The notes beneath the pieces were generated by a model. The model searched no databases, had not been told where the DNA came from, and worked only from the letters and a program-made list of their open reading frames with translations. A program made the translations under genes and the position numbers. A stretch of DNA of 64,000 bases from Bdellovibrionales bacterium (GTDB lineage: Bacteria > Bdellovibrionota > Bdellovibrionia > Bdellovibrionales > UBA1609): positions 1,536,001 through 1,600,000 of the forward strand of contig OZ241329.1 in assembly GCA_965199825.1 (NCBI GenBank), in the 5' to 3' direction. Shown here piece after piece: positions 1 through 64,000 of this stretch (its first letter is position 1; every line of letters begins with the position of its first letter).

Positions 1-257
1 CATCCCGTAATTAAAACTTCATCCCCTTTTTTAAACTTTTTGTGTTTAGATTCAACAATGGTGCCCGCAACATCAATGCCCGGAGTTAGCGGAAATGATT
101 TGAGGATGGCTCCTTTTCCGGTCACAGCTAAAGCATCTTTATAGTTGATCGAGGAATACTGGGCGCGGATTAAGAGTTCGTTTTCTAAAATTTGGGGCGT
201 TGAAATTTCGCACATGCGAGCTTGCGATTTTTTTGCTTCGACTCTTAATGCTCTCAT
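1..257 (-). CDS. YhdH/YhfP-family quinone oxidoreductase (AcuI-like), 5' part; runs off the window start
   Basis: Manual translation MRALRVEAKK...ELLIRAQYSSINYKDALAVTGKGAILKSFPLTPGIDVAGTIVES...GDEVLITG; ATG at 257 overlaps the upstream TGA (ATGA). Confidence 0.88.
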   Translation of the reverse strand, partial: MRALRVEAKKSQARMCEISTPQILENELLIRAQYSSINYKDALAVTGKGAILKSFPLTPGIDVAGTIVESKHKKFKKGDEVLITG

Positions 258-700
258 GTGGTCAGTTGGCGATAAAGTTCTCTGCAAGAGTCCTCAAGAA
301 TATCCAAAACCTCTTCGAAACCTTCTTCGCCCTTGTAATAGGGATCAGGAACTTCGGCCACTTTATTTTTGACGCAATAATCGCTCATCTTAAGAACCTT
401 GTCGGAATATTCTTTTCCGGGATCGAGGGATTTTAGGTTGGACAAATTTGAATTGTCCATCGTCACTATTAAGTCAAAATTTATAAAATCATCGAAGCTA
501 AAATTTCGACAGCGATGGTTCAAAATATATCCCCGTTTTTTTGCATGCTCACGCATGCGCGAATCGGGAAACATACCGGCTTGATGGGCAGAGGTTCCGG
601 CAGAATCAACCTCGAAGTCATCACCACACATCGAACGAAAGATTTCCTCGGCTGCGGGTGATCGACAAATATTTCCTAAACAAACAAATAAGACTTTCAC
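254..700 (-). CDS. Low-molecular-weight protein-tyrosine phosphatase
   Basis: VLFVCLGNICRSP P-loop and DPYY motif; likely GTG start at 700 after an AGGGA RBS (the ORF track extension to 802 overlaps hspQ). Confidence 0.93.
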   Translation of the reverse strand: MKVLFVCLGNICRSPAAEEIFRSMCGDDFEVDSAGTSAHQAGMFPDSRMREHAKKRGYILNHRCRNFSFDDFINFDLIVTMDNSNLSNLKSLDPGKEYSDKVLKMSDYCVKNKVAEVPDPYYKGEEGFEEVLDILEDSCRELYRQLTT

Positions 701-710
701 AACTTTCCCT

Positions 711-1028
711 TTAGTGGAGAGGGCGCATGTATCGCCCATTTTCGAATCGACTAAATATATCAGCAATAAGCGAATTGATAATAGGATCTGATGAAGAATC
801 AACCTCTAATGACAATTCAGGAATATAAGTCATCTCGTCTTCTCCATCGATCAGCACATGATACCAAGGCTGTGCCTTTGGAGGTTTTGATCCCTGAAGC
901 TCTTGATATGCGGCTTCGTCACCACGAAATTGGTCATCGATTTCGACGATGACTCCGCGGAAACCCATTTGCCTATGCTTTACGATTTCACCTAAAGAAA
1001 ATCGGCATGGTACTTCTTTTTCTGTCAT
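711..1028 (-). CDS. hspQ: Heat shock protein HspQ / YccV-like hemimethylated-DNA-binding protein
   Basis: FSLGEIVKHRQMGFRGVIVEID...QPWYHVLID...TYIPE pattern, 105 aa. Confidence 0.88.
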   Translation of the reverse strand: MTEKEVPCRFSLGEIVKHRQMGFRGVIVEIDDQFRGDEAAYQELQGSKPPKAQPWYHVLIDGEDEMTYIPELSLEVDSSSDPIINSLIADIFSRFENGRYMRPLH

Positions 1029-1123
1029 GTATAAGTTCCCCCTGTGTTGATTTTGCGTGAGCCTTCAAACTAATGTCATGTTGCATAGGCTCAAATAGGA
1101 ACTGGACTTAAGGAGAGCGAAAA

Positions 1124-1669
1124 ATGGATATCGATCAACTCATAAAATCACGGCGAACTGTTCATGAATTTGAACCACGCGAAATCTCGCAAAATATTTT
1201 AGAGACCGCTTTGGAGTTGGGGGCATGGGCTCCGAACCACAAGCTCACTTTCCCATGGGCATTTTACGATTTTAGTCCTGAACAAAAACAAATAATAGCT
1301 CGGTGGCATGTTGAATCAAAAAATGTAACCAGCGAAACCTTGAGACAGATTGAGTGGAATAAGTTTGGGGCAATTCCACGATTGGTTTTATTACTACAAA
1401 AAATTGAACCCGATCCCAATCGCCATAAAGAAGATTACGCCTCAGTTTCGTGTGCAATACAAAACATCGCGCTCTTTCTTTGGCAAAAGGGCATAGGCAC
1501 AAAATGGAGTTCTGGAAAAATGAGTAGAGATCCAAGAGTTTTAGAAATGGCAAACTGCCAAAACTATTCGAGTGTGGGGTTTTTGATGATTGGATTTCCT
1601 AAAGTCACTCCAAAACCTGTCGAACGAAAACTCAAATTAACCAATCAACTGTATACGGTGTCGCGATGA
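1124..1669 (+). CDS. Nitroreductase family protein (YdjA-like)
   Basis: IKSRRTVHEF, WAPNHKLTFPW, CAIQNIAL...GIGTKW; AAGGAG RBS. Confidence 0.9.
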   Translation: MDIDQLIKSRRTVHEFEPREISQNILETALELGAWAPNHKLTFPWAFYDFSPEQKQIIARWHVESKNVTSETLRQIEWNKFGAIPRLVLLLQKIEPDPNRHKEDYASVSCAIQNIALFLWQKGIGTKWSSGKMSRDPRVLEMANCQNYSSVGFLMIGFPKVTPKPVERKLKLTNQLYTVSR

Positions 1670-2301
1670 CAGGTTTAAAAGAAGCATCAGGCTTTGATTA
1701 TCTCGAAAAACCAGGAGCCGACAAAACGATTGTTTTTTTTCATGGCCACGGAGCAAATGCCTTTGATTTTTTTTCGATCACTTCTGATCTTGGCAGCAAA
1801 AGTCGTTTTTTATTTCCACAAGCACCCATTGCCCTCGATGTGGGTTGGGGTCAGATCGGTTATTCGTGGTTTCCTTTGAATGTCACGGTTCCTTTTGCTC
1901 AGCAATCCACAAAACCGATTGAGCCGTTGATAAAAAAATTGATTCAATTTTTATCTGCGGTGAATTGCTCGTTTGATAATTTAATATTGGGTGGATTTTC
2001 GCAAGGTGGGATTGTGGCAGCTGAATTGGCGCTTCATCTTCCTCAGGCTCCAACCGGGTTGCTGCTCCTATCTACGACTCTGGTCGATGAAGTCCGATGG
2101 CAACAGGAGTTTAAGCGCTTGACCGACACAAAAGTCTTAATCAGTCATGGTGAGCAAGATGATGTGTTGGCCTATTCTCATGCGCAACGCCTCGATGAGG
2201 TTTTGACTCAAGCAGGTTTGTTTACCGAATTCGTTAGCTTTAAAGGCGGGCACACCGTGCCCGACCAAGTGATCAAAAGTGTGTCGAATTTTATAAAATA
2301 G
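1666..2301 (+). CDS. Phospholipase/carboxylesterase (alpha/beta hydrolase)
   Basis: FFHGHG, GGFSQGG nucleophile elbow, HGEQDDV, GGH. Confidence 0.9.
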   Translation: MTGLKEASGFDYLEKPGADKTIVFFHGHGANAFDFFSITSDLGSKSRFLFPQAPIALDVGWGQIGYSWFPLNVTVPFAQQSTKPIEPLIKKLIQFLSAVNCSFDNLILGGFSQGGIVAAELALHLPQAPTGLLLLSTTLVDEVRWQQEFKRLTDTKVLISHGEQDDVLAYSHAQRLDEVLTQAGLFTEFVSFKGGHTVPDQVIKSVSNFIK

Positions 2302-2403
2302 ATGTTGGTTGGTGGCTGGATTGGCTGATGGGTAAAAGTCGAGTGTGACCCCGTCGGCTTTTGTTGGGATTTTTTGCGGGCATTTTGCGGGCGCTTGGCG
2401 ATT

Positions 2404-2559
2404 TTCAAGTGGGCACGATCTTCAAGTGGGCACGATCTTCAAGTGGGCACGATCTTCAAGTGGGCACGATCTTCAAGTGGGCACGATCTTCAAGTGGGCA
2501 CGATCTTCAAGTGGGCACGATCTTCAAGTGGGCACGATCTTCAAGTGGGCACGATCTTC
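2404..2559 (+). repeat. Tandem array, 9 perfect copies of 17-bp TTCAAGTGGGCACGATC
   Basis: Units start at 2404+17n (last at 2540); followed by GTACCTTCGTTC at 2562-2573. Confidence 0.97.
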
Positions 2560-2732
2560 CCGTACCTTCGTTCACCACCCATTTCGGCTCCTACTAAAAT
2601 TGGGCTGTCAAAATTAAATGAGTACAAAAGTTTTGACCCCTCCGGAGATTTCGCAAATGCCGATCGCCTCAAATCAAAATAATTTTGTTAAACTTGTTCC
2701 GGACAATTTAAGAAATGATCAACTTGTGTCGC

Positions 2733-2775
2733 GGGCACGATCCTTGAGGGGCACGATCTCTTAAAGGGCACGATC
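2733..2775 (+). repeat. Three GGGCACGATC cores spaced 16-17 bp with divergent linkers
   Basis: Cores at 2733, 2749 and 2766. Confidence 0.9.
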
Positions 2776-2859
2776 CACACGCAACCAAATCAACCCCAAC
2801 CAAGCATTCAAAAATCCCCAGCATCAAATCGTAAAAAAGCCCATCCAAATAAAAAATAT

Positions 2860-3135
2860 TTAGGGACAATCGTAAGAGAGGCCGGTCACAACCGTTTGAG
2901 ATGACGAGTACTGTTGAACCACCACAAAATTTGCACCTTTTAATGAGGCTTCTTTTTTTAAATCCTCAAGTGCATCTTTTGCGGTTCCATGAACATTTAA
3001 AGTTGCTCCACGAACCGGTCCAATCTCTCGACATCGAGGAGACGCTGCCTCACGAGAAACTTTGACATATCCAGGGTCGGGCGTGATGGGCTTGGTGGCA
3101 CAGCCAACCAAAAATAATCCAATCAAAAACCACAT
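2860..3135 (-). CDS. Small lipoprotein, DUF4156-like
   Basis: Lipobox LVGC; C.EIG.V.G...A..DLKKEA..KGANFV...Y.CP pattern. Confidence 0.75.
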   Translation of the reverse strand: MWFLIGLFLVGCATKPITPDPGYVKVSREAASPRCREIGPVRGATLNVHGTAKDALEDLKKEASLKGANFVVVQQYSSSQTVVTGLSYDCP

Positions 3136-3144
3136 AGTTTCTCC

Positions 3145-4275
3145 TTAAAGATTGTCGAAATCGATTTTGACAACTCGACTTAATTGTTTTGCTTGGCAAG
3201 TGAGGGTTTCAAAGGCGGCCACATTTTCTTCGGTCAAGATTCCGGGATCATCTTGATAGACCACGCCCTCACGCACTTTAGCCATACAGGCCATGCACGC
3301 GCCGTCCATGCAGGAATAAGGGGCGCTGTATCCTTCGGCCAATAAAGTTTCCAAAACGGTTTGGCCTTCCACCGCTTGAACTTCAATCTCTTCGCCGTTC
3401 AGAAGAGCAATTATTTTTTCTGGAGTTTCGTTCAATTGATGATTGCCCTGACCAATCACCGTTTTGTTATCAAGATTATTTTTTGGGGTATGAATACTTT
3501 CAGAATGGGCCGAGGTTCCGACCGCTTCGCCAAAACTTTCGATGTGGATGCGGTCAGCCTCAAGCCCTTTGGCCAAAATTTGCTCGCGGGCGGTTTGCAT
3601 AAATCCCACCGGGCCACACAGATAACATTCCATAGGATGAGTGGTCTGAAGGGTTGAGTAAAATGCGGCAAAAGTTTCGCGAGTAAGGCGTCCTTTGAGA
3701 CCGGCAAAACTTTCTGGCGGTTGAGTTAAGAGATGCTGCACGTTGAGACGTGAAGAATATTTTTTTTGTAACTGCTCAAGTTCATTTTTGTAAATCACAT
3801 GATCATAAAACCGATTGGCATAAAGAAGCGAAACCCGATTTTGTTCGTTTGCAAACAAAACTGATTTTAAAATTGAAAACAGCGGTGTGATCCCACTGCC
3901 GCCGGCAAATAAAATATAATGAACCGCACCTGTGTGTTTTGGCGGTTGAAAAAACTGACCTGCTGGTGGTGTCACCCGCAACACATCTCCCACTTGTACC
4001 TCGTCCATCAAATGGGTGGAGGCTCTACCGCCGGGAATTTTTTTAACGGTGATTTTAAATTCTTGATCAACAAATGGCGAAGTTGAGAGCGAATAACTGC
4101 GTTTAATTTCTTCGCCCTTGATGGGTAAAAAAAGAGTTACAAATTGACCAGGCCTATAAATAAAATCTGTTTTTAAATCATTAGGGATTTTAAAAACAAG
4201 TGAGCAGGCCTCGGAGGTCTCGATAATTTTTTTTTCGACCGTTAATGGCCGGGTGATTTTTTCGGTCAACGACAT
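3145..4275 (-). CDS. Ferredoxin-NAD(P)+ reductase with C-terminal 2Fe-2S domain (PaaE-like)
   Basis: RSYSLS FAD motif, AGGSGITP, YLCGP, SCMDGACMAC...LTCQA. Confidence 0.9.
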   Translation of the reverse strand: MSLTEKITRPLTVEKKIIETSEACSLVFKIPNDLKTDFIYRPGQFVTLFLPIKGEEIKRSYSLSTSPFVDQEFKITVKKIPGGRASTHLMDEVQVGDVLRVTPPAGQFFQPPKHTGAVHYILFAGGSGITPLFSILKSVLFANEQNRVSLLYANRFYDHVIYKNELEQLQKKYSSRLNVQHLLTQPPESFAGLKGRLTRETFAAFYSTLQTTHPMECYLCGPVGFMQTAREQILAKGLEADRIHIESFGEAVGTSAHSESIHTPKNNLDNKTVIGQGNHQLNETPEKIIALLNGEEIEVQAVEGQTVLETLLAEGYSAPYSCMDGACMACMAKVREGVVYQDDPGILTEENVAAFETLTCQAKQLSRVVKIDFDNL

Positions 4276-4285
4276 AAGTGAGGAT

Positions 4286-5044
4286 TTAGCCTAACCACTC
4301 GAACTTGGCAATGAGGTGAGCTTCGCCCGTAAGGCGAGGGCGCGCTTCATTACTCACCACCAGTTCACCACCAGGCATCTGGATATTGAGACTTTCAAGC
4401 TCGGGACGTTGATGAAATCCAACTAAAGCGGCTGCCACAGCTCCGGTCCCACACGCCAAGGTATAGTCCTCGACTCCGCGCTCAAAGGTTTGGGCCGAGA
4501 GAGTATGGTCATTCACCCACTGAATAAATGTGACATTGGTTCCGTGTTCACCAAAACGGGCATGGCGTCTCAGCAGCTTCACGCTTTCAAGGTTTTTGAC
4601 CTGTGTGACCACCGCGTGGGGTACGCCGGTATTCACAAACTCAAATTCTAAACCAGACTCGGTCCATTTTTTTGGGGGATCGACATGAGGCATCTGCACG
4701 TCGATCCAATTTTTTGCGAGCTGCACACCCTCAATCACTCCAACAACCGTTTCAAATTTTACCGGCTGGGTGGTCGAAGGATTTTGGTCAAGCCAATATA
4801 AAATCACGCAGCGTGCAGCATTGCCGCACATCTCGGCGTGTGAACCATCGGTGTTGTAAAAGTCCCACTTAAAATCGGCCGAGTCGGAGGGATCAAGAAA
4901 AACAAAACCATCGGCCCCCACACCATTTTTGCGATCACAAATTTTTTGCACAAGCTGTTTGCGATTGATTAAAGAAGGTTGATCTTTACTTAAGTCCAAC
5001 AAGATAAAGTCATTCGATGCGCCAGAGGCTTTGAAAAAATTCAT
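4286..5044 (-). CDS. dapF: Diaminopimelate epimerase
   Basis: SGASNDF, GVGADG, EMCGNAARC, NTGVPH, ERGVEDYTLACGTG; start set to ATG 5044. Confidence 0.95.
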   Translation of the reverse strand: MNFFKASGASNDFILLDLSKDQPSLINRKQLVQKICDRKNGVGADGFVFLDPSDSADFKWDFYNTDGSHAEMCGNAARCVILYWLDQNPSTTQPVKFETVVGVIEGVQLAKNWIDVQMPHVDPPKKWTESGLEFEFVNTGVPHAVVTQVKNLESVKLLRRHARFGEHGTNVTFIQWVNDHTLSAQTFERGVEDYTLACGTGAVAAALVGFHQRPELESLNIQMPGGELVVSNEARPRLTGEAHLIAKFEWLG

Positions 5045-5092
5045 GAAGACACAATAGCAGAAACAATGTTGAATGAACATGAAGAGGTTGTG

Positions 5093-6160
5093 ATGAAGAA
5101 AATTAGATTTGCCTTGGTGATTTGTTTAGTTGGTCTGGGCTGTAGTGTGTCCAAAGATATGAGCAATATGGTCGATACGGCCGGCGCCATGAATGAAAAA
5201 ACGGGACAAATGCGCAACAGTCTCGAAAACCTCTGCCAAGGCGGGCGAGAAGACGCGATGTCAAAGGTCGTGCCCGCGGCCTCCGATAAAATCCGTCACG
5301 TCGCTCACATTCATGACAAGTTGATTGCAGCAGCCCAATACATTTATGGTTTTGAATTTCAGCATTGGAAAATTTGCTACGACACTGATCTCGAATTCCG
5401 CCAACAACTTTTTGCTAAAGCCTTGAGGTATCTCTTTGTCGATACTGCCGATTTATTTCAGTACTCGCGACGTTTTAAACGTTGGGCTCATGATTTTGAA
5501 ATCGATCCTGGATTTTTCCCGCCCACCGACAATTGGCGATCACTCGCGGCGATTTCTTTTGTGATTGGCGAAAATGATCCCAACCATACGCAAACCGCTT
5601 TAGAAAAAAACTTTTCTCCGGTCACTTTTTATACCTTGATCAAAGATGGTCTTAAAGCTCGCGAAAAATTAGAAAACAACGAAGCCTTAACCGAACCCGA
5701 AAAGGTGGTGCTTCAATTTGAGCATCAGGCCGAAGATCTTCTTCAATTGCGGCATAATTTTTTACCCTTAATGGCAATCAGCGATCTGGATTCTTTTGGT
5801 AACGCTTGGCTCACTCAGGTGAGATTTCGATTTACACATTGGATTTTTGATATAGACAAATTTAATTTAGTTCAGCTTGATCAGCAGATCGAATTTTTAA
5901 ACCAAGCAAAAGAAACCCGAGAATTTTTAGAAAAGCACGGCATTGCGATCCAGTGGTATGAAAATTTGCGCCAAATTTATTCGCATGTTCAGTTTGTATC
6001 AAAAAGATCTTTTATAGCTCAGCAGATTTTAAATGGAGAGGAGATCGACCCCGATTCGGTTCTGGGGCCTCTTGAATTAAAAGCCCAAATATATCGTGAG
6101 CTGTGGAAAAAGATTGCGGCACCCAAGCCGGAACGAAGAGTCTACGAAGATTACAACTGA
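5093..6160 (+). CDS. Hypothetical lipoprotein
   Basis: Long ORF; MKKIRFALVICLVGLGC signal/lipobox after GAGG RBS. Confidence 0.7.
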   Translation: MKKIRFALVICLVGLGCSVSKDMSNMVDTAGAMNEKTGQMRNSLENLCQGGREDAMSKVVPAASDKIRHVAHIHDKLIAAAQYIYGFEFQHWKICYDTDLEFRQQLFAKALRYLFVDTADLFQYSRRFKRWAHDFEIDPGFFPPTDNWRSLAAISFVIGENDPNHTQTALEKNFSPVTFYTLIKDGLKAREKLENNEALTEPEKVVLQFEHQAEDLLQLRHNFLPLMAISDLDSFGNAWLTQVRFRFTHWIFDIDKFNLVQLDQQIEFLNQAKETREFLEKHGIAIQWYENLRQIYSHVQFVSKRSFIAQQILNGEEIDPDSVLGPLELKAQIYRELWKKIAAPKPERRVYEDYN

Positions 6161-7053
6161 CTTTTTCGCTTGAGCATATCTTGCCGAATCCGATCGGCCA
6201 GCACTTCAAGCTCTCTAAACTCATCGCCCTTTCGAACCCGAAACACCCGGTCTTTACCTTCGAGCATGTCTTCTAAAAAACGCTCAAAGCCGTAAATGGG
6301 TCCGGCCGTTTTGTGTGACAGCAATCGACCGAGCATAAAGAGCAGGGTCATAAAGCCTAATGCAATCACGATAAAAGTTAAAACAAAGGGATATAAGAAT
6401 CGTGACTCGAGCAGCACGTTGCGATTGCCAATCAACTCCTCAATTGTAATACGCAAATAGGTATAACTAAAAACCCCGCACACCATGGCAAATCCAAAAC
6501 CAACAAACATTAAGATAAAACAATATTTTAATTGGTAGGAGGGATTGACCCAAATGCGCTTTCGCTCATTGGTGTCGGGCCAAAGGGCTTGGCCGTCGCG
6601 CACAAGTGTATAAACAATAAGTATATAGCCAATCCATTGAATCGCATCTGCCATATTGAAAGCAGGAGTTGCAAAAGTGGGTGTTCCAAAAAGTAAAAAA
6701 TCTGTGACCGAGCCTGCAACAATGCGATCGACCACGTTGCCCAAAATTCCACCAAGAAGAAGCGACATGCCCACGCGCAAGAGCATCACGCGTCCAGGGA
6801 GCAGATATTGGATCGATGCATAGACACAGGTTAAAAACATTCCGCCGGTGGATAAACTCACCACTCTCAGCATGGGAGGCAAAGTTGAAAATGCGCCAAG
6901 GATAGCACCGGGATTTCGATGATAAACCAAACCAACAAAGCCATAAAATTCGAGTCGAGTAAAATGGCTAATTGCATACAGCTTGGTCAATTGATCAAAC
7001 AAACAAGCCAAAGGGACGAGGCCGATCACGTAGAACCATTCGCGTTTTTTCAT
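6151..7053 (-). CDS. Signal peptidase II (LspA) paralogue fused to a C-terminal 2-TM + HAMP-like region
   Basis: DQLTK, NPGAILG, GGILGNVVDR, VTDF, FNMAD in the N-half; two TMs then SHKTAGPIYGFERFLEDMLEG...RKGDEFRELE. Confidence 0.8.
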   Translation of the reverse strand: MKKREWFYVIGLVPLACLFDQLTKLYAISHFTRLEFYGFVGLVYHRNPGAILGAFSTLPPMLRVVSLSTGGMFLTCVYASIQYLLPGRVMLLRVGMSLLLGGILGNVVDRIVAGSVTDFLLFGTPTFATPAFNMADAIQWIGYILIVYTLVRDGQALWPDTNERKRIWVNPSYQLKYCFILMFVGFGFAMVCGVFSYTYLRITIEELIGNRNVLLESRFLYPFVLTFIVIALGFMTLLFMLGRLLSHKTAGPIYGFERFLEDMLEGKDRVFRVRKGDEFRELEVLADRIRQDMLKRKSQL

Positions 7054-7074
7054 GAATTTATGCTAGCAGCAGGA

Positions 7075-7974
7075 TTAAAGAGCCACAACAGTTCGATTGC
7101 GACCCAAACGTTTGGCCTCAAGCAAAGCCTGATCAGCGCGGCCAATCAATTGCGAGGGTGATTTTGCTTGTTCCGGAAAACAAGCCACACCAAGGCTACA
7201 GGTCAAATACTCTGCGGTGCTGAGCGAAGTGATAAAGGGATGTTGGCTCAAAGATTCGCGAAGTTCTTCGGCCCGCTCTAAACCTTTTTTTAAATTTAAA
7301 GTGGGAAGTAAAATCGCAAACTCTTCGCCGCCGTAGCGCGATACCGATTCTCCAGGTTGAGTGGTTTGTGCCAGCAAGCGCGCTAAATGCTGCAACACCT
7401 GATCTCCCTGAGGGTGACCATATTTGTCGTTAAAATGTTTAAAATAATCAACGTCAGCCATGATTAGCGATACCATCGTTCCCTTTTCGCAAAGGGTTTT
7501 GAGGTGATTTTGAAAATATCGATGATTGGTTAATCCGGTGACAGGATCGGTCACCGAGAGCGAGCGGAATTCTTCGCGCGAAGCGAGCAATTGGTGAGTT
7601 TGAAGTGCTTCAAGCATTTGGATGCGCAGATATTCATTTTCCCATGGCTTTAATAAAAAGCGATGAATCTCTGCCCCGTTTAAGGCTTCAACCATTTGGC
7701 GAAGATCCATCTGGCCTGATAAAATGGCTCGCACCGCAAGAGGGCAAATTACTTTGGCTTGCCTTAAAAAGTCGACGCCGTTTTGACCCGGCATGCGGTA
7801 ATCCGAAAGAACAACCGCGAGGTCTGGCTCGCGGTGAAGCACCGCAATCCCTTCGATCGCATTTGCGGCGAGTCGAACATCAAAATCCTCGCGCAGCAGC
7901 CGCTCAAGAGCATTTCTCACACCCTCTTCGTCATCGACGCACAATATTTTCGGTTTAACTTTGCCATCTGCCAT
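7075..7974 (-). CDS. Response-regulator diguanylate cyclase (REC-GGDEF)
   Basis: ILCVDDE...SDYRMP receiver; DPVTGLTN, DVDYFKHFNDKYGH, RYGGEEF. Confidence 0.93.
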   Translation of the reverse strand: MADGKVKPKILCVDDEEGVRNALERLLREDFDVRLAANAIEGIAVLHREPDLAVVLSDYRMPGQNGVDFLRQAKVICPLAVRAILSGQMDLRQMVEALNGAEIHRFLLKPWENEYLRIQMLEALQTHQLLASREEFRSLSVTDPVTGLTNHRYFQNHLKTLCEKGTMVSLIMADVDYFKHFNDKYGHPQGDQVLQHLARLLAQTTQPGESVSRYGGEEFAILLPTLNLKKGLERAEELRESLSQHPFITSLSTAEYLTCSLGVACFPEQAKSPSQLIGRADQALLEAKRLGRNRTVVAL

Positions 7975-8006
7975 AAATCTAGAAGTAGAATAAATGAGAA
8001 CAAAAC

Positions 8007-9404
8007 ATGAGTATACTTTTACTTTACCTCTTCAGCCTGAATGCCTTTAGTTTTGATATCTCTCATGAGGTGTCAAAACTCCATTTGCAAAGTGGTGATC
8101 TCTCACTTTATGCGGTCAGCAAAAAAGAAGTGCTGATCGATCTCAATTCAAAAAAATTGATGACGCCAGCAAGCGTAACCAAATTGATCACGGCCTCTGC
8201 GGTCTTACACGCTCTTGGGCCCTCGACCAAGTTGACCACCGAATTGCTTTCCTCGGCCCAAATTGAAGAGACGATTTTAAAGGGTGATATTTATCTCCAT
8301 GGTGGGGGTGATCCCAGTTTTGTTTCCGAAAGCATGTGGTTTTTGGTCAACGAACTCACACGCACCCAAATAACAAAAATTGAGGGCGACATTGTTGTTG
8401 ATGACACTTTGTTTGATGCGGTCCGTTTTGATTCGGGTCGAGAAAAAGTGCGCAATGACCGCGCTTATGATGCGCCCATTGGGGCAATGTCGATGAACTG
8501 GAATGCGGTCAATGTGTTCGTGAGACCGGCCAAAAAAGTGGGTGAGCCTGCTTTGGTTTTTGCCGATCCCGAAACATCTTATATTCAGATTAAAAATGAG
8601 AGCAAAACAGTTTCGGGCAATAAGGCTGATGTGTTTGTTTCGCGCAAAGGTAAAATTCTCGAAGACGAAGACAGCGTTGGCTTTGGCGATGCGATTGTGA
8701 TCAGCGGCAAAATCGGAATTGAAGCAAACGAAAAAGTGATTTTCAAGAATATCTCACAGCCCGATCTTTGGAGTGGCGCCAACTTGCAGGCATTTTTAAA
8801 AGCTCGCGGGATCTCAATCACTGGTCGAGTGCGCGCCGGAAAAACTCCACCGGGTGCAAAAACGCTCGCCCGTTTTGAAAGTAAACCGTTAACCCAAATG
8901 ATTAGCGATATGCTCAAGTTTTCGAATAATTTTGTGGCCGAGATGTTGACCAAACAGCTTGCGCTTAAAAAAGGAATTGTGCCGGCGACTCTTGTATCGG
9001 GCCTTGAGGATATCAGAATCTATTTACATTTCTTGGGATTTAAAGATGATGCGATCAAAATCGAAAACCCTTCGGGGTTTAGTCGCCAAAATAAAATATC
9101 GGCCTTAAGTCTGACCAACGTCTTACTCAAAGTTCAAAATGATTTTAAAATTTTTCCCGAACTCTTTGCCGCTTTGCCCATTAGTGGCCGCGACGGCACT
9201 CTCAAAAACAGAATGAAGGGTCTAGCCGAAAAAGTTCGGGCAAAAACTGGATATATGACCGGTATAGCTGCACTTGCGGGCTTTGTGGATCGCGGCGAGA
9301 ATGAAGGTGTGACATTCGCATTTTTATTTAATGGACCCGCTGACAAAGCTGACGAAGCAAAGACATTGATGGATCGTCTTTGCGAAAAGCTAGCATCGAA
9401 ATGA
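8007..9404 (+). CDS. dacB: D-Ala-D-Ala carboxypeptidase/endopeptidase PBP4 (peptidase S13)
   Basis: PASVTK (SxxK), GGGDP, SNN (SxN), AKTG. Confidence 0.93.
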   Translation: MSILLLYLFSLNAFSFDISHEVSKLHLQSGDLSLYAVSKKEVLIDLNSKKLMTPASVTKLITASAVLHALGPSTKLTTELLSSAQIEETILKGDIYLHGGGDPSFVSESMWFLVNELTRTQITKIEGDIVVDDTLFDAVRFDSGREKVRNDRAYDAPIGAMSMNWNAVNVFVRPAKKVGEPALVFADPETSYIQIKNESKTVSGNKADVFVSRKGKILEDEDSVGFGDAIVISGKIGIEANEKVIFKNISQPDLWSGANLQAFLKARGISITGRVRAGKTPPGAKTLARFESKPLTQMISDMLKFSNNFVAEMLTKQLALKKGIVPATLVSGLEDIRIYLHFLGFKDDAIKIENPSGFSRQNKISALSLTNVLLKVQNDFKIFPELFAALPISGRDGTLKNRMKGLAEKVRAKTGYMTGIAALAGFVDRGENEGVTFAFLFNGPADKADEAKTLMDRLCEKLASK

Positions 9405-9408
9405 GTTT

Positions 9409-10701
9409 ATGATTATTGCCGTGCTTCTTGGTTTGGCATTTGCGGCTGAGTATACACCTGTTTTATTTACCGACATGAATAGCGACTCTGCGGCCTTTCG
9501 GCCATTGATGGGATCAACCCCCTGGCAGCCGCCGGACTATTCCAAACAACCTGGCGCCTTGGGCTATGGAGCAAACACTTTTCAAATTCCACCGGGAATG
9601 GAAGATCGGGTTCAATTTTGGAAAGAGATTTATGTTCGCTACACCACCGACCAAGGTCTGTTTCACGATAGTCTATATACCAATGTGATGTATGAGCCTG
9701 TCGATTTTGGCGAGATTATGAAAAATTCGAGTTTGAATCTCGCCCAAAAAGAAAAAGCGCGAAGAGCATTTATGGAATCCATTCGCTCATCCATTCGCGA
9801 ACGACTTGTTCGCCTCCAATCTTTAAAAAACAGCAGTGGCCTTGAGGGTGAGGATCTGCGCTACTGGAAGATGTTTGAAAAAATTAACGATCCCGACAAG
9901 TTCAAGTCGGCAAGCGAAGAGGGCCGGCTGCGATTTCAGCTCGGCCAAAAAGATCGATTTATCCAAGGCATTTTTCAGAGTGGGCGCTACCTTTCGCAGA
10001 TGGAACAAATCTTTCGTGAAGAAGGTGTGCCTATCGAACTCACTCGGCTGCCCTTTGTTGAAAGCTCATTTAATCTCAAAGCACGCTCGCGTGTGGGCGC
10101 AAGTGGAGTTTGGCAGTTTATGAAATCTGCGGCTAAACAATATTTGCATATGAGTCTTGCTCTTGATGAACGAAACGATCCTTTAAAGGCCACACGAGCG
10201 GCAGCAAAAAAATTGAGATTCAATTTTCAGATGCTCCAAACCTGGCCCTTGGCGGTCACCGCCTACAATCGGGGACCCTCCGGTGTGAAGCGATTAGTTG
10301 ACGCCAACAAAACCAAGAATCTTTCCGAGCTTTTGAATGTGCGAACCGGTCGGTTTGGTTTTGCATCAGCAAGTTTTTATGCGAGCTTTCTTGCGGCCCT
10401 TGAGACCGAGGCCGAAGCCATCACCCATTACGGAATGATTTATCGAATGTCGGAAATGAAGGGTGGAGATATTGTTCTTAAAAAACCGCTGAATGCCCCA
10501 TTTTTGTTGGGACTTTTTTACGACAACTCCGATATGGCCAGAGACTATAATCCGCATCTGTCGGAGCGATTTTGGAAAAGTAAGACCAATCTGCCGCCAA
10601 AATCATTTATACGTGTGCCACTCGAAAAATATGACGAAGCCCTCGCGGCTCTCGCCCATCCCAACAAAATTCCGATTCGCACCACCACCTCGGCAAGGTA
10701 A
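9409..10701 (+). CDS. Lytic murein transglycosylase, MltD/SLT domain
   Basis: LPFVESSF, ARSRVGASGVWQFM, DERND, AVTAYN. Confidence 0.9.
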   Translation: MIIAVLLGLAFAAEYTPVLFTDMNSDSAAFRPLMGSTPWQPPDYSKQPGALGYGANTFQIPPGMEDRVQFWKEIYVRYTTDQGLFHDSLYTNVMYEPVDFGEIMKNSSLNLAQKEKARRAFMESIRSSIRERLVRLQSLKNSSGLEGEDLRYWKMFEKINDPDKFKSASEEGRLRFQLGQKDRFIQGIFQSGRYLSQMEQIFREEGVPIELTRLPFVESSFNLKARSRVGASGVWQFMKSAAKQYLHMSLALDERNDPLKATRAAAKKLRFNFQMLQTWPLAVTAYNRGPSGVKRLVDANKTKNLSELLNVRTGRFGFASASFYASFLAALETEAEAITHYGMIYRMSEMKGGDIVLKKPLNAPFLLGLFYDNSDMARDYNPHLSERFWKSKTNLPPKSFIRVPLEKYDEALAALAHPNKIPIRTTTSAR

Positions 10702-10729
10702 GGCATCCAGATTGCTTTAATCAGAGATT

Positions 10730-11614
10730 ATGGCAAAAAAAAAGACAGCTAAAAAATCAGGTGGAAAAAAGATCAATCATCGCGGGCTCTGGAGTGGCTC
10801 CATTTCGTTTGGATTGGTCAATGTTCCGGTCGAACTCTACTCGGCCAAAGACGGCGAGCAATTAAAATTCAATATGCTCGATCGCCGTGATCATGCGCGG
10901 ATTGGTTATAAACAAATCAACAAATCGACCAAAAAAGAGATTGCGCGCTCAGATATTGTTAAAGGCTATGAGTATGAAAAAGATCAATATGTGATCATCA
11001 CCGATGAAGATTTTAAGCGAGCCAATGTGAAAGCGACCCAAACTATTGAGATCGAAGATTTTGTTCAGCTTTCCGAAATCGATGTGCTTTATTTTGAAAC
11101 CCCTTATTACGTGGTTCCAAAAAAAGGTGGTGAAAAGGGCTACAGTCTTTTGCGCCAAGTTTTAGAAAAGGGCGAAAAAGCGGGCGTCGGTAAAATTGTG
11201 ATTCACCAAAAGCAACATCTCGGAGCCCTTATCGTTCGCGATAATTATATTGTTTTTGAAATTTTGCGGTTTGCCGATCAAGTTTTAGCATTGAAAAAGG
11301 GCGATGTCTTAGGACACGACATTGCGGAGGCCAAAATCTCCTCTCGTGAAATGCAAATTGCCGAGCAATTGGTCGAGAGCCTCACTTCAAAGTGGGATCC
11401 CGAAAAATATCGCGACACCTATCATGATGATATTTTAAAACTGATAAATAAAAAAATTAAAACCGGCAAGACCACCACCGCATTGACCGAAGAGGATCAA
11501 GCAGTCGAAGAGGATCAATCAAGTTCAACATCGAATGTTGTGGATCTTTCAAGCCTACTCAAAAAAAGTTTGGCTAAAGCTGCTGGTGCCCGAAAAACCA
11601 AAAAACAGGCTTAA
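10730..11614 (+). CDS. ku: Non-homologous end joining protein Ku
   Basis: WSGSISFGLVNVPVELYSA, IVKGYEYEKDQYV, YFETPYYV, WDPEKYRDTY, NVVDL. Confidence 0.95.
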   Translation: MAKKKTAKKSGGKKINHRGLWSGSISFGLVNVPVELYSAKDGEQLKFNMLDRRDHARIGYKQINKSTKKEIARSDIVKGYEYEKDQYVIITDEDFKRANVKATQTIEIEDFVQLSEIDVLYFETPYYVVPKKGGEKGYSLLRQVLEKGEKAGVGKIVIHQKQHLGALIVRDNYIVFEILRFADQVLALKKGDVLGHDIAEAKISSREMQIAEQLVESLTSKWDPEKYRDTYHDDILKLINKKIKTGKTTTALTEEDQAVEEDQSSSTSNVVDLSSLLKKSLAKAAGARKTKKQA

Positions 11615-12399
11615 AGAATTTGGATGGAGTAGCCGGCGGCAATTAAAACCAAAATTGTTCCGCCAAGCAGAATGCGGTAAATTCCAAAGACTTTAAGCCC
11701 ATGCTTTGAAACGTAATCGATAAAAAATCGAATCGCAAAAAGACCCACAACAAAGCTCAAAAGATTTCCCAGCACCAAAATTTTTAATCCATCGCTGGGC
11801 AAATGTGAGGCAAGTTTTAAGGTTTTGATTAAGGTCGCTCCGGTTAGGGTGGGTACGGCTAACAAAAAAGAAAATTCAGCAGCCGATCGGCGGTTGAGCC
11901 CCGCTTTTAATCCGGCAAGAAGTGTTGCAGCACTGCGCGAGACGCCTGGAATAAAGGCAACACACTGACAAAATCCAATAAATAAGCTTTGTTTTGATGA
12001 AAGGGTCTCTACAGTTTGCGACTTTTCGGTGCGCTTGAAATAGGAGTCGGTCACTACGAGTATCACTCCACCGAGAATCAGCGACCATGCGACCACCCGA
12101 ACATCATCGAGCAGTAAATCGATTTTATTTTTGACCAACAAACCGATAACGGCTGCGGGTAAAAATGCGATGATTAATTTTTTATAAAGTTCAATGCTGA
12201 CCAAGAATTTTCGCCAGTACAAAACCACAACCGAGAGGATTGCGCCGAATTGCACAATCACGGTGTAGCCTTTTACAAAATCATCATTTTGGATACCCAT
12301 CAATGCCGAGGTCAAAATTAAGTGACCTGTTGAGGAAATGGGTAAGTATTCGGTTAATCCTTCAACCACCGCCAAAATAAGAGATTGCAGCAGTGTCAT
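11611..12399 (-). CDS. uppP: Undecaprenyl-diphosphate phosphatase
   Basis: EGLTEYLPISSTGH, PGVSRSAAT, AAEFSFLLAVP. Confidence 0.95.
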   Translation of the reverse strand: MTLLQSLILAVVEGLTEYLPISSTGHLILTSALMGIQNDDFVKGYTVIVQFGAILSVVVLYWRKFLVSIELYKKLIIAFLPAAVIGLLVKNKIDLLLDDVRVVAWSLILGGVILVVTDSYFKRTEKSQTVETLSSKQSLFIGFCQCVAFIPGVSRSAATLLAGLKAGLNRRSAAEFSFLLAVPTLTGATLIKTLKLASHLPSDGLKILVLGNLLSFVVGLFAIRFFIDYVSKHGLKVFGIYRILLGGTILVLIAAGYSIQIL

Positions 12400-12920
12400 C
12401 AGTTAATGTTTTGCACTTGGGCGATATAGGGAAGATTGCGGTAAAGACCTTGGTAATCAAGCCCATATCCCACAACAAAATCATTGGCGATTTCGAAACC
12501 CACTTCGTCTAATTCACAAGCCACTTTAAGAGCGTGGGGTTTTAGAAGAAGAGTCAGTGTGGTGAGCGATTTTGGCTCGCGCAATTGAAGATGAGATTTT
12601 AAAAAATTCATTGTTAAACCGGTATCCACAATATCTTCGATCAAAACCACATCTTTGCCAGCGATGGCTGCGGTGAGATCCATGGTGATCTTCACTTCGC
12701 CAGAAGAGTTCATGGTGTTGCCATAACTTGAGCATCCGATAAATTCGCAAGCCACATCGGCTTCGAGTTCGCGAATCAAATCGGCATAAAAAATAAATGA
12801 ACCTTTTAAGACACAGACCGCAACAACTTTGGAGCTCTTCATTTTTTTATTTAAAGAGGCGCCCATTTCGCGTACCCGTTTTTTGATTTGTTCTTCGGTA
12901 ATCAAAGGATTCAAATTCAT
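12399..12920 (-). CDS. hpt: Hypoxanthine phosphoribosyltransferase
   Basis: VLKGSFIF, VLIEDIVDTGLT, FVVGYGLDY..YRNLPYI; start set to ATG 12920. Confidence 0.95.
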   Translation of the reverse strand: MNLNPLITEEQIKKRVREMGASLNKKMKSSKVVAVCVLKGSFIFYADLIRELEADVACEFIGCSSYGNTMNSSGEVKITMDLTAAIAGKDVVLIEDIVDTGLTMNFLKSHLQLREPKSLTTLTLLLKPHALKVACELDEVGFEIANDFVVGYGLDYQGLYRNLPYIAQVQNIN

Positions 12921-13015
12921 TGCAATCACAATTGCTCCTTTCGAAGGAGCAATCAATATCAGATTCTCCTTTAAAGATTCGAAGTCTGCCGCAGCCCCTT
13001 ATTCAAATCAAGGCT

Positions 13016-13927
13016 CTAGTGAAACTGCAAAATAAAAACGACTTCGTTTAAATTTTGCTGAAATGCGGTGGATCCCAAAACCGCAAAGGGTGTCTTTGCC
13101 AAATCGGCCGGCTGCGCGGGTATGGCAATGCCATTTGGAATCAGACCAATCACCATAATCGATTGATCTGGCGAGCTCACCACCGTTTCATCCATTCTTA
13201 AAGTGAGCGGTTGAGACTCATTGGATTTTTGAAAGCCGATCAACTGAGCTGTGAGATGAGTCGAAAAATTTTGTTCAACCGGATGGGCCATGGGCTGACC
13301 CACGTCAAACTTCAAACCCACTTCACTGCTCCGAGCGGGAAGAATAAATTGAAAGTGCGAATCCTTAAATGGAACAAGTTGTGCCGAGCCCGGAAGTTCG
13401 CGCACGCGCTGAAGGATTTTAAGCTTTTCGGAATCTACCGTAAACACTTGCAGGGTGGGTAGGACCGAAACACTATGAGCCTCGCGCAATAAACTAGCCA
13501 GAATGTCTTTTGAAACTTCAAAAAAGAGAGCATCCACTGTGTCGGGTAATTTCACTGTTGAATGCACACTGGGCGGAGTTTCCTCGGTGACCGAAGGAAG
13601 ATCTTCGTATTCGGGCTCATCAGAAATATCTTCCACATGACTCACTGTTTTAATAGGCGTCGTTTGGGTTTGTGGTTGAGCTTGCAGCGGAGCTTGAGAT
13701 GTCACAGGGATCATGGGGGCATCAATAATTTTTGTTTGTCTGTGGAATAAGAAATAAATAAAAAGGATGACGATTGCCAAAGACAATGAGGCCTGAAACA
13801 GCGGAGATCTAAAAACTCGCAATAGAATTGGACGCTTTTTTGGCGTGAAGTTTTGGATGTCTAATCCACAACTTGCGCAGTAGCGATCCGAAGGCTGAAT
13901 AAATCCACACCGAGGACATTCAATCAT
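13016..13927 (-). CDS. Hypothetical membrane-anchored protein with N-terminal zinc ribbon
   Basis: MIECPRCG...YCASCG then one TM and a Pro/Gln-rich linker; start set to ATG 13927 to avoid overlap with rsmH. Confidence 0.7.
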   Translation of the reverse strand: MIECPRCGFIQPSDRYCASCGLDIQNFTPKKRPILLRVFRSPLFQASLSLAIVILFIYFLFHRQTKIIDAPMIPVTSQAPLQAQPQTQTTPIKTVSHVEDISDEPEYEDLPSVTEETPPSVHSTVKLPDTVDALFFEVSKDILASLLREAHSVSVLPTLQVFTVDSEKLKILQRVRELPGSAQLVPFKDSHFQFILPARSSEVGLKFDVGQPMAHPVEQNFSTHLTAQLIGFQKSNESQPLTLRMDETVVSSPDQSIMVIGLIPNGIAIPAQPADLAKTPFAVLGSTAFQQNLNEVVFILQFH

Positions 13928-13955
13928 TGAAAAAAATCGTAGCAGCAATAGTGAC

Positions 13956-14837
13956 TTGACGCAAACACCCCTGTCACTCCACATTGAGCGCGTGCATATA
14001 CCAGTTTTGTTGGAAGACGTTTTACAGTTTTGTGCTATTGAGCCGCAAACTTTGCTTGATGCGACTTTTGGTCGCGGCGGCCATACCAGAGCTCTTCTTG
14101 ATAAATTTCCCGATCTCAAAGTTGTGGGTTTAGATCGAGATTTAGCAGCTATCAAATTTGGTCAAAGCCACTTTCCACAAGTTGAATTTGTTCATACCGA
14201 TTTTCTTAATTTTAAAACCGATCAGACTTTTGATTTGATCTTACTTGATCTTGGTGTGAGCTCTCCTCAGCTTGATGAAGCCCATCGCGGTTTTAGTTTT
14301 TATCACAGTGGTCCACTCGATATGCGAATGGACAGCTCACAAGGTATCACCGCTGCAGAAGTGGTGAACACCTATGACGAGCAGGCCCTCAAGGATTTAT
14401 TTTTTCATCTCGGTGAAGTTCGTAAACCTGCGCGGGTGGTCCAGCGTATTTTAGAGCATCGACCATTTACCACGACCACACAGTTGAGTGAGTTGATCGA
14501 AAAGACCGAAGGGTGGAGGCGGCGTGGACAACATCCGGCCACCCAATATTTTCTAGCCCTTCGTCTAGAGGTGAATCAAGAACTCAAGCAAGTGGAGCTC
14601 GCGGTGCCCGCTCTGGTCGAAAAATTAAACGACCAAGGTCGTATTTTGGTTATCACCTTTCACTCACTTGAAGACCGTATCGTAAAATATATTTTTCGTA
14701 ATTCGGTACTTGGACGGCCAGTAAATAAAAAGGTGGTTCAGGCCAAGTGGAGCGAACAAAAGATTAATCCTCGGGCAAGAAGTGCTAAGCTAAGGGTCTT
14801 TGAGAGGAGATTTGATCATGAAGAGACAACGCCTTAA
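13956..14837 (+). CDS. rsmH: 16S rRNA m4C1402 methyltransferase
   Basis: HIPVLL, DATFGRGGH, DLGVSSPQLD, PLDMRM, FHSLEDRIVK, NPRARSAKLR; true start may be GTG 13992. Confidence 0.96.
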   Translation: MTQTPLSLHIERVHIPVLLEDVLQFCAIEPQTLLDATFGRGGHTRALLDKFPDLKVVGLDRDLAAIKFGQSHFPQVEFVHTDFLNFKTDQTFDLILLDLGVSSPQLDEAHRGFSFYHSGPLDMRMDSSQGITAAEVVNTYDEQALKDLFFHLGEVRKPARVVQRILEHRPFTTTTQLSELIEKTEGWRRRGQHPATQYFLALRLEVNQELKQVELAVPALVEKLNDQGRILVITFHSLEDRIVKYIFRNSVLGRPVNKKVVQAKWSEQKINPRARSAKLRVFERRFDHEETTP

Positions 14838-15117
14838 AGATCTTGAACCGTTTTTGAGTTTACTGTTTGTGGTGGCCACGCTTTTTTCATTCGTATTTGT
14901 AAAAATTGAGCTGCGTCGCATGGGCTATGCGGTTTTAAAAGAAACTCGCCAATATAAATTATTGCGGGATGAGCACCGCAGTCTCACCATCGAATATGCC
15001 AAGCGAACAACTCCTGAGCGTGTGCAACACATTGCGGTCAATCAGCTGACAATGAATCGTGCAAAAATGGGCCAGATCATTCAACTCACAGGGCAAAGGT
15101 TAGCTGTTCCACAATGA
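14818..15117 (+). CDS. ftsL: Cell division protein FtsL-like
   Basis: Single TM plus coiled coil, located between rsmH and ftsI. Confidence 0.7.
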   Translation: MKRQRLKDLEPFLSLLFVVATLFSFVFVKIELRRMGYAVLKETRQYKLLRDEHRSLTIEYAKRTTPERVQHIAVNQLTMNRAKMGQIIQLTGQRLAVPQ

Positions 15118-17039
15118 AGAATCGCATTGCGGTTGTCTTTTTATTTGTCTCGATCTGTTGGAGTCTTTTATTTTTGCGCGGAATGTTTGTTCAAATCTGG
15201 CCACAAAAGCGTTTGAACGAATTAAAATCTCGATTGTTCGAAACCACAATCGAGATTCCGGCACGACGTGGGCTGATCCTTGACCGCGATGGAAAAGAAC
15301 TCGCGGTCAGTGTTAATGGTCATGGTTTATTTGCAGATCCCCATCTGATTCCTAATCGCAAAGTGGTGGCGCCAAAGATCGCCAAACTTTTAAAAATTTC
15401 TAAAACCGAAGTTTTGCAAAAATTAAAAGACACATCAAAACGTTTTATCTGGCTCAAACGGGGTTTGAGTGATGAGCAAAAATTTGCGGTGGAACAGCTC
15501 AAAATTCGCGGTCTTGGTTTTATCGAAGAACCAAGGCGTGTGTATCCTCAAGATCATTTGGCTTCGCAAATTTTGGGATTTGTTGGTGCAGACGGACGAG
15601 GGCTCGAAGGTTTAGAACTGCAACTCGATGAAAAATTGCGGGGTCAATCTCGCCGTGTGCTTTTGCCGCGCGATGCTCGTGGTCGGCCCTTGCTCCAAGA
15701 TGGTCACGCGCTGACCGATGTGCCCGATGGCTCAAGTGTCACGCTCACTCTAGATTCCGAGCTTCAGTACGCTTTAGAAAGTGAACTCGAAACCGCAACA
15801 CGGCTTCATAAAGCAAAAGGTGCGGTGGGTGTGGTCCTTGATGCCCAAACTTCAGAAATTTTGGCTTTAGCCCATGTTCCCTTGGTGGATTCAAATCACG
15901 CATTTAAGGAAAATCCCGAAGATCGGCGCGGCCGTGCGGTGACCGATGCGTTCGAACCGGGAAGCACCTTAAAGCCTTTTGTAATTGCGGCTGCTCTCCA
16001 TGAGAGAACAATTAAGCCTGGAACAAAAATTGATTGTGAGGGCGGAAAATTGAGCGTGGGTGGACATCTGATCACCGAAGCCGAGGCCACTCATCAATTT
16101 CGTGTTCTCACGGTCAGTGAAATTTTAGCCGCAAGTTCAAATGTCGGCATGGCAAAAATTGGCTTAGGGCTTGGAGCCGAGCGCTTAAGAAATTTTTTGG
16201 ATTTATTTGGATTTGGTCATTCTACCGGTGTTGAATTTCCGGGTGAATCAAGAGGTGTTTTGTTGCCGCTACCCTGGCGGCCACATCTTTTGAGTAATAT
16301 TGCATTTGGCCAAGGCATCACGGTAACGCCTCTTCAATTGGCTCAAGCCTATGCTGCAATTGCCAACGGTGGATTTTTGCGCAAACCCTCGATCATCAAG
16401 TCGGTGCAAAATTTCGAGCGCGGCGAAGTGTTGGATTTTAAATTGCCACAAAGTATTCGCGTACTCACTCCGCAAGAGGCTTCGATTCTCACCTATATGC
16501 TCACCTCGGCAACAAGTGCACAAGGCACCGGATTTAATGCGCGCATTCCTGGATTTCCGGTGGCGGGTAAAACCGGAACTGCACAAAAAATTGATGCGGG
16601 CCGTGGGCTTTACAAAAAAGATTCCTACATTGCAAGTTTTGCGGGTTTTGTTCCCGCACATGATCCGCGTTTTGTGATTTACATTGCGGTTGATGAACCA
16701 AAAAATGGCTACTATGCTTCACAAACGGCAGCGCCGGTATTTTCAAAAATTGCTCAGTATGCGGTACGCAAAAAAGGATTGATCCCTGTGCTTATCGAAA
16801 ACAAAAATGTATTGGCATCCGCCATCGAGCAGCCCCTGGTCAAAACTCCAGAGATGGCTCGCGGATTGGTGCCTCAATTTATGGGGCTGACCCTTCGCGA
16901 AGTTTATCAAAAATCATATGGTCTGCCGCTGCGATTTGATGTGCATGGATCAGGCGTGGTCGCACGCACCGTGCCCGAAGCCGGGCAAAGTTTGCCGCCA
17001 ACTGCAAGGGTCAAACTGATCTTACAGAAAACTGAGTAA
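15114..17039 (+). CDS. ftsI: Class B PBP (FtsI/PBP3) with C-terminal PASTA domain
   Basis: RGLILDRDG, EPGSTLK, SSNVG, GKTGTAQK; dcw position. Confidence 0.93.
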   Translation: MKNRIAVVFLFVSICWSLLFLRGMFVQIWPQKRLNELKSRLFETTIEIPARRGLILDRDGKELAVSVNGHGLFADPHLIPNRKVVAPKIAKLLKISKTEVLQKLKDTSKRFIWLKRGLSDEQKFAVEQLKIRGLGFIEEPRRVYPQDHLASQILGFVGADGRGLEGLELQLDEKLRGQSRRVLLPRDARGRPLLQDGHALTDVPDGSSVTLTLDSELQYALESELETATRLHKAKGAVGVVLDAQTSEILALAHVPLVDSNHAFKENPEDRRGRAVTDAFEPGSTLKPFVIAAALHERTIKPGTKIDCEGGKLSVGGHLITEAEATHQFRVLTVSEILAASSNVGMAKIGLGLGAERLRNFLDLFGFGHSTGVEFPGESRGVLLPLPWRPHLLSNIAFGQGITVTPLQLAQAYAAIANGGFLRKPSIIKSVQNFERGEVLDFKLPQSIRVLTPQEASILTYMLTSATSAQGTGFNARIPGFPVAGKTGTAQKIDAGRGLYKKDSYIASFAGFVPAHDPRFVIYIAVDEPKNGYYASQTAAPVFSKIAQYAVRKKGLIPVLIENKNVLASAIEQPLVKTPEMARGLVPQFMGLTLREVYQKSYGLPLRFDVHGSGVVARTVPEAGQSLPPTARVKLILQKTE

Positions 17040-18491
17040 ATGAAATTAGTTGAGTTGTTTGCCATCTTTAAGCAATGGAAAATGGGCGATCACTGGGATA
17101 AAACTGTGGCCTTGCTTTCAACCGATTCAAAAAGCTGTGATGACAAAAGTGTGTTTATTGCGGTCAAAGGAAGCAGCAGCGACGGCCACCTGTTTTTAAA
17201 TGAAGTCTGTGATAAAAATCCTATAGGTATTGTGGTTCAAAAAGAGAGTTCAGTTCCCAACTCCTATCGCGGTGCTGTGGTCGAAGTCGATTCCACGCGA
17301 GAAGTTTTGGCGGTTCTTGCTTCAAGATTTTATCATGCGCCAAGCGATAAACTTCTTAGCTTTGGGGTCACGGGAACAAATGGCAAAACAAGCGTGACCC
17401 TGATGCTCGAAAAAATTTTGAATGACCATAAAGGTCCAACTGGAGTGGTCGGAACCATTGATCACCATCTTTTAAATAAAGTGTGGGACACACATCTCAC
17501 CACTCCCGACGTGATCACACTACAAAAACGTTTGAGCGATTTTGTTGAGATGGGTGCCAAAAATTTTGTGGGCGAAGTCTCATCTCATGCTTTAAAGCAG
17601 GGCCGATGTGACGGAATTCATTTTAACGTGGCGATCTTTACAAATCTCACTCGTGACCATCTTGATTATCATAAAGATTTTGATGACTATTTTCTATCTA
17701 AACAAAAACTATTTTTAGAAGGTTTAGAAAATTCAAAAAATCCGGTGGCGATCATCAATACCGACGACGAAGCCGGGGCTCAGCTAAAAATTTCGACGCG
17801 CGCAAAGGTAATCACTTATGGTCAAAACGACCAAACCTTTTCATTTCGAGTTTTAAAGCTGGGTTTAACCTCGACCGTATTTGAAGTTCAAAACACTCTT
17901 ATTGAGGTGCCCCTCGTAGGATTGCACAACGTTTACAATTGTGTGGCCGCCTTGGCCGCAAGTGTTGCGGTGGGTCTCTCATTAAACGATGCAGCCCAAT
18001 CTTTAAAAAATTTTGCTGGAGTGGCGGGTCGACTCGAGCGCGTCCCGACATCAAAAGAGTGTCATGTGTTTGTCGATTACGCTCACACTCCCGATGCTCT
18101 CGAAAAAGTTCTTGAAGGCCTCAAAGCGGTTGCACAAAAACGAATCCTTACGGTGTTTGGGTGCGGCGGTGATCGCGACCAAGGCAAAAGACCTTTGATG
18201 ACCAAAGCAGCACTCCAATTTTCGGATGTGGTGATTTTAACTTCAGATAATCCACGCACCGAAGATCCAATGACCATCATCAAAGATTGTCTTAGTGGAA
18301 TTACGAGCGAGGTGATCATCGAGGTGGACCGCAAAAAAGCGATCCATCAGGCTCTTCAAATGGCCAATAAAAATGATGTGGTGTTGATTGCGGGCAAAGG
18401 CCATGAGCAATATCAAATCATCGGCAAAACGCGCCATCCTTTTTCGGATGTGCAAGTGGCAAAGGAATTTGGTCATGAAATGGACGCGTGA
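17040..18491 (+). CDS. murE: UDP-MurNAc-tripeptide synthetase
   Basis: GVTGTNGKTS, EVSSHAL, NLTRDHLDYH, VDYAHTPD, DNPR (mDAP-type), AGKGHE. Confidence 0.96.
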   Translation: MKLVELFAIFKQWKMGDHWDKTVALLSTDSKSCDDKSVFIAVKGSSSDGHLFLNEVCDKNPIGIVVQKESSVPNSYRGAVVEVDSTREVLAVLASRFYHAPSDKLLSFGVTGTNGKTSVTLMLEKILNDHKGPTGVVGTIDHHLLNKVWDTHLTTPDVITLQKRLSDFVEMGAKNFVGEVSSHALKQGRCDGIHFNVAIFTNLTRDHLDYHKDFDDYFLSKQKLFLEGLENSKNPVAIINTDDEAGAQLKISTRAKVITYGQNDQTFSFRVLKLGLTSTVFEVQNTLIEVPLVGLHNVYNCVAALAASVAVGLSLNDAAQSLKNFAGVAGRLERVPTSKECHVFVDYAHTPDALEKVLEGLKAVAQKRILTVFGCGGDRDQGKRPLMTKAALQFSDVVILTSDNPRTEDPMTIIKDCLSGITSEVIIEVDRKKAIHQALQMANKNDVVLIAGKGHEQYQIIGKTRHPFSDVQVAKEFGHEMDA

Positions 18492-19875
18492 TGAAATCAT
18501 CAAGGCAACCGGTGCAAAACTATTGTCTTCTGCTGGTGAGCAATTTGATGGCATCAGCACTGACTCCCGCCAAAATCTAAATCAAACACTTTTTGTTGCC
18601 CTCAAAGGAGATGCCTTTGATGCACATGAGTTTTTGGAGCAAGCTCTCGAGCAGGGGGCCGCTGGAATTTTGATCCACGACCAAAAAAAACTAAATCCTG
18701 ATTTACTCAAACGAGCCACCGTATTTTTGGTCGACGACACTCTCACCGCGCTTGGCGATCTTGCCCACTTTTATCGTAAGAAATGTAAATTCAAAGTGAT
18801 TGGGATTACGGGATCGAACGGTAAAACCACAACCAAAGAATTTGCCCGCGAAATATTGGGTTCGTCATTTAAGGTTCATGCCAGTCGCGGAAGTTTTAAT
18901 AATCATTGGGGGGTGCCACTCACTCTGCTTTCTGCACCCGAGGATAGCGAAATTGTGATTCAAGAAATGGGCATGAATCATGTGGGTGAGTTAAAAAATC
19001 TTGCGCGCATTGCCGAGCCGGATGTGGTGTTGGTCACCATGGTGGGCCGTGCTCATATTGGAGAATTGGGTTCGCAAAAGATTGTGGCTCAAGCCAAGGA
19101 AGAAATCTATCTTGCGTGCCCCAATGCCCAAGCGATTTACAATTTGGATAATGAATGGACTCTCGACATGTTTTCAAGAAAGGGATCGCGCCCAAGGGTG
19201 ATCACTTTCTCATGCTTTAATGACAAAGCTGATGTGATGCTTCGGGCCACCCACATTCATCTTGATAGCTTAAAAGTGGTTGGCAGGATCAAAGATTTTG
19301 CGGTTGAGGCCGACATCATGGTGTCAGGCCGACAGCATCTTACCAATATTATGGCGGCCATTGCGATTGGTCTTGCTTGTGAGATGAAGCCCGATGCCAT
19401 TGCCAAACAACTTTTTGGTTTAAAAACAATTTGGGGACGCGGTCAGATTTTAAATCATACCTCAGGCGCAAAAGTTTTATTCGATGGCTACAATTCTAAC
19501 CCCGACAGTTGCTCGGCACTTTTGCGAAGCCTTTTAGAGATCGAAGTCTCGGGCCAGAAGATTGCGATTCTTGGCGAGATGCTTGAGCTTGGCGAATTCG
19601 CAAGTGCCGCCCATCATGATTTAGGTGAACTTGCAGCCGGTGTGGGATTTAGTCAAATTTGGTTTATCGGACCGCATGCTGCAGATTTTGAAAAAGGTTT
19701 GATCGCCGCCAAATCAAAGTCAGAATTATTCTCGAGCCCTCAGTTTGAGGACTCGATCGCATCCCAAATAGCCAAAAATTTAAAGCCGAATGATATTGTC
19801 GTGATCAAAGGGTCACGCGGTGTAAAAATGGAAAAAGTTTTGGAGAGCTGGAAAATTTCAGCACCAAAACCTTAA
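18475..19875 (+). CDS. murF: UDP-MurNAc-tripeptide--D-Ala-D-Ala ligase
   Basis: GITGSNGKTTTKE, SFNNHWGVP, EMGMNH, DGYNSNP, GEMLELG, KGSRG; start at ATG 18475. Confidence 0.96.
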   Translation: MKWTRDEIIKATGAKLLSSAGEQFDGISTDSRQNLNQTLFVALKGDAFDAHEFLEQALEQGAAGILIHDQKKLNPDLLKRATVFLVDDTLTALGDLAHFYRKKCKFKVIGITGSNGKTTTKEFAREILGSSFKVHASRGSFNNHWGVPLTLLSAPEDSEIVIQEMGMNHVGELKNLARIAEPDVVLVTMVGRAHIGELGSQKIVAQAKEEIYLACPNAQAIYNLDNEWTLDMFSRKGSRPRVITFSCFNDKADVMLRATHIHLDSLKVVGRIKDFAVEADIMVSGRQHLTNIMAAIAIGLACEMKPDAIAKQLFGLKTIWGRGQILNHTSGAKVLFDGYNSNPDSCSALLRSLLEIEVSGQKIAILGEMLELGEFASAAHHDLGELAAGVGFSQIWFIGPHAADFEKGLIAAKSKSELFSSPQFEDSIASQIAKNLKPNDIVVIKGSRGVKMEKVLESWKISAPKP

Positions 19876-21485
19876 TCCATTTCGGCAATAAAAACTCCAT
19901 AAGGCTCCAGCTGAACTTGAGATGCTGATTTCTTTACGCCGATTTCGAGCAGTGCATTCTTATATTTCATGCCGAGCCGATGCATCTTTTTGGACATATT
20001 CAACACCACCAAAATCTTTTGATCATTGTCCTGGCGGATAAATTGTAAAACCGAAGTGCTCGACATCGAGGTGTATTTTCCTTTTCTGAGCGCAGGATAA
20101 TTTTTCCTTAAGTGCAAAAGTTTTTTATAAACTGAAAATATTGAGTCCGGATTTTTTGATTCGAAGTCGACATTGGTGGTCTTTGCCGCTGGAGGGATTG
20201 GAAGCCAAGGTTTGGTGTCAGAAAAACCATCGCTTCCCCATTGCATCGGAGTTCTTGAGCCGTCGCGCCCTTTTTCTTTTGGCCATCCTGTGATGCCTAT
20301 GGGATCTTTGACCTCGCTTTTGTGGCGGGGCTCAGTGGTGAGCATGCCGATCTCTTCGCCGTAATACAAAATGGGAGTGCCGCGCAACGACAGATACAAA
20401 GCGGCCATCAGTTTTGCGATCGCCACATTGTTTTTGCCATCACCATAGCGATCACTCGAGCGCACAATATCATGGTTGCTGATCAAAAAAACGGGCCAGC
20501 CTTTGGCGCTATCGATATCGGTGATCTGTTTATGAAATTCTTTGGCCGAAAGTTTATTGACCGACGTAAACAACAGATCCATGGGCATCTGAAGCTCATC
20601 TTCATTTTCGCCGTAATATTTTTTTAATTCGTTGATATCGTTGGTCCAAGTTTCACCCACCAAAACCGCATCATGTTGATCTGCAATTTTGCGTAGCCCT
20701 TTTAGGACATCATGAACCTCTGGCAATTTTGTTGTGTATTGCTCTTTTAAGTTAGGATCGCCAAATTTATTTTTGCCCTTAAGAACGGGCTCGTCGCGCA
20801 ACTCTGGATCTTCAAAAAGTGTATCCACCGCATCCAAACGAAACCCTGAAACCCCGCGCTTGTACCACCACTCGGTGATTTCAAACATTGCCTCTTTGAC
20901 TTTTGGATTGCGCCAATTGAGATCGGGCTGTTCCTTATAAAAACGGTGATAATAGGATTGATCCATCGATGAGATATATTCCCAAGCCGATCCCCCAAAA
21001 ATCGAGATCCAATTGTTTGGCGGTTTTTGACCCTGATGCCAAATATAAAAATCGCGGTACTCTGGCGAAGTCTGCGATTTTTTAAACCATTCGTGTTGAT
21101 CCGAGGTGTGGTTTAAAACAAAATCCAAGATGATTTTGATATTTCGTTTTTTGGCTTCTTCGATCAGATGATCAAAATCTTTTAGTGTGCCAAATTGCGG
21201 ATCGATATTTTTGTAATCCGAGACATCATACCCAAAATCCACCTGGGGTGAGGGAAAGCAAGGTGTGATCCAAACCGCATCGACACCAAGGTCTTTAAGA
21301 TAATCTAATTTTGATGTGATGCCGTTGATATCGCCAATGCCGTCGTGATTGCTATCTTTAAAACTGCGAATGTACACTTCGTAAAATGCGGCATCCTTAT
21401 ACCAATTGGTGGGTTGGGCTTGGGTGTTGGTTTGGGCGTGAACCTGGGCTTGGGCCAAAAATAGAGATAGAAATAGACTGATCAT
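19872..21485 (-). CDS. GH13 alpha-glucosidase / oligo-1,6-glucosidase with signal peptide
   Basis: YEVYIRSFKDSN.DGIGD, DFVLNHTS, GFRLDAV, VGE, NHD, YYGEEIGM, RTPMQW. Confidence 0.92.
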   Translation of the reverse strand: MISLFLSLFLAQAQVHAQTNTQAQPTNWYKDAAFYEVYIRSFKDSNHDGIGDINGITSKLDYLKDLGVDAVWITPCFPSPQVDFGYDVSDYKNIDPQFGTLKDFDHLIEEAKKRNIKIILDFVLNHTSDQHEWFKKSQTSPEYRDFYIWHQGQKPPNNWISIFGGSAWEYISSMDQSYYHRFYKEQPDLNWRNPKVKEAMFEITEWWYKRGVSGFRLDAVDTLFEDPELRDEPVLKGKNKFGDPNLKEQYTTKLPEVHDVLKGLRKIADQHDAVLVGETWTNDINELKKYYGENEDELQMPMDLLFTSVNKLSAKEFHKQITDIDSAKGWPVFLISNHDIVRSSDRYGDGKNNVAIAKLMAALYLSLRGTPILYYGEEIGMLTTEPRHKSEVKDPIGITGWPKEKGRDGSRTPMQWGSDGFSDTKPWLPIPPAAKTTNVDFESKNPDSIFSVYKKLLHLRKNYPALRKGKYTSMSSTSVLQFIRQDNDQKILVVLNMSKKMHRLGMKYKNALLEIGVKKSASQVQLEPYGVFIAEMD

Positions 21486-21842
21486 TAGCGGCCCCTTTAA
21501 TGGTTTTTTATTTTTTGAATTTTAGACCCGGTTTCATCCTATGCACAAGTGGGGAGATGCTAAATTTTGGCGGGTTGAATGTCAGATAAACTGAGGGGGA
21601 GAAAAGGCGATATTATAACCACGCAACTGCGATCTTTATCTCATGGTCAGTTTAAAGAGAGATTGGATTTTTACTGGAGCGATGAAAAGTGTTTTGGGGC
21701 ACCAGGCTCTTCTCAGGTTTTGTGTGATCTTAATTTAATTAACACTTTGAAGAGATTGTGCTTTCAATTGTGTTTCCTATCCGTAGAGCGCTATTCCAAA
21801 CGAGTGATGCTGGTAAATTTTTAAAATATTTCGCTCGTAAAA

Positions 21843-21858
21843 AATGACATTGCCCCAG
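21843..21858 (+). repeat. Single copy of RAYT-associated motif AATGACATTGCCCCAG
   Basis: Exact reverse complement of 63048-63063; same orientation relative to its transposase gene. Confidence 0.85.
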
Positions 21859-21867
21859 CAAATATGA

Positions 21868-21896
21868 TTGTATTTTGATATATATAAATATAGTTT
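21868..21896 (+). promoter_or_regulatory. Putative sigma70 promoter giving a leaderless transcript of the Y1 transposase
   Basis: TTGTAT-N17-TAGTTT, 6 nt before ATG 21903, no RBS; same geometry as the paralogue. Confidence 0.55.
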
Positions 21897-21902
21897 ATAG
21901 AA

Positions 21903-22430
21903 ATGAAACAGCTCTCATTTTTTAATCTCTCAAACCGGAAGAATTACGGTGGCGAAATGAAAGGCCGTCGCAAAACAATGCGGCCTTTAGACAAGAAGCG
22001 TTTACATCACGTGATTTTGAAATCGCGGCATGCCAAGGGCGACCGAAGCTTTAAAAAGTTCGACATGCAGATCCAATATAAAAATTTAATTTACTCAAAA
22101 GCTAAGAAATATGGAGTGCGTATTGCTGCCTATAGCAACGTGGGCAATCATTTTCATTTGCTCATCAAGTTTCAAGATCGCAATTTGATCAAAACTTTCT
22201 TTAAAGTGATTGCCGGAGTGATCGCGCGTCTTGCGGTTGGTGCACAAAAAGGCAAAAGGTTTGGCCGTTTTTGGGATTCGGTGCTGTTCACTCGCATCAT
22301 TAGCAAAGGTCGTGATGAACTTCGCATTTTTGATTATGTAGAAGCAAATTTAATTGAAGCGCACTTTGGGAAAGCGGCTCGTAAACATTTTGAAATGATT
22401 TGTAAGGAGTATTGGAAAGATCTTTTTTAA
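21903..22430 (+). mobile_element. HUH/Y1 tyrosine transposase (IS200/RAYT-like), copy 1
   Basis: HHVILKS, NVGNHFHLL (HUH), FWD..FTRI, catalytic-type DYVEAN; no tnpB adjacent. Confidence 0.85.
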
Positions 22431-22804
22431 AAAGCCACGCGCGTAAACTCTTGTTTGAATCAAACGCCGGGGCAGGGAACAACTGTTTGATTCACATTCA
22501 AAGCTGAGCTTGAATACCCTAAGGTCGGCTGATTGGACTATCAAACGGCGAGACCGCACATGAATAAAAAAATATTCTGCTCGCCCTCATCCTATCGGTC
22601 ACCTCTGTTTCAATCAGAGTGTAGGATGCAATTTAGAAATAAGGGGAGCACGCCTTCACTGACAGTGCTGACCATGGCGAACGTATTCCCATATCTTATC
22701 GATAGAATTGGCGAGTCCCAACAAATCAGTCACGCTGGCCAAGCTGTTATTTTGAGGCATTTCGACACCACATAAAATTCACCCACCAACTTCGACAACA
22801 AAAG

Positions 22805-23236
22805 TTAGGGCGAAGACGTCCCGCGATCGCCGGCAGGTGCTGACGGACCATTCGAGATACAAATGGCATAATTATTTAAACCTACCACTGAGTCACTAGG
22901 GCTGCGGGGGTTTGGCAGCATGTTTCTTGGGGCAAATCCCGCATCACATTTTTCTGATTTGTTTTTGACTTGGCAATTGGCGGAAGTCATCAAAAAATCG
23001 TTGGTGGCTTTCGACTTGAGCGCGCGTGGAACAATCATCACAGGGGAACAACCCACCGCTTTTATCTGAAGTTGTAAGATGCGGGCGCCGGCTGTGGTCA
23101 GCTGATCGGGTCCAGACGCACTCAAACCTAAAACTGTATCGTTACTTTTGAGCTCGTCTTCGCTAATACTGATGGTGCTGTCAAAAGCAAAGGCTGCAGG
23201 CGAACACAATAAAAAAACAAAAAACATTTTGGTCAT
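22805..23236 (-). CDS. Hypothetical secreted protein
   Basis: Signal peptide ending AFA; four Cys in the mature part. Confidence 0.65.
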   Translation of the reverse strand: MTKMFFVFLLCSPAAFAFDSTISISEDELKSNDTVLGLSASGPDQLTTAGARILQLQIKAVGCSPVMIVPRALKSKATNDFLMTSANCQVKNKSEKCDAGFAPRNMLPNPRSPSDSVVGLNNYAICISNGPSAPAGDRGTSSP

Positions 23237-23246
23237 TCCACTCGCC

Positions 23247-24164
23247 CTAATCCTGAAAGTATTTAGCCGTTAATCTTTGCTTACCAGAAGGAATCCGAAT
23301 GCGGTGCGATTTCACGAACGAAGGCACAATCCCTTTAACAAGCTCGGGGTTGAGCATCGCGAGCAGATCTTCGGTAGTCCCAATAGAATTGGCTAAGCCC
23401 GCCAGGTCGGTCCCGCCGGGTGCGGTGTAGTATTCAAAATCATGGGGCATCTGTTTTTGCACATCAGTAAACCCATATAGTTTAGGAGCCTTTGAGATCA
23501 GCATCGCTGCCAAGAGTTTTGGAATGTAGTCGCTGGTTTCTCTTGGAAAATCTGGAAATTTTGAGAGTTCCCAAAAGTTGCGTGAGCCATACTTGGTCAC
23601 AAGCCTTCGCAATCGATTCTCGCCCATATTGTAGGCGGCTGCGGTCAAGTACCACGAATCAAAAATGCGGTAGATGTCAGAAAGATAGCGAGCCGCTGCG
23701 ACCGTACTTTTATTAAAATCTCTGCGCTCATCGAGCCACCAATTTATTTTTAATCCGTAGCGATTGGCGGTACTTTCGATAAACTGCCAAAATCCTACCG
23801 CATCGGCATGAGAGGTTGCGGCAGCCGAAAATCCACTTTCGATCATTGCGATAAAAGCCAAATCTTGCGGCATCTTATTTTGACTCAACAATTTTTGCAT
23901 GTTGGGCATAAAGCGTGAGGAGCGCTGCAGGTAAGTTTTAAAAAATCGGCGGCCGTCGGTTTGGAAGTATTTAATCCACTGTTTTACTTTTGAATTGTAG
24001 GTGATGGGCAAATCAAAAAATGGTTTTGTATCCACAGGCGCAAACAAATTTTGGCGTGGTCTTTTGTCGCGCATGGCTTCTGCCACTTTTTTTATTTCAA
24101 GCGCCTGATCTAAACTTTCAACCGACGCATAAACATGAAGTGTGAATAAAAATATTTTTATCAT
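23247..24164 (-). CDS. Lytic murein transglycosylase, MltD-like, divergent from flgF
   Basis: IAMIESGF, SHADAVGFWQFI, DERRD, AAAYNMGE, RETSDYIPK, LNPEL. Confidence 0.9.
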   Translation of the reverse strand: MIKIFLFTLHVYASVESLDQALEIKKVAEAMRDKRPRQNLFAPVDTKPFFDLPITYNSKVKQWIKYFQTDGRRFFKTYLQRSSRFMPNMQKLLSQNKMPQDLAFIAMIESGFSAAATSHADAVGFWQFIESTANRYGLKINWWLDERRDFNKSTVAAARYLSDIYRIFDSWYLTAAAYNMGENRLRRLVTKYGSRNFWELSKFPDFPRETSDYIPKLLAAMLISKAPKLYGFTDVQKQMPHDFEYYTAPGGTDLAGLANSIGTTEDLLAMLNPELVKGIVPSFVKSHRIRIPSGKQRLTAKYFQD

Positions 24165-24330
24165 CGAGTTCGATCTTAAGAGAGGTTTGTTTAAAGGTCG
24201 AGTCCCGATATTGCGGGTGTCAGTTCGCTGACATTGAGCGTGAGAATTTTGATGAGGACAAAAGTCGAATCAAAGCTTTATTGCGCGGTTAATGAGGCAA
24301 TCAGCTTGAGCACTCAGACAATCGTCTTGG

Positions 24331-24346
24331 TGGCACCATCATTGCT
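24331..24346 (+). promoter_or_regulatory. sigma54 (-24/-12) promoter of the flgF operon
   Basis: TGGCAC-CATCA-TTGCT matches TGGCAC-N5-TTGC, 26 nt upstream of flgF. Confidence 0.8.
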
Positions 24347-24372
24347 CAATTTGGGTACATGGGGGACACGAT

Positions 24373-25161
24373 TTGAGCACAAAAGGAATTTACACTGCAG
24401 TCAGCGGCGCCATAGCACAGAGTCAACGCCTCGATACCATCGCCAACAACATTGCGAATTCAAACACCACTGGATTTAAAAAAGACAATCAGGTGTTTAA
24501 TGAATATTTGTCGGCATACGAAAAACCACCAGATTCGATGACCATTCCACGCATCCCAGCAAGCACCGAAAATTTTTATGACTCTCAAGGTGCTGACCGA
24601 GCGTATGTCGATGCCGCAGGAACTTACACCTCACACACTCAAGGTGCATTGAAACCCACCGGATCAAATCTCGATTTGGCTATTGAAGGCTCGGGATTTT
24701 TTCAGGTGGACACTCCCCAAGGCACACGCTTTACCCGCAGCGGCTCGCTCAATATTGATGGCAGCGGTCAGTTGGTAAATAAAGAAGGTTTACCCATGTT
24801 GCTCGAGGGTGGTCAAAAGATTAATCTTCAATCCTCGAATGTGACGGTGTCTGAGCGCGGTGAAATATATGATGGCCAAAAATTATTGGGCCGTCTTGCA
24901 GTTGTTGATGTGCAAGATAAAGATGCGTTTGAAAAAGTCGGGAATTCTTTATTTCAGCTGAAAGCCAATTCCAAAGAAACTCTGAAGCCCGCTGATGATT
25001 GCAAAGTGATGCAAGGTTTTCTCGAAGGCAGCAACGTCAACATCGTTGAGGAAATGACCAATATGATTCAAGCCTCACGAGCGTTTGAAACCAATCAGCA
25101 AGCGATCAAGGCCTTTGATCAAATGGATGAAAAACTCGTTCGCGATGTCGCAAAGTTATAA
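24373..25161 (+). CDS. flgF: Flagellar basal-body rod protein FlgF
   Basis: IANNIANSNTTGFK, DLAIEG.GFF, FTRSG, LEGSNVN; precedes flgG. Confidence 0.9.
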   Translation: MSTKGIYTAVSGAIAQSQRLDTIANNIANSNTTGFKKDNQVFNEYLSAYEKPPDSMTIPRIPASTENFYDSQGADRAYVDAAGTYTSHTQGALKPTGSNLDLAIEGSGFFQVDTPQGTRFTRSGSLNIDGSGQLVNKEGLPMLLEGGQKINLQSSNVTVSERGEIYDGQKLLGRLAVVDVQDKDAFEKVGNSLFQLKANSKETLKPADDCKVMQGFLEGSNVNIVEEMTNMIQASRAFETNQQAIKAFDQMDEKLVRDVAKL

Positions 25162-25173
25162 GGGAAAAATTAA

Positions 25174-25959
25174 ATGATTAAATCACTCAATACCGCAGCA
25201 ACCGGAATGCAAGCTCAACAAACCAATATGGATGTGATTGCCAACAATATGGCAAACACCAACACCGTGGGTTTTAAAAGATCACGCGCTGAGTTTGAAG
25301 ATTTGATGTATCAAACTCACAAAGAGCCTGGTGCACAAACCGGAGCCAACAGTGTTTCGCCCACAGGTGTTCAAGTGGGTTTGGGTGTAAAGACTGCTGC
25401 GGTAAATAAAGATTTTGAGCAAGGCTCGGCGCAGATTACCAAAAACGCATTTGATTTAGAAATCGAAGGCGCTGGGTTTTTTCCTGTTCAACTTCCTAAC
25501 GGACAAATTGGTTACACCCGTGACGGCGCATTTAAAAAAGGTCCCGACGGAAGACTTCAAGATAAAAACGGAAATATTTTGCAACCCGAGATCGCGGTTC
25601 CACCAGACTCCTCTGGAGTTGAAATATCGGTGGATGGGCAAGTGAATGTGATTACCGCAGCAAATTCTCAGCCCCAAAATATTGGCCAAATCCAGGTTGT
25701 TGGATTTGTAAATCCTGCGGGCTTAAAAAACATGGGACGCAATATTTTTATGCCGAGCAATTCGAGCGGAACCCCACAACAATCTGTTCCGGGACAAAAC
25801 GGTTTGGGTTTAATCGCTCAAGGCCAACTTGAAACAAGTAATGTGAATATCGTTGATGAGATGGTCAATATGATCACGGCTCAAAGAGCCTACGAGACCA
25901 ACTCAAAAGTGATTCAGGCTTCGGATCAAATGATGCAACAAATAAATAACTTAAGGTAA
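25174..25959 (+). CDS. flgG: Flagellar distal rod protein FlgG
   Basis: ANNMANTNTVGFKRSRAEFEDLMYQ, GVQVGLGV, YTRDG, LETSNVN..EMVNMITAQRAYE. Confidence 0.96.
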   Translation: MIKSLNTAATGMQAQQTNMDVIANNMANTNTVGFKRSRAEFEDLMYQTHKEPGAQTGANSVSPTGVQVGLGVKTAAVNKDFEQGSAQITKNAFDLEIEGAGFFPVQLPNGQIGYTRDGAFKKGPDGRLQDKNGNILQPEIAVPPDSSGVEISVDGQVNVITAANSQPQNIGQIQVVGFVNPAGLKNMGRNIFMPSNSSGTPQQSVPGQNGLGLIAQGQLETSNVNIVDEMVNMITAQRAYETNSKVIQASDQMMQQINNLR

Positions 25960-25966
25960 TTTTAAA

Positions 25967-26869
25967 GTGATTTGGTTTTTTTCAATTTTTGCTTTTGCTA
26001 GTGAGCCCACTCTTTCGGTCAAATCCTTGGTTTATACCGAAACGGCAGTGTCGCTTGCAGATGTGGCCGAGTTGAGCGACGTCTCAAAAGACGTTGTGGT
26101 GCTCGCCCAAAATTTTCAGTTGTGCGATGCTCCTGCCAAAGGTGAAAAGCGCACATTTTCGGCTCGTGCGATGAGCGAGCTGCTGCGCGCATTTTCAAAT
26201 CAACTCGCAAAGAAAAATCTAAGCGTTAAATTTGTTGTTCCCCAGTCGGTGACGATTGAGCGTCCACGTCTTGAATTGAGCGAAGCCATTGTGCGTGATC
26301 AGTTATTAAAAGCGTGGGGCGCTTCATGTAAGGAATGTAAACTTATTTTGTCGGATCTCCAGTTGCCAGTGCGTACACAGGTAAACGATTGGGAACTCCA
26401 AATCAAAAAAGAACTTCCACGCGGTCAGTTTTCGGTAGCGATCAAAATAAATAATAAAGATTTGGTTTGGCTCAAAGGACGACTTGAGATTCAGCGCGAG
26501 GTACCCGTGGCCAACCGGGCAATTTATTTCGGCGAGCGTTTGACTCAAGCTGATTTTCATACCGAGTTTCGTGATTCGACATTTTCAAACGACCGTGCTC
26601 TCAAACCAGAAGAGATCGATGGTCAAAGGTTGAAGAGCCCTGTGCGAGTGAACGATATTATTTCGCGCTCACAAATCGAAAAAGAAAAGGCCTTGGTCAA
26701 AGGAAGTATCGTGCGACTTAAGAGCAATGACTCTTCATTCGAGGTGAGTCTTGAGGCTCGCGCAGAGCAAGATGGTTTTGTTGGTGACACAGTCGCTGTC
26801 AGAAATTTGCAAAGCCAACATATTCTTCAAGCAACAGTCACAGGCAAAAGTGAGGTTTTGGCACAATGA
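25967..26869 (+). CDS. flgA: P-ring formation chaperone FlgA
   Basis: C-terminal SAF-like LVKGSIV...AEQDGFVGDTVAVRNLQS; position after flgG. Confidence 0.85.
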   Translation: MIWFFSIFAFASEPTLSVKSLVYTETAVSLADVAELSDVSKDVVVLAQNFQLCDAPAKGEKRTFSARAMSELLRAFSNQLAKKNLSVKFVVPQSVTIERPRLELSEAIVRDQLLKAWGASCKECKLILSDLQLPVRTQVNDWELQIKKELPRGQFSVAIKINNKDLVWLKGRLEIQREVPVANRAIYFGERLTQADFHTEFRDSTFSNDRALKPEEIDGQRLKSPVRVNDIISRSQIEKEKALVKGSIVRLKSNDSSFEVSLEARAEQDGFVGDTVAVRNLQSQHILQATVTGKSEVLAQ

Positions 26870-27582
26870 AAAAGCTTATCGTATTGGCATTGCTCTCAAC
26901 CGGTTGTGCGTCTTTAGGTCGTGAGTGGAAAGCATTTTTAAATGGTAATTTTCCAGGCTCACCCTCGGATTCTGAGCCGACCTATTCAGAGCGGTCAAAT
27001 ATTTTGCCACCTTCACAAAGGCAGTACCATCGGGTCACAAAACAAAGCTTGGAAAATGAAGCAGGTTTGGATGAGCGTTCGGGATCTCTTTGGGTGATGG
27101 AAGGCCAAGGTGCTTATCTTTTTGCTCATAATATTATGCGTATGACGGGCGATCCAATTCCAATCACTTTAGAGGGTGATCCAAAAACTCAGATTGAAAG
27201 TAAAGTGGGAGTGATCAAAAAGTTGGTGGATAAGATCGAGGCCCGCTATCGCGATCAAGGCGGAGATTCACAGCCTGCGGCCGAGGGTGCTCCGGCCGAA
27301 GCTCCCGCGCCACAAGCCACCGCTCAAAAACCAGATGACAAAAAAGAGAGCGACTTCAAGGTTGCAATTGTTCCCACTCGAATTGTTGAGCGAACCGCAG
27401 ATGGAAACTACCGAGTTAAAGGGGCTCAGCAATTTAATATCGGCACTCGAGAATATAAAGTGATTGTTACAGGAATTGTGCGCGCCGAGGATTTTTCAGA
27501 AGACGGCGTGAGCAGCACAAAATTAATGGATCCTAAATTTGATGTGGTAAGTGCTCGCAGCGAGGATAAACAAAAATTATGA
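26866..27582 (+). CDS. flgH: Flagellar L-ring protein FlgH
   Basis: Lipobox STGC, GSLW, GNYRVKG...VTGIVRAED; between flgA and flgI. Confidence 0.82.
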   Translation: MKKLIVLALLSTGCASLGREWKAFLNGNFPGSPSDSEPTYSERSNILPPSQRQYHRVTKQSLENEAGLDERSGSLWVMEGQGAYLFAHNIMRMTGDPIPITLEGDPKTQIESKVGVIKKLVDKIEARYRDQGGDSQPAAEGAPAEAPAPQATAQKPDDKKESDFKVAIVPTRIVERTADGNYRVKGAQQFNIGTREYKVIVTGIVRAEDFSEDGVSSTKLMDPKFDVVSARSEDKQKL

Positions 27583-28559
27583 AGTTTATTTTATTACTTA
27601 GTTTTTTGGCATTCGATGCAAATGCTGCGCGAATCAAAGATATCGCAAACGTAAGAGGTGTTCGCACCAATCAACTTGTTGGCTACGGAATCGTCGTTGG
27701 CCTTAAAGGAACTGGCGACAGCAAAGCCGAATTCACCAGCAAGAGTATGGGCCGCATGCTGGACCGGCTTGGCAGCAAGGTGAGCGAAAAAGATGTGGCG
27801 AGCAAAAATGTGGCTGCTGTGATTATCACCGCAGAACTTCCAGCTTTCGCACGCGCCGGAAATAAAATTGATATCAACGTCAGTGCAATAGGTGACTCTA
27901 CGTCTCTTAAGGGTGGAGTTCTTATACAATCTCCTTTAAGGGCGGCTGATCAGCAAATTTATGCTGTGGCCCAAGGCTCAGCAGTTGTTGGATATTCAAG
28001 CACCGGAATGCACGAGACAGTGGCACGCATAATAAATGGAGCAATGATCGAGCGCGATATGGCAGCCGAATTTGCTTCGCGAAAAATGTTTCGGTTAACG
28101 CTGGTCAATCCTGATTTTACCACCGCCGCGCGTGCAGCAAAAACCATTAACCAAGAGCTTGCTGGAAAATTTGCGTCGGCTCTGGATGCCGCAACAGTGG
28201 ATGTGATTGTGCCCAATTCCTATGAGGGCAAAGGGGTTGAGTTGCTCTCTCTGATTGAAACTTTGAACGTCAATCCCGACAACACGGCGAAAGTCGTGAT
28301 CAATGAAAGAACTGGAACAGTCGTCATTGGCTCCGGCGTGAGAATTTCAAAAATTGCAATCAGCCATGGCGATCTCACCTTAAAGGTGGGCGAGGCGACA
28401 AAAGGTGGCGACCGCGTGATGGGAATCGAAGACTCGGCTAACGTCGGAGATATCGTAAAGGCGCTCAACCACATGGGTGTAACGCCAAGAGACTTAATCA
28501 CAATCCTACAGAGCATTAAAGCAGCTGGAGCTTTGCAGGGGGAACTTGAAATTTTATAG
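27579..28559 (+). CDS. flgI: Flagellar P-ring protein FlgI
   Basis: RIKDIA..GVRTNQLVGYGIVVGLKGTGD, KNVAAV, VINERTGTVV, ILQSIKAAGAL. Confidence 0.96.
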   Translation: MKFILLLSFLAFDANAARIKDIANVRGVRTNQLVGYGIVVGLKGTGDSKAEFTSKSMGRMLDRLGSKVSEKDVASKNVAAVIITAELPAFARAGNKIDINVSAIGDSTSLKGGVLIQSPLRAADQQIYAVAQGSAVVGYSSTGMHETVARIINGAMIERDMAAEFASRKMFRLTLVNPDFTTAARAAKTINQELAGKFASALDAATVDVIVPNSYEGKGVELLSLIETLNVNPDNTAKVVINERTGTVVIGSGVRISKIAISHGDLTLKVGEATKGGDRVMGIEDSANVGDIVKALNHMGVTPRDLITILQSIKAAGALQGELEIL

Positions 28560-28592
28560 AGATAATTTTTAAAGTATCGATTACACTTAAAT

Positions 28593-28794
28593 AGATTCTC
28601 TTTACATGGATGTGGGGGGAATCTTCGGGGAGGGGTGAGTTAGTAGCTATGTACCATGGAAGGTATCAATCAACCAGTTTTCTCGCAGGAAACAGGGACA
28701 AATATTCTAAGCATATCCAGGGAATGGTAAAGCTCAGTTTGTCGAAAGCGTGCAGGATGCACAAGTGTTCTGATTCATCTTCCCCTTTCTTTTT
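28593..28794 (+). ncRNA. Candidate structured RNA with multiple GGA-loop hairpins (CsrB/RsmZ-like sRNA or CsrA-bound flgJ leader)
   Basis: Hairpins 28593-28624 (loop UGGA), 28651-28666 (AUGGAA), 28714-28729 (GGGAA), 28750-28762 (AGGAU); long G-U-rich pairing 28627-28643/28770-28785 followed by TTTCTTTTT. Confidence 0.55.
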
Positions 28795-28810
28795 ATCGGA
28801 TCTTTAAAAA

Positions 28811-29413
28811 ATGGCATTGCCGATCCAAACAACTTTGCCGGTTCGAAAACACGAACCGGCGGATGTCGAAAAAAAATTAAAAGACGCAGCCTCTATGTAC
28901 GAACAACATTTCTTGCAAGAAATGATGAAGGGCATGCGCAAAACAGTCACTCAAGGAACGCCACTGTCTCAAGGCGAAAAACTTTACCGCGAACAACTTG
29001 ATCAAAAATATGTTGAAGCCTGGAGCAGCAACGGCGGCATTGGTTTATCAAAGGTGATTTATGATCAGCTTCACGCCAAATTTTTTCCGGATCGCACCGC
29101 ACCCGCACCAAAAGGTCCGTTGCCGGCAGAAACAAGCCGCGTGCATTCGGTCAAAGATGGCGATGCGCGGATGGATTTTTCGTTTGAAGGCACTGGCGAT
29201 GTGACCGCACCGTTTGATGGCAAAATTCTTTCTGCGCAAGCTTTGCCCTCGGGTGAAACCGGTGTTTTGATTTCACATCCTGAGTTGAATATGGAATCGC
29301 GATTGGTCTTTAACGGTTCAGCAAATATAAAACCCGGTCAAAACATCGCAGCCGGCGAAGTGCTCGCATCGAATTCCTCGGGGAAAACATACTGGTCAGT
29401 TGTTGCGAGCTAA
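28811..29413 (+). CDS. flgJ: FlgJ-like rod-binding protein with degenerate M23-like C-terminal domain
   Basis: LKDAASMYEQHFLQEMMKGMRKT...YREQLDQKYV...GIGLSKVIYDQL; C-terminal VTAPFDGKI...IKPGQNIAAGEVLA. Confidence 0.82.
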   Translation: MALPIQTTLPVRKHEPADVEKKLKDAASMYEQHFLQEMMKGMRKTVTQGTPLSQGEKLYREQLDQKYVEAWSSNGGIGLSKVIYDQLHAKFFPDRTAPAPKGPLPAETSRVHSVKDGDARMDFSFEGTGDVTAPFDGKILSAQALPSGETGVLISHPELNMESRLVFNGSANIKPGQNIAAGEVLASNSSGKTYWSVVAS

Positions 29414-29454
29414 TTTGATTTGCACATTGTTTTAAATTCCGGGTATCACTGGGG

Positions 29455-29895
29455 ATGCTTTTATTTTTATTTCTCTCGCTGTTATCCGCACATGCGGGTC
29501 CCAAAAAAAATCCTTTAACGCCGTCGAGATGCGAACGACTTTGTGATCAAACTTTTGAAAGCCTTCGACTGAATGATTTGATTGCGGTAGATTTTGTTTT
29601 CAATGGCAGAAAAACGAGCGCCGCTGGAATCATCTTGGATCTTTCTCATGATTCGATAGTTTTTGGTAGAACACATGTCTACAGAGACGAAATCACCGCG
29701 ATTCGTCTTGCGAGGGTGAATGCCGAAACCGAAGTCGTCTATGGAGTCGGCAACTCAAGAGATCTCGCAAAGGGAAAATATCTTGGATTCTCATTCACCG
29801 CGAATAGCATCAAAATTGGATCGCGAGATGTTGTCATTTCTGAAATCATAGACATTACTGGAGTCAAAGTTAAAACCTTTGAGTTGCAAGAGTAG
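29455..29895 (+). CDS. Hypothetical secreted protein, paralogue of 31371-31805
   Basis: Signal peptide (AHA); shares SLRxND, NG, AG, GVGxS and GxYxGFxFT motifs with the paralogue. Confidence 0.7.
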   Translation: MLLFLFLSLLSAHAGPKKNPLTPSRCERLCDQTFESLRLNDLIAVDFVFNGRKTSAAGIILDLSHDSIVFGRTHVYRDEITAIRLARVNAETEVVYGVGNSRDLAKGKYLGFSFTANSIKIGSRDVVISEIIDITGVKVKTFELQE

Positions 29896-29952
29896 ACCTA
29901 CCTTCGTTCACAAATTCTAGCGCAATGCTGGTCCCATTTTATGCTGGGCGAA

Positions 29953-30066
29953 ACAACGAAATCTCCGGTGGTGTTGAAAACTTTGTTGGGTCTATTTTGT
30001 GTTCGTTTGGTGTGCCCAATAAATTAAACCTGAATCAAAGACCGACACCGCCGGAGATTTCGTTGT
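29953..30066. repeat. 22-bp inverted repeat (REPIN-like doublet) with 70-nt spacer
   Basis: ACAACGAAATCTCCGGTGGTGT (29953-29974) / ACACCGCCGGAGATTTCGTTGT (30045-30066), one mismatch. Confidence 0.9.
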
Positions 30067-30092
30067 GCTTGAGCACCTAGTTTTGTTTTTTG

Positions 30093-30264
30093 AGTACAAA
30101 GTTGTCGTGCCCGCTCAAGTACAAAGTTGTCGTGCCCGCTCAAGTACACAGTTGTCGTGCCCGCTTAAGTACAAAGTTGTCGTGCCCACTTAAGTACAAA
30201 GTTGTCGTGCCCGCTTAAGTACAAAGTTGTCGTGCCCGCTTAAGTACAAAGTTGTCGTGCCCGC
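30093..30264 (-). repeat. Tandem array, 7 copies of 25-bp AGTACAAAGTTGTCGTGCCCGCT(C/T)A (GGGCACGA core on the minus strand)
   Basis: Units at 30093+25n, last truncated at 22 nt; single substitutions in units 3 and 4. Confidence 0.97.
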
Positions 30265-30459
30265 ACCTTTTATGTTGACAGGTTTTTCGGTCGACTTTTT
30301 GGCGAGGTATTTGGCTTAGACAGCGTTGGGGGCTTTTCAAAACAAAAAAATTCAATGGCCCATGTTTATAGCCAAAAAAAGCGTGTCTACTGAGACGCCA
30401 CTACCTCTCTATGTTGCGCTTCAAATTTCATTTCTAAAAGTCGTGCTAAACTTCGTCAA

Positions 30460-31287
30460 TTGGAGAAGAGATTTATAAACCATGAAATGATTCACACAAA
30501 GGCTTTGAAGGCTGCAGATCAACACCGACAAACAGAATTGCAATTGCTCAATTCTTTAGAAGAGGTTTGGAAAAACAGAACCTATTATAAATATGGATGT
30601 CGCTCATTGTTTGACTATTCAGTTTCGAAACTTGGGCTTTCTGAGGAGGTTGCGAGTATTTTTAATAAGCTGGCCAAAAAGTTTACCGACGTGCCCGAGC
30701 TTAAAACTGCAATTGCCTCAGGAAAGGTTTCGGTTTCAAAAATCAATCGGATCTGCAGCGTGACCAACAAATCCAATGTGGATAATTGGCTCAAAATCGC
30801 TGAAGGCTCCAAAAGAAATTTGGAAAAACAGATCGCATTGGCTCATCCTGAAAAAGCTTTGCCCGAGCGTTCACGATTAAAAGCGGTAGGCGAAACATTG
30901 AGAGTGGAAGTGAAGTTTTCTTTAACCGAAGAAAAATTTGAATCTTTCAAACGTGCGCAAGATCTTTTAAGCCAAAAGCTGCAACGCCCAGCGACGATCG
31001 AAGATCTAGTAAACGAAGCGACACAGCTTTTTTTAGAAAAGCATGATCCGTTAAAAAAATCGTGCCCGCCAACAAGAACCCAAACACTGAGCAGCGTATT
31101 TAAAAGAACAGTGCATCAACAGCATCACAGTCAGTGCACTCATATCAATAATCAAGGAGAGAGATGCACAGAGCAGCGATTCCTCCATATCCACCATATC
31201 GTTCCGCAATCCGAGGGCGGAACACATACTTTAGAAAATCTCACTTTGTTGTGCGCGGGCCATCATCGTGCCCATCACGTTCATTAA
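30460..31287 (+). CDS. HNH endonuclease with helical N-terminal (DUF222-like) region
   Basis: C-terminal QCTH..GERCTEQRFLHIHHIVPQSEGGTHTLENLTLLCAGHHRAHH; N-terminal YGCRSLFDYSVSKLGLSE; start TTG 30460 or ATG 30487. Confidence 0.88.
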   Translation: MEKRFINHEMIHTKALKAADQHRQTELQLLNSLEEVWKNRTYYKYGCRSLFDYSVSKLGLSEEVASIFNKLAKKFTDVPELKTAIASGKVSVSKINRICSVTNKSNVDNWLKIAEGSKRNLEKQIALAHPEKALPERSRLKAVGETLRVEVKFSLTEEKFESFKRAQDLLSQKLQRPATIEDLVNEATQLFLEKHDPLKKSCPPTRTQTLSSVFKRTVHQQHHSQCTHINNQGERCTEQRFLHIHHIVPQSEGGTHTLENLTLLCAGHHRAHHVH

Positions 31288-31370
31288 AGAGCGGTTGAGG
31301 TTCACACTCCTCAATTTATCAAAACTAAAGTTGTTGCCCATATCAACTGATTCTGTGTATCAAGCCACAA

Positions 31371-31805
31371 ATGATTTTATTAATAGTTTTTTCGCTACTC
31401 ACAGCGAACGCTGGGCAACACGGGCCTCTCCCTTACAATTGCAGAGTCCTCGAAACAGAAGCATTATTGAGCTTACGGCCCAATGACTTCGTTTCGATTT
31501 TATTTATCAAAAATGGCGAAACAAAAGTCACAGCAGGATTGTTTAGCCGGATTGCCGGTGATTACTTTGAAATCAACGAACAGCTTATTCTCATCGACCA
31601 AATTCGTGAGCTGCGGCGGGCTCGAATCGGTGACGAGCTTTATGTTGCCCATGGTGTAGGCAAGTCGTTAGGTTACGCAGCTGGAATATACCGCGGTTTT
31701 GATTTCACATCGGCGACCATCACCCTTGGAGACAATAAGATCAAACTGACCGAGCTTGTGGATTTCAACGGCCCCACAATTCAGCTTTTTAGCCGACAAA
31801 AATAA
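31371..31805 (+). CDS. Hypothetical secreted protein, paralogue of 29455-29895
   Basis: Signal peptide (ANA); colinear similarity with the upstream copy. Confidence 0.7.
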   Translation: MILLIVFSLLTANAGQHGPLPYNCRVLETEALLSLRPNDFVSILFIKNGETKVTAGLFSRIAGDYFEINEQLILIDQIRELRRARIGDELYVAHGVGKSLGYAAGIYRGFDFTSATITLGDNKIKLTELVDFNGPTIQLFSRQK

Positions 31806-31932
31806 GCATACACCGCCTAAAATCGTGTTCAAACCAAAGCCCAGCGCCAAAAATTGTCACTCACACAAGCAAAACTAGCCAGACCTCTAAGAGTTGGGAC
31901 AAATCCGTCTCTTCATGATACGATTTAAGGAT

Positions 31933-32235
31933 ATGAAAATCTCGAATCAAAAAAGTCAGAGCACCTCGCAGTCTGCTTCGACCACGAATCAAACAAAGGT
32001 TGATGGCCAAAAATCCGATGCGCTCAAAACTTCAAAATCTGAAAGCTCTTCGCAAGTCAATGTTTCGCCGCGCGCCCAACAAATGCTTAAGGCTAAAGAG
32101 ATTGCAAGCGGGGATTCGATCGATGAAGCTAAAGTTCAACGGTTGCAAAAACTAATTGATGATGGAAATTATAAAGTCGACGCCGAAGCGATTGCCGATC
32201 GCATGGTCGATACCGCAATGGCTTTTCCGGATTAA
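31933..32235 (+). CDS. flgM: Anti-sigma28 factor FlgM
   Basis: VNVSPRAQ...IDEAKVQRLQKLIDDGNYKVDAEAIADRM; ATG 31933 after AAGGA. Confidence 0.92.
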   Translation: MKISNQKSQSTSQSASTTNQTKVDGQKSDALKTSKSESSSQVNVSPRAQQMLKAKEIASGDSIDEAKVQRLQKLIDDGNYKVDAEAIADRMVDTAMAFPD

Positions 32236-32250
32236 GGGGACAAATATATA

Positions 32251-32763
32251 ATGCGAGCCGAGCTTGAACCGGTTTATAAAACGCTAAGCGAAATTCTTGA
32301 TGAACAAATTCGTGTTTATCGCCATCTTCTCGACATTGTACGCAAAGAAAAAGAAATTCTGATTTCTGCCAATCTTGACGACTTAAATGAAAATAATAAA
32401 TCCAAAGAAGCCATGATGCTGAAGGTAAAAGCTCTTGAAACCAGCCGCATTAAAATTGCAAGTGAACTTTCGAGTGGTCTTGGACTTTCGGCAGACCAAC
32501 CTCGGTTGCTCGATATGTCTTTACATGTAAGCGCGCCGTACAACGAAAAACTAAGAAATTTTCATGCGGTGTTAGATCTCTTGGTCAAACGGATTCAAGA
32601 ATACAACAAACAAAATGAAACTTTGGTGCAATCGGCTTTGAATAATATCACGGGCGCGATGAAAGCGGTTCGAGATACGCTTCAAGAAAAACCAACCTAT
32701 CAGCGCAAGGGCGAAATCGCTCCGGGCGCGCCATCAGGGCAGTTGGTCAGTAAGGAAGCCTAA
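32251..32763 (+). CDS. flgN: Flagellar export chaperone FlgN
   Basis: Helical, Y..LL.....KE.LI...LDDL; IQEYNKQNETLV; between flgM and flgK. Confidence 0.85.
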   Translation: MRAELEPVYKTLSEILDEQIRVYRHLLDIVRKEKEILISANLDDLNENNKSKEAMMLKVKALETSRIKIASELSSGLGLSADQPRLLDMSLHVSAPYNEKLRNFHAVLDLLVKRIQEYNKQNETLVQSALNNITGAMKAVRDTLQEKPTYQRKGEIAPGAPSGQLVSKEA

Positions 32764-32781
32764 AAAAATAGGGGAGACAGG

Positions 32782-34203
32782 ATGTCTCGCATTTGGTCCA
32801 TGATGGACGTAGGCAAACGGTCAATGTCGAATTCTCAAACGGCACTTCAGACTGTGAGCCACAACGTCGCAAATAAATCTACCGAAGGCTTTTCGCGACA
32901 ACGCGTTGAACTTCAAACTTCTGAACCTACTGGGTTTGGGGGATTGCGTATTGGTAATGGTGCAAAGCCAGGTGTGATTTCACGAACCAATGATGCCTAT
33001 CTCGAAAAACAAATCGAGCATGAAGGATCAGGTCTTGGATCGATGGAAGCGCGCTCCGACATGCTTGGCCGTGTTGAGCAGGTCTACAACGAGCAAGTCA
33101 ACAAGGGCCTCAATCAGTTTATGGCTCAGTTTTTTAATTCCTACAGAGAGCTTTCAAATAATCCAGAAAGCCTTGCGTCGCGAACGATGGTAAAAGAAAA
33201 CGCTGATTTTTTGGCCAAAGATTTTTCGCGCGTGCACAATCAGCTCACTGATATTCAAAAAGATGCCGACTATCGTCTGACAAAAGACGTGGACACCATC
33301 AATCAATACACCCATGAAATTGCTCAGCTGAATGAAAAAGTTCAGTTGGTCGAAAATCAGGGTGGCCCCGCCAATGACGAGCGCGATCGTCGTGATTTAT
33401 TAATTAAAAAATTAAGCGAAAAAATCAACATTCGCTACGGTGAAAGTAAATCAGGCCAAGTCACAATCACTGCGGGCAACACCGCAATTTTGGTCAGCGG
33501 ATTTTCGAGTCGAGATTTGACCACCGCAAGTACTCCAGCGCGCGAAGGAAAGCGTGAAGGCAGTTTGGACATTATGTACAAACCCTCCGATCATGCCACC
33601 GCCGTCAACATCACCAAACAAATCAATGGTGGAGAAATGGGCGGACTTCTAGAAGTGAGAGATGAAAAAATAAATCATCTTCTCGATGGTCTAGATGAGT
33701 TGGCGTTTGGTTTGAGTAACGAAATCAATAATGTTCATGTCAAAGGCTATGATGCTCAAGGGCGCAACGGGAATTTATTTTTTGAGCAAATTGATAAGAC
33801 CGATGCGGCAAAAAATTTAAAACTCGATGAGACTTTAGCAAACGACGTCGGTCGTATTTCGGCAGCCCAAGTGGCCAATGCCCCTGGTGATAACCGTGTG
33901 GCAAACGAGATCGCAAGCCTTCAGTATAAACAAGTGATGGGCGATCACTCCACATTCGACGAACACTACGCTGCCATTGTTGGTAAAGTGGGAATCGAAG
34001 CCTCGCGTGCGAACTCGGCCAGAGATTCACAAAAAGATATCGTCGGCCAACTTCGAAATTTACGCGAAAGCATCAGTGGCGTGAGTCTCGATGAAGAGAC
34101 AACAAAAATGATTGAGTTTCAAAAAGGTTTTGATGCCTCGGCTCGATTGATCAAAGCGGCCGATGAGATGATGGACACCGTGCTTTCATTAAAAAGGTTA
34201 TAA
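32782..34203 (+). CDS. flgK: Hook-associated protein FlgK
   Basis: VSHNVANKSTEGFSRQRV, NDERDRRD, SISGVSLDEE..MIEFQ. Confidence 0.95.
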   Translation: MSRIWSMMDVGKRSMSNSQTALQTVSHNVANKSTEGFSRQRVELQTSEPTGFGGLRIGNGAKPGVISRTNDAYLEKQIEHEGSGLGSMEARSDMLGRVEQVYNEQVNKGLNQFMAQFFNSYRELSNNPESLASRTMVKENADFLAKDFSRVHNQLTDIQKDADYRLTKDVDTINQYTHEIAQLNEKVQLVENQGGPANDERDRRDLLIKKLSEKINIRYGESKSGQVTITAGNTAILVSGFSSRDLTTASTPAREGKREGSLDIMYKPSDHATAVNITKQINGGEMGGLLEVRDEKINHLLDGLDELAFGLSNEINNVHVKGYDAQGRNGNLFFEQIDKTDAAKNLKLDETLANDVGRISAAQVANAPGDNRVANEIASLQYKQVMGDHSTFDEHYAAIVGKVGIEASRANSARDSQKDIVGQLRNLRESISGVSLDEETTKMIEFQKGFDASARLIKAADEMMDTVLSLKRL

Positions 34204-34207
34204 TTAG

Positions 34208-35137
34208 ATGCGCATTGCAGATAATATGATGTTTGACCAAGTGCGCGGAAACGTATCGCGCAACCGCACCGAGATGTCCGACTTGCAAAATCAAGCGGCG
34301 ACACAAAAACGTGTGACCAAACCCTCAGATGATCCAATCGCAGCCGCCCGTGTGCTGGGCTCTCGAGTGGATCTTGAAGGCAATAAGCAATATTTAAAAA
34401 ATCTCGATTACGCCAAATCATTTTTAGAATTTAGTGATCAGTCGCTTGGTGAATTGACCGATATGTTGGTGCGGGCAAAAGAGCTTGCGATCTATCAGGC
34501 CAACGATGCCGGCGCTAATGAAAAATCGCGGCGTGTGACCGCAGCCGAGATCGACCAAATCTTTAATCAAACGGTGAGTGTTGGAAATCGCAAACTGGGC
34601 GATCGATTTATTTTTGGTGGATTTGTAACCACATCGCCACCTTTCACTTCCGACGGTGAGTATTCAGGCGATGAGGGTGAGATGCTCATCAACACCGACA
34701 AGTCGCAATATATGGCGATGAATATTCCGGGCAATAAAGTTTTTTTTGGTGAGGGGTTGCAAACTCCAACCGGAAAGCCTCAGGAAGAAGGGCAATCGGA
34801 AGGACTCAATATTTTTCAAGCGGTAAGGGGATTATCCATTGCGCTTGAAACGAATGACAAAGCGGGCGTTCAAGATTCGCTCGAGGATCTCGATAGCGCA
34901 ATTTCTCAGGTTGTAACAGCTCGTGCTCAGGTCGGCTCGCGTGTGACCGCTTTAAACAATCTTTTTGAATCGCTACAAAAATCCAAGGTGGACGATCAGG
35001 TGGCAATTTCACAACAGCAGGATGCCGACGTGTTTCAGGTTGTGAGCGATATTAATAAAAATCAGAGTACACTGGAAGCAACTCTTCAGACTTCGGGCAA
35101 GATCATTCAAAAAAGTTTGATGGACTTTTTAAGGTAG
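34208..35137 (+). CDS. flgL: Hook-associated protein FlgL
   Basis: MRIAD, KRVTKPSDDP, RFIFGG, SLMDFLR. Confidence 0.95.
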   Translation: MRIADNMMFDQVRGNVSRNRTEMSDLQNQAATQKRVTKPSDDPIAAARVLGSRVDLEGNKQYLKNLDYAKSFLEFSDQSLGELTDMLVRAKELAIYQANDAGANEKSRRVTAAEIDQIFNQTVSVGNRKLGDRFIFGGFVTTSPPFTSDGEYSGDEGEMLINTDKSQYMAMNIPGNKVFFGEGLQTPTGKPQEEGQSEGLNIFQAVRGLSIALETNDKAGVQDSLEDLDSAISQVVTARAQVGSRVTALNNLFESLQKSKVDDQVAISQQQDADVFQVVSDINKNQSTLEATLQTSGKIIQKSLMDFLR

Positions 35138-35493
35138 TGCAAATTTGATCAAAACTCTGCAACAATTTTTGGTTAAAGGAATTAAATAAATTTAATTTAA
35201 ATAGGGTGAGGGCGGACAGCAGAAATGAACTTGAGATGATGAACAAAGATGCAACAGGCCTCCGCAAAAGCACTCCTAAAGCGGCATCTACCGCCATCTT
35301 AAAAATTTGCAGAACCAACCCTTGAAATAGACCAGCCCTAAACAAAAGAACCAAAGTCTAGAACCTTTCTTGACTTTAGATGAGCGAACACTTTACTACA
35401 GTTTCTGCTAATAAATGCCGTTATCTCTGGTGGGGCGAAGAGAAATGACGGCCTCTACTTAACTTTGACCAGGATGTTGAAGGAGACTCTGAA

Positions 35494-35721
35494 ATGTTGG
35501 TCCTCACACGAAAACTCGGCGAATCTATTGCGATCGATGATCATATCAAAATTCGCGTGGTGCAAATCAAAGGCAAACAAGTTCGACTTGGCATTGAAGC
35601 CCCAAAAGACACAAAAATTCATCGCGAAGAAGTTTACGCTGCAATTCAAAACCAAAACGAGGAATCTTCGACCACATCGTCGGATAGCACTCGCGCTGTA
35701 GCCAAACTGCTTAAAAAGTAA
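35494..35721 (+). CDS. csrA: Carbon storage regulator CsrA
   Basis: MLVLTRKLGESIAID...VRLGIEAPKDTKIHREEV. Confidence 0.97.
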   Translation: MLVLTRKLGESIAIDDHIKIRVVQIKGKQVRLGIEAPKDTKIHREEVYAAIQNQNEESSTTSSDSTRAVAKLLKK

Positions 35722-35798
35722 ATCACAATCCTGTCATTTTTGACTTGTCGTTTGATCGTATTGGTATCATCCTTTTTACTAGAGGGGGGCAACGTTCG

Positions 35799-36335
35799 AT
35801 GAAAATTCAGACAACTCGATTTGGCGTTGTCGCCATCAGCCAAGATGACATAATTGAATTTCGCGAAGGACTTTTGGGTTTTAATACTCTTAAGAATTTT
35901 GTTTTGCTCGATGACCCAAACGACGAGATCTTCGTCTGGCTCCAAAGCTGCGAAGAGCCTGCTATTGCGTTTCCAGTTTTAGAACCCGAGCTTTTTCAGC
36001 AAGACTTCAAAGTTTCACTCACAAAACACGATCTCGATTCGCTCAGACTGACATCAAATACTGGCGCTCGATTTTTTTGCATCATCACTATTCCCGATGA
36101 CCCCACTCAAATGACCGCAAACTTGAAGGCTCCCGTGGTGATCAATGTGATTGCCCGCATGGCAAGGCAATGTGTGCTCCAAGAAAATCATCTGGCCATA
36201 CGTGAGCCCATTTTTAATTTGCTCCAACAACGAGTGGTCCAAAATCCAACCCAGACCATCAAAGTGTCTTCGGCTGGTCTAGGTGTAAAAGTTCAAACAC
36301 CCGAACACAAAAAAGGTCCCGAAGCCGAAGCCTAA
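35799..36335 (+). CDS. fliW: Flagellar assembly factor / CsrA antagonist FliW
   Basis: TTRFG, F.EGLLGF, WLQS, MTANLKAPVVIN; ATG 35799. Confidence 0.94.
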   Translation: MKIQTTRFGVVAISQDDIIEFREGLLGFNTLKNFVLLDDPNDEIFVWLQSCEEPAIAFPVLEPELFQQDFKVSLTKHDLDSLRLTSNTGARFFCIITIPDDPTQMTANLKAPVVINVIARMARQCVLQENHLAIREPIFNLLQQRVVQNPTQTIKVSSAGLGVKVQTPEHKKGPEAEA

Positions 36336-36378
36336 AGCTTGCCCTCTTAAAGCCCGATAAAATTAAAGCCAGGATGGC
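36333..36378 (+). promoter_or_regulatory. Putative sigma28 promoter followed by a GGA hairpin (CsrA site)
   Basis: TAAAGCTT-N12-CCCGATAA (36333-36360); GCC-AGGAT-GGC hairpin at 36368-36378. Confidence 0.55.
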
Positions 36379-36416
36379 CTATTTTCACAGTAAGTGATTT
36401 TTTAAAAGGTCGGGCT

Positions 36417-36815
36417 ATGATTTTTATTTTACTTTTCAATATGGCATTTGCAGACATTGCAATTTTTGATTCCAAACGACCCATCAGCCTTTCTAATAGC
36501 GAAAAAACCGAACGCGACTATTACCTTGATGGTGGCATTGAGAAGGGTTTAAAAAATGGACAAATCGTCACCGTCAATCGACGCCTTACTGTTTATGATT
36601 CTCTTTTAAACCGCTCGCTGGGTGAGATGCTTGTGCCTGTGGCAAAACTTAAAATCGTTTTGGCCCAAAGAGGTCTAAGTGTTGCCCATTTCTATGAGCC
36701 CGCAAAGAGCTCGGTGAGCCTCGAAGATAATTTTGTGATGATTGGCGATCGACTCGATCTTACAACCGCTGAGGTTGAACTCGAAAAACCAGTGACGCCC
36801 CCTTCTGCCGAATAG
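36417..36815 (+). CDS. Hypothetical secreted protein
   Basis: Short signal peptide (AFA); YYLDGGIEKGLKNGQIVTVNR resembles the FlgT C-terminal beta-barrel type. Confidence 0.65.
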   Translation: MIFILLFNMAFADIAIFDSKRPISLSNSEKTERDYYLDGGIEKGLKNGQIVTVNRRLTVYDSLLNRSLGEMLVPVAKLKIVLAQRGLSVAHFYEPAKSSVSLEDNFVMIGDRLDLTTAEVELEKPVTPPSAE

Positions 36816-36829
36816 TACAACCCCATGCT

Positions 36830-37687
36830 ATGTATTTTGTTGTTCATGTTAAAGACTGGCCACGCGAATTAGAAGAATGGTTGATTGAGCGGGCCTTTGA
36901 CCGCGGTTGCGCAGGAATGAGCGAAAAGCTCGATTTCGTGCAGCTTGATTACGAAGCCGCAGCCGAAGAGCGCGTGAGCGATCCATACAATCTCGAAATT
37001 TATTTTACCACGCCAGTACCTTCATATTTTAACGAAGAGCTTTTGGCAAAATCAAACCAAGCCTCGGTTGTGATCACTTCGGAAGATGAAAAAGACTGGA
37101 TCGAAGAGTGGAAAAAAGGTTACGAGCCGTTTGAAATCGTCAAAGATATTTTTATTGTTCCCCGTTGGCGTGAAGCTCCAGAAAATGCCGAAAAAATTAT
37201 TTTGCTTGAGCCCGGGATGGCGTTTGGTACGGGCACTCACGAGACCACACAGCTGACCGCTCAGTTGATTCCTCGAATCAGTGACCAGACCGCTCTCGAT
37301 GTGGGAACGGGCACCGGAATTTTAGCCATGATTTGTGAGCGTTTGGGTTACAAAAATATTGTGGCTATCGATAGTGATCAAGAAGCGGTTCGGGTGGCGA
37401 GAGAAAATATTGCGATCAATTCCACCGAGCAAATTACGGTTCCTGAACTTTCTCTCAAACAAGTTCAAGGCCAATTTGATGTGGTGATTGCCAATATTGT
37501 TGATCATGTGCTGATCAAAATTGTTGATGATCTTTTTGAGCGACTCAATCCCAAAGGCTATGTGGTTCTCGGTGGGATTATGATCGAACATCTTGACGAT
37601 GTTTTAAAAGCTTTACCCCAATCGAATCTCAAAGTTGAACAACGCATTGGCAAAGAGTGGTGCAGTCTGCTTTGCCAGCTGACTTAA
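36830..37687 (+). CDS. prmA: Ribosomal protein L11 methyltransferase
   Basis: DWIEEWK, LEPGMAFGTGTHETT, LDVGTGTGILA, VIANI. Confidence 0.94.
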   Translation: MYFVVHVKDWPRELEEWLIERAFDRGCAGMSEKLDFVQLDYEAAAEERVSDPYNLEIYFTTPVPSYFNEELLAKSNQASVVITSEDEKDWIEEWKKGYEPFEIVKDIFIVPRWREAPENAEKIILLEPGMAFGTGTHETTQLTAQLIPRISDQTALDVGTGTGILAMICERLGYKNIVAIDSDQEAVRVARENIAINSTEQITVPELSLKQVQGQFDVVIANIVDHVLIKIVDDLFERLNPKGYVVLGGIMIEHLDDVLKALPQSNLKVEQRIGKEWCSLLCQLT

Positions 37688-37689
37688 AA

Positions 37690-38433
37690 ATGCGCCGGTT
37701 TTTTGTTGAACCCGATTTTATTTTTTCAGATCATGTGGCAATCGAAGGCGACGACTTTCATCACATCATTGGCGTTTGCCGAATGGAAACGGGCGCCCAT
37801 TTTGAAATCTTAACGAGCGAGCGCCGAGTTTTTTTTGTTGAACTCACAAAGATCGAAAAAAAGCGAGCCGATGCGACGATCTTAGAGACTCGAGTTTTGA
37901 AACCTCTCCCACTCCCACATCTTCATTTGGTTTTAAGTTTACCGCGACCCCAAAAACTCGATGCGATCGTTGAAAAATCGGTGGAGCTTGGGCTTCATAC
38001 CCTTCATTTGATGACATCGGATTATAGTTTTTTTCGCAAAGCCTCGGACTTTTCTGAGCATCGATTTGAGCGATTAAAAAAAATCGAAAAATCGGCTCGA
38101 CAACAAACTGCGCGAGGCGAACCAATGCTCATTACCGCAGTCAAAAATTTAGATCAGATCTTTGATGAATTCAAAAAATCTCAAGCCCAAGGGGTATTTG
38201 CTTACGAAGGCCAAAATGCGAGTGCAATGGCTGAACATTTTGCGAGTCTTCAGGCGCCAACTGAAATTTGGGCATTTGTGGGAAGCGAAGGCGGTTTTTC
38301 AGATCAGGAGGTTTTAAGGTTTAAAGATCAAAATCTAAAGCCGCTCACCATGGGCGAGCAGATCTTGCGAGTTGAAACGGCTTGCGTGGCTCTGATCAGC
38401 GTCATAAAGTATCATTTTCATGCTGGATTTTAA
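37690..38433 (+). CDS. rsmE: 16S rRNA m3U1498 methyltransferase
   Basis: MRRFFV, IVEKSVELG, VGSEGGFS, ILRVETA. Confidence 0.94.
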   Translation: MRRFFVEPDFIFSDHVAIEGDDFHHIIGVCRMETGAHFEILTSERRVFFVELTKIEKKRADATILETRVLKPLPLPHLHLVLSLPRPQKLDAIVEKSVELGLHTLHLMTSDYSFFRKASDFSEHRFERLKKIEKSARQQTARGEPMLITAVKNLDQIFDEFKKSQAQGVFAYEGQNASAMAEHFASLQAPTEIWAFVGSEGGFSDQEVLRFKDQNLKPLTMGEQILRVETACVALISVIKYHFHAGF

Positions 38434-38446
38434 TTCAGGAGGAACA

Positions 38447-39259
38447 ATGGATTCGTCAGACGATTTTGAATTTAAGCCTTTGACCGAAGGTTTGGGTTTT
38501 CACAAAAAGACCGCCAAGCTTTCTACCGAAACAAAACCACAAACTCAGCCCAATGTTCAAACTCTTGAGCAACTTCTCAAAACTCTTGAAAAGCCGGTCT
38601 CTTCCTCAAACGTGCAGATGACTCAACCTTTGCCGCGCAATGAACAAAAAGCATTTGGCTTGCCCGATCTGGATCTCGATGCGGTGGCTCCAACAAAGTC
38701 CGCCAGAGGAAGCTTTGATATTCCTCAGCCCGGCTCTGAGGTTCATCCCTCTTATAAAAAGAAGGCCACAGCTGAAGCCCCCGCTCTCAAACGAAGTGCG
38801 CCGAACTCTCCGCCCCCACGTCTTTCGCCTGCGACCACAAGTGTTCAAGCTTCAATTTTAGATGCGATCGTGATCAGTGCGGTGACTTTACTCTTTTTGG
38901 TCAGCCTTATTCTTGTGACAAAAATTGATGTGCTCTCGGTGATTGGTTCTGCCAAGACCGATTTGACCACACAGCTCAGTATGGTGCTGTTGTTTGTGGC
39001 GGTGATGCAGATGTATGTGGTGGTCTCACGAAGTTTTTTTGGACGCACTCTTGGCGAATGGACTTTTGAATATCAGTTGGGTCAAGACGGAGATCATCAA
39101 AAATCCCTTTATCCTTTAAAGGTGATGGCGCGAAGTCTACTGATTTTGTTTACAGGATTTTTGGTATTTCCAATTTTATCTTGGATCATGGGTCGCGATC
39201 TCGCTGGCGAAATCACTGGGGTAAAACTGTATCAACAAAAGCTCGAGCCCCTTGTCTAA
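38447..39259 (+). CDS. RDD-family membrane protein with disordered N-terminus
   Basis: [12 protein letters not shown]-terminus; three TMs with A.ILD and GRTLG; AGGAGG RBS before ATG 38447. Confidence 0.7.
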
Positions 39260-39719
39260 AATTATTTTGGATGGCCTTGATCAGGCCATCGCAAAAATTC
39301 GTGCAAACAAAAAAATAGTTTTTACTAATGGCTGTTTTGATCTGCTGCATGTGGGACACATTCGCTATCTTCAAGAAGCTCGAGGCCTTGGAGATATCCT
39401 TGTGGTCGGACTCAATAGCGACTCGAGTGTGCGGAAGCTAAAAGGTTTATCGCGGCCAGTTCAAACCGAAGCGGATCGCGCAGAAATTCTATCTGCGCTG
39501 GCCTGTGTGGACTACGTCACCATTTTTACCGAAGAAACCCCTTTGAATTTGATCACAAAACTAATGCCCGATGTTTTAGTCAAAGGCGGAGATTGGCCCA
39601 TCGAAAAAATCGTGGGCAGTGATCTGGTATTGTCTCGGGGAGGGCACGTTGAGTCTCTTCAGTTTCATAAGGGAAGATCAACATCCTCACTGATTGAGAA
39701 GATTTTAAAGACGACTTAA
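39252..39719 (+). CDS. rfaE2: D-glycero-beta-D-manno-heptose 1-phosphate adenylyltransferase
   Basis: [41 protein letters not shown]. Confidence 0.93.
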
Positions 39720-39772
39720 GGTTGTTTGTGAGTTTTTTAGGGCGTGTTACAGGTTTCTTGAGAGCCTCATGT

Positions 39773-39848
39773 GGGCACGACTTGTTTGAGTGGGCACGAC
39801 TTGTTTGAGCGGGCACGACTTGTTTGAGCGGGCACGACTTGTTTGAGC
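39773..39848 (+). repeat. Tandem array, 4 copies of 19-bp GGGCACGACTTGTTTGAG(T/C)
   Basis: Units at 39773, 39792, 39811 and 39830, then a degenerate GAGCAC. Confidence 0.95.
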
Positions 39849-40077
39849 GAGCACCTCGATATCTCCGGCGGTGTTAAAATTAAGGTTAATTTTAAATCAG
39901 CGGGCACGATCAGACAGTATAATTAATTAAGAAATTTCCTGACACCTTGGCGGTGTCGTTCATTCAAGCGGGCACGAAAAAGACTTATCATTGGACGAAT
40001 TTATTTTCGGCGGCCTTAAATTGGAAACACGAAACAATTCAATCAATAAAGTTCTGAACACCTTCGGAGGTTTAGCT

Positions 40078-40485
40078 GCGGGCACGATCTTTTAGCGGGC
40101 ACGATCTTTTAGCGGGCACGATCTTTTAGCGGGCACGATCTTCTAGCGGGCACGATCTTCTAGCGGGCACGATCTTCTAGCGGGCACGATCTTCTAGCGG
40201 GCACGATCTTTTAGCGGGCACGATCTTTTAGCGGGCACGATCTGCAAGCGGGCACGATCTGCAAGCGGGCACGATCTGCAAGCGGGCACGATCTGCAAGC
40301 GGGCACGATCTGCAAGCGGGCACGATCTGCAAGCGGGCACGATCTGCAAGCGGGCACGATCTGCAAGCGGGCACGATCTGCAAGCGGGCACGATCTGCAA
40401 GCGGGCACGATCTGCAAGCGGGCACGATCTGCAAGCGGGCACGATCTGCAAGCGGGCACGATCTGCAAGCGGGCACGATCTGCAA
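40078..40485 (+). repeat. Tandem array, 24 copies of 17-bp GCGGGCACGATC-N5
   Basis: N5 order: 3xTTTTA, 4xTTCTA, 2xTTTTA, 15xTGCAA; followed by GTACCTTCGTTC at 40486-40497. Confidence 0.97.
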
Positions 40486-40680
40486 GTACCTTCGTTCGCA
40501 CTTCATCCCGGTCGGCTAATATGGTTTAACCTTTTAAAATCGACCTAAAAAATGCGACTTTAATTTGGCTTGCGGCGGAAAAGTCCAATTCTTACAATTT
40601 CATAAAGGCAATCACCGCTGGCTCAAAAGATTCTTGAGATCCCATAGAGCCTTGGAGTTCGTTTTGCAGTGTTTGCTCCA

Positions 40681-41211
40681 ATGCGAATTTTTTTTCTTAC
40701 TTCATTCCTATTCACCGCTTGCGCCTGGGGAGATCCCTTTGCTGCAGGCCAAACTCTGAAGCGAGAACCTGTCTCTCAACTTGAAGAGATTGACGGAGTT
40801 TGGAACGAAATGGGGATCGCTTGCGTAAATATAACCACTGGAAAAATATTAAAGTTTGTCGATACGCGGGGGCCGTCGAATAAATTCACGGTGGACACGC
40901 AGTCCCACCAATTTTTCGAAAGCCGAAGTACGACAGGATGGGAAGACAACCAACGAACCACACCCTTCACAGGTAACGGAATTTTTGAGGTTCACAATTC
41001 AAAAATCGCAATCCTTTATCTGACCCCTTGGTGTGCCTTGCCCAATCCCGCAATGTGCGGACAGTATTATGAGAAAAAGCCGATCGAACTTTTTTGGATC
41101 AATCGAGAGTGGCTTGGCCTTCAAAAGCAAAAGGGTCTGCCTTATTTTCGGTGTAATCAGTTTCCTGATGCTGGTGCTTTAATTTTATACTCAAGAAATC
41201 AGGTCAGCTAA
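40681..41211 (+). CDS. Hypothetical secreted protein
   Basis: ORF with signal-like MRIFFLTSFLFTACAWG. Confidence 0.6.
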   Translation: MRIFFLTSFLFTACAWGDPFAAGQTLKREPVSQLEEIDGVWNEMGIACVNITTGKILKFVDTRGPSNKFTVDTQSHQFFESRSTTGWEDNQRTTPFTGNGIFEVHNSKIAILYLTPWCALPNPAMCGQYYEKKPIELFWINREWLGLQKQKGLPYFRCNQFPDAGALILYSRNQVS

Positions 41212-41909
41212 AAACGAACGCCCGCCTTCGCGCTATAAACAAAATCATGATAGCGATCGACCTCACCCGCGATAAAATAAATATCGTGATGATAGGTTAA
41301 ACCAAGAACCGAATGAATGGTTGAGGCATGCTCATGAAGGGTATTGCTGTTTGGGTCCACAAGACTTGGATCAACAACGCCATCGCCAGAATTTCCGCCG
41401 GTAAAATTCGCATCAGCCGTGAGATATCCTGCGCCCAAAAAAATTGATAAATCCTCGACATTGATTCCAGCAACCATTTGAAATCCATAACTCTGGGTCG
41501 AAAAAGAATCTTTGATTCCGATCTGATCGGCGTGGGCAATCAGACTCAAGTTGATCGGCAATAATTCGGATTGGAAAAACGACCAACGAAACAATGCGCC
41601 AAATTCAGAGATCCGCGATTTGCCGATAGGTGGAACAAAATGAATAAACGAATCGATATTCTCGAATAGCCCTTTGCCTAAACTGAGTGAGGGAAATTGC
41701 AGGTCCTGTTGGGCAAGGGGTCCAAGACTAATCGATTCAAACGCAAGGCCCACCTCAACACCCGAAAATCCGCCAAGGGGTAAAGGATTACTCAAAATTT
41801 TTGTGCTGGTATTAAACCCGAGCAGATGAACAACGGTTGATCGCTGATCTGCGTTTAGGTTTTTAGGAATATCAAAAGCAAAAGCTTGAAGGACAAACAA
41901 AATCCACAT
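41208..41909 (-). CDS. Putative outer-membrane beta-barrel protein
   Basis: Signal peptide, alternating beta strands, C-terminal YSAKAGVRF. Confidence 0.6.
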   Translation of the reverse strand: MWILFVLQAFAFDIPKNLNADQRSTVVHLLGFNTSTKILSNPLPLGGFSGVEVGLAFESISLGPLAQQDLQFPSLSLGKGLFENIDSFIHFVPPIGKSRISEFGALFRWSFFQSELLPINLSLIAHADQIGIKDSFSTQSYGFQMVAGINVEDLSIFLGAGYLTADANFTGGNSGDGVVDPSLVDPNSNTLHEHASTIHSVLGLTYHHDIYFIAGEVDRYHDFVYSAKAGVRF

Positions 41910-41934
41910 GCACCAAAGTGTACATGTAAAACTA

Positions 41935-42978
41935 TTAAGCCTTCAACACTAAGAGCACCGCTTGCAGGGCGGTTTGTGCGGATGTTGCAACCGCGGTTGT
42001 GCCGGTGCTGAGTCGTGTGAGCAAATCTTTAAAGGGAACAAAGCTTGAGGTGTTTACGGTCGTTGGTGTTTGCCCACTGGTCTGAGTATTTGTACCGGCT
42101 TGAGTTGCCAATTTTCCAACCAATGTGATTGCTTGAATATCGCCTTCAACAGGGCCGCCTGTTCTTAAGACGGTCTCTAAAATTTTAAGATTCCCCATGG
42201 TTTGATATTTGGCAATTTGGGCTTGGGCTGCAGTGGCCACTGGTCCTGCTTGTTTTAGAGCACCTGCCAAAAGATTAAAACTTTGTACAGATTGGATTCC
42301 ACCGAGTGTGGTTACCGCAAGTGTTTGCATCTCTTGACGTGAGTCGGTGAGCATACTTTGGAGGAGTTTGTAAAACACCGCAGATGTGACGCTTCCTGCT
42401 TTGTAGGCTTTCAAAAAAGCAGCGGCGGCAGCGGCGTCGGGTTGATTCAACAATCGACGTTCCCACTCAGAGGCTTGATTGGCAGTTTGGTTATAACTTG
42501 TGGTGCCCGCACTGGTTGGAGCCGCAGCAGGTGGATTTGTTTTAGCCGAAGGATTATTTGAACCCGCTTGGCCCGGAGGTTGTTGCGGATTGATTTTTGG
42601 CAGCTCATGAGTGGGCATTGGAAGTTGAGGAGCTGGAAGAGCCACTGAAGCATCTTTTTTCTTTTTCTTCTTCTTTTTCTTTTCATCCTTTTTCTTGTCG
42701 TCGGCTTTGGCAGGCATCACTAAGCCACGCTCACCCACGGGATGCGAAAAGGTATTGGATTCGGGATAATGAAAGGATTGATCTTCGTCTTCTTCGGTAT
42801 CGAGTTCTTCGGTATCATCGGCGGGGCGAACATAGGGAGTTTCGTCAATGTTGAGGGCACCCTTAAGCTGAGCATCTTGGGTCACGCCCAAAGAACCTCT
42901 TTTTTTGCTCAAGTTCAAGAAACCGCCAAAGGCGAGGATGATCAAAAGAATATAAAAATGATGTTTTTTGAATTCCAT
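41935..42978 (-). CDS. Hypothetical membrane-anchored protein (acidic, poly-Lys and Pro-rich linker, HEAT-like helical C-terminus)
   Basis: 347-aa ORF; N-terminal TM; DKKKDEKKKKKKKKKD tract. Confidence 0.65.
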   Translation of the reverse strand: MEFKKHHFYILLIILAFGGFLNLSKKRGSLGVTQDAQLKGALNIDETPYVRPADDTEELDTEEDEDQSFHYPESNTFSHPVGERGLVMPAKADDKKKDEKKKKKKKKKDASVALPAPQLPMPTHELPKINPQQPPGQAGSNNPSAKTNPPAAAPTSAGTTSYNQTANQASEWERRLLNQPDAAAAAAFLKAYKAGSVTSAVFYKLLQSMLTDSRQEMQTLAVTTLGGIQSVQSFNLLAGALKQAGPVATAAQAQIAKYQTMGNLKILETVLRTGGPVEGDIQAITLVGKLATQAGTNTQTSGQTPTTVNTSSFVPFKDLLTRLSTGTTAVATSAQTALQAVLLVLKA

Positions 42979-43058
42979 ACTGTTTTACTATTCGAGAAGA
43001 GTGCCGAGCTTAAACCCTCGAAATGTTTAGCTTCTGTTGGGCTTAAGCCGTTTAAGAG

Positions 43059-43988
43059 ATGACAAAAGTTTCGACAACCGCCAAAGGCCTTAAAAATAAC
43101 CATAGGTTTCAAGGACTTAATGTGATCAACACCTCCGTGCCTCAAAGTGACCAATTTGGCTCATTGTTAATCGAGGCTCAAACCCAACCCAAAGCCTTTG
43201 CCCGCTTTTTAACCCTTGTGGAGCGTTTGGGTGTTGAGGCTTATCGGGATCAGTCTTTTTTGTCGGCCCCACGCCGAGCCATCCGACTTGGGATTACGGG
43301 CCCCCCGGGGGCGGGCAAATCCACCTTAGTCGATAAACTTTTAAGAGAATTTAAAAGCATTTATAAAAAAATAGGAGTGATCGCGGTTGATCCCTCCTCG
43401 CCCTTTTCAAAAGGGGCCATCCTTGGTGATCGCATTCGTTATAGCGATCATTTTTTAGATCCACAGATCTTTATTCGCTCGGTGGGCAGTCGCGGAAGTT
43501 TGGGCGGAATTTCTGGAGCGGTTCATCTGATGCTGCGGGCATTTGATGCATGTGATTTTGATGTGGTGTTGATCGAGACCGTGGGAGTAGGCCAAACCGA
43601 ACTCGATATTCTTTATGTGGCAGATCAGATTTGTGTGGTGCTGGTGCCCGAATCTGGCGATTCAATTCAAGCGATGAAGGCCGGCCTCTTAGAAATTGCC
43701 GATGCATTTATCGTCAACAAAGCGGATCGACCGGGTGCCGATAGTCTGGTTAAAGAACTTCATGGCGCGAACGAAGGTAAACCCATCTTTAAAACCATCG
43801 CAACCCAAGGTAGAAATTTAGAGGAACTCATCCAATTTTTTGCAACCGCACAAATCAAACCTCAAAACTTGCGTGAAGAAGCAAAGGCCTTATTGCGAAT
43901 TCGGTTTGAAGACGAGCTCGAACAAAAGGTTTCTGCGATGCAGTCGCCGGCCGATTTTCAAAAAATTATTTTGGATTTAAAGCCGTAG
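43059..43988 (+). CDS. meaB: Methylmalonyl-CoA mutase-associated GTPase MeaB/ArgK
   Basis: GITGPPGAGKST, AVDPSSPFS.GAILGDRIR, IETVGVGQ, GDSIQAMKAG, NKAD; true start may be slightly downstream. Confidence 0.93.
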   Translation: MTKVSTTAKGLKNNHRFQGLNVINTSVPQSDQFGSLLIEAQTQPKAFARFLTLVERLGVEAYRDQSFLSAPRRAIRLGITGPPGAGKSTLVDKLLREFKSIYKKIGVIAVDPSSPFSKGAILGDRIRYSDHFLDPQIFIRSVGSRGSLGGISGAVHLMLRAFDACDFDVVLIETVGVGQTELDILYVADQICVVLVPESGDSIQAMKAGLLEIADAFIVNKADRPGADSLVKELHGANEGKPIFKTIATQGRNLEELIQFFATAQIKPQNLREEAKALLRIRFEDELEQKVSAMQSPADFQKIILDLKP

Positions 43989-44985
43989 TACAGGCATCCG
44001 AAAAATTCCATTTAACACCACGGCCTTCCTCAACAGTCTGCTCAATCAAGCCTGGGTATTTATTTTCTACGAACCGCAATGTGTCTTCAAAAACTGCAGG
44101 CAATCGCCAATTTTGGACAGTACGGTAATACTCAACCGAGTGGACAATTGGTTTTAGTTTTTTATCACCTAAGATTTTAAGCAAGGCGGCATACCGTTCG
44201 TAATGAAGATAAAAGCCGCGTAAAGTTTTGTTATTCGGCATCAGTTCGGACTCATTAAAAATCGCATTAACGTTACTGTAATAAAATAAAGTTTGACGAT
44301 AGTTTTGGATTTCGGCCTCTGAGGCCCGAACAAAAAAATTGTCAGATTTGGCCGAAGACGAATATTTATAGCCCATTGCCGCAAGAACCAAATAAAGATC
44401 CAACTTCAAAGCAGGATCATTGAGGTCTCCAAACCGACCAAATCCCAAGGATTCAAAACGCTCGACAATGGATTGGTTGATCAAACTCAACTCGAGAAGA
44501 TAGCCAAAAGCCATATGGGATTTTTTGGCATAGGTAACTGCGGAGTTTGCATCCACATTTAAATCATTTGTATTTGAAATAAAAATACCCTCGGGCCGAG
44601 GCGTCAGAGTGATCGATCCTGATAAAGATCTAAATTTGATCGCATACAAATTGTAACGCCCAAAAAATGGCTTGAGCGTAGGGTGAATACTTAAATAATT
44701 TAAAAAATAATCAAGCGCTGTGATGGACTGAAATTCAAGCTGATAAAGTTGATAAACTGAAAATGTGTAGTCATTGTATTCATCATGTTGTTTGAGCCAA
44801 TCTTTTCTTTGAATCAAGCTTGATCGCAGCAGTGTGGCGCCGTTGCGACAAAGTCCAATGCTCAATTCTTCTTCCGAAATTTTATGATCACTAAATTGAT
44901 CGAATAGATCAAAAACCGCCTGGGTCTTTTGACCTTGAGAGGCAAATATTTGAAACGCAAATAACAAAGATAAGATTGTCACCAT
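43966..44985 (-). CDS. Hypothetical secreted protein
   Basis: 339-aa ORF with signal peptide. Confidence 0.6.
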   Translation of the reverse strand: MVTILSLLFAFQIFASQGQKTQAVFDLFDQFSDHKISEEELSIGLCRNGATLLRSSLIQRKDWLKQHDEYNDYTFSVYQLYQLEFQSITALDYFLNYLSIHPTLKPFFGRYNLYAIKFRSLSGSITLTPRPEGIFISNTNDLNVDANSAVTYAKKSHMAFGYLLELSLINQSIVERFESLGFGRFGDLNDPALKLDLYLVLAAMGYKYSSSAKSDNFFVRASEAEIQNYRQTLFYYSNVNAIFNESELMPNNKTLRGFYLHYERYAALLKILGDKKLKPIVHSVEYYRTVQNWRLPAVFEDTLRFVENKYPGLIEQTVEEGRGVKWNFSDACTTALNPK

Positions 44986-45035
44986 TTGAGCGCATGGTCT
45001 AAAGCGCTAACGTAAAGGTGGCAAGCGCCATCGAA

Positions 45036-45716
45036 TTAATTTTTTTTATAAAGAAGAAATGTAACTGATGACACAACCATCATTGCACTTAAAATCGAGG
45101 AGATGCTTAAAATTCCAAGTGAAGGCCCACGTGGATCGTCGCGAAAAAACTCAATGATAAAGCGACCTAAACCATGAAAGCCAAGCCAAATCATAAACTG
45201 ATTGCGTTTACTTTTAAGTAAAAAACCTGCCAAAATTAATTCGTAAGCCACCATGTAAAGTTGGGTGGGGTGTCGAAAGGTGCCCCAGGGAAATTCGCAG
45301 ATTTTTCCATAACAACATCCGTTGAGAAAGCAGGCGATGCGGCCAAGTCCGTAAGCGATCGCAATTGTGGGAGCAAAAAAATTGGCCCATTTTAAAAAGG
45401 GCTCGCCCTGGATTTTGCACCACAGGGCTGCACCAAGTAAGCCGCCGAGCACTCCGCCATACCAAACAAAGCCGCCCTGCCAAATGGCAAAGATCTGGCC
45501 AGGATGTTTAAAATAAAAATCAAAATCTTCATATAAAATATGAAAGAGGCGGGCACCAACAAAGCCGGTGATAAACACCGCCAGCAACAAATCTAGAGCC
45601 CTTTGATCCTCTGCTCTTTTTGCAGTCCAAAACACAACACCACAACTCACCAAACTTAAAACTAAAATATAGCTTGAGATGGTGAGATCAAATGGCAGAT
45701 GAACAAGGGGATACAT
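45036..45716 (-). CDS. lgt: Prolipoprotein diacylglyceryl transferase
   Basis: GARLFH, WQGGFVWYGG, GRIACFLNGCCYG, HPTQLY, RFIIEFFR. Confidence 0.93.
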   Translation of the reverse strand: MYPLVHLPFDLTISSYILVLSLVSCGVVFWTAKRAEDQRALDLLLAVFITGFVGARLFHILYEDFDFYFKHPGQIFAIWQGGFVWYGGVLGGLLGAALWCKIQGEPFLKWANFFAPTIAIAYGLGRIACFLNGCCYGKICEFPWGTFRHPTQLYMVAYELILAGFLLKSKRNQFMIWLGFHGLGRFIIEFFRDDPRGPSLGILSISSILSAMMVVSSVTFLLYKKN

Positions 45717-45717
45717 T

Positions 45718-46227
45718 CTATGATTTGGCCAGCTTGCGCTCGTCGTAGGATTGTTTGAGCATTAACATCACCAAAATTCCTACACCCACCACGATGCACG
45801 AGTCGGCAATATTAAATGAAGGGTAGGTGTAAAAATCTTTGTAATGCACCTCAATAAAATCGATCACATATCCAAAGCGGATACGGTCGATGTAATTGCC
45901 GATGGCTCCGCCAAAAATCAGTGAGAGCGCCACCACTTGTACGCGGTCGCTTGACGGAACACCACGCAGAATACTTAAGATAAAAAGCAGCGCAATCGGC
46001 GGCATTGAAAGAAAAAACACGCTTCTAAAACTTTCGTGCCAGTCGCGCATAATTCCCCAGGCCGCACCGGTGTTGCGCACGTAAGTGATGTTAAACAAGT
46101 CTTGTATGACCACCATCACTTCGCCCAATTGAAAGTGAGAGTGAATATAAATTTTTATCAGTTGATCAATCACAATGGACACAATGCTGATCACCACAAG
46201 ATACAAATATTTGGACTCAATTTTCAT
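45718..46227 (-). CDS. lspA: Lipoprotein signal peptidase II
   Basis: DQLIK, NTGAAWG, GAIGNYIDR, VIDF, FNIAD; follows ileS. Confidence 0.95.
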   Translation of the reverse strand: MKIESKYLYLVVISIVSIVIDQLIKIYIHSHFQLGEVMVVIQDLFNITYVRNTGAAWGIMRDWHESFRSVFFLSMPPIALLFILSILRGVPSSDRVQVVALSLIFGGAIGNYIDRIRFGYVIDFIEVHYKDFYTYPSFNIADSCIVVGVGILVMLMLKQSYDERKLAKS

Positions 46228-48986
46228 GTCAAAGCCTCAACACATTTAGGGCAAACTTCGGGGAACGTTTGATTCTGACCTGTTTGTTCATCATAAGTCC
46301 AGCAGCGAACACATTTTTGGCCCTTCGCTTTTTGAACTTCGATTTTTAATTCATTTGCGCTTGCGAGTTGAAGTTGTGAAACAATAAAAAATTCGAGCAT
46401 TTCATTTTTGTATTTTTCAAAAATGGAATAAAGCGCAGCCGGCGCATGGATCACAACCGCAGCATCGAGATTGGCCCCGATTTCACCCGTTTTACGAAGG
46501 GCCTCGAGTTTTTTTGAAACCTCGGAGCGCAGTTTTAATAATTCCGAAAAATCCTCTTTGATTTTTGGATCAAGCCATTGTTTTTGACCTTTGGGAAAAT
46601 CCATCAACAAAACACTTTCAGGTTTAGGTCCAGGAATGTGTTCAAAAGTTTCTTCGGCCAAAAATGTCAGGATGGGCGCCATGCTGGTTGTCAGTTGAAT
46701 CAGCATTTCGTAAATCACGGTTTGGGCCGAGCGTCTGGCCACACCGGTTTTTTTCCAAGTGTAAAGACGATCTTTGATCGCATCAAGATAGGTTGCCGAC
46801 AAATCGACGGTAAAAAAATTATTGAGCGCGTGATACACTTTGTAAAAATCAAATGAATCATAAGCTTTGTTGAGATCATGAATGAGTTCTTGCAATCGAT
46901 TGAGCGCAAATCGATCAAGGGCGCGCATATCTTTGAGTTCGACTTTATCTTTTGTTGGATCAAAATCACCTAAGTTTCCAAGCATAAAACGAATGGTGTT
47001 ACGAAAGCGCCGATAGGTTTCGGTGATGCGTTGAAACATCTCATCCCCCACCGTCACATCTTGACCGTAATCTTCGTAAGCCACCCAAAGTCGCAAAATT
47101 TCTGCGCCACTTTTTTTGATCACATCTGCGGGATCGACCACGTTGCCAACACTTTTACTCATCTTAAATCCCTTGGCATCGTTCACAAATCCGTGAGTCA
47201 CCAAACCTTTAAATGGAGGAATACCTTCGGACGCAATCGAGGAGAGCAAACTGGTTTGAAACCAGCCTCGATGTTGATCGGAACCTTCAAGATAAATATC
47301 GCTCGGATAGGTCATGCCCTTGCGCCGGCGCTGCACAGCCTTGTGACATGTGCCGCTGTCAAACCACACATCCATAATGTCTCGTCCCTTTTTAAATTTC
47401 GAACTTTGACATTTTTCGCAGGCCTCACCTTGAGTGAACTCTTCAACCGGAGTGGAGTGGTAAGCCTCAAGACCAAGTTTTGTGGTCTCCATCACATCGG
47501 CCACTCGATTCATCACGCTCGGTTTGGCGAGGGGATGCCCGCAATCTTCACAATAAAAAACAGGAATCGGAACTCCCCACGTGCGCTGACGACTCAGACA
47601 CCAGTCGGGAGCATTGGTGAGCATCGACACCATTCGATTTTCACCCCACTTGGGAACAAATTTAATTTTGCTCTCACAGGCCTTAAGAGCCATTTCGCGC
47701 AGAGGATAATTTGTGTCATCCATTCGGATAAACCACTGCGGAGTCGATCTAAAGATAAGTGGAGTTTTTGATCGAGGATCGTGAGGATAGCTATGAGTGA
47801 TTTCTTTGACCTGCAGCAAATGGCCAGAGTTTTTTAGTTTATCAATAATGATTTTGTTCGCATCCCAAATTTTGACGCCCTGAAGTTCGGGAAATTCGGC
47901 GGTGAACCGGCCCGCTTCATCGATGGGTGAAAAAACCGGAAGACCGTATTTTTGTCCAACGATATAATCATCCATCCCATGGCCCGGTGCCGTGTGCACC
48001 ACGCCGGAGGCTTCGTTTAAAACATGATCACCAAAAATAATCATCGATCCACGATCGATAAAAGGATGTTTTAAAAATTTGCGCTCAAGAATTTGCGGTT
48101 TTACTCGTTTGACTTCGGTGAGAGTCAAACCGGTTTCTTTTTCGATATTTTCTTTTAATTCGGCAGCAAAAAATAAATATTCATCACCACTATCAAACAC
48201 ACCATATTCAAAATCGGGATGGAGCGTGACTCCGTAATTGGCAGGAAGTGTCCAAGGTGTGGTGGTCCAAATCACAAAGGCCAGGGGTTTATCTGAAATT
48301 CCCAATGGCGAAGTGTCTTCTAAATAAAATTTAACAAAAATCGAAGGACTTTTGTGGTCATGGTATTCAACCTCGGCCGCCGCAAGTGCGGTTTGGAGTG
48401 CTGGGCTCCAGTACACCGGTTTTTCGCCGCGATAAAAAATTCCGTTTTCGGTAATGCGACTAAGAACTCGCACTTCATCGGCCTCATACTCTGGCGCCAT
48501 TGTAATATAGGGATGATCCCAATCGCCCAAAATTCCGAGTCGTTGAAATTGCTTTCGTTGTTCATCAATCCAAAGATTGGCTTCGGCGCGACACAAATCT
48601 CTGAGCTCTCGATCAGAAAGTTGTTTTCTTTTGTCACCAAGACGTTTTGTCACTTTAAGTTCGATTGGTAAACCGTGACAGTCCCAGCCCGGAATATAAG
48701 GAGAATGAAAGCCGTTCATATTTTTAAATTTGATTACGATATCTTTAAGAACTTTATTGAGCACATGGCCCACATGAATGTCGCCATTGGCATAAGGCGG
48801 TCCATCCACCATCACAAACGAAGTTTTACCTTCGTTTTTGTCGACCATTTTTTGATATGTGTTTTTAGTTTTCCAATCTGCAATTCGTAGAGGTTCGGTC
48901 TCGGTGAGATTTCCCTTCATCGAGAATTTTGTTTGCGGCAGATTGAGTGTGTCTTTGTAGTTTACTGGCACGGATGGTCCTTTCAC
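46224..48986 (-). CDS. ileS: Isoleucine--tRNA ligase (type 1)
   Basis: DGPPYANG.IHVGH, PGWDCHGLPIE, WTTTPWT, EGSDQHRGWF, KMSKS, C-terminal CVRCW...CPKC. Confidence 0.98.
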   Translation of the reverse strand: MKGPSVPVNYKDTLNLPQTKFSMKGNLTETEPLRIADWKTKNTYQKMVDKNEGKTSFVMVDGPPYANGDIHVGHVLNKVLKDIVIKFKNMNGFHSPYIPGWDCHGLPIELKVTKRLGDKRKQLSDRELRDLCRAEANLWIDEQRKQFQRLGILGDWDHPYITMAPEYEADEVRVLSRITENGIFYRGEKPVYWSPALQTALAAAEVEYHDHKSPSIFVKFYLEDTSPLGISDKPLAFVIWTTTPWTLPANYGVTLHPDFEYGVFDSGDEYLFFAAELKENIEKETGLTLTEVKRVKPQILERKFLKHPFIDRGSMIIFGDHVLNEASGVVHTAPGHGMDDYIVGQKYGLPVFSPIDEAGRFTAEFPELQGVKIWDANKIIIDKLKNSGHLLQVKEITHSYPHDPRSKTPLIFRSTPQWFIRMDDTNYPLREMALKACESKIKFVPKWGENRMVSMLTNAPDWCLSRQRTWGVPIPVFYCEDCGHPLAKPSVMNRVADVMETTKLGLEAYHSTPVEEFTQGEACEKCQSSKFKKGRDIMDVWFDSGTCHKAVQRRRKGMTYPSDIYLEGSDQHRGWFQTSLLSSIASEGIPPFKGLVTHGFVNDAKGFKMSKSVGNVVDPADVIKKSGAEILRLWVAYEDYGQDVTVGDEMFQRITETYRRFRNTIRFMLGNLGDFDPTKDKVELKDMRALDRFALNRLQELIHDLNKAYDSFDFYKVYHALNNFFTVDLSATYLDAIKDRLYTWKKTGVARRSAQTVIYEMLIQLTTSMAPILTFLAEETFEHIPGPKPESVLLMDFPKGQKQWLDPKIKEDFSELLKLRSEVSKKLEALRKTGEIGANLDAAVVIHAPAALYSIFEKYKNEMLEFFIVSQLQLASANELKIEVQKAKGQKCVRCWTYDEQTGQNQTFPEVCPKCVEALT

Positions 48987-49459
48987 GGCGGAAGCAGGGG
49001 TTTTATTTTTTCAAATCCTAACAGCACAAGCATACGCAAAGCTTCCAACTCGGAACTTAAATTTAATCGTTTTTGGACTTCACGTAAAATCTCGAGTGAT
49101 TTTGTGTCAATGGGGTTTGTGGCTGGAAGCGATGATTCAATGTGAGTGGTTGTCAGAGTTTGAGTTTGAACGGTTTGTTTTACAGCAGTCGCCATTTCGG
49201 GTTCTTGATCGAACTCTTTAAATCCTTGGGCTAAATTTTTGAGATCTGATTTAAAAGCATTGGCACCCACTTGTGAATCTTGATCCCAAGGGGTGACCGC
49301 ACTGCCGTAGCGTTTAGCATGGAGATAAAGGCTCACCAATGCATCGGCCGATAGCGCACGTTCGCGTACGCTTTGAGGTTGAGCTTTGAGCCAATTGAAC
49401 GCCTGAGCAAGGACTTCACGTGTGTAGGCCTGGGGCGGTGGAGTATTAGAAATCGCCAT
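48983..49459 (-). CDS. Hypothetical protein with possible C-terminal ribbon-helix-helix domain
   Basis: Overlaps the annotated ileS start; C-terminal IDTKSLEILREVQKRLNLSSELEALRMLV. Confidence 0.65.
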   Translation of the reverse strand: MAISNTPPPQAYTREVLAQAFNWLKAQPQSVRERALSADALVSLYLHAKRYGSAVTPWDQDSQVGANAFKSDLKNLAQGFKEFDQEPEMATAVKQTVQTQTLTTTHIESSLPATNPIDTKSLEILREVQKRLNLSSELEALRMLVLLGFEKIKPLLPP

Positions 49460-49527
49460 TCGAACCGGCTAACTTACCGGTTCGATCAAGTCATCATCAA
49501 GATCGACTTCGAGGTGAGCGGCGTGCG

Positions 49528-50373
49528 TTATAGAGAAGTGGTCTGGACGTCGCTGAGATTCAAGATAGGCGCAGCGGGCTTGTCGGTTTTTTGTAACCGA
49601 ATTGCCATTACCAAAACTTCTTTTTTGGCATTGGTAAAGTCCACCAAAATTTTGAGGTCTGAACCGTCAATTTTAACTCGGGCGGTGATCAAAAGTTTTT
49701 CTTCTTTTAGGGTCAGTTTATAAATTTTTTCTGCCGTGCTGAAATGACTTGTATTCAACAGCTGAGCAAAAACATTGCGCACTTTCAGATTGATGGGTCC
49801 ATTAAGGTCGGTGGTATTTGTTCCATCCGCGTCGGCCTTCACATTCAACTGAAGACCAAGCTCAACCGATTGAACGCTTTTGTTTTCATTGACAGTTAAG
49901 CCAGTTAAAATCCGCATCTGATCAATCAAAAAACTTGCTTTGTTATCAACATAATTAAATTGAGCCCCAAGTTGGCCACTGTTGATTGTCATATAGAGTA
50001 AGCTTTGATCTTCTTTTGAAGCCAATCGAACCGCAGCCTCGACCGTTGTGTAAGAGCCAGATTCAACATCTTGAATCTGTGCACTTTCGGCTAATGAAGG
50101 ATCAATGATTTGGCTAAACATCGCATCGCGATCGGCTTGAGCCATTTTTGTCGAAGTCACCGAGACTTTTGATTTTACGGTGGACATTCCTGCCGTGCGC
50201 AGTTGGGCTTTGGATTGAGCACTATTCAATGCACCTGCAGATCCCATTGCACCCGCTCCGCTGCCGCGGTTGATTTGGGTTTTGGTATCCTTTTCTGGAG
50301 CACATCCGATTGTGAGTAGCGCGAAACTTGTCACCGAAAAGCCAAGAATTGCCAAAATTCGTCGATTTACCAT
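49528..50373 (-). CDS. Hypothetical lipoprotein
   Basis: Lipobox TIGC; GAGGGAGG RBS. Confidence 0.7.
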   Translation of the reverse strand: MVNRRILAILGFSVTSFALLTIGCAPEKDTKTQINRGSGAGAMGSAGALNSAQSKAQLRTAGMSTVKSKVSVTSTKMAQADRDAMFSQIIDPSLAESAQIQDVESGSYTTVEAAVRLASKEDQSLLYMTINSGQLGAQFNYVDNKASFLIDQMRILTGLTVNENKSVQSVELGLQLNVKADADGTNTTDLNGPINLKVRNVFAQLLNTSHFSTAEKIYKLTLKEEKLLITARVKIDGSDLKILVDFTNAKKEVLVMAIRLQKTDKPAAPILNLSDVQTTSL

Positions 50374-50485
50374 GATTAAAACCCTCCCTCATACCTCTGA
50401 AGCAATTCATTACAAGAAGGGGACCATCTACAAAAAATGGTGAGAGCCTCAGGATCAATTGGAATGTTTTGGTGAGCTCTGATAA

Positions 50486-51169
50486 ATGTTCGCTATGATA
50501 CAATCTATTTATACTCTATTTTTGGCTATAGCCTTCCCACACTTTGCGTTTGCTCAATGCAATCTTTCAAAGCCTATTATGATCGAACAGATTCGTTTCA
50601 AAGATGTAATGTTTAAAAATTTATATTTTCAGAAGGATTCACCAGCAATTGAAATCACTGATAGAGACGGCCGTTCTATCCTCTTATTATCTCCCATACT
50701 ATTTAAACGTTTGATTGCGACAGAAACTTTTATTGAGGCTTCTATGCCCTACGAATTTGAAGACCTAAAACGTCTGATGGGCAGGGCTTTAAGGGGAGAG
50801 ATAATTCATCTTACCGGAGCGAGAACTAAGAATGAAATGTTTTTGGTCAATCGGGAAAAAGTTGAGATTGCATCATGGATCCGAGTGATCCGACCTAAGG
50901 TTGTCCTTTCAAAGTTTTCTGAAATTTTAGACGAAGTTGATCGACGAAAAGCTTTTGTTCTTGCCAATGAAATTGGTCGTCCGATGGCCGTGCTAAGAAT
51001 GGTAAAGGTCGCGGATCAAAATTTGACCCGCATTAACTATAAAGATTTTAGTAACGAAGAATTAATCTTAAATGTCATCGAGCGCAGTTTTAAAAATAAA
51101 GAGAGCTTTGGGGTGTATCAACGACATGGAACTTACCAATTCGGGATATTTCCACTCGACGCTTTCTAA
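50486..51169 (+). CDS. Hypothetical protein with signal-like N-terminus and possible tandem Phd/YefM-like units
   Basis: 227-aa ORF filling the gap between flanking genes. Confidence 0.6.
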   Translation: MFAMIQSIYTLFLAIAFPHFAFAQCNLSKPIMIEQIRFKDVMFKNLYFQKDSPAIEITDRDGRSILLLSPILFKRLIATETFIEASMPYEFEDLKRLMGRALRGEIIHLTGARTKNEMFLVNREKVEIASWIRVIRPKVVLSKFSEILDEVDRRKAFVLANEIGRPMAVLRMVKVADQNLTRINYKDFSNEELILNVIERSFKNKESFGVYQRHGTYQFGIFPLDAF

Positions 51170-53403
51170 TTATCAAATGGACTGTCGTTCGCCCGCATAA
51201 TCAAATTCACACCTGGTGATTCGCTCTCAGGCAAAACATCAAAATACTTTTGCAGATCTTCCGATGTGAGATGGCGGGTGGTCACGGTTGTGGGCCAAGC
51301 AAAATCCTCATCGCCATTCCCATAATCGGCCGATTTCATATACTTCACCCATAAGGGCAAAGCACTACTGGCCCCAGTCATTCCGGTGGTGAGGTTTTGA
51401 TCATACCCCACCCACACAAGGGTAAGGATATTTGGGGTCATTCCCACAAACCACGAATCTTTTAGATCAGAAGTTGTTCCCGTTTTTCCTGCAGCCAAGC
51501 CCTCAAAGCCCATCAGACGCGCAGCCTTTGCGGTGCCTGAAACAAAAGTGTTTTTCATCATCCCTAAAAGAAGCGCGCTGTTTTCGGCGGTAAAAACTTG
51601 CTCAGGAGTTTGAGTGTATTCAAAAAGGGTTTGGCCATTTAAATTTTCGGCTTTGATCACCAGTGCAGGCTCAATATGATTTCCGAGTCGGGCGAGGGTC
51701 ATGTAACTGGTGGCCAGTTCAATTGGGCGCAGCTCAAAGGCGCCAAGCGTGAGCGAAGGTAGAGGCTCAAGCGTTGAGGTGATGCCTGCGCGCTTTGCGA
51801 CCTCCACAATGTTTTTTAATCCAGCTTCGATCCCAATTTTGGCGGTGGGAACATTTAACGATTCTTTAAGTGCATAGTAGGCTGGAAGCTTACCCCGAAA
51901 TATTTTATCATAATTTCTTGGCGACCAAGTTTGGCCCTCATATTTATGGGTCAAGGGCTCATCCACCACGGTGGTTAAGGGATTAAAATTTAACGTAGAT
52001 TCCAGTGCGGTGAGGTAAACAAAAGGCTTCATCGTTGAGCCCACTTGGCGGCGACTTTCAAAAATTCGATTGAGTTGGGTTTTACGATAATCTCTTCCGC
52101 CCACGAGTGAAAGAATATGGCCCGAATGAAGATCAATACTCACCAAAGCCGCTTCGAGCAGATGACCTTTTGATCTTAAAATTTTGAGATCAGCCCGAGT
52201 GTTTTCGAGATGATCCATTTCATTTCTTAAAAGATGTTGGGCAATGGCTTGGGCATGATTGTCGATGCCAGTTAAAACTCGAAGGCCCTGATCTTTTGGC
52301 AAATCTGCGAGTTGGCGATTAATTTCTCTGACCACGTAAGGGGCGGGTTCACTCATTTGCTGGCCGGGTTTAAGTGGTAATTTTTGTTTTGCAGCTTCGA
52401 TCATTTCGTCTTGCGAAATCATGTTGAGCTTTTGCATGCGCTCAAGCACAATTTTTCGACGTTGAAGAGCTTGGTCAGGATGAATAAAGGGATTAAACCG
52501 TCCTGGCGAATTGATCAATGCGGCAAGCATCGAGCACTCTGAGAGTTCAAGCTCATCTATATTTTTATTAAAATAATGGCGGCTTGCCGCTCCGAAACCG
52601 CGCAGTTCGAAAGCACCGTTCTGACCCATATAAATTTCGTTGAGGTAACTTTGGAGAATCTGATCTTTATCCGCCTTTGTCTCAAGTAAGATTGCCATCA
52701 CTTGTTCGCTCAATTTTCGCGACAAAGTTTTTTTGTGAGTTAAAAACGCATTTTTTACCAACTGCTGAGTGATGGTCGATCCGCCCTCGGCAAAGCGACC
52801 ATGAAGAACATTGCGTAAGACCGCTCGCGCCGTGCCCGAAAAGCTGACCCCTTTGTGCTCCAAAAAATCACTATCTTCGATAGCCGTGACAGCTTGGAGG
52901 CACGACAAAGGAACTCGACCGAGCGCCAAAATGTCTCTTAAAATCAGTTGGTCACCAAAAAACTGGGCAAACAGTTCAGGCTCGAGTTCAAATTTTTCGG
53001 CCTCAGGCGTGATCGTTGTGAGAGTGTTTTGGTTATCAAAAGACAAGGTCATTTTTTGTTCGGTAATTTGAAATGGACCACTTTTTCTAAACACACTCAC
53101 ACAGTTTTGGTTTTCCCCACAGGGCTCTGCTTGAAAATCGCCTGGCAGCAAGCGTTGACTTGAGTTTCGCTCGATATAGCCTCTATCCAACAAAACTTGT
53201 TTAAAGGCATCAGCACCGAGTTTTTGATTTTTTAAAAACACCTTTCCTATCGAAAAATATTCGATCGGTGGCGCGAACCAACCCTTTTCTAGTCGTTGAG
53301 CGACCAGAGTGTTCAGTTGGCTGATCCAAAAAATCATCCATATGATCAAGCCGAGTGTAACGAGCGAAATTGAAACCAAAATTCTTTTTAAGCGAACCGA
53401 CAT
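51166..53403 (-). CDS. mrcB: Class A penicillin-binding protein 1B
   Basis: UB2H-like region, AIEDSDF, GGSTITQQLVKN, RK..E, YLNEIY, GSTMK, SLN, GKTGT; ATG 53403. Confidence 0.9.
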   Translation of the reverse strand: MSVRLKRILVSISLVTLGLIIWMIFWISQLNTLVAQRLEKGWFAPPIEYFSIGKVFLKNQKLGADAFKQVLLDRGYIERNSSQRLLPGDFQAEPCGENQNCVSVFRKSGPFQITEQKMTLSFDNQNTLTTITPEAEKFELEPELFAQFFGDQLILRDILALGRVPLSCLQAVTAIEDSDFLEHKGVSFSGTARAVLRNVLHGRFAEGGSTITQQLVKNAFLTHKKTLSRKLSEQVMAILLETKADKDQILQSYLNEIYMGQNGAFELRGFGAASRHYFNKNIDELELSECSMLAALINSPGRFNPFIHPDQALQRRKIVLERMQKLNMISQDEMIEAAKQKLPLKPGQQMSEPAPYVVREINRQLADLPKDQGLRVLTGIDNHAQAIAQHLLRNEMDHLENTRADLKILRSKGHLLEAALVSIDLHSGHILSLVGGRDYRKTQLNRIFESRRQVGSTMKPFVYLTALESTLNFNPLTTVVDEPLTHKYEGQTWSPRNYDKIFRGKLPAYYALKESLNVPTAKIGIEAGLKNIVEVAKRAGITSTLEPLPSLTLGAFELRPIELATSYMTLARLGNHIEPALVIKAENLNGQTLFEYTQTPEQVFTAENSALLLGMMKNTFVSGTAKAARLMGFEGLAAGKTGTTSDLKDSWFVGMTPNILTLVWVGYDQNLTTGMTGASSALPLWVKYMKSADYGNGDEDFAWPTTVTTRHLTSEDLQKYFDVLPESESPGVNLIMRANDSPFDN

Positions 53404-53513
53404 GCGAAGGATTACAGAAGAGACGCACACAGAAGTCAAAAAAAATGTCGACACTGCGTGACTGATCCGAGACGCCAATTGACAACCGTTTTGATCTTCC
53501 CTTTAGTCGTGCC

Positions 53514-53792
53514 ATGCGACTGACTGAAAAACAAATGCAACGTCTCGTAAAAATGGTTTTCAACGAACTCAAAGATCACAAGATTGTCGAATTCAAAGTT
53601 AAAGAAGAAAAGGCAATCGAGCGCGCAATCCAAGCGCTCAAAAAAGATTATGAGCGCGAGCAACTGCTCGATCGCGATGTCGAAAAGATGATGGATGATC
53701 TTGAACGCAAAAACCCTGGTGAATTTCAACGCTACAAAATGTTTCCGCTCTTAAAAAGACGGCTAGCTAAAGAAAAGGGAATAATCCTGTGA
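53514..53792 (+). CDS. DUF507-family protein
   Basis: MRLTEKQ...MF.LLKRRLAKEKGIIL pattern; first gene of a tandem pair. Confidence 0.75.
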   Translation: MRLTEKQMQRLVKMVFNELKDHKIVEFKVKEEKAIERAIQALKKDYEREQLLDRDVEKMMDDLERKNPGEFQRYKMFPLLKRRLAKEKGIIL

Positions 53793-54061
53793 TTCTTTCT
53801 GACGAGCGACAGACCCATTTTGCCCATCTTATCATCGATAGCATTTGGAACGACGACCTAGTCGATTACACCGACGATGATGAGGCCTTAAGGGCCGCCA
53901 AGCGCTCGATCGGGAAGTTTGTCAAAGAGGGCGAGGACATTGACAAAAAAGCGCGCGAAAAGATAGCTTCGCTCAAACGTGGCGTTATTGAAGGAAGTCC
54001 TGAATGGGACGTCATGTTCGCAAAATATTTTGATGAGGAGATGAGTAAACGTGGCAACTAA
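53789..54061 (+). CDS. DUF507-family protein
   Basis: KAREKIASLKRGVIEGSPEWDVMFAKYFDEEM. Confidence 0.78.
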   Translation: MILSDERQTHFAHLIIDSIWNDDLVDYTDDDEALRAAKRSIGKFVKEGEDIDKKAREKIASLKRGVIEGSPEWDVMFAKYFDEEMSKRGN

Positions 54062-54506
54062 AAAAAAGGCTGCTGGTAAAGCAAAAACCGCGGCCAAACC
54101 TGTGGCGAAGAAATCAGCTGTAAGCCAAAAACCAGCTGCAGGTAAAAAACCCGCAAATAAAAAAGTCGAAAAAAGTAGATCAGCCCAGCCCCCAAATTCG
54201 AGCAAAGCTAAAAAGTCTAAAGCATCGGCTTCGATCACGCCGCTCGACAACCGTGTTGTGGTTCGCCAAAAAGAAGAGAACACAACGTCTGGTGGTTTAA
54301 TTCTAACCACCACCGAAAAACCAACACGTGGAACTGTTCTTGCGATCGGCCGTGGCAAACAAGACAAAAAAGGCCACGTCCATCCTATGGATGTGCAGAT
54401 TGGTGATGAAGTTGTTTTCACCGCATTTAGTGGATCCAATATCGAATGGATGGGCGAGAAAGTTTTGATCCTTCGTGAAGATGAAATCTTAGGCGTAATC
54501 GGATGA
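54051..54506 (+). CDS. groES: Co-chaperonin GroES with Lys/Ala-rich N-terminal extension
   Basis: ITPLDNRVVV, TTSGGLIL, GTVLAIG.G, VQIGDEVVF, ILREDEILGV. Confidence 0.9.
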   Translation: MATKKKAAGKAKTAAKPVAKKSAVSQKPAAGKKPANKKVEKSRSAQPPNSSKAKKSKASASITPLDNRVVVRQKEENTTSGGLILTTTEKPTRGTVLAIGRGKQDKKGHVHPMDVQIGDEVVFTAFSGSNIEWMGEKVLILREDEILGVIG

Positions 54507-55927
54507 GACTGATTATCCTAATAGCTCTGTATAGCGCTTCTTCTTTCGCGGTTGATTTGGACTGGTCAGGGACTTATCGAGTTGAAGCCAATATGATTCG
54601 CAACACGCGACTCGGAGGCGGCGGTGATAAAGAATTTTTTCTTCATCATCTGATTTTAAAACCAAAAATTATCGCAAGCGATGGCCTGACCATCTACGGA
54701 CGTTTGGATTTGCTGAACGCAAATGCACCGTTTGACAATTCGCAATTGGGTCAGTCCTTTGGCAGTGGCATCGGGACTTCAACACCCACAAGTGCCGACA
54801 ACTCAAATGTTTTGAGCCACAGGCAGAAGAGTGATCCGGTTCAGGTCACTCAACTTTATCTTAACTATATTCATGAATATGGCTCACTGATTGTGGGACG
54901 GGCACCTCTCCATTTTGGTTTGGGCATGACCTACAATGCGGGCGAAGGCCTCTTTGATCATTGGCTTGAGACCAGAGACTTGGTTGCCTATAAGGTCGTC
55001 TTCGGAAATATTTCGCTCACGCCGATGTTGGCGCGTGTTTATCAAGGGTCGTACGCCGGCAATCGCAATATTACCGACTATATGATTGAAGCTCGTTATG
55101 ACAATCCAGAAACAAATTCTGAGATGGGCGTGCTCTATTCGGTTCGTCAAGCCGGCGGCTCGGTCAACGATGCGCCCTTAGGAACGGATCCCAATGGAGT
55201 TTTCGGCGGGGCTGCACCGGTTCAGGCCAACGACAACTTTAGTCAGCAGACTTTAAATATTTTTGTTCTGAAAGATGTGAGCCAATTTCGTTTAGGATTT
55301 GAGGGTTCCTTTTTGTCGGGTTCAAATGGTGTTCACGATAGCTCAGGCAATTCCGGATCATTTAATGCTTACGGTGTGGCAATTGAAGGCGAGTGGCGCC
55401 CCGAAAATTCCAAATGGCGACCAGGCGCAAAAATTGGATTTGCCACCGGTGACAATCCCGACACCACCGATCGATTTGAGGGTTATGCGTTCAATCGCAA
55501 TTATGATGTAGCGATGCTTTTATTTAATTATCCTTTGGGCAAAGCCGATTTTTTACGGACCGCAGCTGCAGGGGGTGGACCAAACATTCCAGGTCGCGAA
55601 CCCAGTGACACTCTCGATACCGAATCGATCAGCAATGTTTTTTATTTAGCTCCCTATGCTGATTATCATTTGAGTGATCGTTTTAGTCTTCATGGTGTTT
55701 TGGCCACGGGTTATTTGGTGCAAAATCCATTGGCAGGTGTCACCACCAAAAAAGATCTTGGATATGAACTGGATGTCGCGCTTAATTATAAAATAAAGGC
55801 GAATGTGAGCTGGGCGACAACGCTTGGTGTGATGTTGCCGGGTGGAGCATTTAAGGGTGATCCTTCAAATAGTTTTCAAACCAGTTTTGCTTATGGTCTA
55901 CAAACGCGGGCTGCCGTTCGCTTCTAA
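54503..55927 (+). CDS. Outer-membrane beta-barrel (porin-like) protein
   Basis: Signal peptide, VGRAPLHFGLGM, DLGYELD, C-terminal AAVRF. Confidence 0.75.
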   Translation: MRLIILIALYSASSFAVDLDWSGTYRVEANMIRNTRLGGGGDKEFFLHHLILKPKIIASDGLTIYGRLDLLNANAPFDNSQLGQSFGSGIGTSTPTSADNSNVLSHRQKSDPVQVTQLYLNYIHEYGSLIVGRAPLHFGLGMTYNAGEGLFDHWLETRDLVAYKVVFGNISLTPMLARVYQGSYAGNRNITDYMIEARYDNPETNSEMGVLYSVRQAGGSVNDAPLGTDPNGVFGGAAPVQANDNFSQQTLNIFVLKDVSQFRLGFEGSFLSGSNGVHDSSGNSGSFNAYGVAIEGEWRPENSKWRPGAKIGFATGDNPDTTDRFEGYAFNRNYDVAMLLFNYPLGKADFLRTAAAGGGPNIPGREPSDTLDTESISNVFYLAPYADYHLSDRFSLHGVLATGYLVQNPLAGVTTKKDLGYELDVALNYKIKANVSWATTLGVMLPGGAFKGDPSNSFQTSFAYGLQTRAAVRF

Positions 55928-56003
55928 GATTGCATCTCGAAAAACATCTCGATTTTACATCTTTGTACACAACACGAATTCAATTGGTTAGCGGCAGTTG
56001 CAG

Positions 56004-56032
56004 ACCCAGGGGGAAACCCCTGGGTTTTTTTT
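56004..56032 (+). terminator. Intrinsic terminator
   Basis: ACCCAGGGG-GAAA-CCCCTGGGT followed by a T run. Confidence 0.88.
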
Positions 56033-56447
56033 AACTAGGACCACTTTCAAAGCCGATGGCGTTGAGCCACTCTTGGGTGGGCGCGATCAACTTTCTTGCT
56101 TTGAGATCAAAAAGACCCACGGTCAAATCCATCTCACAGCAGCTCTGCTTTTTTTGATCTTCGATCCATTGTCGCATTTTACCGATTTTACCGGTGTAGG
56201 TCAGCATCTGTGTATAAACTGATACTGTTTGACGCAAACGAAGCTCTTTTAAAAATTTGAGCTGGAGTTCTAAAAGAATGGGCCCCACTTGTGTGCGATG
56301 AATCTCGGGAAGGCTAAACCCAAAATCTTTGATCGCCTCCCAGCGGGCTTCCTCAAAAATTTCAAGATACTTGGCATTGTTGACGTGCCCAAATGTATCA
56401 AGATGAGATTCGCGAATGAGGAGCTCGTAGCATGTGGTTCGATTCAT
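56031..56447 (-). CDS. Acyl-CoA thioesterase (4HBT/FadM-like hot-dog fold)
   Basis: HLDTFGHVNNAKYLEIFEEARW; ATG 56447. Confidence 0.9.
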   Translation of the reverse strand: MNRTTCYELLIRESHLDTFGHVNNAKYLEIFEEARWEAIKDFGFSLPEIHRTQVGPILLELQLKFLKELRLRQTVSVYTQMLTYTGKIGKMRQWIEDQKKQSCCEMDLTVGLFDLKARKLIAPTQEWLNAIGFESGPS

Positions 56448-56686
56448 AGGTCTATTGTGACAAGGAGTTGAACTCAAAGACAAGCGCATTTGGTCACAGT
56501 TTGTCGATCGACCTTAAGTCCCCAAATCTCCTTATGAAATTGAATACAGAACAACACACTCCGTTTAAAATCGACAGGTGTCGAACTTTGATGCGCCCTC
56601 AGGATTGATAGAAATCAATTACTTAACTCATGAAACAAGTTGGCCCGAAGCTTGGAATACAAAGGGGTAAGAGAGAGGTTTTATTT

Positions 56687-57880
56687 ATGAGAAAATCAAA
56701 TGTTTATGTCTTGTTGTTGTTGTGCACTATGGGCTTTGACTTTATTACCACTCACCAGTCGGTAAATAAGATGAGTTTATCAAGCACTGCCGATGACTCC
56801 AATGACTTAAGCGGCTGCGTAGGGCAAGTCAGTTGCCGAGTCAGCTATGATGTGAAGTCAAATAAATCCAAACTCACCGTCGACTATAGTATTAGTTTTG
56901 TTGAAGGTAAGGCGCAGGTCTCACCTTTTGCTCAACTTACAGGTGATACAAATAAGACAAGCGAAGCCACCATCCAAGTCTTAGTTGCAGGATGCGAAAC
57001 TTGTGCAAGACAGTTTGCGAAATCGACTCCCCAAGCCCAAATGCTCCAAGCCATTGGACCCGCGATTAAAAAGAATGCCGAAAAACGAGTGGAGCAACAA
57101 GAGCAAGCTCGCCTTGATGAAGAAAAACGAAAATTAAATGCAAAAGCTTTTGAGCGATGTGAAAAAAGCGAAAACGGTGAAGCCTTTGATCATTCTGAGC
57201 GTTTGAGCTGTATGAATGATCGCATGTCCGACATGAACGAAAAAGAACAAAAGAAATACTACGCAGACACGGTACTGCCATTTATGAATAAGCTTCTAGG
57301 TTCGCAATCCGAATCCGATCGCACCGCTGTTAAAGATATGCTCGAGAATTTTAATGTAGCAGACCAAGGTATCAATGAGTCGCTCAATGTTCTTCGCCAT
57401 GCCACACAAGTTCAAGAAGCAATCACTTTGTATGCTCGCCGATTTGGAACAAACACCAACACAGCACAAGGCCAACTTGCAGCAATGCAATTGCAAAACG
57501 GAATTTCTCAAGATCCCAATTTTTACAATGTGAGAACTCAGCTCGGTCAGCAAACAGCCTCATACTGGCAAGCTGAATCGTTAAACGAGATTCAAGTGGC
57601 TAAAGCTAAACCCACAATGTTTGGTGCAGCAGCTCCAACCAATATCGAAAATCAAATTTCGCAACTCTCGGATCAGATTCGCCAGAATGATGTAAAGAGC
57701 TTTCAACAAACTCTTCCTTATGGTGCACAACGTGTGTTGCCAAATGGACGCCGCGACTACAGTGTTCCGGTGCCTGCAGCAAACCTTGCCAATCAGAGTA
57801 ATTCTGTGTTGACCAACTCTTGCCTCACTCGCGGAATCTCATTTGATCAAACCACTCAGTGCGGTTCGAATACTCTTTAA
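56687..57880 (+). CDS. Hypothetical secreted protein
   Basis: Long ORF; GAGGT RBS before ATG 56687 and hydrophobic N-terminus. Confidence 0.65.
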   Translation: MRKSNVYVLLLLCTMGFDFITTHQSVNKMSLSSTADDSNDLSGCVGQVSCRVSYDVKSNKSKLTVDYSISFVEGKAQVSPFAQLTGDTNKTSEATIQVLVAGCETCARQFAKSTPQAQMLQAIGPAIKKNAEKRVEQQEQARLDEEKRKLNAKAFERCEKSENGEAFDHSERLSCMNDRMSDMNEKEQKKYYADTVLPFMNKLLGSQSESDRTAVKDMLENFNVADQGINESLNVLRHATQVQEAITLYARRFGTNTNTAQGQLAAMQLQNGISQDPNFYNVRTQLGQQTASYWQAESLNEIQVAKAKPTMFGAAAPTNIENQISQLSDQIRQNDVKSFQQTLPYGAQRVLPNGRRDYSVPVPAANLANQSNSVLTNSCLTRGISFDQTTQCGSNTL

Positions 57881-57890
57881 GATTAAATTT

Positions 57891-57922
57891 GCCAGCCCTT
57901 TCAAGCGGCTGGCTTTTTGTTT
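57891..57922 (+). terminator. Intrinsic terminator between convergent genes
   Basis: GCCAGCC...GGCTGGC followed by TTTTTGTTTT. Confidence 0.75.
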
Positions 57923-60174
57923 TAGACGCGCTCAAGCCGCGCATACTTCACGATAAATTTCTTAGCCGTATTGTCAGCAAAAACAACGCTGACTTTTTGT
58001 GATTCTCCCTCACCCTCAACCTGATAAATTGAACCAATCCCAAACGTAGGATGACGAACTCTTTGGCCATTGGCAAAGGCGCCTGGCTGTTGATCAAAAT
58101 CTTCGTAGTCGGGCATCTGTGACACCATCTCATCAGCATCGCGACGCTTATTGCGAGTAGAGAGAGGTCGCTCTTCAAAAGCGCGTTGAGAATAACCCAT
58201 GCGATCAAGAATTTTGGGGCGACGGATTGCGCTTTCGGCGTGAATCAATTCAAGCGGAAGTTCTTTTAAAAATCGACTTGGTGGATTGGCTTGCTCTTGC
58301 CCCCAAACCTTTCGGGTGCGTGCATGAGTCAAAAACAAAAGTTTCCTTGCGCGAGTCATGCCCACATAGGCAAGCCTTCGTTCTTCTTCGACCTCATCGG
58401 GATCATTGTCGCGGCTTGAGGGAAATAACCCATCTTCAAGTCCGACGATAAACACAATCGGATATTCCAAACCCTTTGAAATATGAAGAGTCATCAAGGT
58501 GACATAAGGCGCATCGTTTTTGATTTCGTCAGCACCACTGACCAGAGACATCTCTTCTAAAAATGCCGGCAATGTCGCCTCTTCGCCGCGCTCAAGTTCA
58601 AATTGTTTGATCGCATTGTCTAATTCTTCAAGGTTATCGATACGGGCTAAAGATTCCGGAGTATTTTCTTCTTTGAGTCGAATCGCATATTCGGTGCGGT
58701 CCAAGATCAAATGATAAATTTCTGAAGGTTTAAGGCCTTGCATCTCACTTTTTAAAAGCAGCATAAAATTATGAAAAGCGATTAACTTTTTGGCTACACC
58801 CGAATGCACCAATCGATTTTCTGCGGTAAAAATAATAGATTCAAAAAATGATAATTTTTGTTTATAGGCGGTTTCATCAACCGTTTCGATCGTGGATTTA
58901 CCAATACCGCGAGTAGGCGTATTGATGATGCGCTTTAATGCCATCTCGTCTGTTGGATTCACCAACACCTTGAGATAAGAAACCATATCTTTGATTTCCA
59001 TACGGTCATAAAATCGAGTGCCGCCAACAATTTTATAATTGAGATTTCGGCCCCGAAGTTGATCTTCCAATACCCGCGACTGGGCATTGGTGCGATAAAA
59101 AATGGCGATGTCTTGCAGGTTCCATTCGCCAGAACTTAAGAGCGTATCAATGCGTGAGATCACATAGCGCGCTTCTTCGTATTCGTTCGATTCCTCGCGC
59201 ACCACAATCTTTTCGCCATCTTCATTTTGGGTAAAAAGGGTTTTATCTTTGCGCTGCGAATTGTTGCGAATAATGTGCGAGGCTGCGGTCACGATATTTT
59301 TTGTTGAGCGATAATTTTGTTCGAGCTTGACCACTTCGGCTTCGGGAAAATCTTTTTCAAAATCCAAAATATTTGAGATGTCTGCACCACGCCAAGAGTA
59401 GATCGACTGATCCTCATCGCCGACCACACACAGATTGCGATGTTTTTCGGCAAGCATTTTTACCAAGAGATATTGAATATGATTGGTATCTTGATACTCA
59501 TCCACCATCACATAGCGAAAGTGATCCTGATATTTTTCGAGTATGGCGGGATAGGATTGAAAGAGCTCATAAGTTTTGTAGAGCAAATCACCAAAATCAA
59601 GCGCGTTCGCTTTTTTCATTTCGGCTTCATACAGTTTATAAACCTCAACCCCTTTTTCGTTCATAAAAGTAAACGAACGTTTGGCCACATCGCTGGGTGA
59701 AAGGGCTAAGCGTTTGGCCTCGTTAATCTGTGATTGAAAGGCCTTGGGTGGAAACATTTTGTCGTTGATATTGAGTTGAAGCATCGCCTTTTTGACCATG
59801 CCCAATTGATCGCCATCATCGTAAATTCCAAAAAAAGGTTGGTATTCCAAAAGATGAATATCGGCTCTTAAAATGCGGGCACAGATCGAGTGGAAAGTAC
59901 TGATCCACAGTTTTTCGTAGATAGGAATTCCAAGACTGTTTAAGAGTTTAACAATCCGATGTTCCATTTCGCGAGCGGCTTTGTTGGTAAAGGTGACCGC
60001 TAAAATTTCTGAAGGAGCCGCATCGCCACTTGCGATCAATTGAGCCACTCGGTGGGTGAGCACTCTCGTCTTGCCTGAGCCTGCACCGGCTAAAATTAAC
60101 AGTGGTCCGTTTAGGATTTCGACAGCACGACATTGCTGAGGATTTAAACCTTTGGTAAATATCGACTCTTCCAT
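57922..60174 (-). CDS. uvrD: ATP-dependent DNA helicase UvrD/PcrA
   Basis: AGAGSGKT, TFTNKAA, VDEYQD, GDEDQSIY, NYRS, YRTN, SKGLE, EEERRLAYV, C-terminal RVRHPTFG Tudor-like domain. Confidence 0.96.
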   Translation of the reverse strand: MEESIFTKGLNPQQCRAVEILNGPLLILAGAGSGKTRVLTHRVAQLIASGDAAPSEILAVTFTNKAAREMEHRIVKLLNSLGIPIYEKLWISTFHSICARILRADIHLLEYQPFFGIYDDGDQLGMVKKAMLQLNINDKMFPPKAFQSQINEAKRLALSPSDVAKRSFTFMNEKGVEVYKLYEAEMKKANALDFGDLLYKTYELFQSYPAILEKYQDHFRYVMVDEYQDTNHIQYLLVKMLAEKHRNLCVVGDEDQSIYSWRGADISNILDFEKDFPEAEVVKLEQNYRSTKNIVTAASHIIRNNSQRKDKTLFTQNEDGEKIVVREESNEYEEARYVISRIDTLLSSGEWNLQDIAIFYRTNAQSRVLEDQLRGRNLNYKIVGGTRFYDRMEIKDMVSYLKVLVNPTDEMALKRIINTPTRGIGKSTIETVDETAYKQKLSFFESIIFTAENRLVHSGVAKKLIAFHNFMLLLKSEMQGLKPSEIYHLILDRTEYAIRLKEENTPESLARIDNLEELDNAIKQFELERGEEATLPAFLEEMSLVSGADEIKNDAPYVTLMTLHISKGLEYPIVFIVGLEDGLFPSSRDNDPDEVEEERRLAYVGMTRARKLLFLTHARTRKVWGQEQANPPSRFLKELPLELIHAESAIRRPKILDRMGYSQRAFEERPLSTRNKRRDADEMVSQMPDYEDFDQQPGAFANGQRVRHPTFGIGSIYQVEGEGESQKVSVVFADNTAKKFIVKYARLERV

Positions 60175-60246
60175 GATTTTTGCTTTCCTAAAAAGGCAGA
60201 AAAGTTCTGATATACCACCATAACGCCGAGCACTATCAAGGAATTT

Positions 60247-61449
60247 ATGATTAAGATTTGGCTGACTCTTGGTTTCTTTGCACTCATCGGTTGCACGTCA
60301 ATGAATGACTCCGCCGAAAAGAAATTTATGCTGCCCTTTATAGACAAAGACGGCACCGAAAGTATTCAAGAGGTCACTCTCGATACACTGGTGTCTCCGC
60401 GTTCGCTCGAAGGTTCGGTGGCCACGATTTATTTACGTGGCTCAATCGATAAAACAATCGAGGGCCGCACCGCTGTTCGAGTGACAAAGCAGGGTGACAC
60501 CTGGATTCCACTCGACACCACAAGCGCCCAAGGTCTTGCCCTTTATCACATCATGGAGAATATCTACCGGCGAGAAAAAAGTTGGGGCGTTGCCGACAAA
60601 GTCAGTTGGCCAAGAAAAATCGGAGTCGACTTTCGGGTGGCCAGTAATTTTTCAGAGCGTGCCGAGTACCTCAACAATTCGATTTATATTTCGAGTGCTG
60701 ACTCTGTGGCACATTATCATTCTGATGATGTGGAACATGCCACCACCGCAATCGACGAGTCGGTTGCAAGCCATGAACAATTTCATGGTTATTTCGAAAT
60801 CGAATTTATTAAAAAATGGAAACAGATTTTAGCCAAAGCTCTGCCAGATAAAAACTTTTCAGACAAAATCCTGCTCGATAATTTTTTGGCAAATTATAAT
60901 CTCGATGATTTGAGTTACGCCTTTGGATTGATGTTGTCATGGAACGAGGGCCTCGCCGATTTTTGGGCCTATGCGCATACCGGCTATACAGAATTTGGCA
61001 GTGTCTCTGCGCCTCAACCCCAAAGAGCTTTGAGCACCAATTCCTATGAGCGACTTTATTTTGGTGAAGACACACATATCCGCTTGAGTACATGCGGCGA
61101 AAAAAGCTGCGCCATTCGCCGCTCGCTAAAATATGAGGTTGGAACCAATCTCGGACGCTGGCTTTTTAAGATCGCAAAATTCTGGCCCGGTGGTCGCGAA
61201 GAATTGCCAAAATTCATCGTCAACAAATTGCCCTCGATGGCAAACGCATTTGCAAATAAATATTTATCTTTGTCGAAAGCTCACAGAATGGGCGACGTGG
61301 GCAATGAATGGTTTTTAGAAGAACTTTTTGCTGACGAGTCCGAACTCTCACCCCAAATTTGCGGGGTGATCAAGGAAGCCTTTTACTCTGCCAATGAACA
61401 GCGCGGATTCCAAATCCATTTTGAGGAGCTCTGTCATGCGAGTCGCTAA
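60247..61449 (+). CDS. Lipoprotein, putative gluzincin zinc metalloprotease
   Basis: Lipobox LIGC; HEQFH (HExxH) and downstream NEGLADF. Confidence 0.7.
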   Translation: MIKIWLTLGFFALIGCTSMNDSAEKKFMLPFIDKDGTESIQEVTLDTLVSPRSLEGSVATIYLRGSIDKTIEGRTAVRVTKQGDTWIPLDTTSAQGLALYHIMENIYRREKSWGVADKVSWPRKIGVDFRVASNFSERAEYLNNSIYISSADSVAHYHSDDVEHATTAIDESVASHEQFHGYFEIEFIKKWKQILAKALPDKNFSDKILLDNFLANYNLDDLSYAFGLMLSWNEGLADFWAYAHTGYTEFGSVSAPQPQRALSTNSYERLYFGEDTHIRLSTCGEKSCAIRRSLKYEVGTNLGRWLFKIAKFWPGGREELPKFIVNKLPSMANAFANKYLSLSKAHRMGDVGNEWFLEELFADESELSPQICGVIKEAFYSANEQRGFQIHFEELCHASR

Positions 61450-61978
61450 GATCATATTTATTTTATTTAGTCTGCCAAGTTTGGCGTCCGAAATCAGTTC
61501 TGTAAAATGGGGGCTCGGTTTTGGAACAGGCATCAGAGCCGAAAGCCAATACTCCGACCCACAACCACAGCTCAATCAAACTTATATATTATCGACCGAC
61601 CTCCGCTGGCAGCAATTTCAACTCTTAGCCGAGTGGTCGCGGTGGAACGAATCGTCGAGCGACGGCAATATGCATATGGAACATCAACAAACAAATTATC
61701 TATTGTTTGGCCGCGCCGAAGTTGTGCGCTCAGGATGGATCGCATTGTTCGCTGGCGCCGGCGGCGGATTACAGCAAGACAAAACAAGCATGCAGTTTGG
61801 TCGCGCCAACACCAAAGGCCAAAGCGAACTCGCAAAAATCTACGGCGGCGAACTCGGTCTGACATTTTATCTTTTGGATCGCTGCACCTTGCAGGTGGGC
61901 GGACGGCTGATGTCCCAACCCTACAACTCACGATGGACCCAATGGGCCTCCGTGCGATTGGCGTGGGATATTTTTTGA
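61436..61978 (+). CDS. Putative small outer-membrane beta-barrel protein
   Basis: Signal peptide, amphipathic strands, C-terminal RLAWDIF; ATG 61436. Confidence 0.6.
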   Translation: MRVAKIIFILFSLPSLASEISSVKWGLGFGTGIRAESQYSDPQPQLNQTYILSTDLRWQQFQLLAEWSRWNESSSDGNMHMEHQQTNYLLFGRAEVVRSGWIALFAGAGGGLQQDKTSMQFGRANTKGQSELAKIYGGELGLTFYLLDRCTLQVGGRLMSQPYNSRWTQWASVRLAWDIF

Positions 61979-62426
61979 TTGGGCGGGTTGTTGGGACGGG
62001 ATCGTGGGCTTGGGTTGTTGCGGGTCGGTGTTGAGGTGGGGCTGGGTTTGGGGTTGGGCTGGGGCTTGGGTGTGGGTCGAAGTGGGCTTTGCGTTGGGGT
62101 CGTAGGAGCGGGTTGGGATTTGGGTGTGGGTTTTATGTGGGATCGGTATGAGCGGGTTGGTTGGGCGTAGGGATGCAGGGCATGCGTTGGGTTGGCGTTT
62201 GCTTTAACGACGCGGGCTGAATGTGGGAGCGGGGTATGTGGTTGAGTTGCGCTTTGGCTTGCTTTGGGCGTCGCAATGCGGGCAGCAATGGGGTTCTGCT
62301 AATGGTCGGCGCGGGGGGTGGGTATGTGGTTTGGGTTAGTAGGACCGCGAGCTGCTGGTGCTCCCATCTAGGTTCTGTTTGCACTCACATTTTACTGTTT
62401 ATAGATTTAACTTTCTGATTTTAATC

Positions 62427-62984
62427 CTACGTCTTTAAATTCATTTTATTTATATATTTATTTTTAAATTTTAGCCAATACGCCCGTCGCCGTTCTTCAA
62501 ACATTTTGCGAAATTCAATGCTGATTGCCGACTCAAGTCTGTTGGCCATCAGATAATCAAAAATCCGAGCCTCATCTAATCCTTGCGAAACAATTCTTGT
62601 AAACACAACTCCATCCCAGAAGCGGCCAAACTTATTCCCTTTTTGAGCCTTAGTCACTATTCGTGCAATCAACCCAAGCGTCACTCTAAAAAACGTTTTT
62701 AAGAGATGAGGTTTATTAAAGCGAATGAGCAGGTGAAAATGATTTCCGACGTTTACGAATTCAGCAATTCGTATTCCATAACGATGAGCCTTTTCGTAAA
62801 TTAAATTTTCAAGCTGTTGACGATGACAAATGTTCTTAAAGCTTAATCGTCCTGTCGCAAGCTGGGACTTCATAACCACATGATGCAATCTCTTGTTGTG
62901 AATTGGCCGTGCGGTTTTTCGTTTCTTGGAATTTCCACCGTAAGATTTTGCATTGCTAAACTTAATTAATTCGAGTTGTTTCAT
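62427..62984 (-). mobile_element. HUH/Y1 tyrosine transposase (IS200/RAYT-like), copy 2
   Basis: HHVVMKS, NVGNHFHLL, FWDGVVFTRI, DYLMAN; colinear with 21903-22430. Confidence 0.85.
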
Positions 62985-62990
62985 GTGCGA

Positions 62991-63019
62991 ATTATATAAT
63001 TACTATTTAGTTGGTTCAA
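62991..63019 (-). promoter_or_regulatory. sigma70 promoter giving a leaderless transcript of transposase copy 2
   Basis: Minus strand TTGAAC-N17-TATAAT, 6 nt before ATG 62984. Confidence 0.7.
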
Positions 63020-63047
63020 TTGTTTTTTTGAACTCGTTGAGATTTTT

Positions 63048-63942
63048 CTGGGGCAATGTCATTCTCAGAAATTATAAGTTTTTGTGATTAAGTGTGAACT
63101 TCTGCTGATATTGAGTTGTTGCCCAAAATTAAAATTTTTAAGCAGAACTAAAAAAAATTTGTATTCACGGGCAATGTCATTTTGTGTCAGCATTCAAATT
63201 TAACTCAGTAAATTTCTCAAGATTAAATCGAAACCCACATTAGGGCACAGTTTGGGAGTAACAGCAAAAACTCCGGTGGTGTTCAGTTGTGGTTGATTTA
63301 ATTTCTGCCGGGATAAGTGTTTTCGTTGGGGCAATGTCATTTGATGCGCTTGTAGGAATTTGTTGTTCAGGCTCAAACTTTTCTGAGCGGAATTAAAATA
63401 ATATGCTGTTGAGGGGCAACGTCATTTTCTCTCAGCATTTCAATTTGTGTCACGGTTTTTAAATGCGATCGAGAGGGACTCTTAGCTAAACATCTTAAAA
63501 AGTTAGGTCACAGTTTCATGAAAAACTGTAAACTCCGGTGGTGTTCAGTTGTGATTAAATTAATTTCTGCCAGAGGTGAGTGTTTTGGTTAGGGCAATGT
63601 CATTCGCAGCGGCAACAATTTTCTATGATGAACTTTGCAAATTCGGTTGTGTTAGATTGTTGCACAAGCTTAGATTTTTTGAGCTGAACTCAGGTGATTT
63701 TTTGCGAGGGGCAATGTCATTTCTCACCAGCATTTTCTCCTGATTGAATCGAAACCCACCTCAGGACACAGTTCATGAAAAACTATAAACTCCGTGGTGT
63801 TCAGTTGTGAGATCAGGTGTCTTCATTAAGGCAATATCATTTCATTACAAGAATTTCGGAAGCCTATAAAAAAACCTTTATATCTTAAGTAAGCAGATTG
63901 GAATTCAAACTTTCTGTTAACTTAAAAATGGGCAGTGTCATT
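63048..63942. repeat. Array of 8 GGGCAATGTCATT motifs with alternating A/B spacers (higher-order period about 240-280 bp); may continue beyond the window
   Basis: Copies at 63051, 63169, 63329, 63414 (AAC variant), 63592, 63709, 63829 (2 mismatches) and 63930 (AGT variant). Confidence 0.9.
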
Positions 63943-64000
63943 TTTCACTGAATGCACCTGCATAAAAATATGCCAGGTGAATCAATCAACTGTGAAGTGA

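What the first reader, a model, noticed from the sequence alone, without database searches (positions are those of the whole stretch)
62427..64000. HUH/Y1 (RAYT-like) nuclease gene followed by a structured ~1-kb non-coding array with a conserved 13-mer and alternating A/B modules
Seen: upstream of the intact Y1 gene lie 8 same-orientation copies of GGGCAATGTCATT (core AATG-T-CATT palindrome), start-to-start spacing 118, 160, 85, 178, 117, 120 and 101 bp, with no ORF in the track. Spacers alternate. A-type spacers end in TTGTTG...TTTT.AGC.GAA(C/T)T (63116-63149, 63360-63394, 63657-63690) and two contain a hairpin (GCTCA...TGAGC; AGCTTAGA..TTTGAGCT). B-type spacers carry CAGCATT...GGNCACAGTT...AAACTCCGGTGGTGTTCAGTTGTG, giving dimers of 278, 263 and 237 bp. 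The 13-mer is far better conserved than the spacers. Known: RAYTs are domesticated HUH enzymes flanked by REP/BIME repeats, but classical REPs are GTAG/GGAG-anchored hairpins in inverted pairs. Inference: this direct-oriented modular array could be a different HUH substrate or product, such as a cassette array built by ssDNA cut-and-join at the 13-mer, or a transcribed array of RNA units.
Basis: partly seen in the sequence, partly recalled or inferred. Interest (0 to 1): 0.85.

Follow-up and report, generated by a model that had tools for sequence, protein, structure and literature searches.

The report
Transposase-like gene with private motif array
A predatory-type bacterium keeps 14 old but intact copies of a transposase-like gene, each preceded by one to eight same-direction copies of a short DNA word that is likely the protein's own docking or cutting site; the eight-copy array here is the largest, and it looks like a locally duplicated set of such sites, not a cassette or RNA array.

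Summary
Eight same-strand copies of GGGCAATGTCATT lie at 63051-63942, upstream of an intact Y1/HUH gene (62427-62984, minus strand), with alternating A/B spacers.

Genome-wide, 14 of 14 paralogs of this gene carry 1-8 gene-sense copies of A-AATGACA-N-TGCCC-C upstream: 45 copies, none antisense. These account for 38 of the 49 genome hits with up to one mismatch.

The paralogs are ancient (dS above 1), all intact, and under strong purifying selection (dN/dS 0.05-0.09). The spacers are locus-specific.

In the window array the motif keeps 100 of 104 positions, while related spacers are only 51-67% identical.

The motif corresponds to the TA(T/C)A(T/C)TGCCCC box, a -10 element plus GC-rich tail, that abuts the start codon of homologs across Bdellovibrionota (71 of 80 loci).

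It forms no hairpin, and its "palindrome" is not the conserved feature.

Best reading: a REPtron-like pairing of a domesticated Y1 protein family with a hairpin-less cognate site, multiplied locally. The cassette and RNA-array readings found no support.

The scan had already found this family at another locus of the same genome (e1-9304101).

Binding and cleavage remain untested.

The parts
62427..62984 (-). Y1/HUH (IS200-like, RAYT-like) gene of 185 aa; HUH at H82-F-H84, catalytic Tyr144 in DYLMAN
   Evidence: ORF. PF01797 at 29.8 bits against cut-off 23. Motifs conserved in 14 of 14 paralogs. AlphaFold pLDDT 85.6. Foldseek hits to IS608 and ISDra2 TnpA and to 4er8.
62991..63019 (-). Promoter-like TTGAAC-17-TATAAT that ends 7 nt before the ATG; no Shine-Dalgarno sequence, so the transcript is predicted to be leaderless
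   Evidence: Consensus scan, 10 of 12 positions. An equivalent TATA-rich box sits 5-12 nt before the ATG in all 14 paralogs. Function is inferred.
63051..63063 (-). Motif copy 1 (proximal, exact); reads AATGACATTGCCC in gene sense, 79 nt upstream of the ATG
63064..63168 (-). Spacer A1
   Evidence: 64% identical to A3
63169..63181 (-). Motif copy 2 (exact)
63182..63328 (-). Spacer B1; carries AAACTCCGGTGGTGTTCAGTTGTG on the + strand
   Evidence: 67% identical to B2
63329..63341 (-). Motif copy 3 (exact). In a related strain (run X4) similarity to this array stops right after this copy.
63342..63413 (-). Spacer A2
63414..63426 (-). Motif copy 4 (1 mismatch)
63427..63591 (-). Spacer B2
63592..63604 (-). 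Motif copy 5 (exact)
63605..63708 (-). Spacer A3
63709..63721 (-). Motif copy 6 (exact)
63722..63828 (-). Spacer B3
63829..63841 (-). Motif copy 7 (2 mismatches)
63842..63929 (-). Spacer C (unique)
63930..63942 (-). Motif copy 8 (distal, 1 mismatch); end of the array
21843..21855 (+). Single exact motif copy of a second family member in the same window, 60 nt upstream of its ATG
21903..22430 (+). Second Y1 paralog (175 aa, 54% identical to the first)

Best explanation
The 13-mer (full site A-AATGACA-N-TGCCC-C) is most likely the recognition site of the Y1/HUH protein family encoded next to it, and the 0.9-kb array is most likely a locally duplicated, selection-maintained cluster of eight such sites rather than a cassette or RNA array.

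Shown:
- The gene belongs to a 14-member paralog family that arose within this lineage.
- Every member is intact, keeps its catalytic residues, and has been under purifying selection since divergence beyond synonymous saturation.
- Every member has the same motif upstream, always in gene sense, in 1-8 copies.
- The sequences between copies are locus-specific.
- The motif does not fold into a hairpin.
- In other Bdellovibrionota the homologous genes carry TTGAC-N17-TA(T/C)A(T/C)TGCCCC immediately before the ATG. That is a sigma-70-type promoter whose -10 box and GC-rich tail correspond to the motif here.

Inferred:
- The box began as the left-end/promoter signature of a small IS200-like element. 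There, transposase binding would overlap its own promoter, as in many insertion sequences.
- In this lineage the box became detached from the promoter but stayed under selection because the proteins still bind it, and perhaps nick and rejoin it.
- New copies arise by local duplication whose junctions tend to fall at the motif. The cause would be either HUH cut-and-rejoin between two sites on single-stranded DNA or slippage on the 13-17-nt repeat.
- Because spacers decay while all eight motif copies persist, the extra sites are predicted to be used, for example for cooperative binding or autoregulation, or as repeated substrates.
For: Association with the gene family:
- 17 Y1 genes are found by tblastn. 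All 14 close paralogs have 1-8 motif copies within 1200 nt upstream: 45 copies at up to 2 mismatches, 0 antisense. The 3 distant paralogs have none.
- 38 of the 49 genome hits at up to 1 mismatch lie in these upstream tracts. The reversed-pattern control gives 1 hit.
- The motif is not enriched in 30 relatives, which have 1-15 hits each against 49 here.
- No other gene recurs beside the 14 loci.

Selection on the genes:
- Paralogs are 49-85% identical, and HUH and Tyr are kept in 14 of 14.
- dN/dS is 0.045-0.087 with dS 1.07-2.6 for the 10 pairs within the closest group of five paralogs. dS is saturated in 74 of 91 pairs.
- The 14 paralogs form one clade, SH-aLRT 98, in a quick tree.

Selection on the motif:
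- The motif has 4 mismatches in 104 positions, while A and B spacers are 51-67% identical.
- The position matrix gives a 16-17-nt site with one free position.

Spacers are local:
-.

Motif at repeat borders:
- Loci 155843 and 591678 read M-X-M-X-M, with unrelated sequence outside the outer motifs.
- A contig of a roughly 94%-identical strain (run X4) carries a differently ordered array. Its similarity ends right after motif copy 3.

Homology of the motif to the promoter/left-end box:
- 71 of 80 homolog loci from other Bdellovibrionota have NANANTGCCC within 300 nt upstream. 61 of them have a -35-like hexamer 16-18 nt before it.
- The same pattern holds in loci L001-L009 and L220-L235.
- L054 and L071, from a GC-rich genome with only 42% protein identity, carry the exact AAAATGACATTGCCCC. 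Their mutual homology starts at that motif and ends at the gene's 3' end.

Fold:
- IS608 and ISDra2 TnpA (E 8e-5, probability 1.0) and RAYT 4er8 (TMq 0.49, rmsd 4.4).
Against: - No binding or cleavage data exist. That the Y1 proteins are the motif's reader is argued only from exclusive co-occurrence.
- The motif lacks the hairpin that every characterised Y1 enzyme (IS608, ISDra2, TnpA-REP) needs. Mean ssDNA MFE is -4.9 kcal/mol against -4.6 for shuffled sequence.
- At locus 423043 the repeated tract starts 81 nt before the first motif, so repeat borders do not always coincide with the motif.
- Gene orientation relative to replication is 7 co-directional to 7 head-on (my tally). The strand bias expected for lagging-strand ssDNA activity is absent.
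- In relatives the box is an ordinary-looking promoter, so part of its conservation there may be promoter function alone.
- Copy number varies from 1 to 8 between loci, so no fixed number of sites is required.
- The X4 evidence is one low-depth contig (depth 4.78).
Confidence: 0.55

Rival explanations
1. Only the proximal copy matters, as an autoregulatory operator or left-end relic. The rest of the array would be a by-product of replication slippage or unequal crossing-over on a short direct repeat in an AT-rich non-coding tract, with no role for the distal copies.
For: - 11 of 14 proximal copies are exact, while distal copies carry more mismatches.
- Two loci have a single copy.
- Copy number and spacing are irregular: 54-738 bp, with only weak 10.5-bp phasing (Rayleigh p about 0.02 before correcting for three periods tested).
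- Relatives nearly always have one copy; only 2 of 80 loci have more than one within 300 nt.
- Short tandem repeats of other kinds also lie upstream of homologs in relatives.
Against: In the window array spacers have decayed to 51-67% identity, yet 6 of 8 motif copies are exact and all eight together carry only 4 mismatches in 104 positions. Neutral extra copies should have decayed along with their spacers. Independent arrays at 12 of 14 loci need a motif-linked cause.
Confidence: 0.2
2. The units would be cassettes captured or exchanged by HUH-catalysed single-strand cut-and-join at the 13-mer, analogous to an integron.
For: - HUH chemistry allows excision of a circle between two direct sites and its re-insertion (established for IS608 and Rep proteins; my recollection plus the introduction of PMC8266576).
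- M-X-M-X-M borders at two loci.
- The strain variant breaks at a motif.
Against: - Units are not shared between loci. The one exception is a 33-43-nt piece common to loci 423043 and 853684.
- The window's units occur nowhere else in the genome.
- There are no conserved ORFs.
- Units within a locus are related to each other, which is duplication rather than capture of foreign DNA.
Confidence: 0.08
3. The motif is read by a host factor, such as a regulator, sigma factor or nucleoid protein, rather than by the Y1 proteins. The arrays would then be regulatory.
For: - In relatives the box is the -10 element plus discriminator of a sigma-70-type promoter.
- The proximal copy lies 10-100 nt upstream of the predicted -35.
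Against: - The motif is practically private to these 14 loci (38 of 49 hits), so a host regulator would have no other regulon.
- Here it has lost the -35 partner and the first T of the -10. Only 9 of 45 copies have any -10-like box nearby.
- The exact motif persists in a genome of very different GC content with only 42% protein identity. That fits co-inheritance with the gene.
Confidence: 0.1
4. The array is transcribed, as tandem promoters or processed small RNA units, with the motif as a start or processing signal.
For: One strong promoter-like site (TTCACA-16-TATAAT, 11 of 12 positions) ends 7 nt before motif copy 1, and three weaker ones lie in the array on the gene strand.
Against: - No Rfam match at E up to 1.
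- Unit folding z-scores run from -2.5 to +1.1 with no consistent strand.
- Only the motif is conserved between loci.
- 9 of 45 copies have a -10-like box upstream.
- The promoter count in the region (6) is within the shuffle expectation (3.8, sd 2.1).
Confidence: 0.05

Closest known systems
REPtrons: TnpA-REP/RAYT genes with their cognate REP/BIME/REPIN repeats (PMC8266576, abstract and introduction read; PMC5581495, abstract and section 'Analysis 4' read)
   Same: - A Y1/HUH protein of the IS200 superfamily that no longer behaves like a recent insertion sequence.
- A private, over-represented oligomer in the extragenic DNA next to the gene.
- A housekeeping-like selection regime.
- A Y-x-x-x-N tyrosine motif, as I recall for class 2 proteins.
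   Different: - REPs are 20-50-nt palindromes with a GTAG foot, recognised as folded ssDNA. They flank the gene on both sides, often as inverted pairs, and are dispersed in tens to thousands of copies.
- Here the site is a hairpin-less 16-17-mer. It occurs only upstream, only in direct orientation, and almost only at the genes themselves.
- A RAYT is typically single-copy. Here 14 diverged paralogs share one motif.
IS200/IS605-family insertion sequences (IS608, ISDra2, IS200)
   Same: Protein fold and catalytic motifs, a small single-gene unit, and lineage-specific proliferation within genomes.
   Different: - No subterminal hairpins and no conserved right end in this genome.
- Copies are ancient rather than near-identical.
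- No replication-strand bias.
- The NCBIfam IS200 model scores far below its cut-off.
Multi-copy or atypical Y1 groups of Quentin et al. (bioRxiv 10.1101/279083; passages read by term search): subclass 2.3 (more than five diverged copies per genome) and class 3 (REPtron-like, atypical structures)
   Same: Several diverged copies per genome without the high intragenomic identity of IS200, and an intermediate IS/REPtron character.
   Different: Those groups are described with hairpin-type repeats or with none. The terms Bdellovibrio, Deltaproteobacteria and 'direct repeat' do not occur in that text. Membership of the present proteins in those subclasses was not tested.
Iterons: direct-repeat binding sites of replication initiators, including HUH Reps such as geminivirus Rep, lying upstream of the rep gene (recalled, no call)
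   Same: Same-orientation repeats of a short site upstream of the gene of the protein presumed to bind them; possible autoregulation.
   Different: Iterons are closely and regularly spaced and belong to an origin. Here spacing is 54-738 bp and irregular, at 14 chromosomal loci, with no origin features examined.

Membership tests
Y1 HUH transposase superfamily (Pfam PF01797, IS200-like) | Domain match above the curated cut-off | tested here: met
   29.8 bits against cut-off 23, E 7.3e-7
Y1 HUH transposase superfamily (Pfam PF01797, IS200-like) | HUH metal-binding motif and a single catalytic Tyr on a C-terminal helix | tested here: met
   H82-F-H84 and Y144 are invariant in the 18-sequence alignment and in 14 of 14 paralogs. 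Y144 lies on helix 136-153 of the model.
Y1 HUH transposase superfamily (Pfam PF01797, IS200-like) | TnpA fold | tested here: met
   Foldseek: 2a6m, 2a6o, 2xma, 2vju and others at E 8e-5 to 6e-4, probability 1.0; 4er8 at E 4e-3
Autonomous IS200/IS605 insertion sequence | Curated IS200/IS605 transposase model (NF033573) reached | tested here: not met
   20.3 bits against cut-off 55
Autonomous IS200/IS605 insertion sequence | Subterminal hairpins at the left and right ends | tested here: not met
   No conserved 3' sequence: the best 9-mer is shared by 3 of 14 loci. No excess ssDNA folding around the 45 motif copies. Some relatives do have GC-rich palindromes past the stop codon.
Autonomous IS200/IS605 insertion sequence | Near-identical copies within a genome (recent transposition) | tested here: not met
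   Highest protein identity is 85%, with dS above 1
RAYT / TnpA-REP (REPtron) | Curated REP_Tyr_transpos model (NF047646) reached | tested here: not met
   21.7 bits against cut-off 80
RAYT / TnpA-REP (REPtron) | Cognate repeat is a palindromic hairpin with a conserved 5' tetranucleotide (GTAG) | tested here: not met
   No hairpin. Position 8 is free, so the short palindrome is not conserved. There is no GTAG.
RAYT / TnpA-REP (REPtron) | Repeats dispersed genome-wide in high copy number | tested here: not met
   38 of 49 hits are at the genes; of the 11 others about half lie inside long ORFs
RAYT / TnpA-REP (REPtron) | Over-represented private oligomer in the flanking extragenic space | tested here: met
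   14 of 14 loci
RAYT / TnpA-REP (REPtron) | Single copy, housekeeping-like evolution, not on plasmids | tested here: inconclusive
   Strong purifying selection on each copy and no tblastn match in 72,556 plasmid or 50,697 phage records. But there are 14 paralogs, and paralogs cluster by genome across the phylum.
Integron-like cassette array | Units are exchangeable cassettes, usually with ORFs, shared between arrays | tested here: not met
   Units are locus-specific and lack conserved ORFs
Iteron array of a Rep-type initiator | Regular, close, helically phased spacing of the repeats | tested here: not met
   Spacings of 54-738 bp. Mean resultant 0.36 at 10.5 bp (p about 0.02, three periods tried), 0.09 at 10 bp and 0.14 at 11 bp.
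Known RNA family / structured RNA array | Match to an Rfam model, or folding energy below shuffles | tested here: not met
   0 matches at E up to 1; z from -2.5 to +1.1

The most novel reading that the evidence does not exclude
A new kind of REPtron. A family of domesticated HUH enzymes recognises a linear, hairpin-less 16-17-nt site derived from its own ancestral promoter/left end. By single-strand cut-and-rejoin between sites, it builds and maintains direct-repeat site arrays beside each of its 14 genes. This would be an HUH-driven local repeat generator whose sites are kept by selection.
Probability: 0.2. Interest if true: 0.75.

Novelty: new variant of a known kind. Interest (0 to 1): 0.6.

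Why it matters
All Y1/HUH enzymes characterised so far (IS608, ISDra2, TnpA-REP) read folded DNA hairpins. What domesticated members do for the cell is an open question.

This is a phylum-wide family in Bdellovibrionota, found in 73 of 201 sampled genomes, often in many copies. Its conserved DNA partner is a short linear box fused to the promoter.

In one genome that box has come loose from the promoter yet is still kept, in arrays, next to 14 anciently diverged and individually selected genes. That gives a clean test system: one 17-mer and 14 natural protein variants.

Two questions become testable. Can a Y1 enzyme use an unstructured site? Why would a host, or the element itself, preserve many copies?

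It also cautions that motif arrays next to nuclease genes need not be guide-RNA or cassette arrays.

Tried and rejected
- RNA evidence. No RNA holder was listed for the stretch. Three polyA RNA runs with the same species label (X7-X9) gave 0, 0 and 2 reads over 20 kb, so the organism is not in them and expression could not be tested.
- Metagenome scan with the 15-mer AAATGACATTGCCCC. None encodes a Y1 homolog by tblastn at E 1e-5, so these are chance hits. No further arrays were found this way.
- The search for homologous proteins returned only the genome's own paralogs: 12 proteins, all on the 2,777,499-nt contig.
- Complex prediction (homodimer test) was not available. The queue was full, so nothing was folded.
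- Micro-ORF reading of the motif (ATG-ACA-NTG-CCC). Rejected by eye: the ORF lengths that follow differ from copy to copy, and the third codon positions are invariant.
- REP-like hairpin GGCCATCGTGGCC, seen beside homologs in one relative. It has only 6 exact plus 3 one-mismatch copies in G026 and 0-3 in the other genomes searched, so it is not an abundant REP family.
- Replication-strand bias: none (7 to 7).
- Conserved neighbouring gene: none.
- Conserved right end: none.
- Literature. Searches for 'Bdellovibrio'+'RAYT' (9 papers) and 'Bdellovibrio'+'IS200'+'transposase' (4 papers) listed nothing on this family by title or abstract.
- The careful tree search did not finish, so the quick IQ-TREE tree is what is reported.
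Full report
**Observation**

The window's last 1.6 kb holds an intact 185-aa gene on the minus strand (62427-62984). It matches Pfam Y1_Tnp at 29.8 bits against a cut-off of 23. It falls far below NCBI's curated cut-offs for both REP-associated tyrosine transposase (21.7 against 80) and IS200/IS605 transposase (20.3 against 55).

Upstream of it lie eight copies of GGGCAATGTCATT, all on the + strand and therefore all reading AATGACATTGCCC in gene sense. They sit at 63051, 63169, 63329, 63414, 63592, 63709, 63829 and 63930. Five are exact, two have one mismatch and one has two. The window holds 14 matches at up to two mismatches, against 2.93 expected; 0 of 100 shuffles reach 14.

A units are 51-64% identical and B units 56-67%, against 35-53% for unrelated pairs. 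The motif differs at only 4 of 104 positions.

The array ends at the eighth copy. About 190 nt further on, just outside the window, a gene on the same strand ends with a terminator-like hairpin.

Four mechanical ORFs of 42-58 aa overlap the array. No match to them elsewhere in the genome turned up.

**Genome-wide picture**

The window is part of a 2.78-Mb contig of a 2.84-Mb genome. tblastn finds 17 Y1 genes. Fourteen are close paralogs, 49-85% identical and all intact, with the HUH motif and the Tyr of D-Y-L-x-A-N kept. Three are distant, at 30-37% identity.

Every one of the 14 has the motif upstream in gene sense. There are 45 copies at up to two mismatches within 1200 nt, 1-8 per locus, and none antisense. 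The three distant genes have none.

Of the 49 genome hits at up to one mismatch, 38 lie in these upstream tracts. The reversed-pattern control gives 1 hit. Of the other 11, about half lie inside long ORFs and look like chance; a few are intergenic orphans.

A second family member with one exact copy lies in the same window (motif 21843-21855, gene 21903-22430). No other gene recurs next to the 14 loci, and no conserved sequence follows the genes.

**What exactly is conserved**

The position matrix of the 45 copies gives A-AATGACA-N-TGCCC-C. Position 8 is free (T28, C9, G7, A1).

Folding each copy as single-stranded DNA with 35-nt flanks gives a mean of -4.9 kcal/mol, against -4.6 for shuffled sequence. 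Pairing probabilities are flat across the site. There is no REP-like hairpin.

Only 9 of 45 copies have a -10-like hexamer in front. Promoter-like sites in the region number 6, which does not exceed the shuffle expectation of 3.8 (sd 2.1). There is no Rfam match at E up to 1. Folding z-scores of the units range from -2.5 to +1.1 with no consistent strand.

**Age and selection**

Among the five closest paralogs dN/dS is 0.045-0.087 with dS 1.07-2.6. In 74 of 91 pairs dS is saturated. The 14 genes form one clade (SH-aLRT 98) in a quick tree of 93 family members (the careful search did not finish).

They therefore multiplied within this lineage long ago. Each copy has since been kept intact at its own locus, which is not what decaying transposon copies look like.

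The family has no tblastn match in the plasmid or phage collections. Gene orientation relative to replication is 7 co-directional to 7 head-on, with the origin near 0.96 Mb and the terminus near 2.34 Mb (my tally).

**The spacers**

The window's spacers occur nowhere else in the genome. The only outside match is a 40-nt promoter-proximal piece shared with locus 507560.

Across all 14 loci, only the 35-75 nt next to the start codon are shared. The exception is one 33-43-nt piece common to loci 423043 and 853684. Within loci the units are related to each other at 75-98% over the aligned segments. The arrays therefore grew locally and at different times.

At loci 155843 and 591678 the repeat reads M-X-M-X-M, with unrelated sequence outside the outer motifs. 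At locus 423043 the repeated tract starts 81 nt before the first motif, so the coincidence of borders with the motif is frequent but not universal.

One Logan contig from another run (X4, depth 4.78) is about 94% identical over 63032-63501. It then jumps back to 63246-63342 and continues with unlike sequence right after motif copy 3. This suggests strain differences in unit order with a break at a motif, but it is a single low-depth contig.

**Where the motif comes from**

A profile of the family finds it in 73 of 201 sampled genomes of the phylum at E up to 1e-10, often with many matches per genome. A scan of species-representative genomes gave 371 relatives. The 80 best are nearly all labelled Bdellovibrionota MAGs.

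In 71 of those 80 loci a box NANANTGCCC lies within 300 nt upstream. The commonest forms are TATATT (52), TATAGT (7), TACATT (4) and GACATT (3). In 61 loci a -35-like hexamer lies 16-18 nt before it. Only 2 loci have more than one copy within 300 nt.

In most of these loci the ATG follows within 1-6 nt. In relatives, then, the box is the -10 element plus a GC-rich tail of the gene's own promoter, at the left edge of a 600-850-bp unit.

Two loci of a GC-rich genome (L054, L071; 42% protein identity) and L088 carry the exact AAAATGACATTGCCCC of this genome. It lies about 60 nt upstream of the ATG in L054 and L071, and 285 nt upstream in L088. The homology between L054 and L071 begins at the motif and ends at the gene's 3' end.

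In the quick tree the 14 genes group, at support 90, with L054 and L071 and with other loci that lack the TATATT form.

In this genome the genes have a separate TATA-rich box 5-12 nt before the ATG and no Shine-Dalgarno sequence. The motif is no longer the core promoter, yet it is the best-conserved non-coding sequence at all 14 loci.

**Interpretation**

The simplest account is that the box is the family's left-end signature, read by the Y1 protein itself. Ancestrally it overlapped the promoter, as transposase-binding ends often do. Here it is detached but retained, and it has multiplied by local duplication.

The proteins have the IS608/ISDra2 TnpA and RAYT fold. The closest known arrangement is a REPtron (PMC8266576, introduction; PMC5581495, abstract and Analysis 4).

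The differences are substantial:
- the site is hairpin-less;
- it occurs only in direct orientation and only upstream of the gene;
- it is hardly dispersed elsewhere in the genome;
- one motif is shared by 14 paralogs.

Because the spacers in the window have decayed while all eight motif copies persist, I infer that the extra copies are used. Possible uses are cooperative binding or autoregulation, or service as repeated substrates. Whether the enzyme also creates the duplications, by cut-and-rejoin between sites on single-stranded DNA, or whether slippage does so, cannot be told from sequence.

The cassette model is disfavoured by the locus-specific, ORF-less units. The RNA-array model finds no support but could not be tested with expression data.

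**Relation to earlier work of this scan**

Note e1-9304101 described the same family from another locus of this genome. It reported 17 lone Y1 genes, each subfamily with its own signature at the promoter, and one signature spread to about 300 places.

I reproduced the count of 17 genes and the private signatures. I also reproduced the spread of the other subfamily's word, ACCTTCGTTCAC: 247 sites at up to one mismatch, against 11 for the control. I did not test the claim that some of those sites lie in essential genes.

That note also pointed me to the three papers cited here. In the Quentin et al. preprint, the terms Bdellovibrio, Deltaproteobacteria and 'direct repeat' do not occur. Two literature searches listed nothing on this family.

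**Verdict**

The RAYT-like reading is right in spirit, while the cassette and RNA readings are not supported. This is a new variant of the Y1-protein-plus-cognate-repeat theme. Binding and cleavage remain untested.

Noticed in passing
window 61979-62400 (genome 1597979-1598400): A roughly 400-nt tract just 3' of the Y1 gene. It is extremely G-rich on the + strand and so C-rich and G-poor on the gene's sense strand (C fraction 0.41-0.56 per 100 nt; genome 99.9th percentile 0.40), with degenerate TGGGTT/GGGGCT repeats. Only 6 such tracts exist in the 2.78-Mb contig, and 2 lie beside genes of this family. Eight of the 14 paralogs have milder C-rich, G-poor 3' flanks. This might be a Rho-utilisation-like region; that is speculation.
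   Followed up: partly
window 21843-22430: A second member of the same Y1 family in this window: a 175-aa gene on the + strand with a single exact motif copy 60 nt upstream.
   Followed up: yes
genome-wide; e.g. G000:C1:1215002 (126 nt upstream of distant paralog 1215128): The three distant Y1 paralogs belong to a second subfamily with a different signature, (T)ACCTTCG(C/T)TCAC, near their starts. That word occurs at 247 mostly solitary sites at up to 1 mismatch (control 11). It is thus dispersed like a REP, in contrast to the private motif studied here.
   Followed up: partly
genome-wide; locus upstream of G000:C1:247000 (-830 to -92): The most abundant 12-mer of the genome is GCGGGCACGACA/TGTCGTGCCCGC, with 168 copies. 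Tandem copies of it fill the space between the two Y1 motif copies at locus 247000. Earlier scan notes tie this word to a multi-copy HNH gene family.
   Followed up: no
all 14 paralog loci, 5-12 nt before each ATG (window 62985-62996 and 21889-21902): All 14 genes have a TATA-rich -10-like box directly before the start codon and no Shine-Dalgarno sequence. Relatives have TATATTGCCCC 1-6 nt before the ATG. The family appears to be expressed from leaderless or near-leaderless transcripts.
   Followed up: partly
L001 (-496 to -440), L003 (-420 to -290), L010 (-474 to -330), L015 (-218 to -196), L088 (upstream 700 nt): Homolog loci in other genomes often have unrelated short tandem repeats (7-, 14-, 17- and 40-nt units, and microsatellites) a few hundred nt upstream of the Y1 gene.
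   Followed up: no
L021/L022 3' flank; L002, L007, L022, L032 5' flank; L090/L097 3' end: In some relatives the unit is flanked by GC-rich palindromes (GGCCATCGTGGCC, CTGAGAGC-N4-GCTCTCAG, repeated GCGCGGCCGGC). This hints at hairpin-type ends or REP-like elements there that are missing in this genome.
   Followed up: partly
window 63032-63501 versus a contig of run X4: A related strain (about 94% identity) has a differently ordered array: the tail of one B unit is identical to this genome's B1 tail, and unlike sequence follows motif copy 3. This is one contig at depth 4.78.
   Followed up: partly
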